From: a virus
Taxonomy: Duplodnaviria; Caudoviricetes
Length of the DNA stretch: 29,184 bases
Virus record (IMG/VR): IMGVR_UViG_3300037515_000316
Location: 1-29,184 of that record
Strand: one strand, 5' to 3'
In this document: positions 1 through 29,184 of the stretch, piece by piece
Numbering within the stretch: position 1 is the stretch's first letter
Layout: the number at the start of each line of letters is the position of its first letter
Program-made: the position numbers and the translations under genes
Notes under the pieces: generated by a model
Told to the model about the DNA's origin: nothing
The model's input: only the letters and a program-made list of their open reading frames with translations
Database searches by the model: none

Positions 1-1060
1 TTCTGGATTCTTAAAAACCAATATGATTAAAGCAGGCTTTAATTCACAGTCTTTACAGGTATTTCAGAGTTCAGGTGAACATTGGATACAATCTGTTACA
101 GTTATGGCTGTATTAGATGGTATAAAAGCTTTAAATGCAGATGGTAAGTATATTAATAAAGAAGGAAAAGTAGTTACTGAAAAGAACTCTGTATCTTTAT
201 TAGATATGTTAGAAGTAGATAAAGTTAATGGTAAAATTAAAATGAATGATAATGTAGTTTATACTACACATTCTAGATTAACTAAATGGAATGAAGGTGG
301 TAAAAGTAATGTAGATATGTTAATTAGAAAAAAACTATATGATACATTAGGTAACTATACTGAATTAGATCAACCAGAAGTAATGAGACATTGGGGAGGT
401 AAACTTATGATGTTGTATCGTAAATATTTAATACCAATGGGTCAAGCTAGATTTAGAGGATGGGAAACTTCATTTAAAGATAAAGATGAATTAACTGAAG
501 ATGAAAAAAGATTTAGTTATGCTCTTCAAGAAAATGAAGAAGGTAATTATATTTCTTTAATTAGATATGTAACTACAGCTTTAAAAGACCATAAATATTA
601 TTTATTATCTAAACCACATTGGGATAGATTAACAGATTATGAAAAACATAATATAAAAAGAGCTACTACTGAAATAGCATTGACAATGGTTATATTACCA
701 TTAGTATTATCTTTAGTTAAAGGATTAGCTGATGGAGAAGATGATGAATATTTATTCTTTCTGGCTTATCAAATAAGACGTTTAGACACTGAATTAAGCC
801 AATATAGAAGCCCTGCAGAGACTTTTAAGATGATGAGGTCACCTGTACCTTCAGCTAGATTAATACAGTCTTCTATAAGTATATTTGAGAGTGCGTTTAC
901 ACCTTGGAATTGGGGTGAAGTTTATGAATCTGGACCTAATAAAGGAGAAAACAAAAATATAATGAGAATTAAAAAACAGATTCCTGTTGTTAAAGAATTT
1001 CAAAGAACTTATGAAGGACTTCTTAAATATCAAGAATCTACTTGGGGTTCTGGATTATAA
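1..1060 (+). CDS. C-terminal part of a large phage protein, probably a crAss-like giant virion/ejection protein (5' partial)
   Basis: The frame is open from base 2 (SGFLKTN before the ATG at 23), so the gene starts outside the window. It has a hydrophobic segment near the C-terminus and converges on the replication block at a bidirectional terminator, as in crAss-like genomes. The product call comes from context only. Confidence 0.5.
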   Translation, partial: SGFLKTNMIKAGFNSQSLQVFQSSGEHWIQSVTVMAVLDGIKALNADGKYINKEGKVVTEKNSVSLLDMLEVDKVNGKIKMNDNVVYTTHSRLTKWNEGGKSNVDMLIRKKLYDTLGNYTELDQPEVMRHWGGKLMMLYRKYLIPMGQARFRGWETSFKDKDELTEDEKRFSYALQENEEGNYISLIRYVTTALKDHKYYLLSKPHWDRLTDYEKHNIKRATTEIALTMVILPLVLSLVKGLADGEDDEYLFFLAYQIRRLDTELSQYRSPAETFKMMRSPVPSARLIQSSISIFESAFTPWNWGEVYESGPNKGENKNIMRIKKQIPVVKEFQRTYEGLLKYQESTWGSGL

Positions 1061-1079
1061 TAGAAGTTTAAAAGTCTAA

Positions 1080-1121
1080 AAAAAAGGGATATTACTATTA
1101 ATTTAGTTTTATCCCTTTTTT
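1080..1121. terminator. bidirectional intrinsic terminator
   Basis: AAAAAAGGGATA ... TATCCCTTTTTT inverted repeat with A/T tracts on both sides, between convergent genes. Confidence 0.85.
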
Positions 1122-1124
1122 ATT

Positions 1125-1832
1125 TTAATTAATATAATTTTTATTAATTTTAGAAAATTCTTTTAATAATTTTTGATGTTGTTTATATTCTCCACATTGA
1201 GGAGTTATATATTTAACATTAGGTTTAAAATATCCAGACATACAATATATATTATCTCTTATATTACTAAGTTTTAATATATCTTCTTTATATTCATCTA
1301 AATTTTCTAAGTAATTATTACAAATTCCATAATCATATAGTTGTAATTTTTTACCTAATTTTAACATTAATTCACTTAATTCTTTATTATGATTAAGTAT
1401 TTGTGAATCCATTCCTAATATACTTATTGTATAATTTTCCCATTTATTTTTACTAGTAGATAAATAATCATAAATTTTTTTATCTATAAATGTAAAATCC
1501 CATTCATCAATAATATTTTTATTATTTATTTTTTCTAATATATAATTATATTCATTTCTTTTATATGTTTTTATTTCTGTAAAAATATCTGAAAATTCTT
1601 GAATACTTATATTAAAAAATTTTTCTATAATTTTAGTATTATTATTTTCTATAATATTTTCTAAACCTCCATAATCATTATATATACCAAATACAGGTAA
1701 ACATGTTGGAATATAAGGTAAATAACCAGCTAAACTTTGATATTTAACTTTTTTAATAGGTAATAATACTATTTCTTGTCCTGCAGATATAGTTATACCA
1801 CTAATTCCACAATGTACTGACCAACTTCCCAT
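1125..1832 (-). CDS. hypothetical phage protein
   Basis: 235-aa ORF on the coding strand of the block, ending at the terminator. No motif recognised. Confidence 0.7.
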   Translation of the reverse strand: MGSWSVHCGISGITISAGQEIVLLPIKKVKYQSLAGYLPYIPTCLPVFGIYNDYGGLENIIENNNTKIIEKFFNISIQEFSDIFTEIKTYKRNEYNYILEKINNKNIIDEWDFTFIDKKIYDYLSTSKNKWENYTISILGMDSQILNHNKELSELMLKLGKKLQLYDYGICNNYLENLDEYKEDILKLSNIRDNIYCMSGYFKPNVKYITPQCGEYKQHQKLLKEFSKINKNYIN

Positions 1833-1981
1833 AATTTTATTATTTTAATATATGTAATATTTGTCCATTAACTCTAACTTCCTCATTATAAGGTGTATTT
1901 ATGAAATCAATTACTTTATGATTAACATTATCTTTTAACATAGCTAATTTAATACGTCCTGGTAATTTAAATTTTTTCATA

Positions 1982-2575
1982 TTATTTTTTTAATAGTTGC
2001 TTAGTAATTTGTTCTTTAACTTCTTGATAAGAATAAGGTAAAAAATTATTTGTATCAACTCCTACATCCATTTGTGCAGGATGATGTTGTATTATACCTT
2101 TATTACTTAAACCACCATGTACATGTCCAAATAATTGCCAAGAACCTCTATGTGAGCCATTCCAAGTTATCATAGGATAATGACACATAACTAAATGTTG
2201 TTCTTTATAAGTTATTTCTTCATCTTGTACAAATATTTCAGCTATATCATAAATACCTTCCCATAAACTAACTATATACTCTTTAGCTAATGCACATTTT
2301 TCATGATTACCTATTATTAAATATTTTTTACCATTTAAAGAATTTAATATATGAGATGTATCTTTACTATTTAAAGTTAATGCAAAATCTCCTAAATGAA
2401 ATATAATAGCATCATCAGGTACTTTTTCATTCCATCTTTTAACTAATTCCTGATTCATTTCAATTGAATCTTTAAAAGGTCTATTACAATATTTAATTAT
2501 ATTAGAATGTCCAAAATGTGTATCTGATGTAAAAAATAATTTATCTTTATCTATTTCTATATCTTTAATTTTCAT
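1982..2575 (-). CDS. calcineurin-like metallophosphoesterase
   Basis: Motifs SDTHFGH, LGD, GNHE, HYP and GHVH. Confidence 0.9.
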   Translation of the reverse strand: MKIKDIEIDKDKLFFTSDTHFGHSNIIKYCNRPFKDSIEMNQELVKRWNEKVPDDAIIFHLGDFALTLNSKDTSHILNSLNGKKYLIIGNHEKCALAKEYIVSLWEGIYDIAEIFVQDEEITYKEQHLVMCHYPMITWNGSHRGSWQLFGHVHGGLSNKGIIQHHPAQMDVGVDTNNFLPYSYQEVKEQITKQLLKK

Positions 2576-2852
2576 CGTCTATTATATCTATTTGATATGT
2601 TGAATTTTCAGTATTTATAATTAGTTTTTTATAATCAATATTTTTTATATTAGATGTATAAAATATAGGTATATTAAAAAATGAACCTTTTAATTTAACC
2701 TTTTTACTTAATACTAAAGGATATCCTATTATTGGTTCAAATATAATTAAACCTTCTTTAGTATATCCTTCATTAATATTATTAGGATGATTTCCATTAA
2801 ATACATCATCTGATAATTTAGTAACTTTTACTGTTTTATTTATTAAATTCAT
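2565..2852 (-). CDS. hypothetical protein
   Basis: 95-aa ORF overlapping both neighbours in operon fashion. Confidence 0.65.
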   Translation of the reverse strand: MNLINKTVKVTKLSDDVFNGNHPNNINEGYTKEGLIIFEPIIGYPLVLSKKVKLKGSFFNIPIFYTSNIKNIDYKKLIINTENSTYQIDIIDDEN

Positions 2853-3442
2853 GGTATATAAATATTAGTTGGATTATCTTTATGTATATCTATTTCTGGA
2901 TATTTTTCTTTAAATTGTAATATATTAAAAGGTTTAGTAATAATATGATAACCATTTTTACTAGGTAATATAATATATATTTTACTTTTTTCTAAAGATT
3001 TACTTATTGGTTCACATTCATAATTAATATATGATAACATTAAAGGTGATACTTCTTCATTATCTATATCTAATATCCATTTTTTATTTTCATCATTATG
3101 ACCTAAACCACAAGCTCTATCATATGAACTTTTAATAAAACTAAATTCACCATTACTCATTGTATTAGCAATGTTTTGCATAGCTTTAAATGCTACTTTT
3201 TTAAAACTTCTTTTATTTAATCTTAAAGAAGCTCTAGCATTAAATACTTCACATAAATTTATTATTTCATCTTTATATTTCAATAAATGTTCTTTACTAG
3301 TTATATAGTAATTCTTAATTACTCTACTATTAGAACCTAATTGAGGATTTTCTTTTTTACGTTGTAATATTTGTAAATAATAAAAATCATCTTCAGATTT
3401 AAATTCTAATAGTGGTAATATTTTTTCTATGTTATTTATCAT
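2849..3442 (-). CDS. phage protein with archaeo-eukaryotic primase-like motifs
   Basis: WILDID (DxD) and PSKNGYH (SxxGxH) resemble AEP motifs I and II. Confidence 0.5.
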   Translation of the reverse strand: MINNIEKILPLLEFKSEDDFYYLQILQRKKENPQLGSNSRVIKNYYITSKEHLLKYKDEIINLCEVFNARASLRLNKRSFKKVAFKAMQNIANTMSNGEFSFIKSSYDRACGLGHNDENKKWILDIDNEEVSPLMLSYINYECEPISKSLEKSKIYIILPSKNGYHIITKPFNILQFKEKYPEIDIHKDNPTNIYIP

Positions 3443-4347
3443 TATTTTACTTCTTCTATATCTCCAAACTTTACAGAGTTATTAAATATATTTAAAAAAC
3501 TATAATTTATATTTGTTAGTATATAATTATAATTATATATTATAAACATTTGAATATTATCATCTTCCATTTCACATGCTAAAATCATTATAGTTTTTTT
3601 AATTATATTTTCAACATTTATTGGATTTTTTTTATATATTAACCAATAAGGTATTACAAATTCATTTATAGCAATTACATATATCCTTTCTAATATAATA
3701 TTAATTTGTTGTTGAAAATTACATAATCTCCATTTATTTTCTATAATACTTTTTTTATTATATAAACAAGCTATATCTAAAAAATTATTACCTTTATTTA
3801 AAGCGAAAACTCTATGTAATGAATATTCATAATAAATATCAAATTTTCTAAAATTAAATATATTATCTTCAATTAAATTAGAAGAACTAACAAAAGGATA
3901 TAGTTGTAAACTATCCATTTCTAATTTTTTTAATATATCTGTTTTAAACTTTTTAATTGGTAATATATATCTATTTAATAAAAAATTATAATTATTAACA
4001 GATTTTTCCCAATCTAATACATTTTTATGTCTTTCTGTAATTTTATTAAGTTCTATACAATATAAAATTTTAGGTGAAGCATAATTAAATTCTAATTTAG
4101 ATGCAAAATTTTCTTCTAATAATTCTAATAAATATAAAGAGTTATTAGCATTATATAATATAATATTTTTATTACTTCTTAACGGGAAAGATTCACCATA
4201 ATGACTAATTTTACCATTTGTTTCATATATATTTAATAAATTACGTATATAAACATGTTGATCTTGTGTAGCTATTATTTCTACATTATTTATAATATGA
4301 TTATTTTTTTTTAATTGTGATATAGCTTCGTCTCCTATTATTAACAT
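3442..4347 (-). CDS. hypothetical protein, possibly a degenerate nucleotidyltransferase-like fold
   Basis: 301-aa ORF. The N-terminus MLIIGDEA...NVEII loosely resembles hhhGS...DxD but lacks the canonical residues. Confidence 0.55.
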   Translation of the reverse strand: MLIIGDEAISQLKKNNHIINNVEIIATQDQHVYIRNLLNIYETNGKISHYGESFPLRSNKNIILYNANNSLYLLELLEENFASKLEFNYASPKILYCIELNKITERHKNVLDWEKSVNNYNFLLNRYILPIKKFKTDILKKLEMDSLQLYPFVSSSNLIEDNIFNFRKFDIYYEYSLHRVFALNKGNNFLDIACLYNKKSIIENKWRLCNFQQQINIILERIYVIAINEFVIPYWLIYKKNPINVENIIKKTIMILACEMEDDNIQMFIIYNYNYILTNINYSFLNIFNNSVKFGDIEEVK

Positions 4348-4359
4348 ATTTTATTATTT

Positions 4360-5007
4360 TTAAAAATATAAATCATCTGTTTTTTTCCATTTATAAATAT
4401 ATAAGTTCATATTACTACCATTAGTACTATTATATTTTGTTTTTGTAACTATATCCATATAATCTTTAATAAAAAGTTCAAATCTTTCAATATAACCTTC
4501 TTTAATATCAAATATTATTTGATTAGTAGTATATTTTTTTAATATTTTAAAAAATTCTTTTTTATCTTCATCTTTTATATAAATTATTTCTATAGCTCTA
4601 CCAACAGAAGATAATTGACAATTTTCAGTAGGATATTTGCATACAACTATTTTAGTGTAATAATCATATTGACTTAAAAATTCTATAGTTTTATTATATT
4701 TTTCTGATTCAGAACCATTATAATCATTTATACTTTTTATAAAAGGTTTTTTAGGTAATTCTTTTTTTTCAACTTTTTGTATATTTGGTTTAATTATTTC
4801 ATTATTAAGACTACCTATGGAACTATCTTTCATATATTTTTGTATGTCATTTTCAAGTTCTAATTGTTCTTTCATCTTTTTAACAATTTTAACATGTTCT
4901 TTTTCTGTTTTTATAGGTATAAAAGATGATTGTATTTTTTCTTTTTTTCCAATATGTTTTTTTCTGTTATTAATTATATTAATCATTATTTTAAAAATAT
5001 TAATCAT
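4360..5007 (-). CDS. hypothetical protein
   Basis: 215-aa Lys-rich ORF on the coding strand. Confidence 0.6.
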   Translation of the reverse strand: MINIFKIMINIINNRKKHIGKKEKIQSSFIPIKTEKEHVKIVKKMKEQLELENDIQKYMKDSSIGSLNNEIIKPNIQKVEKKELPKKPFIKSINDYNGSESEKYNKTIEFLSQYDYYTKIVVCKYPTENCQLSSVGRAIEIIYIKDEDKKEFFKILKKYTTNQIIFDIKEGYIERFELFIKDYMDIVTKTKYNSTNGSNMNLYIYKWKKTDDLYF

Positions 5008-5042
5008 TATTTATTATTTATAAAAATTAAAAAAATTAGGTA

Positions 5043-5068
5043 AATAAGGGGAATTTAATCCCCTTATT
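5043..5068 (-). terminator. probable intrinsic terminator after the RNR gene
   Basis: AATAAGGGGA-ATTTAA-TCCCCTTATT perfect 10-bp inverted repeat a few bases past the stop codon. Confidence 0.7.
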
Positions 5069-5076
5069 AAATTTAA

Positions 5077-6936
5077 TTAAATAATTTCACAGTTTCCACC
5101 AGCACAAGCTAATTCACCAGTTAAATCTGTATTATCATTCTCTTCAATAATTTTAGTTAAATCAATTGGATTATTATTAATATAATCTATTAATTTATTA
5201 TAATGTTCTTCACTACATGATGTAAATGGTGCATCTTTATAAGTACCACCATCATAAGGTAATACTGAAAGACCATTAAATGTGTTTTTATTGTACCACA
5301 TCCATTCTCCTACATCTTCCCACTCATGTGGTTTACATGTTATTGTAGCTGAAACATTATTACTATTTGGTCCTCTTCTATGTCCTTTTTGCACCCATTC
5401 TAAGTTAAACTTTTTAACTCTAGATAATAAATCTAAAGCCGTTTCGTCTTCTCTAAGAACTGCATTGTCAGGAGCTTTTTGAGGAATACCTATTACAGCA
5501 TCTTTAGGTTGATATTCCATAACTTTAATTAATTTCGGATGATATTTTGAAAAAAAGTTATATAAATCATCTCCTACAGTACATTGCATATTTCTAATAT
5601 AATATTTAGAATGCCATGCATGTATTCCAGAAGATGTACCAACAACACAAGATGTCGTACCGCTTGGTTTTATGGTTGAAACTCTAGCTGCTTTATTAAT
5701 ACCAATTAATTCAGAAACTCTTAAATTTTCATCTTTTGCTATATTACAAGCTATAGTTAAATCTAAATTATTAAGAGTACCATTACCTATACCAGTTATT
5801 CCTACGCCTATTAAAGCATCTTTTTCAGTATTATGTTTCCATATACTTCTAAGATAATGAAAGTCTGTAAAACCTGCTTGTAATGTACCAAAAAAGGCTG
5901 CAATTTCAGAAGTTTTGTTAAAATCTTCTTGATTATTAATTACACCACCGTTGATTTCAGTCAAATTACAGAAAGTAAAAGGTCTTAACGAAATTTCCAC
6001 ACAGGGATTTGTACCTTGTTCTGGATCATTTGTAAAATAAATACCAGGTTCACCAGAGTTAGAATCTACTGTAATTTGCCAAAGCTTTTTAAATTCATCT
6101 TTTTCAATTCTGTTTCGTAGAATAACAGCTGAATTATTAGCCCTACCAAGTTCAGGATATAATTCCCACCAAGCACCATGTTTACAAGTAGCCATTTCTT
6201 TATCATCCATAGAAAATAAAGATATTAGAGCTGCTCTTCTTATTCCACCTGCTAATACAGCATCCGCAATAAGACAATTAATTCTATGTACTTCAAATGG
6301 TGTTAATTTATCACCATTTTTTTTTATATTTAATAAAGTTTCTATTTTTGTTAAACATATTTTTAAAGGTGCAGGACCTGGTGCTTTACCTCCAGCTGTA
6401 ACTAATCTACTACCTTTACTTCTTATATCTGAAAAATCAAATCTAGGTTTAACTAATGTTTTACCAAAATAAGATTTCATTAATTGTTTAATAGCATCTG
6501 CCCATCCTTCTATACTATCACCTATTAAATATTTAGCTTCTTTTAAAGGTTTTTGTATAGCTGGTAAATGCTCAACATGATGGTACTGGACGGAATATCC
6601 AATACCAGTACCACCTAACAACAAAAACATTAACTCACTAAAACATCTATAATCAGACATTGGCATATATCCACAATTATAGATTCTTGCTTCATTTTTT
6701 TCAACAGCAGCACCAGCAAATTGTGCTGCTCTCATAGAAGGTAAAACTTGTTTACTATAAAGATATTGACCTTTAGTCATTATCTCATCATTTAACTTAG
6801 GATAACGTTTAGTCATCATAGTTAAATATCTTGTAATTATATCATTCCAAGTTTCTCTTCTTTTTAATTCTGGTATAAATTTTGAATATTTATTATATAC
6901 CACTATATTTGATAGTAATTCAATTCCTCTATCCAT
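5077..6936 (-). CDS. nrdJ: class II (adenosylcobalamin-dependent) ribonucleotide reductase
   Basis: RRETW, LPSMR, YNC, GGTGIGYS, TNPCVEI (thiyl Cys), KPSGTTS and the C-terminal CAGGNC redox pair. No small subunit in the window. Confidence 0.92.
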   Translation of the reverse strand: MDRGIELLSNIVVYNKYSKFIPELKRRETWNDIITRYLTMMTKRYPKLNDEIMTKGQYLYSKQVLPSMRAAQFAGAAVEKNEARIYNCGYMPMSDYRCFSELMFLLLGGTGIGYSVQYHHVEHLPAIQKPLKEAKYLIGDSIEGWADAIKQLMKSYFGKTLVKPRFDFSDIRSKGSRLVTAGGKAPGPAPLKICLTKIETLLNIKKNGDKLTPFEVHRINCLIADAVLAGGIRRAALISLFSMDDKEMATCKHGAWWELYPELGRANNSAVILRNRIEKDEFKKLWQITVDSNSGEPGIYFTNDPEQGTNPCVEISLRPFTFCNLTEINGGVINNQEDFNKTSEIAAFFGTLQAGFTDFHYLRSIWKHNTEKDALIGVGITGIGNGTLNNLDLTIACNIAKDENLRVSELIGINKAARVSTIKPSGTTSCVVGTSSGIHAWHSKYYIRNMQCTVGDDLYNFFSKYHPKLIKVMEYQPKDAVIGIPQKAPDNAVLREDETALDLLSRVKKFNLEWVQKGHRRGPNSNNVSATITCKPHEWEDVGEWMWYNKNTFNGLSVLPYDGGTYKDAPFTSCSEEHYNKLIDYINNNPIDLTKIIEENDNTDLTGELACAGGNCEII

Positions 6937-6980
6937 TTATTCTTTTATCATTATTACTACTCATTATTTTTCAGAAAATA

Positions 6981-7448
6981 TTATTTTACACCTGTACTGC
7001 CAAATCCTCCAGAACCCCTTTCTGTTTCTACTAATTTTTTTACTTCTACAAAATGATAATTAATTATCTTTTCAAAAAATATTTGTGCTACTCTATCCCC
7101 TACTTTATAAGGAAATTGATTATATAAATTATCAAATAATACTCCTTTTACATTTTTAATAGAAACAGGAATAGCTTCAAATTTAATCATCCATTCTCCT
7201 CTATAATCAGAATCTATTTGAGCTGGACTATTTTGCATAATCCAACTTTTTTGTGTAAAACTACTTCTAGGTACTATAATACCTTTATAACCTTTAGGAA
7301 TTTCTGTAGAGAAACCTAATTTAACAGTAATTTTATTACTAGAATCTTTAATAATATCAGTAGCATATACATCAGCACAAGCAGCATCTTTAGTTCCTTT
7401 TAAAGGAATTTTAGCTTGAGGGTGTAATTTCTTTATTTTTATTTTCAT
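6981..7448 (-). CDS. dut: trimeric dUTPase
   Basis: AACAD, PRSS, IDSDYRGE, GDRVAQ and RGSGGFGSTG motifs. Confidence 0.95.
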   Translation of the reverse strand: MKIKIKKLHPQAKIPLKGTKDAACADVYATDIIKDSSNKITVKLGFSTEIPKGYKGIIVPRSSFTQKSWIMQNSPAQIDSDYRGEWMIKFEAIPVSIKNVKGVLFDNLYNQFPYKVGDRVAQIFFEKIINYHFVEVKKLVETERGSGGFGSTGVK

Positions 7449-8016
7449 CTTTTTTTATATATTGTGATAGATTGAAAGTTTCATCTATTATTTCTATAGG
7501 ATCATTTAATTCAGCATTTTTTGGTAAAATAACTTTAGATCTTTCTGTACTTAAACTTTCTTCTATTTCTTTCTTTAATTTCTCGTCTTTAAATAATATT
7601 TGCTTTACCTTTATAAGAAAAGGTACAGCATTTGGATTTCCTTTATAAATATCTGTAAAAAAATCTAATATTAATTCTTTTGCATCATCTTTAAATAAGG
7701 AATATTTTCCATCTTTTAAACATTCATATTCATGCATATATTCATTTGGAAATTTAAATATATATAATACTTTATCATCTATATCTATTAACTTTACAAA
7801 TAAATCATTATTTATCATGTTATGTTCATAAGCTGTAAATTCAGGTATTTTAAAAGAAAAATCATGTAATATTAACAAACAATCTTTATATTCTCCTGTA
7901 TCTTCAAACATATATACATTATGTAAATGTGTAAAAAATCTTTTATCAAATCCAACTATTTCTGATAATAATGGTAATAAGTAAGTTTTAGATTTATTAT
8001 ATCTAATTTTACTCAT
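7411..8016 (-). CDS. hypothetical protein
   Basis: 201-aa ORF directly downstream of the PD-(D/E)XK nuclease. Confidence 0.7.
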   Translation of the reverse strand: MSKIRYNKSKTYLLPLLSEIVGFDKRFFTHLHNVYMFEDTGEYKDCLLILHDFSFKIPEFTAYEHNMINNDLFVKLIDIDDKVLYIFKFPNEYMHEYECLKDGKYSLFKDDAKELILDFFTDIYKGNPNAVPFLIKVKQILFKDEKLKKEIEESLSTERSKVILPKNAELNDPIEIIDETFNLSQYIKKDENKNKEITPSS

Positions 8017-8018
8017 AT

Positions 8019-9059
8019 TTAACCATTATTTATTGTTATGAATTCATCTTTTAAATTCATTTTACCATTAGATTCATAAATTTCTTTTGATATATCAAAT
8101 ATTTTATTATTGAAATGCCATTTAATATCATCTAATAGTTCATTTAAACCTTTATATTCCCATCCAAATGAGGTTTTAAAACCATTTAAAGCAGCATTAT
8201 GCCACTTTTCTGTAACTTCAAATATAAAAGGTATTTTCTCAAATCTTGATATATACAAGAATTGAAATGGAAGTACTTTATATTCTTCCAGTTTAAACTG
8301 TTTAATTATTATATCAATAGCTTTTGTATATACAGCTTCTTGAATATAATATCTCCATTTAATAAAACTAGAAACAAATTCAGATACTGGATTACCACCT
8401 GTTTTTAAATCTATCATTTGTATAGTTTTATTTTTATGATTTATACTAAGTATATCTAATATACCTCTAAATTTAAAAATGTCATAATCATATTCAAAAT
8501 ATATTTGATTATATAATTCTTCATTTTTATCACCATTAAATATATGTTTTGAATTTTTATGACTAAGTAAAGTATCAACTAAATCTTGTGCCCATACTAT
8601 ATCATCTTGAGTTACTAAAACTTGTTTATTTGATGCATATTGAGCTTTTAAATAATCCCAAAACTCTTTAGTATTATATTTACCATCTAAAACTTCTGGT
8701 TTTACAGTAGATGACCAATATTTATTTTCTTTAATAATTTCTAATATTACATCTTTAGAAGGTATTTCTTTATAATTCTTTAGAATAATATCACATAAAC
8801 TACCTAATGTAGCTGTTGGTTTTGTACCATTATATATATAATATTTTTCTTTAAATATAGATGTTTTATTAACAAAATCATTAAGTAAATCATCTGTTAA
8901 AGAACCTATTGTAATACCATCATTTTCAACTTCAATCTTTTTAACTAAAGCTAAAGGTCCATTTTTATCAAAACTTGATATTTTACTATAACTTAATTTA
9001 ATTTTATTATCAATTTCATTTAGGTTAAATAACCTGTTCATTTCTTCATTTTCTTCCAT
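8019..9059 (-). CDS. PD-(D/E)XK nuclease (RecB/Cas4-like exonuclease)
   Basis: LSYS, FRGILDIL, MIDLKTG and YYIQEAVY motifs. Confidence 0.85.
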   Translation of the reverse strand: MEENEEMNRLFNLNEIDNKIKLSYSKISSFDKNGPLALVKKIEVENDGITIGSLTDDLLNDFVNKTSIFKEKYYIYNGTKPTATLGSLCDIILKNYKEIPSKDVILEIIKENKYWSSTVKPEVLDGKYNTKEFWDYLKAQYASNKQVLVTQDDIVWAQDLVDTLLSHKNSKHIFNGDKNEELYNQIYFEYDYDIFKFRGILDILSINHKNKTIQMIDLKTGGNPVSEFVSSFIKWRYYIQEAVYTKAIDIIIKQFKLEEYKVLPFQFLYISRFEKIPFIFEVTEKWHNAALNGFKTSFGWEYKGLNELLDDIKWHFNNKIFDISKEIYESNGKMNLKDEFITINNG

Positions 9060-9223
9060 TAATATAATTCTAATTGTCTAGACCCACAACTACATATTGC
9101 AGGATTACTTCTTTTCCTACTAGGATGGTCTATTCTAATTCCACCTCCCCAATTTCTTACTACATTATGTTTTTCATTACATCTTTTACATATTACTGTA
9201 AATTCATCTCCTTCATTATACAT
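9059..9223 (-). CDS. small zinc-ribbon protein (54 aa), absent from the ORF track
   Basis: Hand translation MYNEGDEFTVICKRCNEKH...NPAICSCGSRQLELY*. CxxC...CxC. Fills the gap exactly, with a TAATG stop/start overlap at 9059. Confidence 0.75.
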   Translation of the reverse strand: MYNEGDEFTVICKRCNEKHNVVRNWGGGIRIDHPSRKRSNPAICSCGSRQLELY

Positions 9224-9224
9224 A

Positions 9225-9692
9225 TTAAAATATTTTTATCCACACACCTGGTGCTTCTGGGTTAACACTATACCACTCTTTATTTCTTAAATTATCTAAA
9301 GTTGGTATCTCTCCTTTAATTGTCATAGGTAATGGAAACATATACTTAACACTATCATCTTCAATAAAATCATGTGCAGTAAATAAATCCTGAATTATTT
9401 CAAGACTATTACTAAAATCAAATTGTCTATTTTGTGCTCTTACATGATGAAATCCAATAAATAATGGATTATCTTTCCCTACTTTCATTCTTTCTATTTC
9501 TTCTCTAAATCCTTCTAAAATATTAGGTCTATTTTTATCAATATAACCTTTTACATACTTTTTTTTAGAATTATAAGTTTGTATTCCTAAACTTCTTAAA
9601 AAAGTACTAACAGCAGGGGAACTAAATATCCCCCTAGCTGCTTTTACTTTAGAATTTTTTGAAGAAGGTACATTACCTTTTATAAATATCAT
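9225..9692 (-). CDS. putative RusA-like Holliday junction resolvase
   Basis: GNVPSSKN N-terminus and the RQFDFSN...IIQDL...IEDD acidic pattern of RusA-like nucleases. Confidence 0.65.
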   Translation of the reverse strand: MIFIKGNVPSSKNSKVKAARGIFSSPAVSTFLRSLGIQTYNSKKKYVKGYIDKNRPNILEGFREEIERMKVGKDNPLFIGFHHVRAQNRQFDFSNSLEIIQDLFTAHDFIEDDSVKYMFPLPMTIKGEIPTLDNLRNKEWYSVNPEAPGVWIKIF

Positions 9693-9693
9693 A

Positions 9694-10431
9694 TTACCAA
9701 TTTATCATCTCTTTACCATTTGTTATTTTTTTTAAAATTAAATTAGCTTGATTAAAATTAGGACAATTCCAATCACTATTTAATGATTTAGAAGGATGAT
9801 TAAATCTTAAAATATGGTGATTATTTGATGAACTTATATATTTTGTAAAATATTCAGCATCACTTCCCCATACTATAAAAATTAAATTATCTTTTTCATT
9901 ACTAATAATTTTAATAACTTCTCTTGTAAAATTTGCCCAATATTTACCATGAGCATTTTTAACCCCTTCTTCAGATGTTGATGATACATCTAATAAAAAT
10001 ATACCTTGATTGCACCAATTTTTAAGTGTTTCATCAAATTCATATTGTGTATCATTATTATATACAGTTTTACGAATACATCTTTCTATAAGAATAGTTT
10101 CACTTTCAGTAGAACCATGAACAGATTCAGTATTAGCAAAAGGAACACCAGTTGCTTTATAATTACTAAAAGGTTCACTTCCTAAAATTACTATTTTTAA
10201 ATTATTAACATCACATGATCTAAAATTTTCAAATAATCTATTTTTATAAGGATATATTAAATGTTTACCTTCAACTAAATTAGGTTTAATTTTATATAAT
10301 TCACCAATAAAAACTATTAAATTAAACATATAAATAGATGATAATAATGGATTTAATAATTCTGTCCATCCTTCTGAAAATAATTCTTTATAATCAATTT
10401 TTAATTTTTCTTTTATACTAACTCTTTCCAT
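9694..10431 (-). CDS. ung: family 1 uracil-DNA glycosylase homologue with divergent active site
   Basis: KIVILGSEPF (cf. GQDPY), ATGVPF, WCNQGIFLLD (cf. LLN), FIVWG and HPS motifs. Confidence 0.8.
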   Translation of the reverse strand: MERVSIKEKLKIDYKELFSEGWTELLNPLLSSIYMFNLIVFIGELYKIKPNLVEGKHLIYPYKNRLFENFRSCDVNNLKIVILGSEPFSNYKATGVPFANTESVHGSTESETILIERCIRKTVYNNDTQYEFDETLKNWCNQGIFLLDVSSTSEEGVKNAHGKYWANFTREVIKIISNEKDNLIFIVWGSDAEYFTKYISSSNNHHILRFNHPSKSLNSDWNCPNFNQANLILKKITNGKEMINW

Positions 10432-10442
10432 ATAATTAAAAA

Positions 10443-12173
10443 TTAATTTTCTATATTATCTTCACCAAATTCATCAATAAAACCATTAATAATATTATCA
10501 TCTGGATCTTGTTGATTATTAATAGGTACAGGTGGATGTATATTGTCAAACCGCAGTGGAATTCCCTCTCTTATCCCTACTATTTGATAACCTCTTTCTA
10601 ATTCAATTCTTAAATCATCTAAAATTTCTTTATTATATATAGTTTTACTACTAATATTTACTTTTTTAGTCCAATCTAAATGTTTAAAATTATATTTAAA
10701 ATCTTTCTCAGGTGCTAAGAAATCTCCATTTCTTGTTCTTTCATAAAAATGTTTTTTTCTATAATCATAATAATTTCTTATACTTTCAATTAATCTATTA
10801 TCAAAACATTTGTTATAATATGATTCATATACAACCTCATTTAAATTAAGATTAATATAATTTTTAAAGTTTTTTAAAATATTATTTTGATTTTTAATAG
10901 TAAAATCTATTATAGAAAAACAAGTTATCATATAATTAATAATTTTATTAATATCATATGTTGGAGTATGTATTCTAAACTCAACAGTTTCTTTATTACC
11001 AAATAATAAAGGTATCATATTAACCCAAAAATATCTAGTTCGGATATTCCACTTAGCTTCACCTTTTGGATCAGAGGGATGATTTTTAATATTATTTAAA
11101 TCATATTTTACATCTGAGTATTTTTGACCCATTGATAAAAAATTATATAAAATATCAAAATTTTTAATTAAATCATCTTTAGAATTTATACAAGAATCAA
11201 ATAATAACATTGTTTCTTTTTCTGGTAAAGGTTTAGTATAATGTTTTCTTTTAACACCATAATTTTCTTTTTTATGAAAAGGAAACATAGAGAACATTTC
11301 ATCTTGTAATAAATATAATACTTTAAATAAAGAAATAAAAAATTCTTCTGTTCTTGGTATATTACCTATATGTAAATGTAAAGAACAATTATTATCATAT
11401 TTTGTTCTCTTTTTAAGTTCTTCAACTGTATCTATTACAGTTTGAAAACCTTTTTTACCTTCTAATGGTATTGTTACATATTCTAAACCATTTATACTAC
11501 CGTCTCTTAATGGTATTAATCCTAATTTTTTACAAATTCTTGTAGGAACATAACCCATAGTAGTTTCAAATTCAAGACCAAAACTTAATCCTTTTGTTAT
11601 ATCAAAACTATCATTTTTAATAAAATTATGATATTCTGGATTATATAATTCATCATATGATTTTTTATAATTTTTAATTATTTTTCTTGAATCATAAGAT
11701 AATGAATTTTTATAATTTTGATCACATTTTGCAGGATATATAAATTTATATGAATCTATCATATATCTACTATAATAATAACCATCTTCTAAATTTTCTA
11801 AATATAATTTAGAATTTTTTAAAATATCATCATTTATACAATAAAGTAATTTATTTTTATGATTTAATATAGGTAATGTTTCAACATTATTTATAGAAAA
11901 TCCTCCTAAAATAGGTTTTTCTTTTTCATCTAAACCTACTATTCCTATTTCTATAAAATTACCATCTTTTATTTCATTTTTTAAAATATATTGTTTTTTA
12001 GAATGATCATAAATTATATATCCTGTATTATATTTGTAATATTTACCATTTATTAAATAACATTCTCCAGAATTTTCTATAGTAACATCTCCTTTTAAAT
12101 AATAAACACCACTCATTTTTCTACAGTCTGATTTATCAGCTGTATTTCCATTTATTGTTGTAACTAATTCCAT
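10443..12173 (-). CDS. putative amidoligase (glutamine synthetase-like COOH-NH2 ligase)
   Basis: SFGLEFE, RDGSI, LEYVT, CSLHLHIG, RYFWVN and TVEFR motifs. Confidence 0.85.
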   Translation of the reverse strand: MELVTTINGNTADKSDCRKMSGVYYLKGDVTIENSGECYLINGKYYKYNTGYIIYDHSKKQYILKNEIKDGNFIEIGIVGLDEKEKPILGGFSINNVETLPILNHKNKLLYCINDDILKNSKLYLENLEDGYYYSRYMIDSYKFIYPAKCDQNYKNSLSYDSRKIIKNYKKSYDELYNPEYHNFIKNDSFDITKGLSFGLEFETTMGYVPTRICKKLGLIPLRDGSINGLEYVTIPLEGKKGFQTVIDTVEELKKRTKYDNNCSLHLHIGNIPRTEEFFISLFKVLYLLQDEMFSMFPFHKKENYGVKRKHYTKPLPEKETMLLFDSCINSKDDLIKNFDILYNFLSMGQKYSDVKYDLNNIKNHPSDPKGEAKWNIRTRYFWVNMIPLLFGNKETVEFRIHTPTYDINKIINYMITCFSIIDFTIKNQNNILKNFKNYINLNLNEVVYESYYNKCFDNRLIESIRNYYDYRKKHFYERTRNGDFLAPEKDFKYNFKHLDWTKKVNISSKTIYNKEILDDLRIELERGYQIVGIREGIPLRFDNIHPPVPINNQQDPDDNIINGFIDEFGEDNIEN

Positions 12174-12176
12174 ATA

Positions 12177-14084
12177 TTATTCAATTTCTTCAATTGCTAG
12201 TAAATTTTTACAGTTTTTTAAAAAATCTTCCAATATTAACATTGCTTCTTGACCTTTTTCATAATTACCATATAATTCTAATCTTTGTATTTCTAAAGGT
12301 ATTTTTTCAAATAAAGGTTTATAAATTTCTTCTATTACTTTGTTTAATAAATCAGAATCTTTTTTTCTATTATGTACTACTGATGATACATTTTCACTAT
12401 TTCTTATAGATTCTTCATGTTTTAATAGAATATCTCCTATTTTTTCAACACTATTCATCTCTTTTACTTCTCTTTGTTTAATATTTTCACTAAAAAAAAC
12501 ACAATTACCATTTTCAATAGTATATGTTTTATTTGAACCTAAAGGTGAAAAAATATCATTATATATTTTATTATCTTTTAATATATATTGAGTTGTAGGA
12601 GTATGTAATTTATTATTAATATCAATAATAGGATGTGTAGAACATATACTTAAACTTTCCCAACTAAAAGGTTTTTCAGTTTTTTTTCTAATAATACATG
12701 CTAAATAATCAGAATATGTTGATAATCTTATACCTTCAAAGAAATAGAATAAAGGTGGTTTTTCAATTTTATTAATACCTTCTAATTCAAAAAAAGGTAC
12801 AAAAGCACCATCTTCTTTTGTAAATATTTGTTCAACAAATACAAATTGACCATCATAAAATTCTTTATTCTTTAATGCATTAAAATGAATTTCTGCTGAT
12901 TTTATATTATCTGCTAAGAAATAAAATCCAAAATTATTAATCCATACATAACAACCTGTTATTAATTTAGAATCTTTCCAATATCTTAATTTATTAAAAT
13001 ATACTTTATTTTTATCTAAATTACTAGATAATTTTTCATTATAAATATCATAATATTGTTCACTAGAAGATGTATTTATATCTTTATTAGGTTTATTAGA
13101 TGCTTCTAATAATGGTAAAGATTGTTGTTGTTTTACATAAGGTAAATCACAATCATTACCACAATCATCATAAAAATCTTCCCATTCATCTAATCTACCA
13201 TTCATTTGGTAAGATTTACCTTTTTTAGAATTTTGATTAAAATATTTATTTTCATAACTTTTTACATGATAACAACCTCTTCTATTTATTTTAATTAATT
13301 CAGCTGTAGCAATATTACCATCTGTTATTTTATATAATACATTATGCTTAAATTGTCCAATACTACCTATATATTTTTTATTTTCATCTTTAACTACTTC
13401 ACCACCTATAGCTTGTAAAGAGTTTTCCATAGAAGATATATATAAACTATTTCTAGTTTCTTTATAATAAAATAAAGGTCTTTCTTCATACATATCATCT
13501 TCTTTATCATTAATAGTTTTTTTGGATGCACCATGCCAACAATAAACAACATTTGGTTTATTTAGATCTGAAAAAACTAATGCTGCAGCTCCTAGATATT
13601 CACTTAAAACTTTAAAATTTTTTTGTTTGTATATTATTTCTAATAATACTTCACTATCAATTTTTTCTCTAGTAGTAGTAACACCTTTTATTGTATTAGA
13701 AACTTTAATATCAATTTTATATTTTTCAGCTAATTCTATATGATTTAATAAAGAACCATTATGAACACCTATAAACTCATAACTTCCTGTTTTTTCTAAT
13801 ACACCAAAACCAAAAGGATGTGCATTATCGGAATTATGTTGTCCAAAAGTAGCTTTTCTTGTATGACCTATAACAGTAGGTATTATACTAGGATTATCAT
13901 ATCCTAAATTTACTATAAAATTACGATATACTTTATTATTTTGAACACCTACAGTTATATAACCATCTGATGCTACTCCGCATGAATCTTCACCTCTCTC
14001 TTCATTATAACTACCTACTAGATCAAATTTTGCTTTATTAAATTTCATTGGTGTTTTACCAGACCAGCTTACGATTCCACACAT
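12177..14084 (-). CDS. class II (Ntn) glutamine amidotransferase with long C-terminal extension
   Basis: N-terminal MCGI, RGEDSCG, GHTRKAT, NAHPF, HNG and DSE motifs. Confidence 0.9.
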   Translation of the reverse strand: MCGIVSWSGKTPMKFNKAKFDLVGSYNEERGEDSCGVASDGYITVGVQNNKVYRNFIVNLGYDNPSIIPTVIGHTRKATFGQHNSDNAHPFGFGVLEKTGSYEFIGVHNGSLLNHIELAEKYKIDIKVSNTIKGVTTTREKIDSEVLLEIIYKQKNFKVLSEYLGAAALVFSDLNKPNVVYCWHGASKKTINDKEDDMYEERPLFYYKETRNSLYISSMENSLQAIGGEVVKDENKKYIGSIGQFKHNVLYKITDGNIATAELIKINRRGCYHVKSYENKYFNQNSKKGKSYQMNGRLDEWEDFYDDCGNDCDLPYVKQQQSLPLLEASNKPNKDINTSSSEQYYDIYNEKLSSNLDKNKVYFNKLRYWKDSKLITGCYVWINNFGFYFLADNIKSAEIHFNALKNKEFYDGQFVFVEQIFTKEDGAFVPFFELEGINKIEKPPLFYFFEGIRLSTYSDYLACIIRKKTEKPFSWESLSICSTHPIIDINNKLHTPTTQYILKDNKIYNDIFSPLGSNKTYTIENGNCVFFSENIKQREVKEMNSVEKIGDILLKHEESIRNSENVSSVVHNRKKDSDLLNKVIEEIYKPLFEKIPLEIQRLELYGNYEKGQEAMLILEDFLKNCKNLLAIEEIE

Positions 14085-14875
14085 ATTTTCTTTTGTATTT
14101 GTTTATTTATTTTATTAATTAATTGTTTAGCTTTTTTTTTATCATTAGAATCTATTGTTTCTTTAATATTATCTCCAAATTCTTTAACTAAATCTGTTAT
14201 AATACCAGTATTTACTAATTCAATTGCTTTTATTGTATTATTATAAGCCCATTCAATTAATTTATTATCTTTAATCCAAAAATTTGATAATGTTCTATAT
14301 TCTACTCCATAATCTTTTGGTCTAAAACATCCTGCATTACCATACATTTTTCTTCTTTCTGTATCTTTATCAAGAAGTAATGATTCTAAACCTAATGTTA
14401 TATCCATAGCATATATAATTAGTTCACTAACTTCAAAACTTGGATCATCATAACCTACATGAATATGTCCACCACAAGTTCTTAAATTAGTATTAGAAGA
14501 AGGTGAATCATTTATTTCTTTTAAATAAACATTTAAATCTGGATCACAACCAAAACGTTGTGCTTGAGGTGTTTTTAAATATTTTTTATTTAAAAAAGCA
14601 GAAGCAGAATAATTTAATTCACAATCATATAAAACAACTAATTGTTCTAAATAAGTTTTAACAAAATTAATTTCCTTTATAAAAGAATTTGAATCTGTAC
14701 AAGGTGGAATATTAAATTCAATCATCACATTATCTTCTTGTATAGCATGTCCTTTTTCTGATATATATTTTGGTTTATCTTTAGTTCCACCTATATACCC
14801 TTCTGCTGAAATAATTTCATTATTTTTAGACAAAAATAATTCTGGATCAGCTCCAATTTTAATATTATTTACCAT
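14069..14875 (-). CDS. phiEco32-like COOH-NH2 ligase type 2
   Basis: IGADPELF, QEDNVMIEFN, FGCDPD, RTCGGHIHVG, RRKMYG and YGVEYRTLSNFW motifs. Confidence 0.88.
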   Translation of the reverse strand: MVNNIKIGADPELFLSKNNEIISAEGYIGGTKDKPKYISEKGHAIQEDNVMIEFNIPPCTDSNSFIKEINFVKTYLEQLVVLYDCELNYSASAFLNKKYLKTPQAQRFGCDPDLNVYLKEINDSPSSNTNLRTCGGHIHVGYDDPSFEVSELIIYAMDITLGLESLLLDKDTERRKMYGNAGCFRPKDYGVEYRTLSNFWIKDNKLIEWAYNNTIKAIELVNTGIITDLVKEFGDNIKETIDSNDKKKAKQLINKINKQIQKKICVES

Positions 14876-15312
14876 TCTTCTTCAATTTTAATTTTAATAT
14901 TATTATTTATAAGCTTAGAATCAATTAAATTTAATAATTTAATAACTGTATCTTGAGGACAAGTTTTCATTTCAGGATGTCCTTGAATACACAAAGAATA
15001 TGTTTCTGGATAATATATTATTTCTGGTTCTACAAAGTTTTCAGGTAAACTAATTTCTTCATTTTTACCATTTAAATAAGTTTTACTTCTAAATTTACTA
15101 GACCACGCTAATATTTCATAATCTTTTTTATTTCTTATATTATATGGAAACATCATTTGATGATGTGTAGAAGTTATTTCATATTCATATAAACGATTAT
15201 TAAGTTGATAATATTCTTTAATTGAATCTTTAAAATGTATAGTATGATTACCTGAATGACCATTAACATGTTGTATTAATTTACCACCAGACATAACTGT
15301 AAGAAATTGTGA
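14869..15312 (-). CDS. exon 2 of class I glutamine amidotransferase / peptidase C26-like protein
   Basis: Begins SQFLTV after the intron terminal G (AAAATTG|TCACAA). Carries STHHQ and QGHPE (catalytic His-Glu). The spliced product is 243 aa. Confidence 0.88.
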   Translation of the reverse strand, partial: SQFLTVMSGGKLIQHVNGHSGNHTIHFKDSIKEYYQLNNRLYEYEITSTHHQMMFPYNIRNKKDYEILAWSSKFRSKTYLNGKNEEISLPENFVEPEIIYYPETYSLCIQGHPEMKTCPQDTVIKLLNLIDSKLINNNIKIKIEEEW

Positions 15313-15413
15313 CAATTTTGTTATCGTAGATTTTTTAATTACTACCTCTATATATTTCTATATAGCTCAGACTATATCATAATCTTAATTATTATAAAAT
15401 AATTTAATTATTA

Positions 15414-15445
15414 TTTGTTTTTCTTAATTATTTTTTGTATATTTG
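15414..15445 (+). promoter_or_regulatory. Bacteroidetes primary-sigma promoter for the antisense HNH gene
   Basis: TTTG (15414-15417), 20-nt spacer, TATATTTG (15438-15445). Matches the -33/-7 consensus TTTG...TAnnTTTG. Confidence 0.8.
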
Positions 15446-15477
15446 TTATTTGTAACAAAATAAAACATATAATTAAT

Positions 15478-16038
15478 ATGGCAAATAAATCATCGAAACA
15501 TTTAAATATAATAAAAGATTTAAATTTACAAGGTTATACTGATTCAGAAATAGCTCGTAAATTAAATTTATCTAGTTCAGGTGTAAATTATCTTAGAAAT
15601 AAATTAGGATTAAAACCTAATTGGTGTAAAATAAAATATAAATCTAATTATGATAAAATGAAAGGTTATATTATTAGAAATATAAAATTTTCTGCAAAAC
15701 GTAGAAATATACATTTTGATTTATCTTATCTAGATTTAGAACTTCCTGAAAGATGTCCTTTATTAAATGTAAAATTAGAATATAACCAAGAAGGTTGTTC
15801 TAATAATCCTAATCATGCAACTGTAGATAGAATTGATAATTCTAAAGGTTACATAAAAGGTAATGTTTTAATAATATCAAGATTAGCTAATTCTATGAAA
15901 AATGAAGCTAATTTTGAACAATTATTATTATTTTCTAAAAATATAGAAAAATTAATTTCTATATATAAGATCCAGGGCGCTCTTGGGAATATTACTGATA
16001 TGAATTCTAAAATTAGAATTTTTAATCTCGATTCCTAG
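15478..16038 (+). CDS. HNH-type homing endonuclease with N-terminal HTH, antisense within the intron
   Basis: HTH-like YTDSEIARKLNLS, then AKRRNIHFDL, CP and TVDRIDNSKGYIKGNV...AN. The ATG at 15478 is preferred over the TTG at 15415, which lies inside the promoter. Confidence 0.85.
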   Translation: MANKSSKHLNIIKDLNLQGYTDSEIARKLNLSSSGVNYLRNKLGLKPNWCKIKYKSNYDKMKGYIIRNIKFSAKRRNIHFDLSYLDLELPERCPLLNVKLEYNQEGCSNNPNHATVDRIDNSKGYIKGNVLIISRLANSMKNEANFEQLLLFSKNIEKLISIYKIQGALGNITDMNSKIRIFNLDS

Positions 16039-16170
16039 TCGTTGCACTTTTAAAAGTATTTCTACTTAAACTTAGCTCAGGATTATCTACATCTTTATAT
16101 GTTTAGACTTTCCCTGAATTCACCCCGTGTTTTTAATTATATATTACTATATAACTGGGCTACACATTTA

Positions 16171-16458
16171 ACCCCTACAAATACCCAATTTAGGTACATA
16201 TTTATATTTTTCAAATATATCATATTCATATTCATCTCTTTTTGTATTATTATGTGTATGAATTCCTTTTTCTTCGTTATAATAATCTGGACTAACATCT
16301 TCACCTCCTGTAAATACAACTAAATCAATATTTTTAGGATAATAACCATCTTTATCTTTTTTAAATTCTATTATTTCAATATCATATTTTAAAGATAAGA
16401 ATTCAGCATAACTATTTGAAAAACCTGTATCAACTATTAATCTTAATTTCTTTTTCAT
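16171..16458 (-). CDS. exon 1 of class I glutamine amidotransferase / peptidase C26-like protein
   Basis: FTGGEDVSP, RDEYE and LGICRG (nucleophile elbow), ending at the 5' splice site. Confidence 0.88.
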
Positions 16459-17327
16459 TTGTAATATTTTTTTTGTTTATTTTTTTTATTTAATATTAAT
16501 TGTGGTAACATTTCTAAATATTTAACTTCTGTAATTTTACCAAAAGAAGGTGCTGAATTTATTTCAATAATAATAAAATCTACATTCTCTCTTTTTTCTT
16601 CTCTTTTATTAGTAGAACTTTGAACTTTAACATCAACAGCTCCAAAATCTAAACCTGTAGATTTTAAAGCTTTAATAGAATGTTCAACTATTAAATCCCA
16701 ACAAATAGGTTTATCAAATAATTCATTTTCCTCTGTTATCCAAACACAATGTTCATCATTTCTATACCATTTATCTTTATCTGGTGTATCAGATTTTAAC
16801 ATTTTTCTACATGTATAAAAATAATTATCTTCTGTAATATGAAGTCTATATTCTCTTATATAATTATAAAATTTTTCAAAAATATATTCATCAAGTCTTT
16901 CTAATCTCTTATTTAACCATGTTTCAAGCTCTTCTAATGAATCTAATTTATAATTACCTGTTCCTTTACTACCTAGTCTGTGTTTAGCTATAATAGGATA
17001 TGGTAAATCATTCATAGGAATACCATTATTTGTAGTTGATATATTAAATATTTCTTCTTCTTTATTATAAATAAACCAATCTGGTGTTTTAACATTATTT
17101 TTAGTAAAACACTGTTTCATTAATAATTTATCAGCTGAATTTTTAATGGCATCAACTGTATTTATTTCTATAATATCTTCAGTTGTTTTAAATATATTTT
17201 CTAGTTTAGTAAAAGAACCTAATCTAATTACTGATTTAAATCCAAATAAAGGTAATAAACCTTTTTTTCTTAATACATTATGTGAAGGATGTCTACTTCT
17301 AATCTTAGGTAAAAAATATTTAATCAT
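16455..17327 (-). CDS. ATP-grasp peptide ligase (RimK-like fold)
   Basis: ADKLLMK, YPIIAK, GSKGTG, EYRLH, DFGAVD and IIEINSAP motifs. Confidence 0.88.
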   Translation of the reverse strand: MIKYFLPKIRSRHPSHNVLRKKGLLPLFGFKSVIRLGSFTKLENIFKTTEDIIEINTVDAIKNSADKLLMKQCFTKNNVKTPDWFIYNKEEEIFNISTTNNGIPMNDLPYPIIAKHRLGSKGTGNYKLDSLEELETWLNKRLERLDEYIFEKFYNYIREYRLHITEDNYFYTCRKMLKSDTPDKDKWYRNDEHCVWITEENELFDKPICWDLIVEHSIKALKSTGLDFGAVDVKVQSSTNKREEKRENVDFIIIEINSAPSFGKITEVKYLEMLPQLILNKKNKQKKYYK

Positions 17328-17904
17328 AAGTTTCTTTAAATTTAATTTCTTTTTTAAAATATTCTACCCAATCACCAGATTCAATCATAGCTGGATTATT
17401 TGGTATTTCCTTATTATAAACATAAATTATAGCTCTTCCAAAAGGTGTATCAATATGTTTTCTGTTATAAAGATTATTTACAGCATTTTTACTATAATAA
17501 CCTTCTATTCCATCTAATTGTGATAATGTTTTTTTATCAATATTATCATATACTTCAAAAGTTACAGAAGTATAACCACCTTCTTTAATTGCTGGATATG
17601 TATTACTAGGTGTAAACATTAAATATATAGGTTCACTTTGAAATGTTCCTAAATAATTAGCATTTTTTAAAACATAAGATGCTCGTTGTCCTTTTCTTAA
17701 TGTACCATAAACCGCTACTTTCATTATTTCTTCTTTTTTTTTATTATTTTTTGTTAATTTTAAAATATTTTGAGGATTTAATTTAAAATGTTCTATACAA
17801 ATAGCATAATCAAATAAAGGATGTAATCTATTATCTTTTACTTTATTACAAATTACACATGGTTTTTTTGTTACATAACCAAAGTTATTAAATTCTTGAC
17901 TCAT
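17320..17904 (-). CDS. gamma-glutamylcyclotransferase (AIG2-like) with possible N-terminal zinc finger
   Basis: VAVYGTLRKG, YPA, EVY, LDGIEG, YNR and IESGDW motifs. An alternative ATG at 17724 starts the catalytic domain. Confidence 0.85.
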   Translation of the reverse strand: MSQEFNNFGYVTKKPCVICNKVKDNRLHPLFDYAICIEHFKLNPQNILKLTKNNKKKEEIMKVAVYGTLRKGQRASYVLKNANYLGTFQSEPIYLMFTPSNTYPAIKEGGYTSVTFEVYDNIDKKTLSQLDGIEGYYSKNAVNNLYNRKHIDTPFGRAIIYVYNKEIPNNPAMIESGDWVEYFKKEIKFKETYD

Positions 17905-17915
17905 TATTAATTTTT

Positions 17916-18998
17916 TTAAAAAGGCATGTGTATATTACATCCCCATATTAATTGTACTTTTTCTTTTCTTGATAAATTTTTACTTTCATCAAATAATTTA
18001 ATCAAATCTATATCATCTACATTTTTAACTAAATCACTGAAATCTTTAGATTTTAAATAATCAGGAATACATAAATTTATAAAATCATAAGATTGACTTA
18101 ATTCTTTAGCAAATATTTGACCCCAATTTTCTTTTTTATCATAATCATTATCATATAATATATAAATTTTTTTAAATCTATCTTTTAATTCTTGTATTAC
18201 ACTATCTTTAGGTTTAGTTCCTTCAGCTTGCAAAGAAACAGATGGTATATCTAATAAACATTTTAAAGACATTACATCTTTTAAAGATTTTGTAATAATT
18301 AATTCTTCACCTGTTTTAGGTAATTGTTCCCAACCTTGCCAAACTGATGAATCATGATTATTTAACCATTTATATTTAGTATTAAAAGGTTGATATATCT
18401 TTATAGTTTGTTCATTATCTTTTTCTTCAATAAAACAATATGCATACTTATCAGCTGCAATAGGATGTCCATTTAAGAATATATATTTTATTGGTTGAAC
18501 TCTATATTTTTTTAATGTATTTAAATCTATTCCAAATTGATACCAAAAGGATAAGTCATAAGCTGTCCAATCTCTTTTTCTTTTACCTAATTTAAAATTT
18601 GAAGCATTTTCAAGTATTAAATTTCTTTTATCATAATCATTTGGATTATATTTTTTTATAGTTTTGTTGTTAATATCTTTATAATTAAAATAAAAAGTTA
18701 AATTAAAATCAATAACTATTTTACTAAGAGCTTCAAAAAAATTTAATCCAAACATTATTTGTACAAATTTTATACAATCTCCTGAACCTAATCTAAAATC
18801 ATTAAAACATATTTCACCTGTATCACCTGGAAAATAAGAAAATGAAGGTTTATCATCATCTCCAAAAGGTGATTTTATAGCTTTTTTTAATATGACTTCA
18901 CATTCTGTATAATATCTATAAATATCTACATCTTGAATATGAGTTAATATAAGCTCTTTTGTTACTAATTCTTTATTTAAATTTATATTTTTAACCAT
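17916..18998 (-). CDS. DnaG-like (TOPRIM) DNA primase
   Basis: SPF...PSF...DF...GD N-terminal domain, KIYQP, ITKSLKDV, YDND and KDFSD motifs. Confidence 0.85.
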   Translation of the reverse strand: MVKNINLNKELVTKELILTHIQDVDIYRYYTECEVILKKAIKSPFGDDDKPSFSYFPGDTGEICFNDFRLGSGDCIKFVQIMFGLNFFEALSKIVIDFNLTFYFNYKDINNKTIKKYNPNDYDKRNLILENASNFKLGKRKRDWTAYDLSFWYQFGIDLNTLKKYRVQPIKYIFLNGHPIAADKYAYCFIEEKDNEQTIKIYQPFNTKYKWLNNHDSSVWQGWEQLPKTGEELIITKSLKDVMSLKCLLDIPSVSLQAEGTKPKDSVIQELKDRFKKIYILYDNDYDKKENWGQIFAKELSQSYDFINLCIPDYLKSKDFSDLVKNVDDIDLIKLFDESKNLSRKEKVQLIWGCNIHMPF

Positions 18999-19010
18999 AT
19001 TTATTAAAAT

Positions 19011-19036
19011 AAAAAAGGGGCTTTTACACCCCTTTT
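19011..19036 (-). terminator. intrinsic terminator after the SSB-like gene
   Basis: On the - strand AAAAGGGG-TGTAAAAG-CCCCTTTTTT followed by a U-rich tail. Confidence 0.75.
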
Positions 19037-19046
19037 GTTTTATATA

Positions 19047-19628
19047 TTAAAGAGTAAAACTTTTACTCATAGTTGTACTTGTAATATTTAAATCATCTGT
19101 ATCAACTTTATTAGAATCTTCAGTTGGTCTTTCTAATAAATCACCAGCTTTATGTAATAATGTACTAGATTCATTATCACTAGATTCAATAAAACTAAAA
19201 AATCTAAAACCTAAATATTTACTAGGTTTATTAGTTGTACCATAAGTAACATAAACATTAAATTTCTTATTAATACAATTTTTAGATATTAAATCAAATA
19301 ATACATCATACGCTTGTTTTGCAGATGTTACAGAAGGAAAAGTATAATCTTTACCCATAACAGCTCTAGCAATATGTACTACTCTTGATACATTTAATTT
19401 TTCCCATTTCGCATTTTCTTCTTCAGTTTTTTGAGGATTTGGGGTTATATAATAAAACCCAACATTAACAGTTCCACCTGCATCTTTAGCTACTAATTTA
19501 TAATCAGGTGTATTACCACTATCTGTTTTTTTTTCTATTGAAATATCAATATTTTTAACTAAACCTGCATTTCCACCATTAAAAATAGAGTTTTCTTGAA
19601 ATTCATTTCCATTTAAATCAAACATCAT
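19047..19628 (-). CDS. putative single-stranded DNA-binding protein
   Basis: Lies between the AAA ATPase and primase, has an acidic low-complexity C-terminal region and is followed by a terminator. The call rests on context. Confidence 0.55.
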   Translation of the reverse strand: MMFDLNGNEFQENSIFNGGNAGLVKNIDISIEKKTDSGNTPDYKLVAKDAGGTVNVGFYYITPNPQKTEEENAKWEKLNVSRVVHIARAVMGKDYTFPSVTSAKQAYDVLFDLISKNCINKKFNVYVTYGTTNKPSKYLGFRFFSFIESSDNESSTLLHKAGDLLERPTEDSNKVDTDDLNITSTTMSKSFTL

Positions 19629-19665
19629 TTATTCTTCCGACCATTTACCCACCACTTTTTAAAAT

Positions 19666-20076
19666 TTATTTATTTATAAAAATTTGAGACCAATCAACTG
19701 TTACTTTATTTGCAACATCTGATTCAGCTATTACTATTTTCTTACCTTTTAAATGTTCACTTCTTGAACCACATAATAATTTCTCTGAAGGTTGAAAATT
19801 TATAATAGTTTTATTTTCATCTCGATATAGATACCCAATAGCATCTACTTTTGAGCATAAGATTGCAGACATTTTACCTGCTAAATCTAATCCTCTTTCA
19901 TTCATTTCTTCACCTTGTTGCTCTATAAGTTTGTCTTTTACATGACCTAGTATAATTAAAGTATCACATAATTCTTCTAATTCATTTAAGACAACTTGTA
20001 AAGCTCTTCTAGTAAATCTATAGCCAGCACCACTCGATAATTCTGTAACATCATCACCAATCCAATTTTTACCTTG
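19666..20076 (-). CDS. exon 2 of AAA ATPase (AAA_24 / Sak4-like)
   Basis: Begins QGKNW after AATG|CAAGGT. Contains GAGY, LIILGHVKD, DAIGYLYR and GSRSEHL. The spliced product is 255 aa. Confidence 0.85.
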   Translation of the reverse strand, partial: QGKNWIGDDVTELSSGAGYRFTRRALQVVLNELEELCDTLIILGHVKDKLIEQQGEEMNERGLDLAGKMSAILCSKVDAIGYLYRDENKTIINFQPSEKLLCGSRSEHLKGKKIVIAESDVANKVTVDWSQIFINK

Positions 20077-20239
20077 CATTATATTCTATAAACAACGTAA
20101 CCTGTTTATACGTTCTCTTATGAACTGCTGTATATTTCTATACAGATTAGACTATATCTTCATCCTTATTAGGATGTTCTCCTTTTCCATTACCATTAAC
20201 TTGTAATGTACTCCCCTTCGGGATAGTCGTTGAACTTTT

Positions 20240-20771
20240 TTTCATAAACTGATATATTTTTTTCAATATGTTGTAAAAACTTTTCAACTGTTAAATTATT
20301 TTTCATAAAAATTACAATTTTTTACAACAAGATACTATATTATTTTTAATATAACCTAAATTATTATTTAATCTATCAATACCTTTTGAATTTTTATCAT
20401 TACAATAAAAACAATTAGAATCAACTAATTCAATAATGTTTTTCTAAAGATAACTCAAATTTAATATCTCTAGTTTTAGCATTACCTTTATATGATTGAT
20501 ATATTTTTTCTATATTTTACGTAATTTACTATATTTATTTTGTGATATTTCACTTTGTACTTTATTTTTACAATTAATACAACATATTCTATTTTTTCTT
20601 AAAATATTATCACTACGTAATTTTGAATATTTATTACAATTTAAACATAATATATCATAAAATCTTCTACTATTTTTCAGTATGAGAAAATTTTATAACC
20701 TTTATTATACCAAATGTTTTATTTATATATTTTTTATCAGTTTTTTAAAAACTTAGCTGCTGATTGCCCAT
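20240..20771 (-). pseudogene. frameshifted HNH homing endonuclease remnant in intron L6
   Basis: Fragments translate to IELVDSNCFYCNDKNSKGIDRLNNNLGYIKNNIVSCC, the same family as the 15478-16038 ORF. Several frameshifts and stops. The 3' end is approximate. Confidence 0.8.
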
Positions 20772-20793
20772 TTTATGTATTATTTATATAATA

Positions 20794-20825
20794 CAAATAT
20801 ACAAAATATTATTGACAATTCCAAA
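20794..20825 (-). promoter_or_regulatory. Bacteroidetes primary-sigma promoter inside the ATPase intron
   Basis: TTTG (20825-20822), 20-nt spacer, TATATTTG (20801-20794). Confidence 0.8.
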
Positions 20826-20922
20826 TATTTTTTAATATTTATTAGTTATTTTGTCTTTAGGGTGTTCCAGCAATTAAAAGAATTATTTTATATAATTACT
20901 TATATAAAGCCCCTTTTATTTG

Positions 20923-21279
20923 AGGCGTGGATTTATACATCTTATTTGCAAGTGGTAATACAATTTCTTCTAAAGCAGTTACAGTATCTATTGCTATATA
21001 CTTATAAACATAATCTTTTTTAGCTTCATTTCCCTTAGCTATAGTTTCCATTAATTGTTTTAATACAACTATTGGTAATCTTTCTTTTTCTTTTGCTTCT
21101 AATATTATATTATATTTTAAAGCATCCACAAACTGTGAACCATTTTCTAAATCTATAATTAAACAATCTTCTAATTCTGCTACAACAGTAGTTTTACCCA
21201 TTTTAGGCTGACTAAATATAATCATACTTTTAGGATTAACTCTATTAGATTTTTGTTTTTCTTTTGGTAATTCTATCAT
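20923..21279 (-). CDS. exon 1 of AAA ATPase (AAA_24 / Sak4-like)
   Basis: Walker A SQPKMGKT, IIDLENGS and Walker B IAIDT. 119 codons to the splice site. Confidence 0.85.
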
Positions 21280-21295
21280 TGTTTATTTTTCCGTC

Positions 21296-21763
21296 CTATA
21301 CCTCCTCATATTTTAATATTTTTTCAAATGTAGGATAAATATTAAATCCTAGATTTAATTTAAAATGTTTTTTATATTCAATATTTGTTTGTCTATAACT
21401 ACCACTAAATACACCTGCACTATTTGTCTTTTTAATATTACCACAATACTGTATATAAAAAACTGATTTTTTTTCTTCAATTTGAATTTTTTCAGAATCT
21501 AATAATTCTTTAACACATTGTTTAATAGTTTTATCAGGAAAATAATACTTACATAATATAAAAAAATCATCGATACTTCTTGATTTATCTTCTATACAGT
21601 GTAATTTTCCTCTAGTAAATAAAGTTTTATATTTCTTTTCAAGTAAATATTGTTTTATATCACTTATTGATTTAACTTCAACATTATTTTCAAATTTTAT
21701 TTTTCTACATTGTGAATAATATCTTTCTATATCACCTATTGTTTTTACATCTTTTTTATTCAT
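21296..21763 (-). CDS. hypothetical protein
   Basis: 155-aa ORF on the coding strand. Confidence 0.65.
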   Translation of the reverse strand: MNKKDVKTIGDIERYYSQCRKIKFENNVEVKSISDIKQYLLEKKYKTLFTRGKLHCIEDKSRSIDDFFILCKYYFPDKTIKQCVKELLDSEKIQIEEKKSVFYIQYCGNIKKTNSAGVFSGSYRQTNIEYKKHFKLNLGFNIYPTFEKILKYEEV

Positions 21764-21890
21764 CTCTTTCTAACATCTCTACTTTAATATGTGGATATGA
21801 ATTGTAATTATTTAATTTAAACCAATTAGGTTTCATCTCAGATATAATTTTATTTAACAGTTGATAGTAAGTTTTATCTATTTTACTCAT
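21756..21890 (-). pseudogene. 44-aa ORF resembling fused N- and C-termini of thymidylate synthase ThyA
   Basis: MSKIDKTYYQLLNKIISE joined to MKPNWFKLNNYNSYPHIKVEMLERDE. The resemblance to ThyA termini was judged by eye. Confidence 0.55.
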
Positions 21891-21902
21891 TAATAAATTT
21901 TT

Positions 21903-22580
21903 TTAATAATTAAATATATTACCATTACTTGTTATTTTACCAAATTTACCATCTGTAACAACACTACCATTACTAAATATAGTTTTATAAGATGATAGTT
22001 TTAATATACCAGCATTTATAATATCTTCACAATTATGAACATGACCAAATAAATGATATTTAGGTTGTATTTTTAAAACAACTTTTCTTAAAGCATTACA
22101 ACCTACTGATTCAACAATATGTTGTCTATTTATACTCAAATCCAATAATCTTTTAGGAGGTCCATGTGTTAATAAAATATCTATATCTTCTGGTATAGTT
22201 TCCCAAAGTTTAAATAATTTATCTCTATTTCTCATAAATGACCAATTATTAAACATTGGTGTAAATGGACTTCCCCATATTTTTATACCTTCAATTTCTA
22301 TTGATTCATTTATTAAAATATAACAATTTTCTTTCAATGATTTTTTAAAAATTTTACTAATAGAATGTTCTAAAAAACTATCATGATTACCTGGTGTAAA
22401 TACTTTATATTTAACAGGTAAATTTTCAAACCATCTCCAAAATTCTAAAAATTCATTTTCATTAAGAAATGGACTTCTAATATTAGCACCATCTCCTGTA
22501 TGAATAATCATATCTATATCTTCAGGTATATTTAATAAATCATGATACCCGTGTGTGTCACTAATGTGTAGAAATTTCAT
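21903..22580 (-). CDS. metallophosphoesterase (MPPED-like)
   Basis: HISDTHG, HTGD, PGNHD, IWGSPFTP, THGPP and FGHVH motifs. Confidence 0.9.
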   Translation of the reverse strand: MKFLHISDTHGYHDLLNIPEDIDMIIHTGDGANIRSPFLNENEFLEFWRWFENLPVKYKVFTPGNHDSFLEHSISKIFKKSLKENCYILINESIEIEGIKIWGSPFTPMFNNWSFMRNRDKLFKLWETIPEDIDILLTHGPPKRLLDLSINRQHIVESVGCNALRKVVLKIQPKYHLFGHVHNCEDIINAGILKLSSYKTIFSNGSVVTDGKFGKITSNGNIFNY

Positions 22581-23088
22581 TATTAAATCTTTTTAAAAAT
22601 TCTCTTTTAGCTTTATTATGAGTCCAATATTTCATTAAGTTAAATATTTCTTTTAATTGTTCATTTGTTTTTAAAGGTTGATAATTAATATCTAATTTTT
22701 TAATATTAAATCTTTCATAATGTAATGCTAATTTATCAACAGTATGAGTTTCTAAAGAATATGGATAATTAAAATTAAATTTATTAGATATAGCTAAAGC
22801 TACTTTATTTTCCATTTCTTTATAATCTGGTAATAAAGCTTTTAAAGGTGTTGGAATATCACTAACATAAGCTTCTGTAGCATCATGTAATAAAGCTTCT
22901 AATTTATTACCTCTAGTATTATCATAACACCAACAACAGTGTTGTGCTACAGAATAAAATTTATCTGTATGACCTAACCATCTAGGTATATGTGATAAAG
23001 CTGTTGCAATATCTTCTATATCTATTTGAGATTCATCTATATTTAAATAATCAAATATTTTTTCACTATTTGTTCTTATATAACTCAT
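22561..23088 (-). CDS. HD-domain phosphohydrolase (YfbR/YfdR-like deoxynucleotidase)
   Basis: IEDIATALS...R, YSVAQH and LLHDATEAYVSDIPTPLK motifs. Confidence 0.88.
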   Translation of the reverse strand: MSYIRTNSEKIFDYLNIDESQIDIEDIATALSHIPRWLGHTDKFYSVAQHCCWCYDNTRGNKLEALLHDATEAYVSDIPTPLKALLPDYKEMENKVALAISNKFNFNYPYSLETHTVDKLALHYERFNIKKLDINYQPLKTNEQLKEIFNLMKYWTHNKAKREFLKRFNNEISTH

Positions 23089-23462
23089 TTTTCATTATTT
23101 TTAAATTTTATGTAATTTGATAAATATTTTCTTATATTTTCAGCACCTACAGGATTAGATGAATGTATATAATATTGAGGTAAATTTATATTATTATTTT
23201 GACAATAATTAACTAAATATATAGCACATGTCATTCCTGTTTTTTCTTTATAAGTACTTTTATTACAATGAATATCTGATAAATCATGGTCAAATGATAT
23301 AATATCAGGAAAATTAGTATTTATCTGATGTATAAATTCATAATAATTTCTTACCCATATAATTTTTACTGTTAATGGATTAATTATATATTTAGCTATT
23401 TCATTATTCCATTTTTCTGTAGTAGGGTCTCTTATATCATCTAACCATAATAATTTTTTCAT
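23085..23462 (-). CDS. cyclic-phosphate-processing receiver-like domain protein
   Basis: LWLDDIRDP, ISFDHDL, KTG and HSSNPVG motifs. Confidence 0.8.
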   Translation of the reverse strand: MKKLLWLDDIRDPTTEKWNNEIAKYIINPLTVKIIWVRNYYEFIHQINTNFPDIISFDHDLSDIHCNKSTYKEKTGMTCAIYLVNYCQNNNINLPQYYIHSSNPVGAENIRKYLSNYIKFKNNEK

Positions 23463-23788
23463 TTTTTTAAATTTTTATCAATATATCTATCATCCATATC
23501 TTTTCTAAATAAAAACATATATGATAAAAACATTGCATTACATAATAGATGTCCAACATGTGCTAATTTACTTTCTTTATCATTATCTTCACCTTCTAAA
23601 AAAGCATTTAAATGACGTTGTAAACTATCACAAATTTCTGTATATTTTAATCCTTTAGACCAATTCCATGAACTATATTTCTGTGCTCCAAACATAAGCA
23701 CCTGAACCATAGGCTCAAGTGCTTTGAATGAAACTAGTGACCATCTTAATTTTCCTTTATTATCTCTTGTTCCTATATTTTCAATCAT
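23459..23788 (-). CDS. dATP/dGTP diphosphohydrolase-like protein (DUF5664 type)
   Basis: GKLRWSLV, VLMFGAQKY...NW, SLQRHL and DKESKLAHVGH...NAMFL motifs. Confidence 0.85.
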   Translation of the reverse strand: MIENIGTRDNKGKLRWSLVSFKALEPMVQVLMFGAQKYSSWNWSKGLKYTEICDSLQRHLNAFLEGEDNDKESKLAHVGHLLCNAMFLSYMFLFRKDMDDRYIDKNLKK

Positions 23789-24618
23789 TTTTTCTAACTA
23801 CATTTTTTATATAATTATAAATTCTATTTAATCCTGTTATATCATCTGGTTTAGGTAATTCTTTAAAATAATTAACTGCACCATCAAAATATAAAGGACA
23901 GGTTTCTCCTCCACCACCTTCTCTTCCACCAATAATTTCTAGGAATCTAATATTATCTTTAAATGTAGTAATATCATATCCCATATATTCTCTTATTTCA
24001 TGTTTATAAGGACTAAATAATCCTAATATAACATCCGCATCTCTAAAAGTTAGTTTACAATCACCTAATCCATCTGCACTAGGTTTAAGCTTACTGGCTT
24101 TAAAGTTTTCAAGAGATTCTTGATTAGCGGCTTGTTGCTGAATTACAACAGGTATATATTTATACTTATTTCTAAGTCTAATTAAGTAATCTGATGATAA
24201 TTTTGTAATAGATTGATGTAATGAAAGTTTTTGACCATTTTCAGAATCTGATGATATTAAACCAATATGGTCTATAAATACCATTACATATTCTTCTGGG
24301 TCATTAGCTTCATAATAATCATCTATTTCAGTATCTTCACCATTTATACTAATTATTTTTTTATGTTGTACACCGTTGGCATTAGCATAATCCCTCATGA
24401 ATTTAAAAATTCCAAATGGGTTTCTAACATCATCGATGAACTCTACTATTTCTTCAATTTTATTGAAATAGGGTTTATATTTAGATATTAATTCTAAAGT
24501 TTGTTCTGTTAATATATTATCTTCTTTAGTACTTTTAAGGTCTTTAGGAGCTATTCTAAGACCTTCTTTTACATATAAGATATTAGAGAATGCTGATAGC
24601 ATTTTTTGCTCCTTACTC
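23781..24618 (-). CDS. dnaB: exon 3 of DnaB-like (SF4) replicative helicase
   Basis: Starts with the G of a split ATG codon, then SKEQKM. Walker B VFIDHIG, VVIQQQ, DADVILG and REG motifs. Confidence 0.88.
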
Positions 24619-24742
24619 CATTTTATTAACCTAAGCGAGTTTACCACTTAGTTCTATATATTACTATATAGTTTAGACTATATCTTCAATAACAGCTGTT
24701 ATTGCTGGGATTTCTTGGATATATTATATTCTAAATATTTTG

Positions 24743-24816
24743 TGGATATGATGAGAATCGAACTCACTTCACTACCCAACATTAAGTCGGGTCGCTTACC
24801 ATAAAGCTCCATACCC
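24743..24816 (-). ncRNA. tRNA-like cloverleaf (non-canonical; nominal anticodon TAA) embedded in helicase intron 2
   Basis: Acceptor GGGTATG/CATATCC, D arm GCTT-TATGGT-AAGC, anticodon arm ACCCGAC-TTAAT-GTTGGGT, T arm GTGAG-TTCGATT-CTCAT, discriminator A, no encoded CCA. Confidence 0.75.
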
Positions 24817-24927
24817 ATATTTAGTTTCAATATCTAGTCGTTCGACCTACTATAATCATTTAAATTATAGCTTGGTACGGGATTGTCCTATAAGGAGTTT
24901 CCCCGTTTAACCCAGTTAAGAGACAAG

Positions 24928-25665
24928 TTATAATTTGTATAACATTGAATTACAAATATAAGGTTCTATTAGTTTTCTAAAAGTTTCTTTTGAACTATTT
25001 TTTATATATAATCTATTTAAAGAATGTAAACTAGTATTTAAATTATACTTATCTTTCAAAAAATCTCTAAATTCATTTATATTTTTTTTTGTAAAAGAAC
25101 ATGTATGAATTTGATAAGCTGAAGTTCCTACTTTTGAACCATCATCCATATAATGAATAGCCATAGCAAGAGGTGTATAATATTTTTCTAGTAAATTTAT
25201 TGGTATTATTTTACCATTTTCTTTATAAAATTCATTATAAAAATAATTTAAATTTTTGTTAACTTTTAAATTAAATACAGTTGAACTATATATTTTATTA
25301 GTTATCTTATTAGGTGTTAATCTAACATAATCTTTAATATTTCCTAAATTAGGAAAATAAGATTTTTTATATTTAACATAATCTTTTTGTTTTAAAGAAT
25401 GTTGACATGTAAAAGTTGTACCTAAGTCATATTTTCTATTTTTTAAATTTCCGTCACCTAAAACACAACCAAAAATAACTTCTAATTGAATAGATGTTAA
25501 ATTATAAGGTATATGTTCTCTTAATGATTTCCTATTTAATTTATGAACTTTTAATCTATGATAATATATTACTTGTTGTGATACATTATATATATTTCCA
25601 ATTTCTGTGTCAGTTAATCCTTTATTAACTAATTCTTGTAATTCTTGTTTTTTGATACTAAACAT
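24928..25665 (-). CDS. LAGLIDADG homing endonuclease with N-terminal HTH, in L1 of helicase intron 2
   Basis: FGCVLGDGNL and AIHYMDDGS motifs, HTH-like GLTDTEIGNIYNVS. The ATG at 25665 follows the promoter. Confidence 0.88.
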   Translation of the reverse strand: MFSIKKQELQELVNKGLTDTEIGNIYNVSQQVIYYHRLKVHKLNRKSLREHIPYNLTSIQLEVIFGCVLGDGNLKNRKYDLGTTFTCQHSLKQKDYVKYKKSYFPNLGNIKDYVRLTPNKITNKIYSSTVFNLKVNKNLNYFYNEFYKENGKIIPINLLEKYYTPLAMAIHYMDDGSKVGTSAYQIHTCSFTKKNINEFRDFLKDKYNLNTSLHSLNRLYIKNSSKETFRKLIEPYICNSMLYKL

Positions 25666-25687
25666 ATTTATTTTTATTTGTATCCTA

Positions 25688-25719
25688 CAAAGGTACAAAA
25701 AATATATTTAATATCCAAA
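25688..25719 (-). promoter_or_regulatory. Bacteroidetes primary-sigma promoter for the intron 2 endonuclease
   Basis: TTTG (25719-25716), 20-nt spacer, TACCTTTG (25695-25688). Confidence 0.82.
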
Positions 25720-25738
25720 TTTTTGAGTACTTATTTTT

Positions 25739-25842
25739 ATCTCTAAAGTAAAATAGAAGATTTTTAAACGAACATTTAAATTATTATCTATTACTTGTTG
25801 AATAGTATTATACAAAAATAGCCAATCAGCTATTTGAGTTTT
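25739..25842 (-). CDS. dnaB: exon 2 (104 nt) of DnaB-like helicase, absent from the ORF track
   Basis: Translates KTQIADWLFLYNTIQQVIDNNLNVRLKIFYFTLE plus AT. Joins exon 1 to give Walker A ANSKIG|KT. The three exons total 1107 nt (368 aa). Confidence 0.9.
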
Positions 25843-25922
25843 CAATTTTGTTACTCTATACTAATTCTAGTACATGGTTATATCATTTCTGTATAACTCT
25901 ATATGTCACCATATAGTTCGGA

Positions 25923-26546
25923 TTATAAATAGTTAATTTTATAATGCATAGATGGAATTTTTAAAACATAAGGTTTAATTAAATTACATAATTTATATAA
26001 ATTTTCTTTATTAAATCGTATTCTATAACCATCATTACGTTTTATATAATTTAAATAACCGTTTATACCATATTGCGAAAAGCATAATAATAAGTTTTCT
26101 ATTGATTTTTTATCATAAGATATAGCTGTTATATCTCCATAATGATATTCATAGTTATTTTTCTTTTTATTAATACTTTTACAAAAACATCCATCATCCA
26201 TCCAATAAATTGCAAGAATTTCAGGTGTTATATTTTTAACCCATCGTTTATAAAATTTTCTTTTACCATTTTTATAAAATCTATTTCTAATAGATTCTAA
26301 TATATGATATCCAGTTGTATAAACTTTAATTAATTTTGGTATATTTTTACTTTTTTTTATTCCAATTTTACAATTAATATTTATATTATCTAATATTGAT
26401 TTTTTATATTCAATATAATCCATATGTCTTAAATGGTGAGCTATATCTAAATAAGCTCTTTTACTACCATTTTTTAGTTTAGGATTATGAATATTTCCAT
26501 CTCCAATAGTTAATCCTATTAATGTGTAATATCTATTTCTCTTCAT
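25923..26546 (-). CDS. LAGLIDADG homing endonuclease inside helicase intron 1
   Basis: LIGLTIGDGNI and LAIYWMDDG motifs. Confidence 0.88.
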   Translation of the reverse strand: MKRNRYYTLIGLTIGDGNIHNPKLKNGSKRAYLDIAHHLRHMDYIEYKKSILDNININCKIGIKKSKNIPKLIKVYTTGYHILESIRNRFYKNGKRKFYKRWVKNITPEILAIYWMDDGCFCKSINKKKNNYEYHYGDITAISYDKKSIENLLLCFSQYGINGYLNYIKRNDGYRIRFNKENLYKLCNLIKPYVLKIPSMHYKINYL

Positions 26547-26597
26547 ACTTACAATGTATTACTACTTTATTACTATTTATTTTACTATCTCATCAAC

Positions 26598-26900
26598 CTA
26601 AGAAAATATTGAATCAATCTGTTCACCTGTTTGTGAACAAAAGTTTCCATTACAATTACAAATAATATTTTTATTATATAATTTATCTTCTAATATACAT
26701 TTCTTAGGTTGTTCATTGTTAGTCTCTACACCGTTTTGTAAAATTATTTTAATCTTATTATATACTTGTTCTATAGAAGGAAGAGGTGCACAATCAGGAC
26801 TTTCTCCTTGACAACATCTATCTTTAGAACGAAGTAAACATTCTAATAAAATTAATTCTTTTTTATCAAGTGACGGCACGGGATTGTCTTTTTTATTCAT
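26598..26900 (-). CDS. Cys-rich 100-aa ORF overprinted on the intron 1 ribozyme core
   Basis: The ATG overlaps the stop of the upstream ORF. DNPVPS is encoded by Q, NGVETN by R, and the stop lies in the P8 3' strand. Translation is unproven. Confidence 0.5.
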   Translation of the reverse strand: MNKKDNPVPSLDKKELILLECLLRSKDRCCQGESPDCAPLPSIEQVYNKIKIILQNGVETNNEQPKKCILEDKLYNKNIICNCNGNFCSQTGEQIDSIFS

Positions 26901-27468
26901 TTATAAAAAAATTATTTACTCTAGTTAATTCATGTGTATTTAACCAATCTTTTGTTGATTTAATTTTAGTTTCCCAAGGTCTCCAGCAATGTCCATCATG
27001 AAAATAATCTTGTTTTAGTAAAATTTGTTTATAAAAATAACAAAATCTTTTTAATTTATTTTTATATTTACATTTGCCAGTTATTAATAATGGTTCAAAA
27101 AATTTTTCTTCTAAATTTAATTCTGTTATTTTAATTGTAGCAAAAGTTTCATATAAAAATCTTATTAATGATAATACTAAAGCATTCTTTATATTACAAT
27201 TATAAGCTTTAAATGTAAAAGAATTTTCTCCAATAACAATATCTTCTAATTTTAACATATCTGTAATGTAATTTAAATAAGAATCTCTATATTTAAAACT
27301 ACTTTCACAGTTTATATTATGTAATGTTATTTTAGATATTAATTTATTTTCATGAAATAAATCATTAAAACATATTTTTTCATTAAAATTTAAAATATTA
27401 CCATTTTTATAATATATATCATATTTAGTATTTCTTATAGTTCCTCCCCATTCTCTTTCTTTGTACAT
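26893..27468 (-). CDS. hypothetical protein (cargo in the intron 1 P5 loop)
   Basis: 191-aa ORF with no nuclease motif seen. Confidence 0.7.
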   Translation of the reverse strand: MYKEREWGGTIRNTKYDIYYKNGNILNFNEKICFNDLFHENKLISKITLHNINCESSFKYRDSYLNYITDMLKLEDIVIGENSFTFKAYNCNIKNALVLSLIRFLYETFATIKITELNLEEKFFEPLLITGKCKYKNKLKRFCYFYKQILLKQDYFHDGHCWRPWETKIKSTKDWLNTHELTRVNNFFINE

Positions 27469-27469
27469 A

Positions 27470-27769
27470 TCATAAATTTTTAATATACATTTTTAAATCA
27501 CCTAAATTAGGATAACCAACTCTTCTTTCAAAAGTATGTTTCATTTTAAAACCTAATTTTTTAAGATTGTTTTCTAATATATATTCACCTGGACTAACTA
27601 TTGTAAAAACTGCTGTTTGTCCATTTCCTGTTGTATAACCTACTTCAATATTTATTTCTTTTTCTTCTTTTAATTTCTTTAATGCTATTTCTATATGTTC
27701 TATAGGTGTTTCATTATCAATTCTACTTAATTGACATAATGCACAGCAATCTGTTGCAGTTTTAATCAT
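27470..27769 (-). CDS. hypothetical protein (cargo in the intron 1 P5 loop)
   Basis: 99-aa ORF with an A-rich initiation region. Contains CCALC and LKKLGF. Confidence 0.7.
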   Translation of the reverse strand: MIKTATDCCALCQLSRIDNETPIEHIEIALKKLKEEKEINIEVGYTTGNGQTAVFTIVSPGEYILENNLKKLGFKMKHTFERRVGYPNLGDLKMYIKNL

Positions 27770-27802
27770 TTTTTATATTTTTTAAAAGAGTTTCCCCGTT
27801 AA

Positions 27803-28243
27803 TTAATTAATCTTTTTATATTTTTCTTTTTCTTTATTTAAAATAAAATTTTCTTTCCAATTTTCACCTATATAATCATAATTAGTAAAAAATGTTGAAT
27901 GATATTGAAAAGTATCACTATATCCAGTAGGACATTCAATAGTTCCTATTAATACAAATCTTGTTTCTAATATATCTAATATTTTTTTATCAGTTACATG
28001 AACTCCAAATGTTAATTTTCTTGTATTATTTAAAAATTCTTCAATTCTATCTAAACCATCTTGGATACTTTTTTCATCACTTTTATTAAAACAATTTGAT
28101 ATAGTATGTAAATAACAATGTTTACAATTACCAATAGCATTACTATAATAAAATTGCATATAATCACTTACTTTTACTCGATATATTTCATTATTATCAA
28201 TATTTTTTATTTTTTCATCTTTTTTTATTTCTTTTATATTCAT
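27803..28243 (-). CDS. hypothetical protein (cargo between P2/P3 and P4 of intron 1)
   Basis: 146-aa ORF whose stop abuts the P element. Confidence 0.7.
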   Translation of the reverse strand: MNIKEIKKDEKIKNIDNNEIYRVKVSDYMQFYYSNAIGNCKHCYLHTISNCFNKSDEKSIQDGLDRIEEFLNNTRKLTFGVHVTDKKILDILETRFVLIGTIECPTGYSDTFQYHSTFFTNYDYIGENWKENFILNKEKEKYKKIN

Positions 28244-28320
28244 GTTATTAAAAATTAATTAATCCCTATTTCTAGGATTCTGAATTCAATTATATATTAC
28301 TATATAAAGGGGCAAAGTCT

Positions 28321-28485
28321 ACCAATTTTACTATTCGCAGAAATTAAATAATAACGTCCTTGTTCTATACCTGGAAGTTGTTTTTCAAATCTAGGTAATC
28401 CCCAAGGAATACAATTTATTTTACCATTTAATATCCTATTTCTTCTTTCAATTAAATTTTCATATACTCTTTCGTATATACTCAT
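28321..28485 (-). CDS. dnaB: exon 1 of DnaB-like helicase
   Basis: INCIPWGLPRFEKQLPGIEQGRYYLISANSKIG, the standard lead-in to the SF4 Walker A. 55 codons. Confidence 0.9.
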
Positions 28486-28694
28486 TATTTTATAATTTTA
28501 TAATAATTATCTTCATATAATTCTTCAAGATAATCATTTAATAATTCAGGTTTATATTTACCTTTTATTATAAACTTAGTTTTATCTATTCTAAGTCTAT
28601 TTAAACTAGGTATTATAACATTTTTTTCAGTATGATATACTGATTTTTTAAATTCTGATAATGTCATATTTATCAATTTAAATTTGTTGTCCAA
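28485..28694 (-). CDS. hypothetical protein
   Basis: 69-aa ORF with a TAATG overlap onto the helicase start. Confidence 0.6.
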   Translation of the reverse strand: MDNKFKLINMTLSEFKKSVYHTEKNVIIPSLNRLRIDKTKFIIKGKYKPELLNDYLEELYEDNYYKIIK

Positions 28695-29184
28695 TCTTGA
28701 ACACTATTATTATCAATTTCATCTATAAATGCAGATAATCTTGATGTTTCATCCTTATAACTGTCTTGTTTAAATATAAAATAGTCAGCTCTTTGTAAAT
28801 ATCTTAAATTAGCACCTTCTGTGCTTAGATATAAATCAGCTGCTTTTAATATTTCATCAAAACTATATTTAGGATTCTCTTTCATCCACCTGTTTAATTT
28901 CTCTTTACAGGCTTTTTCACTTCCCATAGAACCAGCTTTTAAGCCTTTCCATTTATTTCTAAATTCATATATTCTATCTTCTATTTCTGAAGATATCACA
29001 CGTTTAGATTTTTTTATATTTTTTATTCCTGTATTAAAAGAAATATCACTTTCAATGCTTAAAAATTCTATTAATTTTATTGCTTTTTCTCTTAAATATA
29101 TTTTATTTTCTATTTGTTTTATAAATAGATTATCTTTAAGTTTTTCTAAATCAATCATATCTTGTACTAAGTATATAGTTTCAT
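28673..29184 (-). CDS. hypothetical protein upstream of the helicase, possibly replication-related (probably 5' partial)
   Basis: The frame stays open from the ATG at 29158 to the window edge. YLQRADYFIFK...SRL C-terminal motif. The function is guessed from position. Confidence 0.6.
   Translation of the reverse strand, partial: ETIYLVQDMIDLEKLKDNLFIKQIENKIYLREKAIKLIEFLSIESDISFNTGIKNIKKSKRVISSEIEDRIYEFRNKWKGLKAGSMGSEKACKEKLNRWMKENPKYSFDEILKAADLYLSTEGANLRYLQRADYFIFKQDSYKDETSRLSAFIDEIDNNSVQDWTTNLN

Follow-up and report, generated by a model that had tools for sequence, protein, structure and literature searches.

A tRNA-like cloverleaf at the tip of helix P7.2 in a group I intron of a phage helicase gene

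Introduction

Group I introns lodged within tRNA genes are familiar, as in cyanobacterial and plastid tRNA-Leu(UAA), tRNA-Ile and tRNA-fMet. The locus described here raises the converse question: what is a fold that scores as tRNA on the covariance model doing inside a ribozyme helix, when it is normally the intron that lies within the tRNA gene? The locus lies in a viral stretch of 29,184 nucleotides, hereafter the window, and was first noticed in a reading of the letters alone (the sequence-only reading), whose author knew of no tRNA in a group I intron domain. Our literature search likewise found no published precedent for a tRNA-like module inside a group I intron. We describe the intron, the module and its relatives, and weigh what the module may be for.

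Results

Intron 2 interrupts a replicative helicase gene

The host of intron 2 is the replicative helicase gene of a crAss-like phage, exon 3 of which is 42–50% identical by tblastn to Crassvirales genes; most of these, among the matches listed, are annotated as replicative DNA helicase. All open reading frames (ORFs) used here are open under table 11.

25739..25842, minus strand: helicase exon 2 (tblastn with the cr108_1 helicase)
24619..25738, minus strand: group I intron 2, 1120 nt (splice sites and the uninterrupted homologue L010)
24928..25698, minus strand: LAGLIDADG homing endonuclease ORF, in the P1 loop (Pfam PF03161, E 9.7e-30; PHROG 11023)
23781..24618, minus strand: helicase exon 3 (tblastn)

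Exon 2 encodes KTQIADW...FYFTLE, and its last two bases begin a split Met codon. With a slash marking the splice site, the 5′ boundary of the intron reads GAGAT/AAAAAT and the 3′ boundary AAAATG/GAGTAAGG, the terminal intron base being the G at 24619. Removal of 24619–25738 restores the reading frame exactly, and the joined exons, FYFTLEMSKEQKMLSAF, are the same as uninterrupted L010 across the junction; the junction letters FYFTLEMSKEQK are also common to L025 and the joined exons. In a contig from sequencing run X3, 24618 is followed directly by 25739, so that exactly 1120 bases are missing. Since the helicase exons are intact and the junction left after removal is that of L010, intron 2 must, on this comparison, still work. 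A contig from run X13 has 7 other letters in place of everything between 24926 and 25731, and is a relative without the endonuclease ORF.

A ribozyme core of subgroup IA type

The intron matches the Rfam group I model RF00028 at 24654–24940 on the minus strand (45.3 bits, E 1.3e-10, model positions 27–253), short of the gathering score of 50 bits; sister introns with the same core motifs score 51–83 bits. The alignment is cut at its 5′ end because the 5′ strand of P1 lies ∼800 nt upstream, past the ORF. A scan of the whole window at default Rfam gathering cut-offs reported no match, and narrower scans were needed, the intron being split by the 771-nt ORF and the tmRNA and tRNA models being rivals in a single clan. 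The alignment takes in P3, P4, P5, P6, P7, P3′, P8, J8/7, P7′ and P9, with J8/7 and P7 making up the G-binding site, and the core motifs are common to family members.

24919..24924, minus strand: internal guide sequence GTCTCT (read from the sequence)
24846..24915, minus strand: core P3 (5′ strand), J3/4, P4, P5, P6 and P6a (RF00028 alignment)
24835..24839, minus strand: P7 5′ strand GACTA, pairing with TAGTC at 24676–24680 (RF00028 alignment)
24830..24834, minus strand: P7.1 5′ strand GATAT, pairing with ATATC at 24718–24722 (27-intron comparison)
24718..24722, minus strand: P7.1 3′ strand ATATC (27-intron comparison)
24705–24709, minus strand: P3′, CCCAG (RF00028 alignment)
24687–24704, minus strand: P8 hairpin (RF00028 alignment)
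24676–24686, minus strand: J8/7 and P7 3′ strand, AAGATATAGTC (RF00028 alignment)
24654–24671, minus strand: P9, with a GTAA loop (RF00028 alignment)

The guide pairs with AGAGAT at the end of exon 2 (25744..25739), with a G.U pair at the splice site. A core 19-mer, GGACAATCCCGTACCAAGC, also occurs in 5 other introns among 7 loci. When positions 24600–24960 were compared with GenBank phages by blastn, the only match was a 37-nt piece of the core, which introns of Staphylococcus phages share at 94.6% identity (Intron_gpI is the annotation in 10 of the 30 records that matched); no homologue of the module was found there. The five P7.1 pairs are all kept in 20 of 27 distinct family introns and four of the five in the other 7, across 14 different 5′ strands.

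By likeness to td-type introns, we provisionally take the finer subgroup to be IA2. What marks the intron as IA type is a pair of additional helices, P7.1 and P7.2, lying between P7 and P3′; these are described as peripheral elements of subgroup IA (PMC3984707).

A tRNA-shaped module caps P7.2

The sequence-only reading had described a perfect 8-bp stem carrying a cloverleaf between P7 and P3′ of helicase intron 2, and the RF00028 alignment bears this out. The placement stands and can be refined: the cloverleaf sits at the tip of P7.2 within a P7.1–P7.2 extension of subgroup IA type.

24742..24816, minus strand: tRNA-shaped module, 75 nt (ARAGORN, RF00005, minimum-free-energy fold and pair counts)
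24824..24817, minus strand: P7.2 5′ strand, CTAAATAT, outer stem below the cloverleaf (sequence and fold)
24810–24816 and 24744–24750, minus strand: acceptor of the module
24794–24807, minus strand: D arm
24774–24792, minus strand: “anticodon” hairpin, 7 bp
24768–24773, minus strand: variable region
24751–24767, minus strand: T arm
24743 and 24742, minus strand: A73 and the C that follows
24739..24743, minus strand: unpaired 3′ linker ACAAA between acceptor and P7.2 3′ strand, overlapping A73 and the C
24738..24731, minus strand: P7.2 3′ strand, ATATTTAG (sequence and fold)

The outer stem is 8 bp long, CTAAATAT pairing perfectly with ATATTTAG. Above it, all the parts named in the earlier reading are present on the minus strand: the 7-bp acceptor (GGGTATG/CATATCC, including G3:U70, and followed by G8 and A9), the 4-bp D stem (GCTT/AAGC) around a TATGGT loop that holds the GG, and the T arm, GTGAG-TTCGATT-CTCAT. 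So are the deviations from a decoding tRNA that it listed, namely G8, an “anticodon” arm of up to 7 bp around TTAAT, a U rather than a purine 3′ of the nominal TAA anticodon, and a 3′ end of A followed by CAAA in which CCA is not encoded. The elbow is canonical: the D loop (UAUGGU) supplies G18 G19, the T loop (UUCGAUU) supplies T54-Psi55-C56 and A58, and G53:C61 closes the latter.

ARAGORN and the Rfam tRNA model both call the module. ARAGORN reports it as tRNA-Leu(taa) at 24742–24816 on the minus strand, the sole tRNA in the window, and RF00005 scores it at 33.5 bits (gathering score 29; E 3.7e-7 for the record) as a match nested in that of RF00028, an insert between the 5′ strand of P7 (GACUA) and P3′. 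At minimum free energy (−29 kcal/mol, z −3.74) the 94-nt piece adopts the same cloverleaf on its stem, a stability equalled by 0 of 200 shuffled sequences. The tmRNA model RF00023 aligns with the acceptor and T arm alone, at 22.9 bits, below its gathering score of 47; a tag reading frame is absent, and the ARAGORN output for the window includes no tmRNA. No Y RNA family in Rfam was reported for the module at E ≤ 10.

Two close homologues, one of them free-standing

A second helicase intron, L028, carries a close homologue of the module and lacks the endonuclease gene. Another copy is free-standing: in L032, from a related phage with a helicase of 63% identity, it lies 10 nt after tRNA-Val. R1, a model built here, reaches ∼100 bits for three sequences alone, those of the window, L028 and the free-standing L032 copy. 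RF00005 scores the L032 copy at 32.8 bits and has no match in the L028 record at E ≤ 1. The corresponding site in the window, upstream of the primase gene, holds no free-standing module gene.

Pattern scans added no further true homologue, so the close family comprises three sequences. Among viral contigs, 10 stretches matched the variable-region and T-arm motif, but just 2 are true homologues, namely L032 and the L028 contig (as L040); a D-arm motif found 3, among which L111 was rejected as a chance match in coding sequence. Metagenome contigs returned the L028 contig again and nothing else, and genome contigs returned none.

Covariation, a check proposed from the outset, supports the fold: across the three rows on which the counts rest (window, L028 and L032), 69 of 69 pair cells are standard and five pairs have changed on both sides, and when the partner was slid by 1–3 columns 31–44% of cells paired. 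The unpaired elbow (the GG of the D loop, AGUGAA in the variable region and UUCGA in the T loop) is better conserved among the three than the stems, which hints at selection for a tRNA-like three-dimensional shape beyond the closing of a hairpin. Conservation is lowest in the “anticodon” loop, which reads UUAAU in the window, UUGUU in L028 and AGAU in L032, with a 73-nt replacement in the more distant intron L205. Between the window and L028 identity is 77% in the module and 78% in the ribozyme core; since the module diverges at about the rate of the core, and with compensation, it looks constrained in place. The existence of a free-standing copy suggests that the RNA may have a use of its own.

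The module departs from a decoding tRNA

In a decoding tRNA the canonical tertiary-core bases are U8, A14 and A21. All three close homologues have G8 and U14, and the equivalent of A21 is absent, the D loop ending in U in 3 of 3. A decoding anticodon loop has seven bases, with U33 and a purine at 37; that of the window can be read as CUUAAUG, yet it has U37 and a C32:G38 pair, and the RF00005 alignment leaves it unaligned. The variable region is 6–7 nt in a module of 75 nt, and the long class II arm of tRNA-Leu is absent. The nominal anticodon of the L028 homologue is “UGU”; in the free-standing L032 homologue a 7-bp stem closes a loop of 4 nt, and this homologue receives no ARAGORN call. Because of G8, U14, U37, the Watson-Crick C32:G38 pair and the lack of a long variable arm, the module is, as judged from these bases, a non-decoder. 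The relatives L080–L082 have an 83-nt tRNA-Leu(taa).

P7.2 varies widely among sister introns

IMG/VR was sampled for group I introns in 7 of its 64 parts. P7.2 is 10–26 nt long in 11 of 27 family members and 68–241 nt in the other 16. The short-P7.2 members are full-length RF00028 matches (76–83 bits), and the larger inserts are mutually unrelated in sequence. At least four introns carry tRNA-like modules at the same P7.2 tip: the window, L028, L015 (RF00005 33.5 bits) and L205 (33.7 bits). The insert of L250 scores more weakly, at 24.3 bits. Thus 4–5 of the 16 enlarged P7.2 elements are tRNA-like, which is more than we would expect for random cargo.

These modules differ in how they join the ribozyme. 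The equivalent of the P7.2 5′ strand is CTAAATAAT in L028 and CTAAAATAA in L205, and that of the linker in L028 is ACA. In L015 and L205 the acceptor is continuous with the P7.2 helix and an unpaired discriminator is absent. L205 has 73 nt in place of the “anticodon” arm; the minimum-free-energy fold of its 149-nt P7.2 is not a clean cloverleaf, its tRNA likeness coming from RF00005 alone. R1 gives 6.5 bits for the L015 module, a score at which common ancestry with the window module cannot be shown. In a sample of 122 loci sharing the J8/7 motif, L205 is the sole R1 match, and ARAGORN called a tRNA in 0 of 126 intron instances.

A tree of 12 intron cores supports a helicase-intron clade (95/91) with no resolved branching inside it, so that one gain of the module and several look alike. 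Among contigs from sequencing runs, the module is covered only in X1, the likely source run. Contigs of X3, X4, X6 and X13 join ∼24733 to ∼24822 with 2–9 or 33 letters between. These joints were found at a likeness of 80 with sides of 18–27 letters, matches that often come from other organisms, and we read them as sister introns and not as variants of this phage.

Discussion

A probably optional, self-closing cap

The reading we favour, with middling confidence, is that a tRNA-derived, non-decoding cloverleaf caps P7.2 of a td-like intron of subgroup IA type, likely as no more than a self-closing “expansion segment.” The module appears tRNA-derived because the free-standing copy beside tRNA-Val scores ∼100 bits with R1, and optional because 11 of the 27 family introns have a P7.2 of 10–26 nt and others bear unrelated larger inserts. 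An insertion-tolerant loop of P7.2 would accept the cloverleaf as a self-closing cap, the acceptor presumably stacking on the 8-bp stem. The core would then fold and splice as in its short-hairpin relatives, the module leaving together with the excised intron and taking no part in catalysis or decoding. DNA recombination probably copied it, in one direction or the other, between the intron and one of the free-standing tRNA-like genes that these phages carry. With P7.2 only a 10–26-nt hairpin in 11 family members, the module is unlikely to be a required splicing element. A decoy for anticodon nucleases, one of the functions first proposed, is also unlikely, the “anticodon” loop being the least conserved part.

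Functional readings of the tRNA shape

The ribozyme may instead have recruited a working tRNA mimic, the top half of which is selected for tRNA-like recognition, be it release by RNase P and RNase Z or the grip of a protein; we consider this less likely than not. It may be noted here that the module recurs in at least four related introns while its “anticodon” part varies freely.

It is rather doubtful that the intron hosts a tRNA-like RNA as cargo with a function of its own, serving as its vehicle for expression and mobility. During or after splicing, RNase P would cut at 24816 and RNase Z or exonucleases would act after the A at 24743, giving the small RNA that a related phage would make from a free-standing gene. 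The free-standing homologue does adjoin a tRNA gene and is recognised by both R1 and RF00005; conservation covers the acceptor/T-arm half as well as the elbow loops; and in the window and L028 the acceptor is followed by an unpaired A-C-A(-A-A), where the relatives’ free-standing tRNA-like genes end N-C-A/U-A. After a cut in a terminal loop, the ribozyme halves would still be joined through P3, P7, P7.1 and P7.2. Against such processing, the 5′ leader is wholly paired in an 8–9-bp stem, and excision is less likely in L015 and L205, two of the four intron-borne modules, where the acceptor runs on into P7.2. The sequencing runs consist of contigs, in which RNA ends are not visible.

Peripheral domains are known from other group I introns, among them P5abc and P9.1–P9.2, and the module could likewise be a structural clamp: an L-shaped peripheral domain whose elbow or hairpin loop docks on the ribozyme and steadies its active fold. 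P7.1–P7.2 is itself described as peripheral in subgroup IA (PMC3984707), compensatory change keeps the fold, the elbow loops are conserved and tRNA-like shapes recur at the P7.2 tip. Moreover, the hairpin loops UUAAU (window) and UUGUU (L028) are, by eye only, complementary to the tail before the last intron G, GUUAAUAAAAUG and GAUAACAAAUUG; however, this complementarity amounts to 4–5 AU-rich bases in two sequences, could arise by chance and is absent in L015 and L205. As 11 of 27 relatives do without any extension and the other 11–12 large inserts are unlike the module in sequence and shape, we regard a clamp as unlikely.

A docking site for a host or phage tRNA-binding protein (aminoacyl-tRNA synthetase, modification enzyme or EF-Tu) acting as a splicing cofactor or chaperone is improbable. 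The conserved acceptor, T arm and elbow would suit one, and the mitochondrial TyrRS (CYT-18) and LeuRS help group I splicing. G3:U70 with A73, which we take to be the alanine identity set, is seen in the window and L032 and would also speak for docking, but L028 has G3:C70 instead. A free 3′ end is absent, sister introns manage without such a site and the analysis brought up no candidate protein.

That the intron harbours a true, decoding gene for tRNA-Leu(UAA) is largely refuted by the comparison, and we give this reading very little credence. The ARAGORN call and an RF00005 score above gathering point toward it, and a reader of UUA would plausibly be useful in an AT-rich window (base composition judged by reading the letters). 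Opposed to these are the missing class II arm, G8, U14, U37, the paired C32:G38 and the unaligned anticodon loop, together with “UGU” in L028, the 4-nt loop in L032 and the normal 83-nt tRNA-Leu(taa) that relatives own. Least credible of all is a chance resemblance of an AT-rich hairpin region to tRNA: the RF00005 score is only 4.5 bits above its cut-off, the default Rfam scan was empty and L028 gave no RF00005 match, but this is refuted by the E-value, the shuffle test and the two-sided pair changes, and the canonical T loop, G53:C61 and D-loop GG also stand against it.

Relation to known RNAs

Introns in tRNA genes share with this locus a tRNA fold and a group I ribozyme in one transcript, and even a nominal UAA; the nesting is reversed here, with the tRNA shape within the ribozyme. 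The shared UAA with the intron-bearing tRNA-Leu(UAA) genes is a coincidence, since UAA is not kept in the module homologues. The fold itself turns up again in related introns, compensatory changes preserve it, and a free-standing gene is its sister.

The shape itself has many parallels. The bacterial Y RNA YrlA, the tRNA-like domain of tmRNA, plant-virus 3′ tRNA-like structures, the t-elements of plant mitochondria and mascRNA mimic the acceptor, T arm and D arm, with an anticodon arm that is non-functional or missing; in YrlA, as in the module, a helix closes off both the 5′ and the 3′ end. In contrast to the module, none of these is known to lie within a ribozyme. CYT-18-dependent introns also link group I splicing with tRNA mimicry, but there the ribozyme core itself is reported to be the mimic in three dimensions and a cloverleaf is absent (PMC4275181).

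Subgroup IA phage introns (T4 td, Twort orf142 and Staphylococcus phage K) have the same core, with J3/4-P4 TAAACGGGGAA and J8/7-P7 AAGATATAGTC, the extra helices between P7 and P3′, an endonuclease ORF in a loop and a host gene of DNA metabolism. In these introns as described, P7.2 is a short hairpin, whereas here it bears a 75-nt cloverleaf that scores as tRNA.

If the module is a mere expansion segment, a peripheral ribozyme loop takes up ready-made, self-folding RNA modules, and annotators should beware that tRNA finders report false tRNA-Leu and tRNA-Thr genes within phage introns. Should enzymes or other proteins instead process or bind it as they do tRNA, this would to our knowledge be the first intron-hosted tRNA mimic in a phage, and a simple system for studying what tRNA-recognising enzymes do with a tRNA shape that is part of a larger folded RNA.

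In the twin-ribozyme intron of Didymium, GIR1 and an endonuclease gene are inserted in P2 of GIR2. There, too, a second, independently folding RNA domain occupies a peripheral loop alongside a homing endonuclease gene. The inserted domain of Didymium is catalytic and processes the endonuclease mRNA, whereas the tRNA-like fold of the present intron has no known activity and, in L028, occurs without an endonuclease gene.

The helicase gene is interrupted by a group I intron

The window is an AT-rich IMG/VR virus record, 29,184 bases long, with a completeness estimate of 29%, and the minus strand carries the genes of its helicase region. The protein encoded after the intron is 42–50% identical to Crassvirales genes (e.g., Cellulophaga phage phi14:2 and crAss-like phage cr108_1), annotated as replicative DNA helicase in most of the listed records, and the gene neighbors are consistent with a phage replication module. 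With the uninterrupted cr108_1 helicase as a tblastn query, the gene falls into three pieces:

28485-28318, minus strand: helicase piece 1, cr108_1 residues 1-56
25842-25740, minus strand: helicase piece 2, cr108_1 residues about 56-90
After 25739, minus strand: 5′ splice site of intron 2, GAGAT/AAAAAT, read on the strand
25698-24928, minus strand: LAGLIDADG open reading frame (ORF) (PF03161, E 9.7e-30)
After 24619, minus strand: 3′ splice site of intron 2, AAAATG/GAGTAAGG, read on the strand
24611-23799, minus strand: helicase piece 3, cr108_1 residues 92-368

The exon joint (25842..25739 + 24618..23781) reads ...KIFYFTLEMSKEQKMLSAF... and agrees across the junction with the uninterrupted homolog L010; FYFTLEMSKEQK is also found in a related phage contig, L025. 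A contig from another public sequencing run (X3) joins 24618 to 25739, with exactly the 1120 intron bases missing. The exon ends in U and the intron in G. The U has a potential pairing partner in the single G of GTCTCT (24924..24919), the complement of exon AGAGAT. The positions of the splice sites and of this guide sequence therefore place the LAGLIDADG ORF in the P1 loop. It is missing from a contig of a second run (X13), which joins 24926 to 25731.

With the ORF left out of the scan, the Rfam Intron_gpI model (RF00028) matches 24654-24940 at 45.3 bits (E 1.3e-10), below its gathering score of 50 and with the match cut at the 5′ end; sister introns sharing core motifs with this intron score 51–83 bits. 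The J8/7-P7 segment includes 37 nt at 94.6% identity to Staphylococcus phage introns, with an Intron_gpI annotation in 10 of the 30 matching records. A default Rfam scan of the whole window gave no report, which counts against the tRNA and intron calls; in a narrower scan, the tmRNA model took the place of the module described below at 22.9 bits under clan competition.

A tRNA-derived cloverleaf caps P7.2

Helix P7.2 of intron 2 is capped by a tRNA-derived cloverleaf. The sequence-only reading had described it, on an 8-bp flanking stem between P7 and P3′, and all of these details are found in the sequence. ARAGORN calls it tRNA-Leu(taa), at 24742-24816 on the minus strand, and calls no other tRNA in the window. 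With the Rfam tRNA model, RF00005, it reaches 33.5 bits (gathering score 29; E 3.7e-7). The minimum free energy fold of the 94-nt piece is the cloverleaf on its 8-bp stem (−29 kcal/mol, z −3.74), and 0 of 200 shuffles were as good. Alignment to RF00028 confirms the placement, with the block GAUAUUGAAA, cloverleaf, AUAUCCAAG forming an insertion between the P7 5′ strand (GACUA) and P3′, the place of P7.1 and P7.2 in subgroup IA introns (PMC3984707).

Sister introns were gathered by core motifs, and 27 distinct introns were compared. Six bases 3′ of GACUA pair with six bases 3′ of the conserved AAUAUAAU or ACAUAA to form P7.1. This pairing is 5/5 in 20 introns and 4/5 in 7, with 14 different strands, and so shows good covariation across the 27. 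P7.2 is found within P7.1, behind UGAA, and spans 10–26 nt in 11 introns, several with GNRA-type loops, and 68–241 nt in 16 of the 27; the window cloverleaf is its tip. Across the family, this tip bears many unrelated structured inserts of 68–241 nt (L053, L052/L029, L239-L261), resembling in this an rRNA expansion segment. L053 and L029 occupy the two helicase insertion sites where the tRNA-like carriers are also found.

Close homologs and the kept fold

Among 28 related helicase loci, ARAGORN matched a “tRNA-Thr(tgt)” within the helicase of L028. The intron that holds it is ORF-free, 373 nt long, and inserted at residue 288/289, a site different from that in the window; the core is 78% identical to the window intron core, and a 9-bp stem (CTAAATAAT/ATTATTTAG) again bears the element at the P7.2 tip. 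A motif scan yielded a third copy, in L032, which is free-standing, 10 nt downstream of tRNA-Val and flanked by an unnamed ORF and the primase gene, in a phage whose helicase is 63% identical to that of the window. RF00005 scores this copy at 32.8 bits, and ARAGORN makes no call. The matching primase region of the window is without a tRNA-like gene. A covariance model of the three modules (R1) gives about 100 bits on these three and no more than 34 bits elsewhere in 56 sources. No additional close copies turned up when viral, metagenome, and genome contigs were scanned.

When the three modules are aligned, every pair cell (69 of 69) holds a standard pair, and both sides change in five pairs (two acceptor, one “anticodon” stem, two T stem). 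Structures slid by 1–3 columns pair in only 31%–44% of cells. This is good evidence that the fold is kept among homologs, but thin because there are only three rows. The D arm, variable region AGUGAA, and T loop are nearly invariant; the stems and “anticodon” loop vary.

The module is not built to decode, having G8, U14, and U37, a conserved C32:G38 pair, and no long variable arm. With these features the “anticodon” arm becomes a hairpin of 7 bp whose loop is 5 nt long in the window and L028 and 4 nt long in L032. The nominal anticodons are UAA, UGU, or none, and the loop is unaligned in the RF00005 alignment. An ordinary 83-nt tRNA-Leu(taa) is present in relatives. The window and L032 combine G3:U70 with A73; L028 does not.

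Other tRNA-like tips and readings of the module

L015 has the orthologous intron at the same site, and as in the window its LAGLIDADG-type ORF stops shortly ahead of the guide sequence. Its P7.2 tip is a different cloverleaf (RF00005 33.5 bits, nested in RF00028 44.9 bits), with no GG in the D loop, T loop UGAAAAU, and only 6.5 bits from R1. L205 is an intron in another gene; RF00005 recognizes an acceptor, a D arm, and a T arm in its P7.2 at 33.7 bits, and 73 nt replace the anticodon arm. L250 reaches a sub-threshold 24.3 bits, and tRNA likeness is absent from the remaining enlarged P7.2 elements. Across 122 loci sampled without selection beyond the J8/7 motif, ARAGORN called a tRNA in 0 of 126 intron instances, with the window and L028 controls detected, and R1 matched L205 only. 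Thus tRNA-like P7.2 tips are rare on the whole, yet they recur within this intron family.

We found no description of a tRNA-like fold within a group I intron helix in full-text searches of the open literature, nor in passages of the crAss-like phage genomics paper PMC7886860 or of PMC3984707, a review of group I introns in bacteria. The module is missing from many sister introns and has a free-standing sister gene, and its fold is maintained. We give roughly even chances to its being an optional expansion of an insertion-tolerant loop, which would have arisen by recombination between the intron and a phage tRNA-like gene. Closing on itself, it would leave the ribozyme core able to fold, and it would be excised together with the intron. 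Three observations speak against such an expansion: the elbow is conserved, tRNA-like shapes recur at the P7.2 tip, and a free-standing copy exists. They also keep three alternatives alive: release of the module by RNase P/Z, which is unlikely; a structural clamp, which is slightly less likely than release; and a protein docking site, which is decidedly improbable. A genuine tRNA-Leu, set beside a module not built to decode, is very hard to credit, and chance resemblance, set beside the shuffles, harder still; both are close to excluded.

Further interruptions and tRNA-like RNAs

By eye, the loop UUAAU of the module hairpin (24774-24792) is complementary to GUUAAUAAAAUG in the tail (24619-24630), just ahead of the last intron G, as is UUGUU in the L028 hairpin (6781-6799) to GAUAACAAAUUG in its tail (6941-6952); the window tail is two bases off the family consensus. 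Because these matches are short, AU-rich, and limited to two sequences, chance could explain them.

The helicase is also broken within its Walker A motif (SANSKIG/KT) by about 2.5 kb (25843-28320, minus strand). Five ORFs lie in this insert, one of them a second LAGLIDADG gene (25923-26546); it also has a P4-like TTAACGGGGAA (27792-27802) and ends ...GTAACAAAATTG/ as the intron family does. Of the 28 related loci, 18 are split in the same way, their halves 1.7–3 kb apart; the gene is uninterrupted in 4, and upstream DNA is missing in 6. A Sak4-like annealing protein gene (span 19666-21279, minus strand) is likewise divided, into 20896-21279 and 19666-20079. Between these pieces, at 20150-20160, stands the group I J8/7-P7 motif AAGATATAGTC, which makes a third group I intron of the window probable here. 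The motif recurs with one mismatch at 15370-15380. In L063, two introns of the family stand in tandem, 11 nt apart (472-706 and 718-962; RF00028 51.3 and 24.7 bits).

Free-standing tRNA-like genes whose anticodon arm is aberrant also occur in related phages (L077, L079, L083, L088, and L104, at about 1100-1480 in each, with the primase gene just downstream; L012 6243-6439; L019 6862-6934). ARAGORN assigns “anticodons” of 2 or 4 bases, and the L088 gene is a 65-nt form with the loop almost absent. Beyond the acceptor stem, most of the genes displayed finish with N-C-A/U-A. L029 has a 103-nt tRNA match (9461-9563, RF00005 42 bits) with a long variable region and 23 nt replacing part of the anticodon loop. 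Upstream of the uninterrupted helicase gene of L025, ARAGORN calls a tmRNA (1303-1713) whose tag peptide is GKTIVFVPAAKLALVA, followed by a stop.

Follow-up and report, generated by a model that had tools for sequence, protein, structure and literature searches.

The textbook group I intron of a phage is a compact ribozyme with at most one endonuclease gene, placed in a peripheral loop. In fungal mitochondria, an intron of rnl houses rps3, a non-endonuclease gene. The td (I-TevI), nrdB and nrdD introns of phage T4 have one homing-endonuclease ORF (PMC3984707), and a conflict between translation of the ORF and folding of the intron is known in phages (Gibb and Edgell 2010, cited in PMC3984707). 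IStrons combine a group I intron with IS605/IS607 transposon genes (bioRxiv 10.1101/2023.11.20.567912), and the cob group I intron of Exserohilum turcicum carries five LAGLIDADG genes (PMC11835236). In crAss-like phages, group I introns have been found through their endonuclease domains, in the gut Delta and Zeta groups (Yutin et al. 2021, PMC7886860).

The window considered here is the whole of IMG/VR record IMGVR_UViG_3300037515_000316 (29,184 nt), a 29-kb genome fragment (CheckV 29%). On its minus strand lies the replication helicase gene of a crAss-like phage, interrupted within the ATP-binding Walker A motif, between the G and the K of the loop GxxxxGK[TS]. The parts of the gene are as follows.

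28321-28485, minus strand: helicase exon 1, ending in ..ANSKIG, last base T
25843-28320, minus strand: intron 1, 2478 nt, with five sense ORFs that together occupy about 90% of it
25739-25842, minus strand: helicase exon 2, KTQIAD...YFTLE-
24619-25738, minus strand: intron 2, 1120 nt, with a LAGLIDADG ORF (25698-24928) and a tRNA in J7/3
23781-24618, minus strand: helicase exon 3

Excision of 25843-28320 (2478 nt, minus strand) joins ..AAAATTGGT to AAAACTCAA.., giving ANSKIG/KTQIAD, and the helicase peptide across the predicted splice junction spans ANSKIGKTQIAD. The initial annotation, made from the sequence alone, had noted an exact rejoining of ANSKIG to KT and three frame-intact exons, and both observations hold. 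Exons 28485..28321, 25842..25739 and 24618..23781, when joined, form an open frame of 1107 nt encoding 368 aa, colinear with the uninterrupted helicase of crAssphage cr108_1 (50% identity, E 1e-115, 0 gaps at both junctions), and the three exons are 71-83% identical to those of relatives, without frameshift or stop. That annotation placed intron 1 at 25843-28320 but overlooked intron 2 in the same gene (25738-24619), also of group I, whose core scores 44.7 bits on Rfam Intron_gpI. An intein was rejected as an account of the interruption at the Walker A motif, since the inserted frames hold stops and are out of frame.

To judge from the sequence, it is highly probable that 25843-28320 is one group I intron, with helices spread between five genes, predicted to splice from the helicase pre-mRNA and to rejoin G to K. 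The intron begins after a U able to wobble-pair with a guide G and ends in G. Its elements, 5' to 3' in the RNA, are these.

28309-28323, minus strand: putative P1, exon GGT and intron AG with TT-GCC of the guide GCCCC (28313-28309, minus strand), U-G wobble at the cut
28290-28307, minus strand: P2 hairpin, GTAA loop
28281-28284, minus strand: P3 5' strand TTCA, pairing with TGAA (26712-26715), with covariation
28263-28277, minus strand: extra hairpin between P3 and P4, GAAA loop, compensated by eye in relatives L076 and L094
27802-28263, minus strand: cargo slot A, 9-bp closing stem ATTAATTAA/TTAATTAAT enclosing the 146-aa ORF
27784-27799, minus strand: P4 5' (ACGGGG), J4/5, P5 5' (CTCTTTT)
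26873-26892, minus strand: P5 3' (AAAAGAC), J5/4, P4 3' (TCCCGT, Q), P6 5' (GCCGT)
26712-26734, minus strand: P6 3' (ACGGT), P7 5' (GACTA, R), P3 3' (TGAA)
26594-26711, minus strand: P8, 12-bp stem CAACCTAAGAAA/TTTCTTAGGTTG (26711-26700 with 26605-26594) closing a 94-nt coding loop
26584-26591, minus strand: J8/7, then bases 1-4 of the P7 3' strand (GAGA-TAGT)
25922-26583, minus strand: LAGLIDADG cassette, 662 nt within the P7 3' strand, ends able to pair over 8 bp
25899-25921, minus strand: C completing P7 (25921), then P9 hairpin CTATAT-GGTGAC-ATATAG (25916-25899)
25843-25897, minus strand: P9.1 (25897-25877, loop CAGAAATGA), P9.2 (25872-25859) and conserved tail GTAACAAAATTG, ending in the terminal G (omega G, 25843)

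The elements P, Q, R and S each occur once, in the canonical order. P4 pairs ACGGGG (27799-27794) with TCCCGT (26883-26878), P5 pairs CTCTTTT (27790-27784) with AAAAGAC (26892-26886) and P6 pairs GCCGT (26877-26873) with ACGGT (26734-26730), while R is GACTA at 26724-26720 and S starts at 26591-26584 and continues at 25921, beyond the LAGLIDADG gene. The initial annotation had described a core dispersed but in correct order, with the long-range partners of P4, P5, P6 and P8 retained and S split round a LAGLIDADG gene. Each of its elements was recovered on the minus strand, at or within a few bases of where it had been put; only P3 (TTCA 28284-28281 with TGAA 26715-26712) had not been placed. 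The exon-1 frame terminates in P2 (TAG at 28300-28302). P1 in this copy has three exon pairs and two intron pairs, where most relatives have four exon pairs; an Ile codon ATT stands where most relatives have GTG, and the guide sequence carries no compensating change. The P3-P4 interval weighs against the intron reading, as it contains hairpins and a gene that are absent from canonical group I introns. Subgroup IA2 (the T4 td type) is defined by P7.1/P7.2 between P7 and P3', and it was ruled out because here only ACAA lies between GACTA and TGAA. An unconstrained minimum free energy fold of the 3' 903 nt recovered P8, P9, P9.1 and P9.2 but not P7 or the 8-bp stem round the LAGLIDADG cassette, a result given no weight either way, since such folds of long AT-rich RNA are unreliable.

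Homologous introns of 2141-2946 nt, with 3-5 sense ORFs each, occupy the same helicase codon in nine other phage contigs, which supports the original view of a single group I-type intron with a multi-gene cargo. All ten are preceded by T and end in G, and a guide GCCC(C) lies 7-10 nt inside the intron across the family. One of the nine, Cellulophaga phage phi14:2, is in culture, and its annotation overlooks the intron: the RefSeq entry gives only the 3' part of the helicase, as a 280-aa fragment, and lists the intron-borne genes as hypothetical proteins. Compensatory changes are found at several helices. At P3 there are six versions of the 4-mer, and each position pairs in 12-14 of 14 sequences; the final pair of P7 is intact in all 18 sequences, as A-U in 10 of them and as G-C in 8; P5 is compensated in L058 and L008, P9 in L035 and L103, and P8 in L035. 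P4 and most of P6 are invariant across the family and therefore uninformative in this respect.

The copy in the window, with its core spread over 2.4 kb, gave no Rfam match at the gathering threshold, and Intron_gpI found nothing at E 10 on 4 kb of it or on the 346-nt stretch from Q to S. Natural compact relatives were scored as stand-ins for a collapsed core. L056, with the same core motifs, reached 47.3 bits (E 3.1e-11, whole model), and L103, at the same helicase site, 30.9 bits (E 2.4e-4), both under the RF00028 gathering score of 50. The core of intron 1 stands above chance, because its ordered motifs and insertion codon recur in nine other contigs, with compensatory changes.

The assembly of the region holds. 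Contigs of run X1 bridge 25768-26982 and 26963-28600, the allele described is the only one at the site in that run (depth about 13), and run X2, from a second study, has identical pieces within intron 1. A comparison of alleles had been proposed along with the initial annotation; it brought out differently loaded alleles at the same site but no empty or minimal allele of intron 1 in the two phage-bearing metagenomes, and no empty one in the contigs of runs X1, X2, X4 and X5, from which rare variants can escape. Among the listed sequencing runs holding the sequence, none is an RNA run.

The cargo comprises five ORFs.

27803-28243, minus strand: ORF of 146 aa ('GNCKHCYL' family, in 4 of 10 introns), slot A between P3 and P4
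27470-27769, minus strand: ORF of 99 aa (family in 7 of 10 introns), P5 loop
26893-27468, minus strand: ORF of 191 aa (a family of about 190 aa, in 5 of 10 introns), P5 loop
26598-26900, minus strand: ORF of 100 aa, in frame through P5', Q, P6, R, P3' and P8, with a Cys-rich tail
25923-26546, minus strand: ORF of 207 aa, LAGLIDADG_2 homing endonuclease

Four of these (146, 99, 191 and 207 aa) had been noted before; the fifth (100 aa, 26900-26598), which overlaps the core, had been missed. The genes adjoin in operon-like fashion, with a 1-nt gap and then an 8-nt overlap. Since the 100-aa gene runs through P5', P4', P6, P7, P3' and P8, the loops of P6 and P8 are coding, and its stop TAG falls in the P8 3' strand. 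Translating this ORF would unfold the ribozyme, a further point against the intron reading. The frame is kept across the family: the distance from Q to R is a multiple of three (30-201 nt) in all 22 distinct members, none of which has a stop in it, while the other two frames carry 1-9 stops. In the 99-aa family, 48 columns are invariant, and changes per site are 0.24/0.17/0.37 at codon positions 1/2/3. Judged by such patterns, the cargo is genuine coding sequence and the 99-aa family is under purifying selection.

Pfam and PHROG offer no family for the 146-, 99-, 191- and 100-aa ORFs or for the cargo of relatives, a tblastn search of GenBank phages with the 99-aa protein gave no match, and a search of the ESM Atlas gave nothing usable. 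The model of the 99-aa protein (pLDDT 74.9) matches only the C-terminal half of GNAT chains (Z at most 7.7, Foldseek E at least 0.03), a weak prediction of a GNAT-like half-domain. That of the 191-aa protein has matches too weak for a fold to be assigned: Foldseek E at least 0.13, with many LAGLIDADG chains at TM about 0.18, and, in VIA, Z at most 6.8 to chains of PafA, Dop and glutamate-cysteine ligase. No terminator-like sites were found within intron 1, and a promoter scan (54 sites, shuffles giving 43.8 +/- 6.7) was uninformative. In relatives L142 and L139, whose helicase genes are uninterrupted, cargo homologues occur nearby as free-standing genes, which fits movement of genes between the intron and the replication module.

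The 207-aa ORF is readily classified (Pfam LAGLIDADG_2, PF03161, 68 bits against a cut-off of 25; PHROG 11023, E 2e-14), and both its LAGLIDADG motifs (..GLTIGDGN.., ..YWMDDGCF..) keep their acidic residues. Its 662-nt cassette splits the P7 3' strand at the guanosine-binding G-C pair, G26724/C25921, an interruption that could cripple catalysis. The cassette ends can pair, ATAAATAG (26580-26573) with CTATTTAT (25932-25925). In all 17 relatives having S, the P7 3' strand is unbroken, and none carries the insertion. A twintron was considered for the cassette and rejected, since a 37-nt leader and the ORF fill it and leave no space for another core. In L004 and L017 a gene occupies the interval between P7 and P3' (J7/3). 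The LAGLIDADG genes, only 24-28% identical, sit at two highly conserved core sites: they follow GACTA in L004 and L017, and lie within TAGTC in the copy studied. Since the only endonuclease gene sits in the intron's conserved core, the 207-aa endonuclease may target the intron and not the helicase gene. The intron may spread by homing, as first suggested, although 7 of the 10 family introns have no recognisable endonuclease.

Long-range helices close the loops and junctions that contain the blocks of genes: the 9-bp stem of slot A encloses the 146-aa gene, P5 encloses those of 99 and 191 aa, and the LAGLIDADG gene occupies a hairpin within the P7 3' strand. In the mechanism we envisage, the guanosine-binding pair of P7 would form in this copy only if that hairpin folds out as a three-way junction, and perhaps the LAGLIDADG protein helps P7 to form, as a maturase. 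Folding of the core would have to precede the entry of ribosomes into the cargo, chiefly into the core-spanning gene, which would make the predicted splicing and cargo translation mutually exclusive. The excised intron or unspliced RNA may then serve as cargo mRNA. The cargo itself may be a changing set of small replication-module genes, together with invading endonuclease genes, swapped by recombination among related introns. A broader reading sees the intron family as a gene platform: the ribozyme would be laid out as short spacers in an operon of small genes from the replication module, with most of the catalytic core (Q, P6, R, P3', P8) doubling as codons of a small, conserved, Cys-rich protein, a built-in switch would time helicase against cargo, and the DNA of the core would be a homing target for secondary endonuclease genes. 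Because the core doubles as codons, one RNA would either splice or be translated. We offer this broader reading tentatively, as nearly as probable as its contrary.

Perhaps the family splices but this member does not, the LAGLIDADG gene in the P7 strand and the weakened P1 having abolished splicing, with the helicase non-functional or rescued in trans. Only in this copy, indeed, is the P7 G-C pair split (it is G-A in 1 of 18, and contiguous in the 17 others), its P1 has one pair fewer than that of most relatives, it lacks an Rfam match, and a second helicase gene may lie beyond the record, which is only a fragment. Against a dead intron, the three exons remain intact, the allele is the sole one in X1 and recurs as identical pieces in the second study, and pairing of the cassette ends over 8 bp would return C25921 to the side of TAGT. 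Moreover, LAGLIDADG proteins can act as maturases. On balance we regard loss of splicing here as quite improbable. Still harder to credit is that nothing splices at all, the helicase being made as separate polypeptides or the interruption being an artefact of assembly. A TTG at 25845 is a possible start codon for exon 2, but the cut falls between the G and the K of the Walker A loop, the ribozyme helices covary, metagenome contigs bridge the region, and the same architecture recurs in a cultured, replicating phage and eight other contigs.

A different objection concerns the cargo, which might be a pile of selfish genes, unrecognised homing endonucleases and their partners, each an independent invader, and not a set of accessory genes being ferried. 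Cargo does vary among alleles, in at least six different positions, the divergent LAGLIDADG genes have entered two different conserved core sequences, and in L004 one cargo ORF, of 155 aa, weakly matches PDDEXK_2 (E 0.002, below cut-off). However, the 99-aa family, under purifying selection, is modelled as a GNAT-like half-domain and not a nuclease; homologues of it and of two other cargo families are ordinary free-standing replication-module genes in phages with uninterrupted helicases; and no nucleases other than LAGLIDADG proteins were found among 45 cargo ORFs. We consider independent invasion unlikely, if less so than a loss of splicing.

Should the preferred reading, a splicing intron, be true, it would redraw the limits of dispersal and overprinting that a ribozyme core can bear, and would provide a natural system for the competition between folding and translation. 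Since phi14:2 and its Cellulophaga host are in culture, the question of splicing is directly testable. Phage genomes are also mis-annotated on this account, as the phi14:2 helicase shows. Against the textbook picture stands a conserved family that is about 90% coding, that tolerates genes in P5, the P3-P4 interval, J7/3 and the P7 strand, and that maintains a reading frame through its own catalytic core.

Like the td, nrdB and nrdD introns of T4, intron 1 is of the self-splicing type and interrupts an essential gene of DNA metabolism in a lytic phage, with a stop in the exon frame soon past the 5' splice site and ORFs looped out of the core (PMC3984707). Unlike the T4-type introns as described there, with one ORF or none, it has five, four of them not recognisable endonucleases; P5, the P3-P4 interval and the P7 strand all house ORFs, and one ORF spans most of the core. 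It also lacks P7.1/P7.2, with only 4 nt between P7 and P3'. The introns of Yutin et al. 2021 share with it the virus order, the location in core replication or structural genes and the LAGLIDADG ORFs, and the available text of that article does not mention a Walker A intron in the helicase of marine/sediment Steigviridae-like phages or a multi-gene load (PMC7886860). A literature search found no description of the helicase-site family.

IStrons resemble intron 1 as group I introns of the bacterial world with several non-homing genes, 'uncharacterized accessory factors', in which folding of the RNA competes with a second role for that RNA (10.1101/2023.11.20.567912). Intron 1, in contrast, belongs to a lytic phage, in which it interrupts a gene at a codon that is fixed and conserved. 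An IStron was ruled out, as Pfam showed no transposase or TnpB family (tnpA, tnpB) in the 5 ORFs of the window's intron or in 26 ORFs of relatives. The genes of IStrons are appended beside a compact ribozyme, whereas the cargo of intron 1 is threaded through the core. To call the intron an undescribed system, as was first proposed, is nonetheless an overstatement, for non-endonuclease or multiple ORFs already occur in IStrons and in fungal mitochondrial introns, the latter with up to five endonuclease genes. Those fungal group I introns are likewise of kilobase size with more than one ORF (PMC11835236). Their ORFs, as far as such descriptions extend, are endonucleases or a single host gene, whereas intron 1 is viral, holds a variable set of small ORFans and has a core that is dual-coding.

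The gene that intron 1 interrupts lies in three pieces, with a second insertion between the last two:

28485..28321, minus strand, helicase exon 1
25842..25739, minus strand, helicase exon 2
24618..23781, minus strand, helicase exon 3
24619..25738, minus strand, intron 2, a 1120-nt group I intron
24742..24816, minus strand, tRNA with anticodon UAA; it lies in the P7-P3' interval of intron 2, with an 8-bp stem flanking it

The three exons, joined by script, give a 1107-nt frame (368 aa). Its end-to-end alignment to the uninterrupted helicase of crAssphage cr108_1 (E 1e-115) is gapless at both junctions. At the first junction, SANSKIG|KTQIAD is identical in cr108_1, which bears out the initial annotation's claim that excising intron 1 rejoins the Walker A motif at ANSKIG|KT; at the second, YFTLE|MSKEQK aligns with YFSWEMPAEQK. 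The frame of exon 1 meets a stop 7 codons inside intron 1, in P2, and such early stops are found likewise in other phage introns. A protein search with exon 3 returned DnaB-type replicative helicases from Crassvirales only, the top match being Cellulophaga phage phi14:2 (Steigviridae; 50% identity). The G+C of the window is 18-30%; its record, taken from a virus collection, is a fragment of 29 kb, and the runs holding its sequence are labelled sediment metagenomes.

All the core elements of intron 1 named in the initial annotation were found where it had placed them, and the helix order is kept (P1, P2, P3, P4, P5, P5', P4', P6, P6', P7, P3', P8, P8', P7', P9). The Rfam model Intron_gpI gave no match to the window copy. 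On a compact relative, L056, which carries the same core motifs within about 200 nt, it aligned full-length at 47.3 bits (E 3.1e-11), and on L103, a contig with the intron at the helicase site, it scored 30.9 bits (gathering score 50). We take these alignments as the natural counterpart of the search on a collapsed core that had been proposed at the outset.

Covariation was judged by counts on anchored strands of family members. P3 occurs as six different 4-mers (TTCA/TGAA in the window; elsewhere CTCA/TGAG, TTCC/GGAA, CTCT/GGAG, CTCG/CGAG and GATC/GATC), and each of its positions is paired in 12-14 of 14 sequences. P7 closes with an A-U pair in 10 sequences and with a G-C pair in the other 8, without exception. 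Compensatory changes have rebuilt P5 in L058 and L008, P9 in L035 and L103, and P8 in L035; P9.1 is likewise compensated, as judged by eye. P4 is invariant, hence uninformative. The 5' strand of P3 that covariation defines would not directly precede P4 but, non-canonically, would be separated from it by one or two extra hairpins and the gene of slot A, the cargo site between P3 and P4. Intron 1 is probably a group I intron with a multi-gene cargo, of a kind that is predicted to splice in this family.

A search with a 14-base core motif recovered about 22 viral contigs that also bear the other core motifs. In 9 of them, both helicase exons flank a homologous intron at exactly the window's codon (2141-2946 nt, all beginning after T and ending in G); three more (L103, L031 and L037) are cut off, with one helicase exon visible. 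The nine include the lytic phage phi14:2, which is in culture; in its RefSeq record (NC_021806, 9000-17500) the intron, at about 4150-6766 of that segment, is unannotated. The region is given as genes g024-g028, exon 1 being g024 and the intron-borne ORFs the hypothetical proteins g025-g028, and helicase g029 comprises the final 280 aa only. Unlike the helicase, PolB is annotated there as a joined gene. Helicases are uninterrupted in cr108_1, L005-L007, L056, L142 and L139.

The family is not confined to this site. In L076 (4037-6123), a member with several ORFs lies inside a family-A DNA polymerase gene, with Pfam profile positions 29-160 upstream and 161-380 downstream, and in L056 one probably interrupts an SF2 helicase gene, which would put the number of different genes invaded by the family at two or three at least. 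The L056 intron (about 3600-4660) is compact, with a single upstream ORF, and follows an SF2-helicase-like ORF. Three contigs, L044 (about 2650-2965), L071 (about 1900-2433) and L017, have, 9 nt before the large intron, an extra small one that looks like a classical group I intron; a micro-exon, AAAGTGGGT (or AAAATTGGT), is left between the two in the Walker A region. In L022 the helicase gene has a further insertion of ~1.1 kb (6009-7135), which falls at residue 159/160 in the numbering of the window's protein, a site different from that of intron 2.

Five sense ORFs account for about 2236 of the 2478 nt of intron 1. Clustering the ORFs of ten same-site introns gave the following families.

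Cargo families and the number of same-site introns carrying them
Small core-spanning ORF: 10 of 10
99-aa protein: 7 of 10
Roughly 190-aa protein, adjoining the 99-aa gene in the P5 loop: 5 of 10
146-185-aa protein, between P3 and P4: 4 of 10
LAGLIDADG endonucleases: 3 of 10
Several further families: at the 3' end of the intron

In Pfam and PHROG searches of the cargo ORFs, only the LAGLIDADG proteins matched a family. The 99-aa family (64-74% identity to the window's protein, 48 invariant columns) is clearly protein-coding: codon differences are 436 synonymous and 641 non-synonymous, and third positions change most. Its structure model bears a weak likeness to the C-terminal half of GNAT acetyltransferases (Z 7.7 or less); comparison of the 191-aa model yielded no assignable fold. 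Of 15 loci with a 99-aa homologue, 12 are in a helicase intron and 3 free-standing. In L142 (1404-3776) and L139 (1969-2966), homologues of cargo families (99 aa, about 190 aa, 117-127 aa) stand free upstream of uninterrupted helicase genes; in L142 the 99-aa homologue and those of two other families are just upstream.

The universal small ORF is, in the window, a 100-aa ORF (26900-26598, minus strand) missing from the initial annotation. Its start overlaps the 191-aa gene by 8 nt, its translation reads KDNPVPSL over P5'/Q/P6 and NGVETNNEQP over P6'/R/P3'/P8, and its TAG stop falls within the 3' strand of P8. The distance from Q to R (30-201 nt) is divisible by three in all 22 distinct family members, and the core-spanning frame has no stop there in any of them (1-9 stops in the other two frames). 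The R-to-S distance is divisible by three in 14 members out of 19. Of the five exceptions, three have a frame that runs on for a few bases and ends in S, and the other two, L004 and L017, hold a LAGLIDADG gene there. An open frame so kept through the core means that the loops of P6 and P8 encode protein and that core strands double as codons. The P8-loop part of the protein is Cys-rich in many members.

The LAGLIDADG gene of the window's intron 1 sits elsewhere. In all 17 relatives having an S element, this reads GAGA[TC]AGTCC, with P9 directly after. In the window, S breaks off at TAGT (26587-26584), a 662-nt cassette follows (a 37-nt leader and the LAGLIDADG ORF), and CCGAAC and P9 resume at 25921. 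The cassette separates G26724 from C25921, which we take to be the guanosine-binding pair (G264-C311 in Tetrahymena numbering). Its ends are able to form an 8-bp stem, and a three-way junction there could restore the pair. The genes of L004 and L017, related to the window's at 24-28% identity, lie just after GACTA, another invariant core sequence. This occupation of different invariant core sequences suggests that these endonuclease genes target conserved intron DNA itself. The P1 of the window is one pair weaker than in most relatives. Given the family-level reading, we judge it more likely than not that this copy is still able to splice.

The stretches 25768-26982 and 26963-28600 are spanned by contigs of X1, a run with a share of 0.96 that may be the source sample; run X2, from a different study, holds 100%-identical pieces inside intron 1; among the run contigs, none skipping intron 1 was seen. 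At 26591 (J8/7, just before the split S), the plus strand of the X1 contig has T against the window's C, a G-to-A change at the RNA level. DNA contigs of both runs join 24618 to 25739, omitting exactly the predicted 1120 nt, so intron 2 is polymorphic in DNA, its borders are confirmed and intron-less alleles coexist. Intron 2 has a 256-aa LAGLIDADG ORF in its 5' part and a core scoring 44.7 bits (E 2e-10) with Intron_gpI. Its tRNA, called by ARAGORN (Rfam tRNA 33.5 bits, gathering score 29), is without the long variable arm that bacterial tRNA-Leu normally has. In this region, a related contig from run X5 has 5 letters against 88 in the window, and a tRNA scan of 19 relatives' loci found none.

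The sequences establish how intron 1 is built, that this build is conserved and that the cargo is coding. How the two functions share one RNA may be as follows. The long-range helices closing each gene block would fold the pre-mRNA, and splicing would follow; ribosomes on the cargo, chiefly on the core-spanning gene, would block folding. Any one RNA would therefore be either spliced or translated, a principle known from T4 td according to the review PMC3984707 (citing Gibb and Edgell 2010).

Literature searches over open-access text, with PMC7886860, PMC10136315, PMC3984707, PMC11835236 and an IStron preprint consulted, turned up no account of this helicase intron family, of its non-endonuclease multi-gene load in a phage, or of a conserved gene through the core. 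According to these sources, ORFs of group I introns are usually in loops, at times overlapping the core. They describe crAss-like phages as rich in group I introns, detected there via endonuclease domains. Introns with multiple endonucleases occur in fungal mitochondria, and IStrons carry transposon genes.

Follow-up and report, generated by a model that had tools for sequence, protein, structure and literature searches.

No other helix of group I introns is as conserved as P7, and by the textbook view nothing can be inserted there. An intron in the helicase gene of the phage fragment studied here carries a homing endonuclease gene inside this very helix, which raises the question of whether, and how, such an intron could splice, and how the gene came to lie there. 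The analysed DNA (the window) is a stretch of 29,184 nt, positions 1 to 29,184 of the IMG/VR record IMGVR_UViG_3300037515_000316; the completeness of the source fragment is 29%.

Host gene and core of intron 1

The gene at 28485-23781 (minus strand) encodes, judged by sequence, a crAss-like DnaB (replicative helicase); its exon 3 is 51% identical to DnaB of Cellulophaga phage phi14:2. It consists of the following parts.

28321..28485, minus strand: dnaB exon 1, which terminates in the Walker A Gly codon
25843..28320, minus strand: group I intron 1 (2478 nt), between helicase codons 55 and 56, terminal G at 25843
25739..25842, minus strand: dnaB exon 2
24619..25738, minus strand: group I intron 2 (1120 nt), S element intact, polymorphic, outside the mechanism discussed here
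23781..24618, minus strand: dnaB exon 3

Joining of the exons (28485-28321, 25842-25739 and 24618-23781) gives a single open frame of 368 aa, in which the Walker A motif is made whole across intron 1. Contigs from runs X1 and X2 skip exactly 25738-24619, and intron 2 is therefore an optional insertion. It contains a tRNA-Leu(TAA) gene at 24816-24742 (minus strand) in the P7.1 position, between R (24842) and the P3 3' strand (24711). Two further group I introns were found in the window at 20900-20060 and 16170-15310 (minus strand), one with an apparently frameshifted endonuclease-like ORF and the other with a 207-aa opposite-strand ORF inside the core region.

The core elements of intron 1 are listed below, with P7 positions in Tetrahymena numbering.

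28311..28323, minus strand: P1, with the U.G pair at the 5' splice site, from sequence
28281..28284, minus strand: P3 5' strand, partner 26715-26712, covarying in related introns
27794..27799, minus strand: P4 5' strand (P element), partner 26883-26878
26720..26726, minus strand: R element, the P7 5' strand, positions 262-268
26594..26711, minus strand: P8, a 12-bp helix with arms 26711-26700 and 26605-26594, also present in the centroid structure
26588..26593, minus strand: J8/7, directly after P8
26584..26587, minus strand: upstream part of the P7 3' strand (307-310), 4/4 Watson-Crick with R
25920..25921, minus strand: C311-C312, partners of G264 and G262 (guanosine site)
25899..25916, minus strand: P9

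This core was fixed by comparison with cassette-free relatives, P8 being the long helix that ends at 26594 and P3 a short, covarying helix with its 5' strand far upstream; an alternative P3'/P8 assignment within 26617-26594 was rejected in favour of the covarying one. As in other group I introns, there are the U.G pair of P1, the terminal G and a reading frame restored on removal; P3, P4, P6, P8 and P9 occur in canonical order and covary, with P3 short and set apart from P4. P7 with G264-C311 is not contiguous: its bases are all there, and the 3' strand is interrupted by 662 nt. Intron 1 is a structural variant of a group I intron and not a canonical member. The Rfam group I model gave no match to intron 1 and none to the intact intron 2 either. 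When the RNA of 26735-25838 was folded (the partner of the P6 strand lies outside this fragment), P7 was predicted in neither the minimum-energy nor the centroid structure; the former pairs the cassette leader with the P6 strand, and the latter keeps P8, the helix closing the cassette, and P9.

The P3 5' strand is split from P4 (28284-27800, minus strand) by a GAAA hairpin and a second helix with a 146-aa ORF; since these keep the two apart, an insertion in P3 also appears to be tolerated by the family of intron 1. In total, intron 1 carries four non-nuclease ORFs (28243-26598, minus strand) of 146, 99, 191 and 100 aa, the 100-aa one threading Q, P6, R and P8; its relatives contain different cargo ORFs, some of them in P9. 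The cargo ORF before P4 is flanked by short direct repeats in the window (28264-28253 and 27812-27800) and in L006 (175-192 and 485-505), which suggests a possible route of cargo entry into these introns. The X1 contig has A for G (minus strand) at 26591 in J8/7, differing from the G of the relatives.

The cassette between P7 positions 310 and 311

J8/7 and four P7 bases (26593-26584) are separated from CCGAAC (25921-25916) by 662 nt (26583-25922). These coordinates of the split, proposed in the initial annotation, were all confirmed on the minus strand, and the break between positions 310 and 311 bears out its central claim that a cassette splits P7, unlike the usual insertions in loops. A better intact S element, which that annotation had named as evidence against itself, was not found downstream of R within intron 1; the other S-like words of the intron, two only (27602 and 26808), are both upstream of R and hence in the wrong order. 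Removal of the cassette leaves exactly the S element of cassette-free relatives (L001). An X1 contig of 1215 nt covers both junctions with one base different (X1 may be the source sample), and three further contigs have an identical split arrangement, so that an assembly artefact was ruled out.

25922..26583, minus strand: 662-nt cassette
26572..26580, minus strand: 5' arm of the closing helix, non-coding
26560..26567, minus strand: 8-nt leader motif, invariant in 4/4 cassettes, ahead of a weak hairpin that covers the start codon
25923..26546, minus strand: two-motif LAGLIDADG_2 endonuclease gene, 207 aa, I-SceI/I-WcaI-like, catalytic Asp kept
25925..25933, minus strand: 3' arm of the closing helix, encoding the last residues of the enzyme
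25922..25925, minus strand: decayed second copy of 307-310 (TAAT) at the cassette end, likely an old 4-nt duplication

The endonuclease gene takes up 624 of the 662 nt, with its stop codon within the downstream TAATCC. Its product has the attributes of a two-motif LAGLIDADG homing endonuclease: a match to PF03161 (68 bits, cut-off 25), an I-SceI-like predicted fold (pLDDT 91; best Foldseek matches I-WcaI and I-SceI, E 1.8e-11, TM 0.71) and both acidic motifs, represented by D16, D117 and D118, which are invariant in 17/17 aligned relatives. Unlike I-SceI and I-WcaI, to which it is 22% identical, the enzyme is phage-borne. Maturases of the I-AniI and bI3 type came below these two enzymes in the fold search, a rank that does not decide function. 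The gene departs from the loop-encoded type of intron endonuclease, which occupies a peripheral loop and leaves the core helices unbroken.

The ends of the cassette are joined by a helix of 9 bp with a 3-nt linker on each side. Equally long helices with the same left arm are formed by 245 of 29168 16-mers of the window (0.8%; 0.08% in L040, a second carrier described below), and the pairing probability of the helix in the folded insert is 0.75-0.99; owing to this rarity and high probability the helix is not explained by chance. Over four loci 35/36 of its cells are paired, and both sides have changed at positions 1, 3 and 8 within the crAss-like trio and at more in L040, despite the protein-coding 3' arm. 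As the cassette starts with A and ends with U in 4/4 loci, the helix may extend to the very ends of the insert.

Such a helix and the exact restoration of the relatives' S element by removal of the cassette would also be expected of a processing substrate, and the insert might leave the RNA first, either in a twintron-like step performed by a host nuclease and ligase instead of a ribozyme, or through another ribozyme. Several observations make this explanation, which the initial annotation had listed among four, quite improbable, and no feature was found in its support. First, only 38 nt of the cassette are non-coding, with no ribozyme elements and no Rfam match, so that it is not an inner element able to splice by itself, as in a twintron. 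Second, in the archaeal bulge-helix-bulge motif a 4-bp helix lies between two 3-nt bulges, one on each strand, whereas the cassette ends form a 9-bp helix with terminal linkers. Third, whichever register of the duplication is taken, the window and L006 lack a terminal G. Finally, the linker lengths differ in L040. At the DNA level, no joint over the cassette was seen among the X1 contigs, which drop rare forms; joints over the cassette in X6, considered as candidates for excision, proved to be short matches from related cassette-free introns.

Recurrence and probable movement of the cassette

Two crAss-like loci, L005 and L006, encode enzymes 82% and 76% identical to that of the window at the same break point, and in L011 the enzyme is 79% identical and the right junction is the same. 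A more distant enzyme (38% identity) is encoded in L040 by a cassette of 640 nt, which breaks S at the same bond. L040 is an unrelated 36.5-kb phage, estimated to be 89% complete, in which the only major-capsid gene found carries the intron; the intron has a different kind of group I core and another endonuclease in L6. The split, described in the initial annotation from a single locus, thus recurs in four loci and three core types.

At 37 of the 81 helicase loci examined, an intron or an intron end was present at the same codon. S is contiguous in 32 of these (several are near-copies) and split in two (L005 and L006), one shows the right junction only (L011), and two are short of the core; contiguous S was accordingly found in 32/32 same-site loci without the cassette and with the core visible. 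In many of them S is letter-for-letter that left by removing the cassette. At the same helicase site, L001 (5699-6322) and L077 have a different LAGLIDADG gene in the P7.1 position, with S intact. In L075, L077, L082, L083, L085, L114, L115 and L118, the Walker A codons hold a second intron as well, just a few bases further upstream, which leaves a micro-exon.

In a tree of 25 helicases each of three carriers is sister to an intact locus (99/96, 100/100 and 100/100); as the carriers belong to three separate host clades beside intact relatives, the cassette appears to move between introns. Between the window and L005, dS is 0.455 for the enzyme versus 1.575 for the helicase. L006 and the intact L146 are 99% and 94% identical on either side of one differing block, which reaches from a point before P4 precisely to the downstream cassette junction, as a conversion tract would. 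From the host tree, dS and this conversion boundary we infer that the cassette is mobile, which the single-locus view had not included.

Because the exons of dnaB and the capsid gene share nothing, the S element of the intron is their common context, and the enzyme probably cuts S-element DNA. Overhangs in the LAGLIDADG endonuclease family are 4 nt long, and the decayed second copy of 307-310 fits a duplication of this length. All six contiguous S-like elements of the window and of the L006 contig belong to the U312 type, compared with 46 U and 42 C in a biased sample from elsewhere; this is a slight indication of self-avoidance.

A profile search with the enzyme returned 12 representatives at E < 1e-30, followed by a gap. 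In a quick tree, the enzymes of the carriers lie in one clade of 25/37 rows (SH-aLRT 98), for 4/25 members of which both cassette junctions are visible as DNA. The N-terminal extension of one member, P0014, reads like translated Q, R and half-S followed by the leader (back-translated from protein). At the control loci of more distant LAGLIDADG_2 enzymes, many of them near-copies, half S before the ORF was found in 0/36 and contiguous S after the ORF in 30/36. Scanning with the leader motif yielded 24 loci, of which only the two already known carriers were genuine; further scans for clade members gave no carrier besides L005, L006/L012, L011 and L040, and annotated phages and plasmids contained distant enzymes only (<=31% identity). 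It is conceivable, at somewhat less than even odds, that the guanosine-binding helix has become the specialised homing site of a LAGLIDADG endonuclease clade with at least 25 members, which jumps between unrelated introns and phages with its own RNA clamp, the ribozyme working with a three-way junction through its active site; the cassette would then be a parasite of a parasite, directed at catalysis itself.

Proposed assembly of P7 and splicing of split introns

The four bases upstream of the cassette form Watson-Crick pairs with their own R in 16/16 cases (positions 307-310, four loci), and the four bases at the cassette end in 11/16, plus one G.U pair; at positions 311-312 the upstream strand pairs in 0/8 cases and the downstream strand in 8/8. 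The upstream bases track host changes (U268-A307 in L005, G265-C310 in L040) and the downstream bases do not, which places the DNA insertion point between 310 and 311. As proof of present function the upstream pairing is weaker, since it may be inherited from the recipient intron and simply mark the insertion point: U268-A307 is already present in the intact L146, so that post-insertion compensation in L005 was rejected, and intact loci with G265 are mixed at 310 (C310 in three and U310 in two of five; 44 loci scanned, most of them not introns). Given G265.U310 in 2/5 intact loci of its type, L040 does not force the split; in L006, the core arrived together with the cassette.

The reading that we favour, with a probability of about 0.6, has P7 forming across a three-way junction without removal of the insert, and the enzyme homing into intact S elements. 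Two strand segments would make up the 3' side of P7: the one ahead of the cassette would contribute four pairs and the CC behind it the two pairs of the guanosine site, the cassette ends being kept together by the closing helix in a three-way junction. The intron would then splice with the insert in place, possibly aided by the encoded protein or host factors. The break could be tolerated as it lies on the 3' strand, four nt past the last catalytic-metal ligand of J8/7, with the R strand continuous. The enzyme would cut intact S in the DNA of cassette-free introns, and repair would then copy its gene into the break. On its first arrival it would have used a cut of its own making, leaving a 4-nt duplication that is now decayed. 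It would parasitise the best-conserved sequence of the intron and could not easily be lost through imprecise deletion. Assembly across a new junction was the first of the explanations offered in the initial annotation, and pairing of both pieces and covariation of the closing helix argue for it.

Alternatively, the downstream copy alone could form the P7 3' strand, with the insert between J8/7 and P7 (between 306 and 307) or the junction sliding along the duplicated bases. The second copy of 307-310 is TAGT in L011 and L040 and CAGT, TAAT or CAAT in the others; the downstream strand is thus a full TAGTCC in L011 and L040, makes five pairs in L005, and keeps the U310 equivalent in 5/5. However, in the window and L006 this P7 would require C266.A309, of which there are no true cases in 81 contiguous S elements. 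G309 is present in 80/81 elements found without constraining position 309, the lone exception being a mis-pick; 44/125 R-like contexts lacked S, including the carriers and chance matches. L006 has a second mismatch with R, and position 307 is already used by the closing helix. From their sequence, the window and L006 cannot form a normal P7 from the downstream strand. The proposal of the initial annotation that the downstream TAATCC substitutes by itself is therefore disfavoured by near-universal G309 and the two mismatches of L006, and we regard it as unlikely overall, if a possible reading for L040 and L011.

The position of the break bears on the same choice. In the accessible parts of PMC13168695, guanosine binds G129-C176 of the Azoarcus intron, and the metal ligands are C87, G127, G169, A171, U172 and A173. 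By analogy, the break would map between Azoarcus 175 and 176, outside the set of metal ligands, whereas with a downstream-only P7 it would fall between 171 and 172 and hit the metal-binding phosphates (A171, U172). C262 of Tetrahymena, on the R strand, is a metal ligand according to the accessible text of PMC1184590, and the R strand is unbroken in the split introns.

In a nearest-neighbour model, with filler linkers and without triples, stacking or metal, leaving the two guanosine-site pairs open gains 5.6 kcal/mol of stability at each of the four loci, so that closing them would need tertiary contacts or assistance from a protein. In L040 the same model puts the downstream-only strand ahead of the split (-7.1 vs -5.4), as the downstream-only explanation would have it, and the two are tied in L005.

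The junction penalty of this model would also agree with introns that do not splice, in which case the carriers would be defective, or would depend on complementation by a helicase of the host or by a second phage in the same cell, and the cassette would spread as a pure parasite. The J8/7 variant of X1 points the same way, as does the loss of DnaB, one of four genes in most crAss-like phages, in some groups (accessible parts of PMC7886860), because of which a host helicase might stand in. Against this, the same break occurs in a major-capsid intron, and the exons and all core helices are intact in the carriers, with host gene exons open after joining. A capsid gene product cannot be supplied by the host. 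The helicase is under purifying selection: dN/dS is 0.097/0.62 for the window and L085, 0.016/0.164 for L006 and L146, and 0.153/0.818 for two intact introns, that is, a ratio of 0.10-0.16 in carrier-sister pairs vs 0.19 in the intact pair, on branches that include pre-insertion time. Furthermore, the closing helix covaries and the site is kept across 38% protein identity; among the X1 contigs listed, none is without the cassette, yet an intron 2-less allele is found there (contigs drop rare variants). Loss of splicing is thus an improbable explanation.

Three other introns with contiguous S lie within the window, and a neighbouring intact ribozyme, intron 2 or another, might splice intron 1 in trans or lend it a P7 strand. 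This half of the fourth proposal of the initial annotation, the other half being a maturase, is hardly credible, as intron 2 is missing at its site in L005 and L006, is likewise missing in L040 and is skipped in the X1 and X2 contigs, and no second S was seen on the intron strand in the genome of L040.

The component parts of the favoured arrangement, P7 assembled across the junction, are known from other systems, and the arrangement itself, as read from sequence, was not found in print: full-text searches of mainly open literature yielded no insertion inside P7, and the accessible parts of PMC2988022, PMC4964425, PMC2504315, PMC11835236 and PMC8393795 describe none. Intron ORFs are usually confined to loops or extend into core sequence (PMC3984707 and PMC11878797, accessible parts). 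Like the phage group IA2 introns (T4 td/I-TevI and sunY/I-TevII; Bastillevirinae), intron 1 combines a P1-P10 core in a conserved phage gene with an encoded endonuclease, the start codon in a hairpin and the ORF end overlapping the core; unlike in those introns, the cassette breaks P7 between A265-U310 and G264-C311 (PMC3984707, PMC2988022 and PMC11878797, as far as their available text goes). In the endonuclease-gene invasion model (Loizos et al., per the available part of PMC3984707), an endonuclease likewise cuts intron DNA and its gene is inserted at the cut; there, the cut site in the intron is part of a loop and only by chance similar to the exon target, whereas here the S element is the site shared across unrelated host genes, and invasion recurs. 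The optional ORFs of Podospora nad1-i4 and cox1-i7 (biorfic introns) also enter a resident intron independently, but these are mitochondrial, with no split of a catalytic helix reported in the accessible text (PMC4964425). Similarly, mobE in nrdA of phage Aeh1 and mobA in T4 gene 60 split the host product at a critical region, yet the product is a protein and not the active-site helix of a ribozyme (PMC2988022, accessible part). Twintrons whose inner intron must leave first have a critical part of the outer intron interrupted too; unlike their inner element, the cassette has no ribozyme of its own (PMC8393795, accessible part).

Splicing with a split P7, if true, would overturn the rule that endonuclease genes occupy outer loops only. 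Helicase and capsid introns in which 640-674 nt separate the two central layers of the guanosine site would serve as a test of required covalent continuity, and a split P7 could offer a new attachment point for ribozyme engineering. The split introns may also be a direct case for the endonuclease-invasion model, and an S-element-directed nuclease would represent a new kind of homing target, common to many introns. Such introns would escape covariance-model searches that expect a contiguous P7.

The leader motif (26567-26560, minus strand, in the window; also in L005, L006 and L040) holds another UAGU able to pair with R, which could be a promoter or a decoy. Ten identical bases are common to the end of exon 1 (28335-28326) and the left cassette junction (26589-26580) on the minus strand, partially in L005 and not in L040; they are possibly a chance match or a link to the target of the enzyme.
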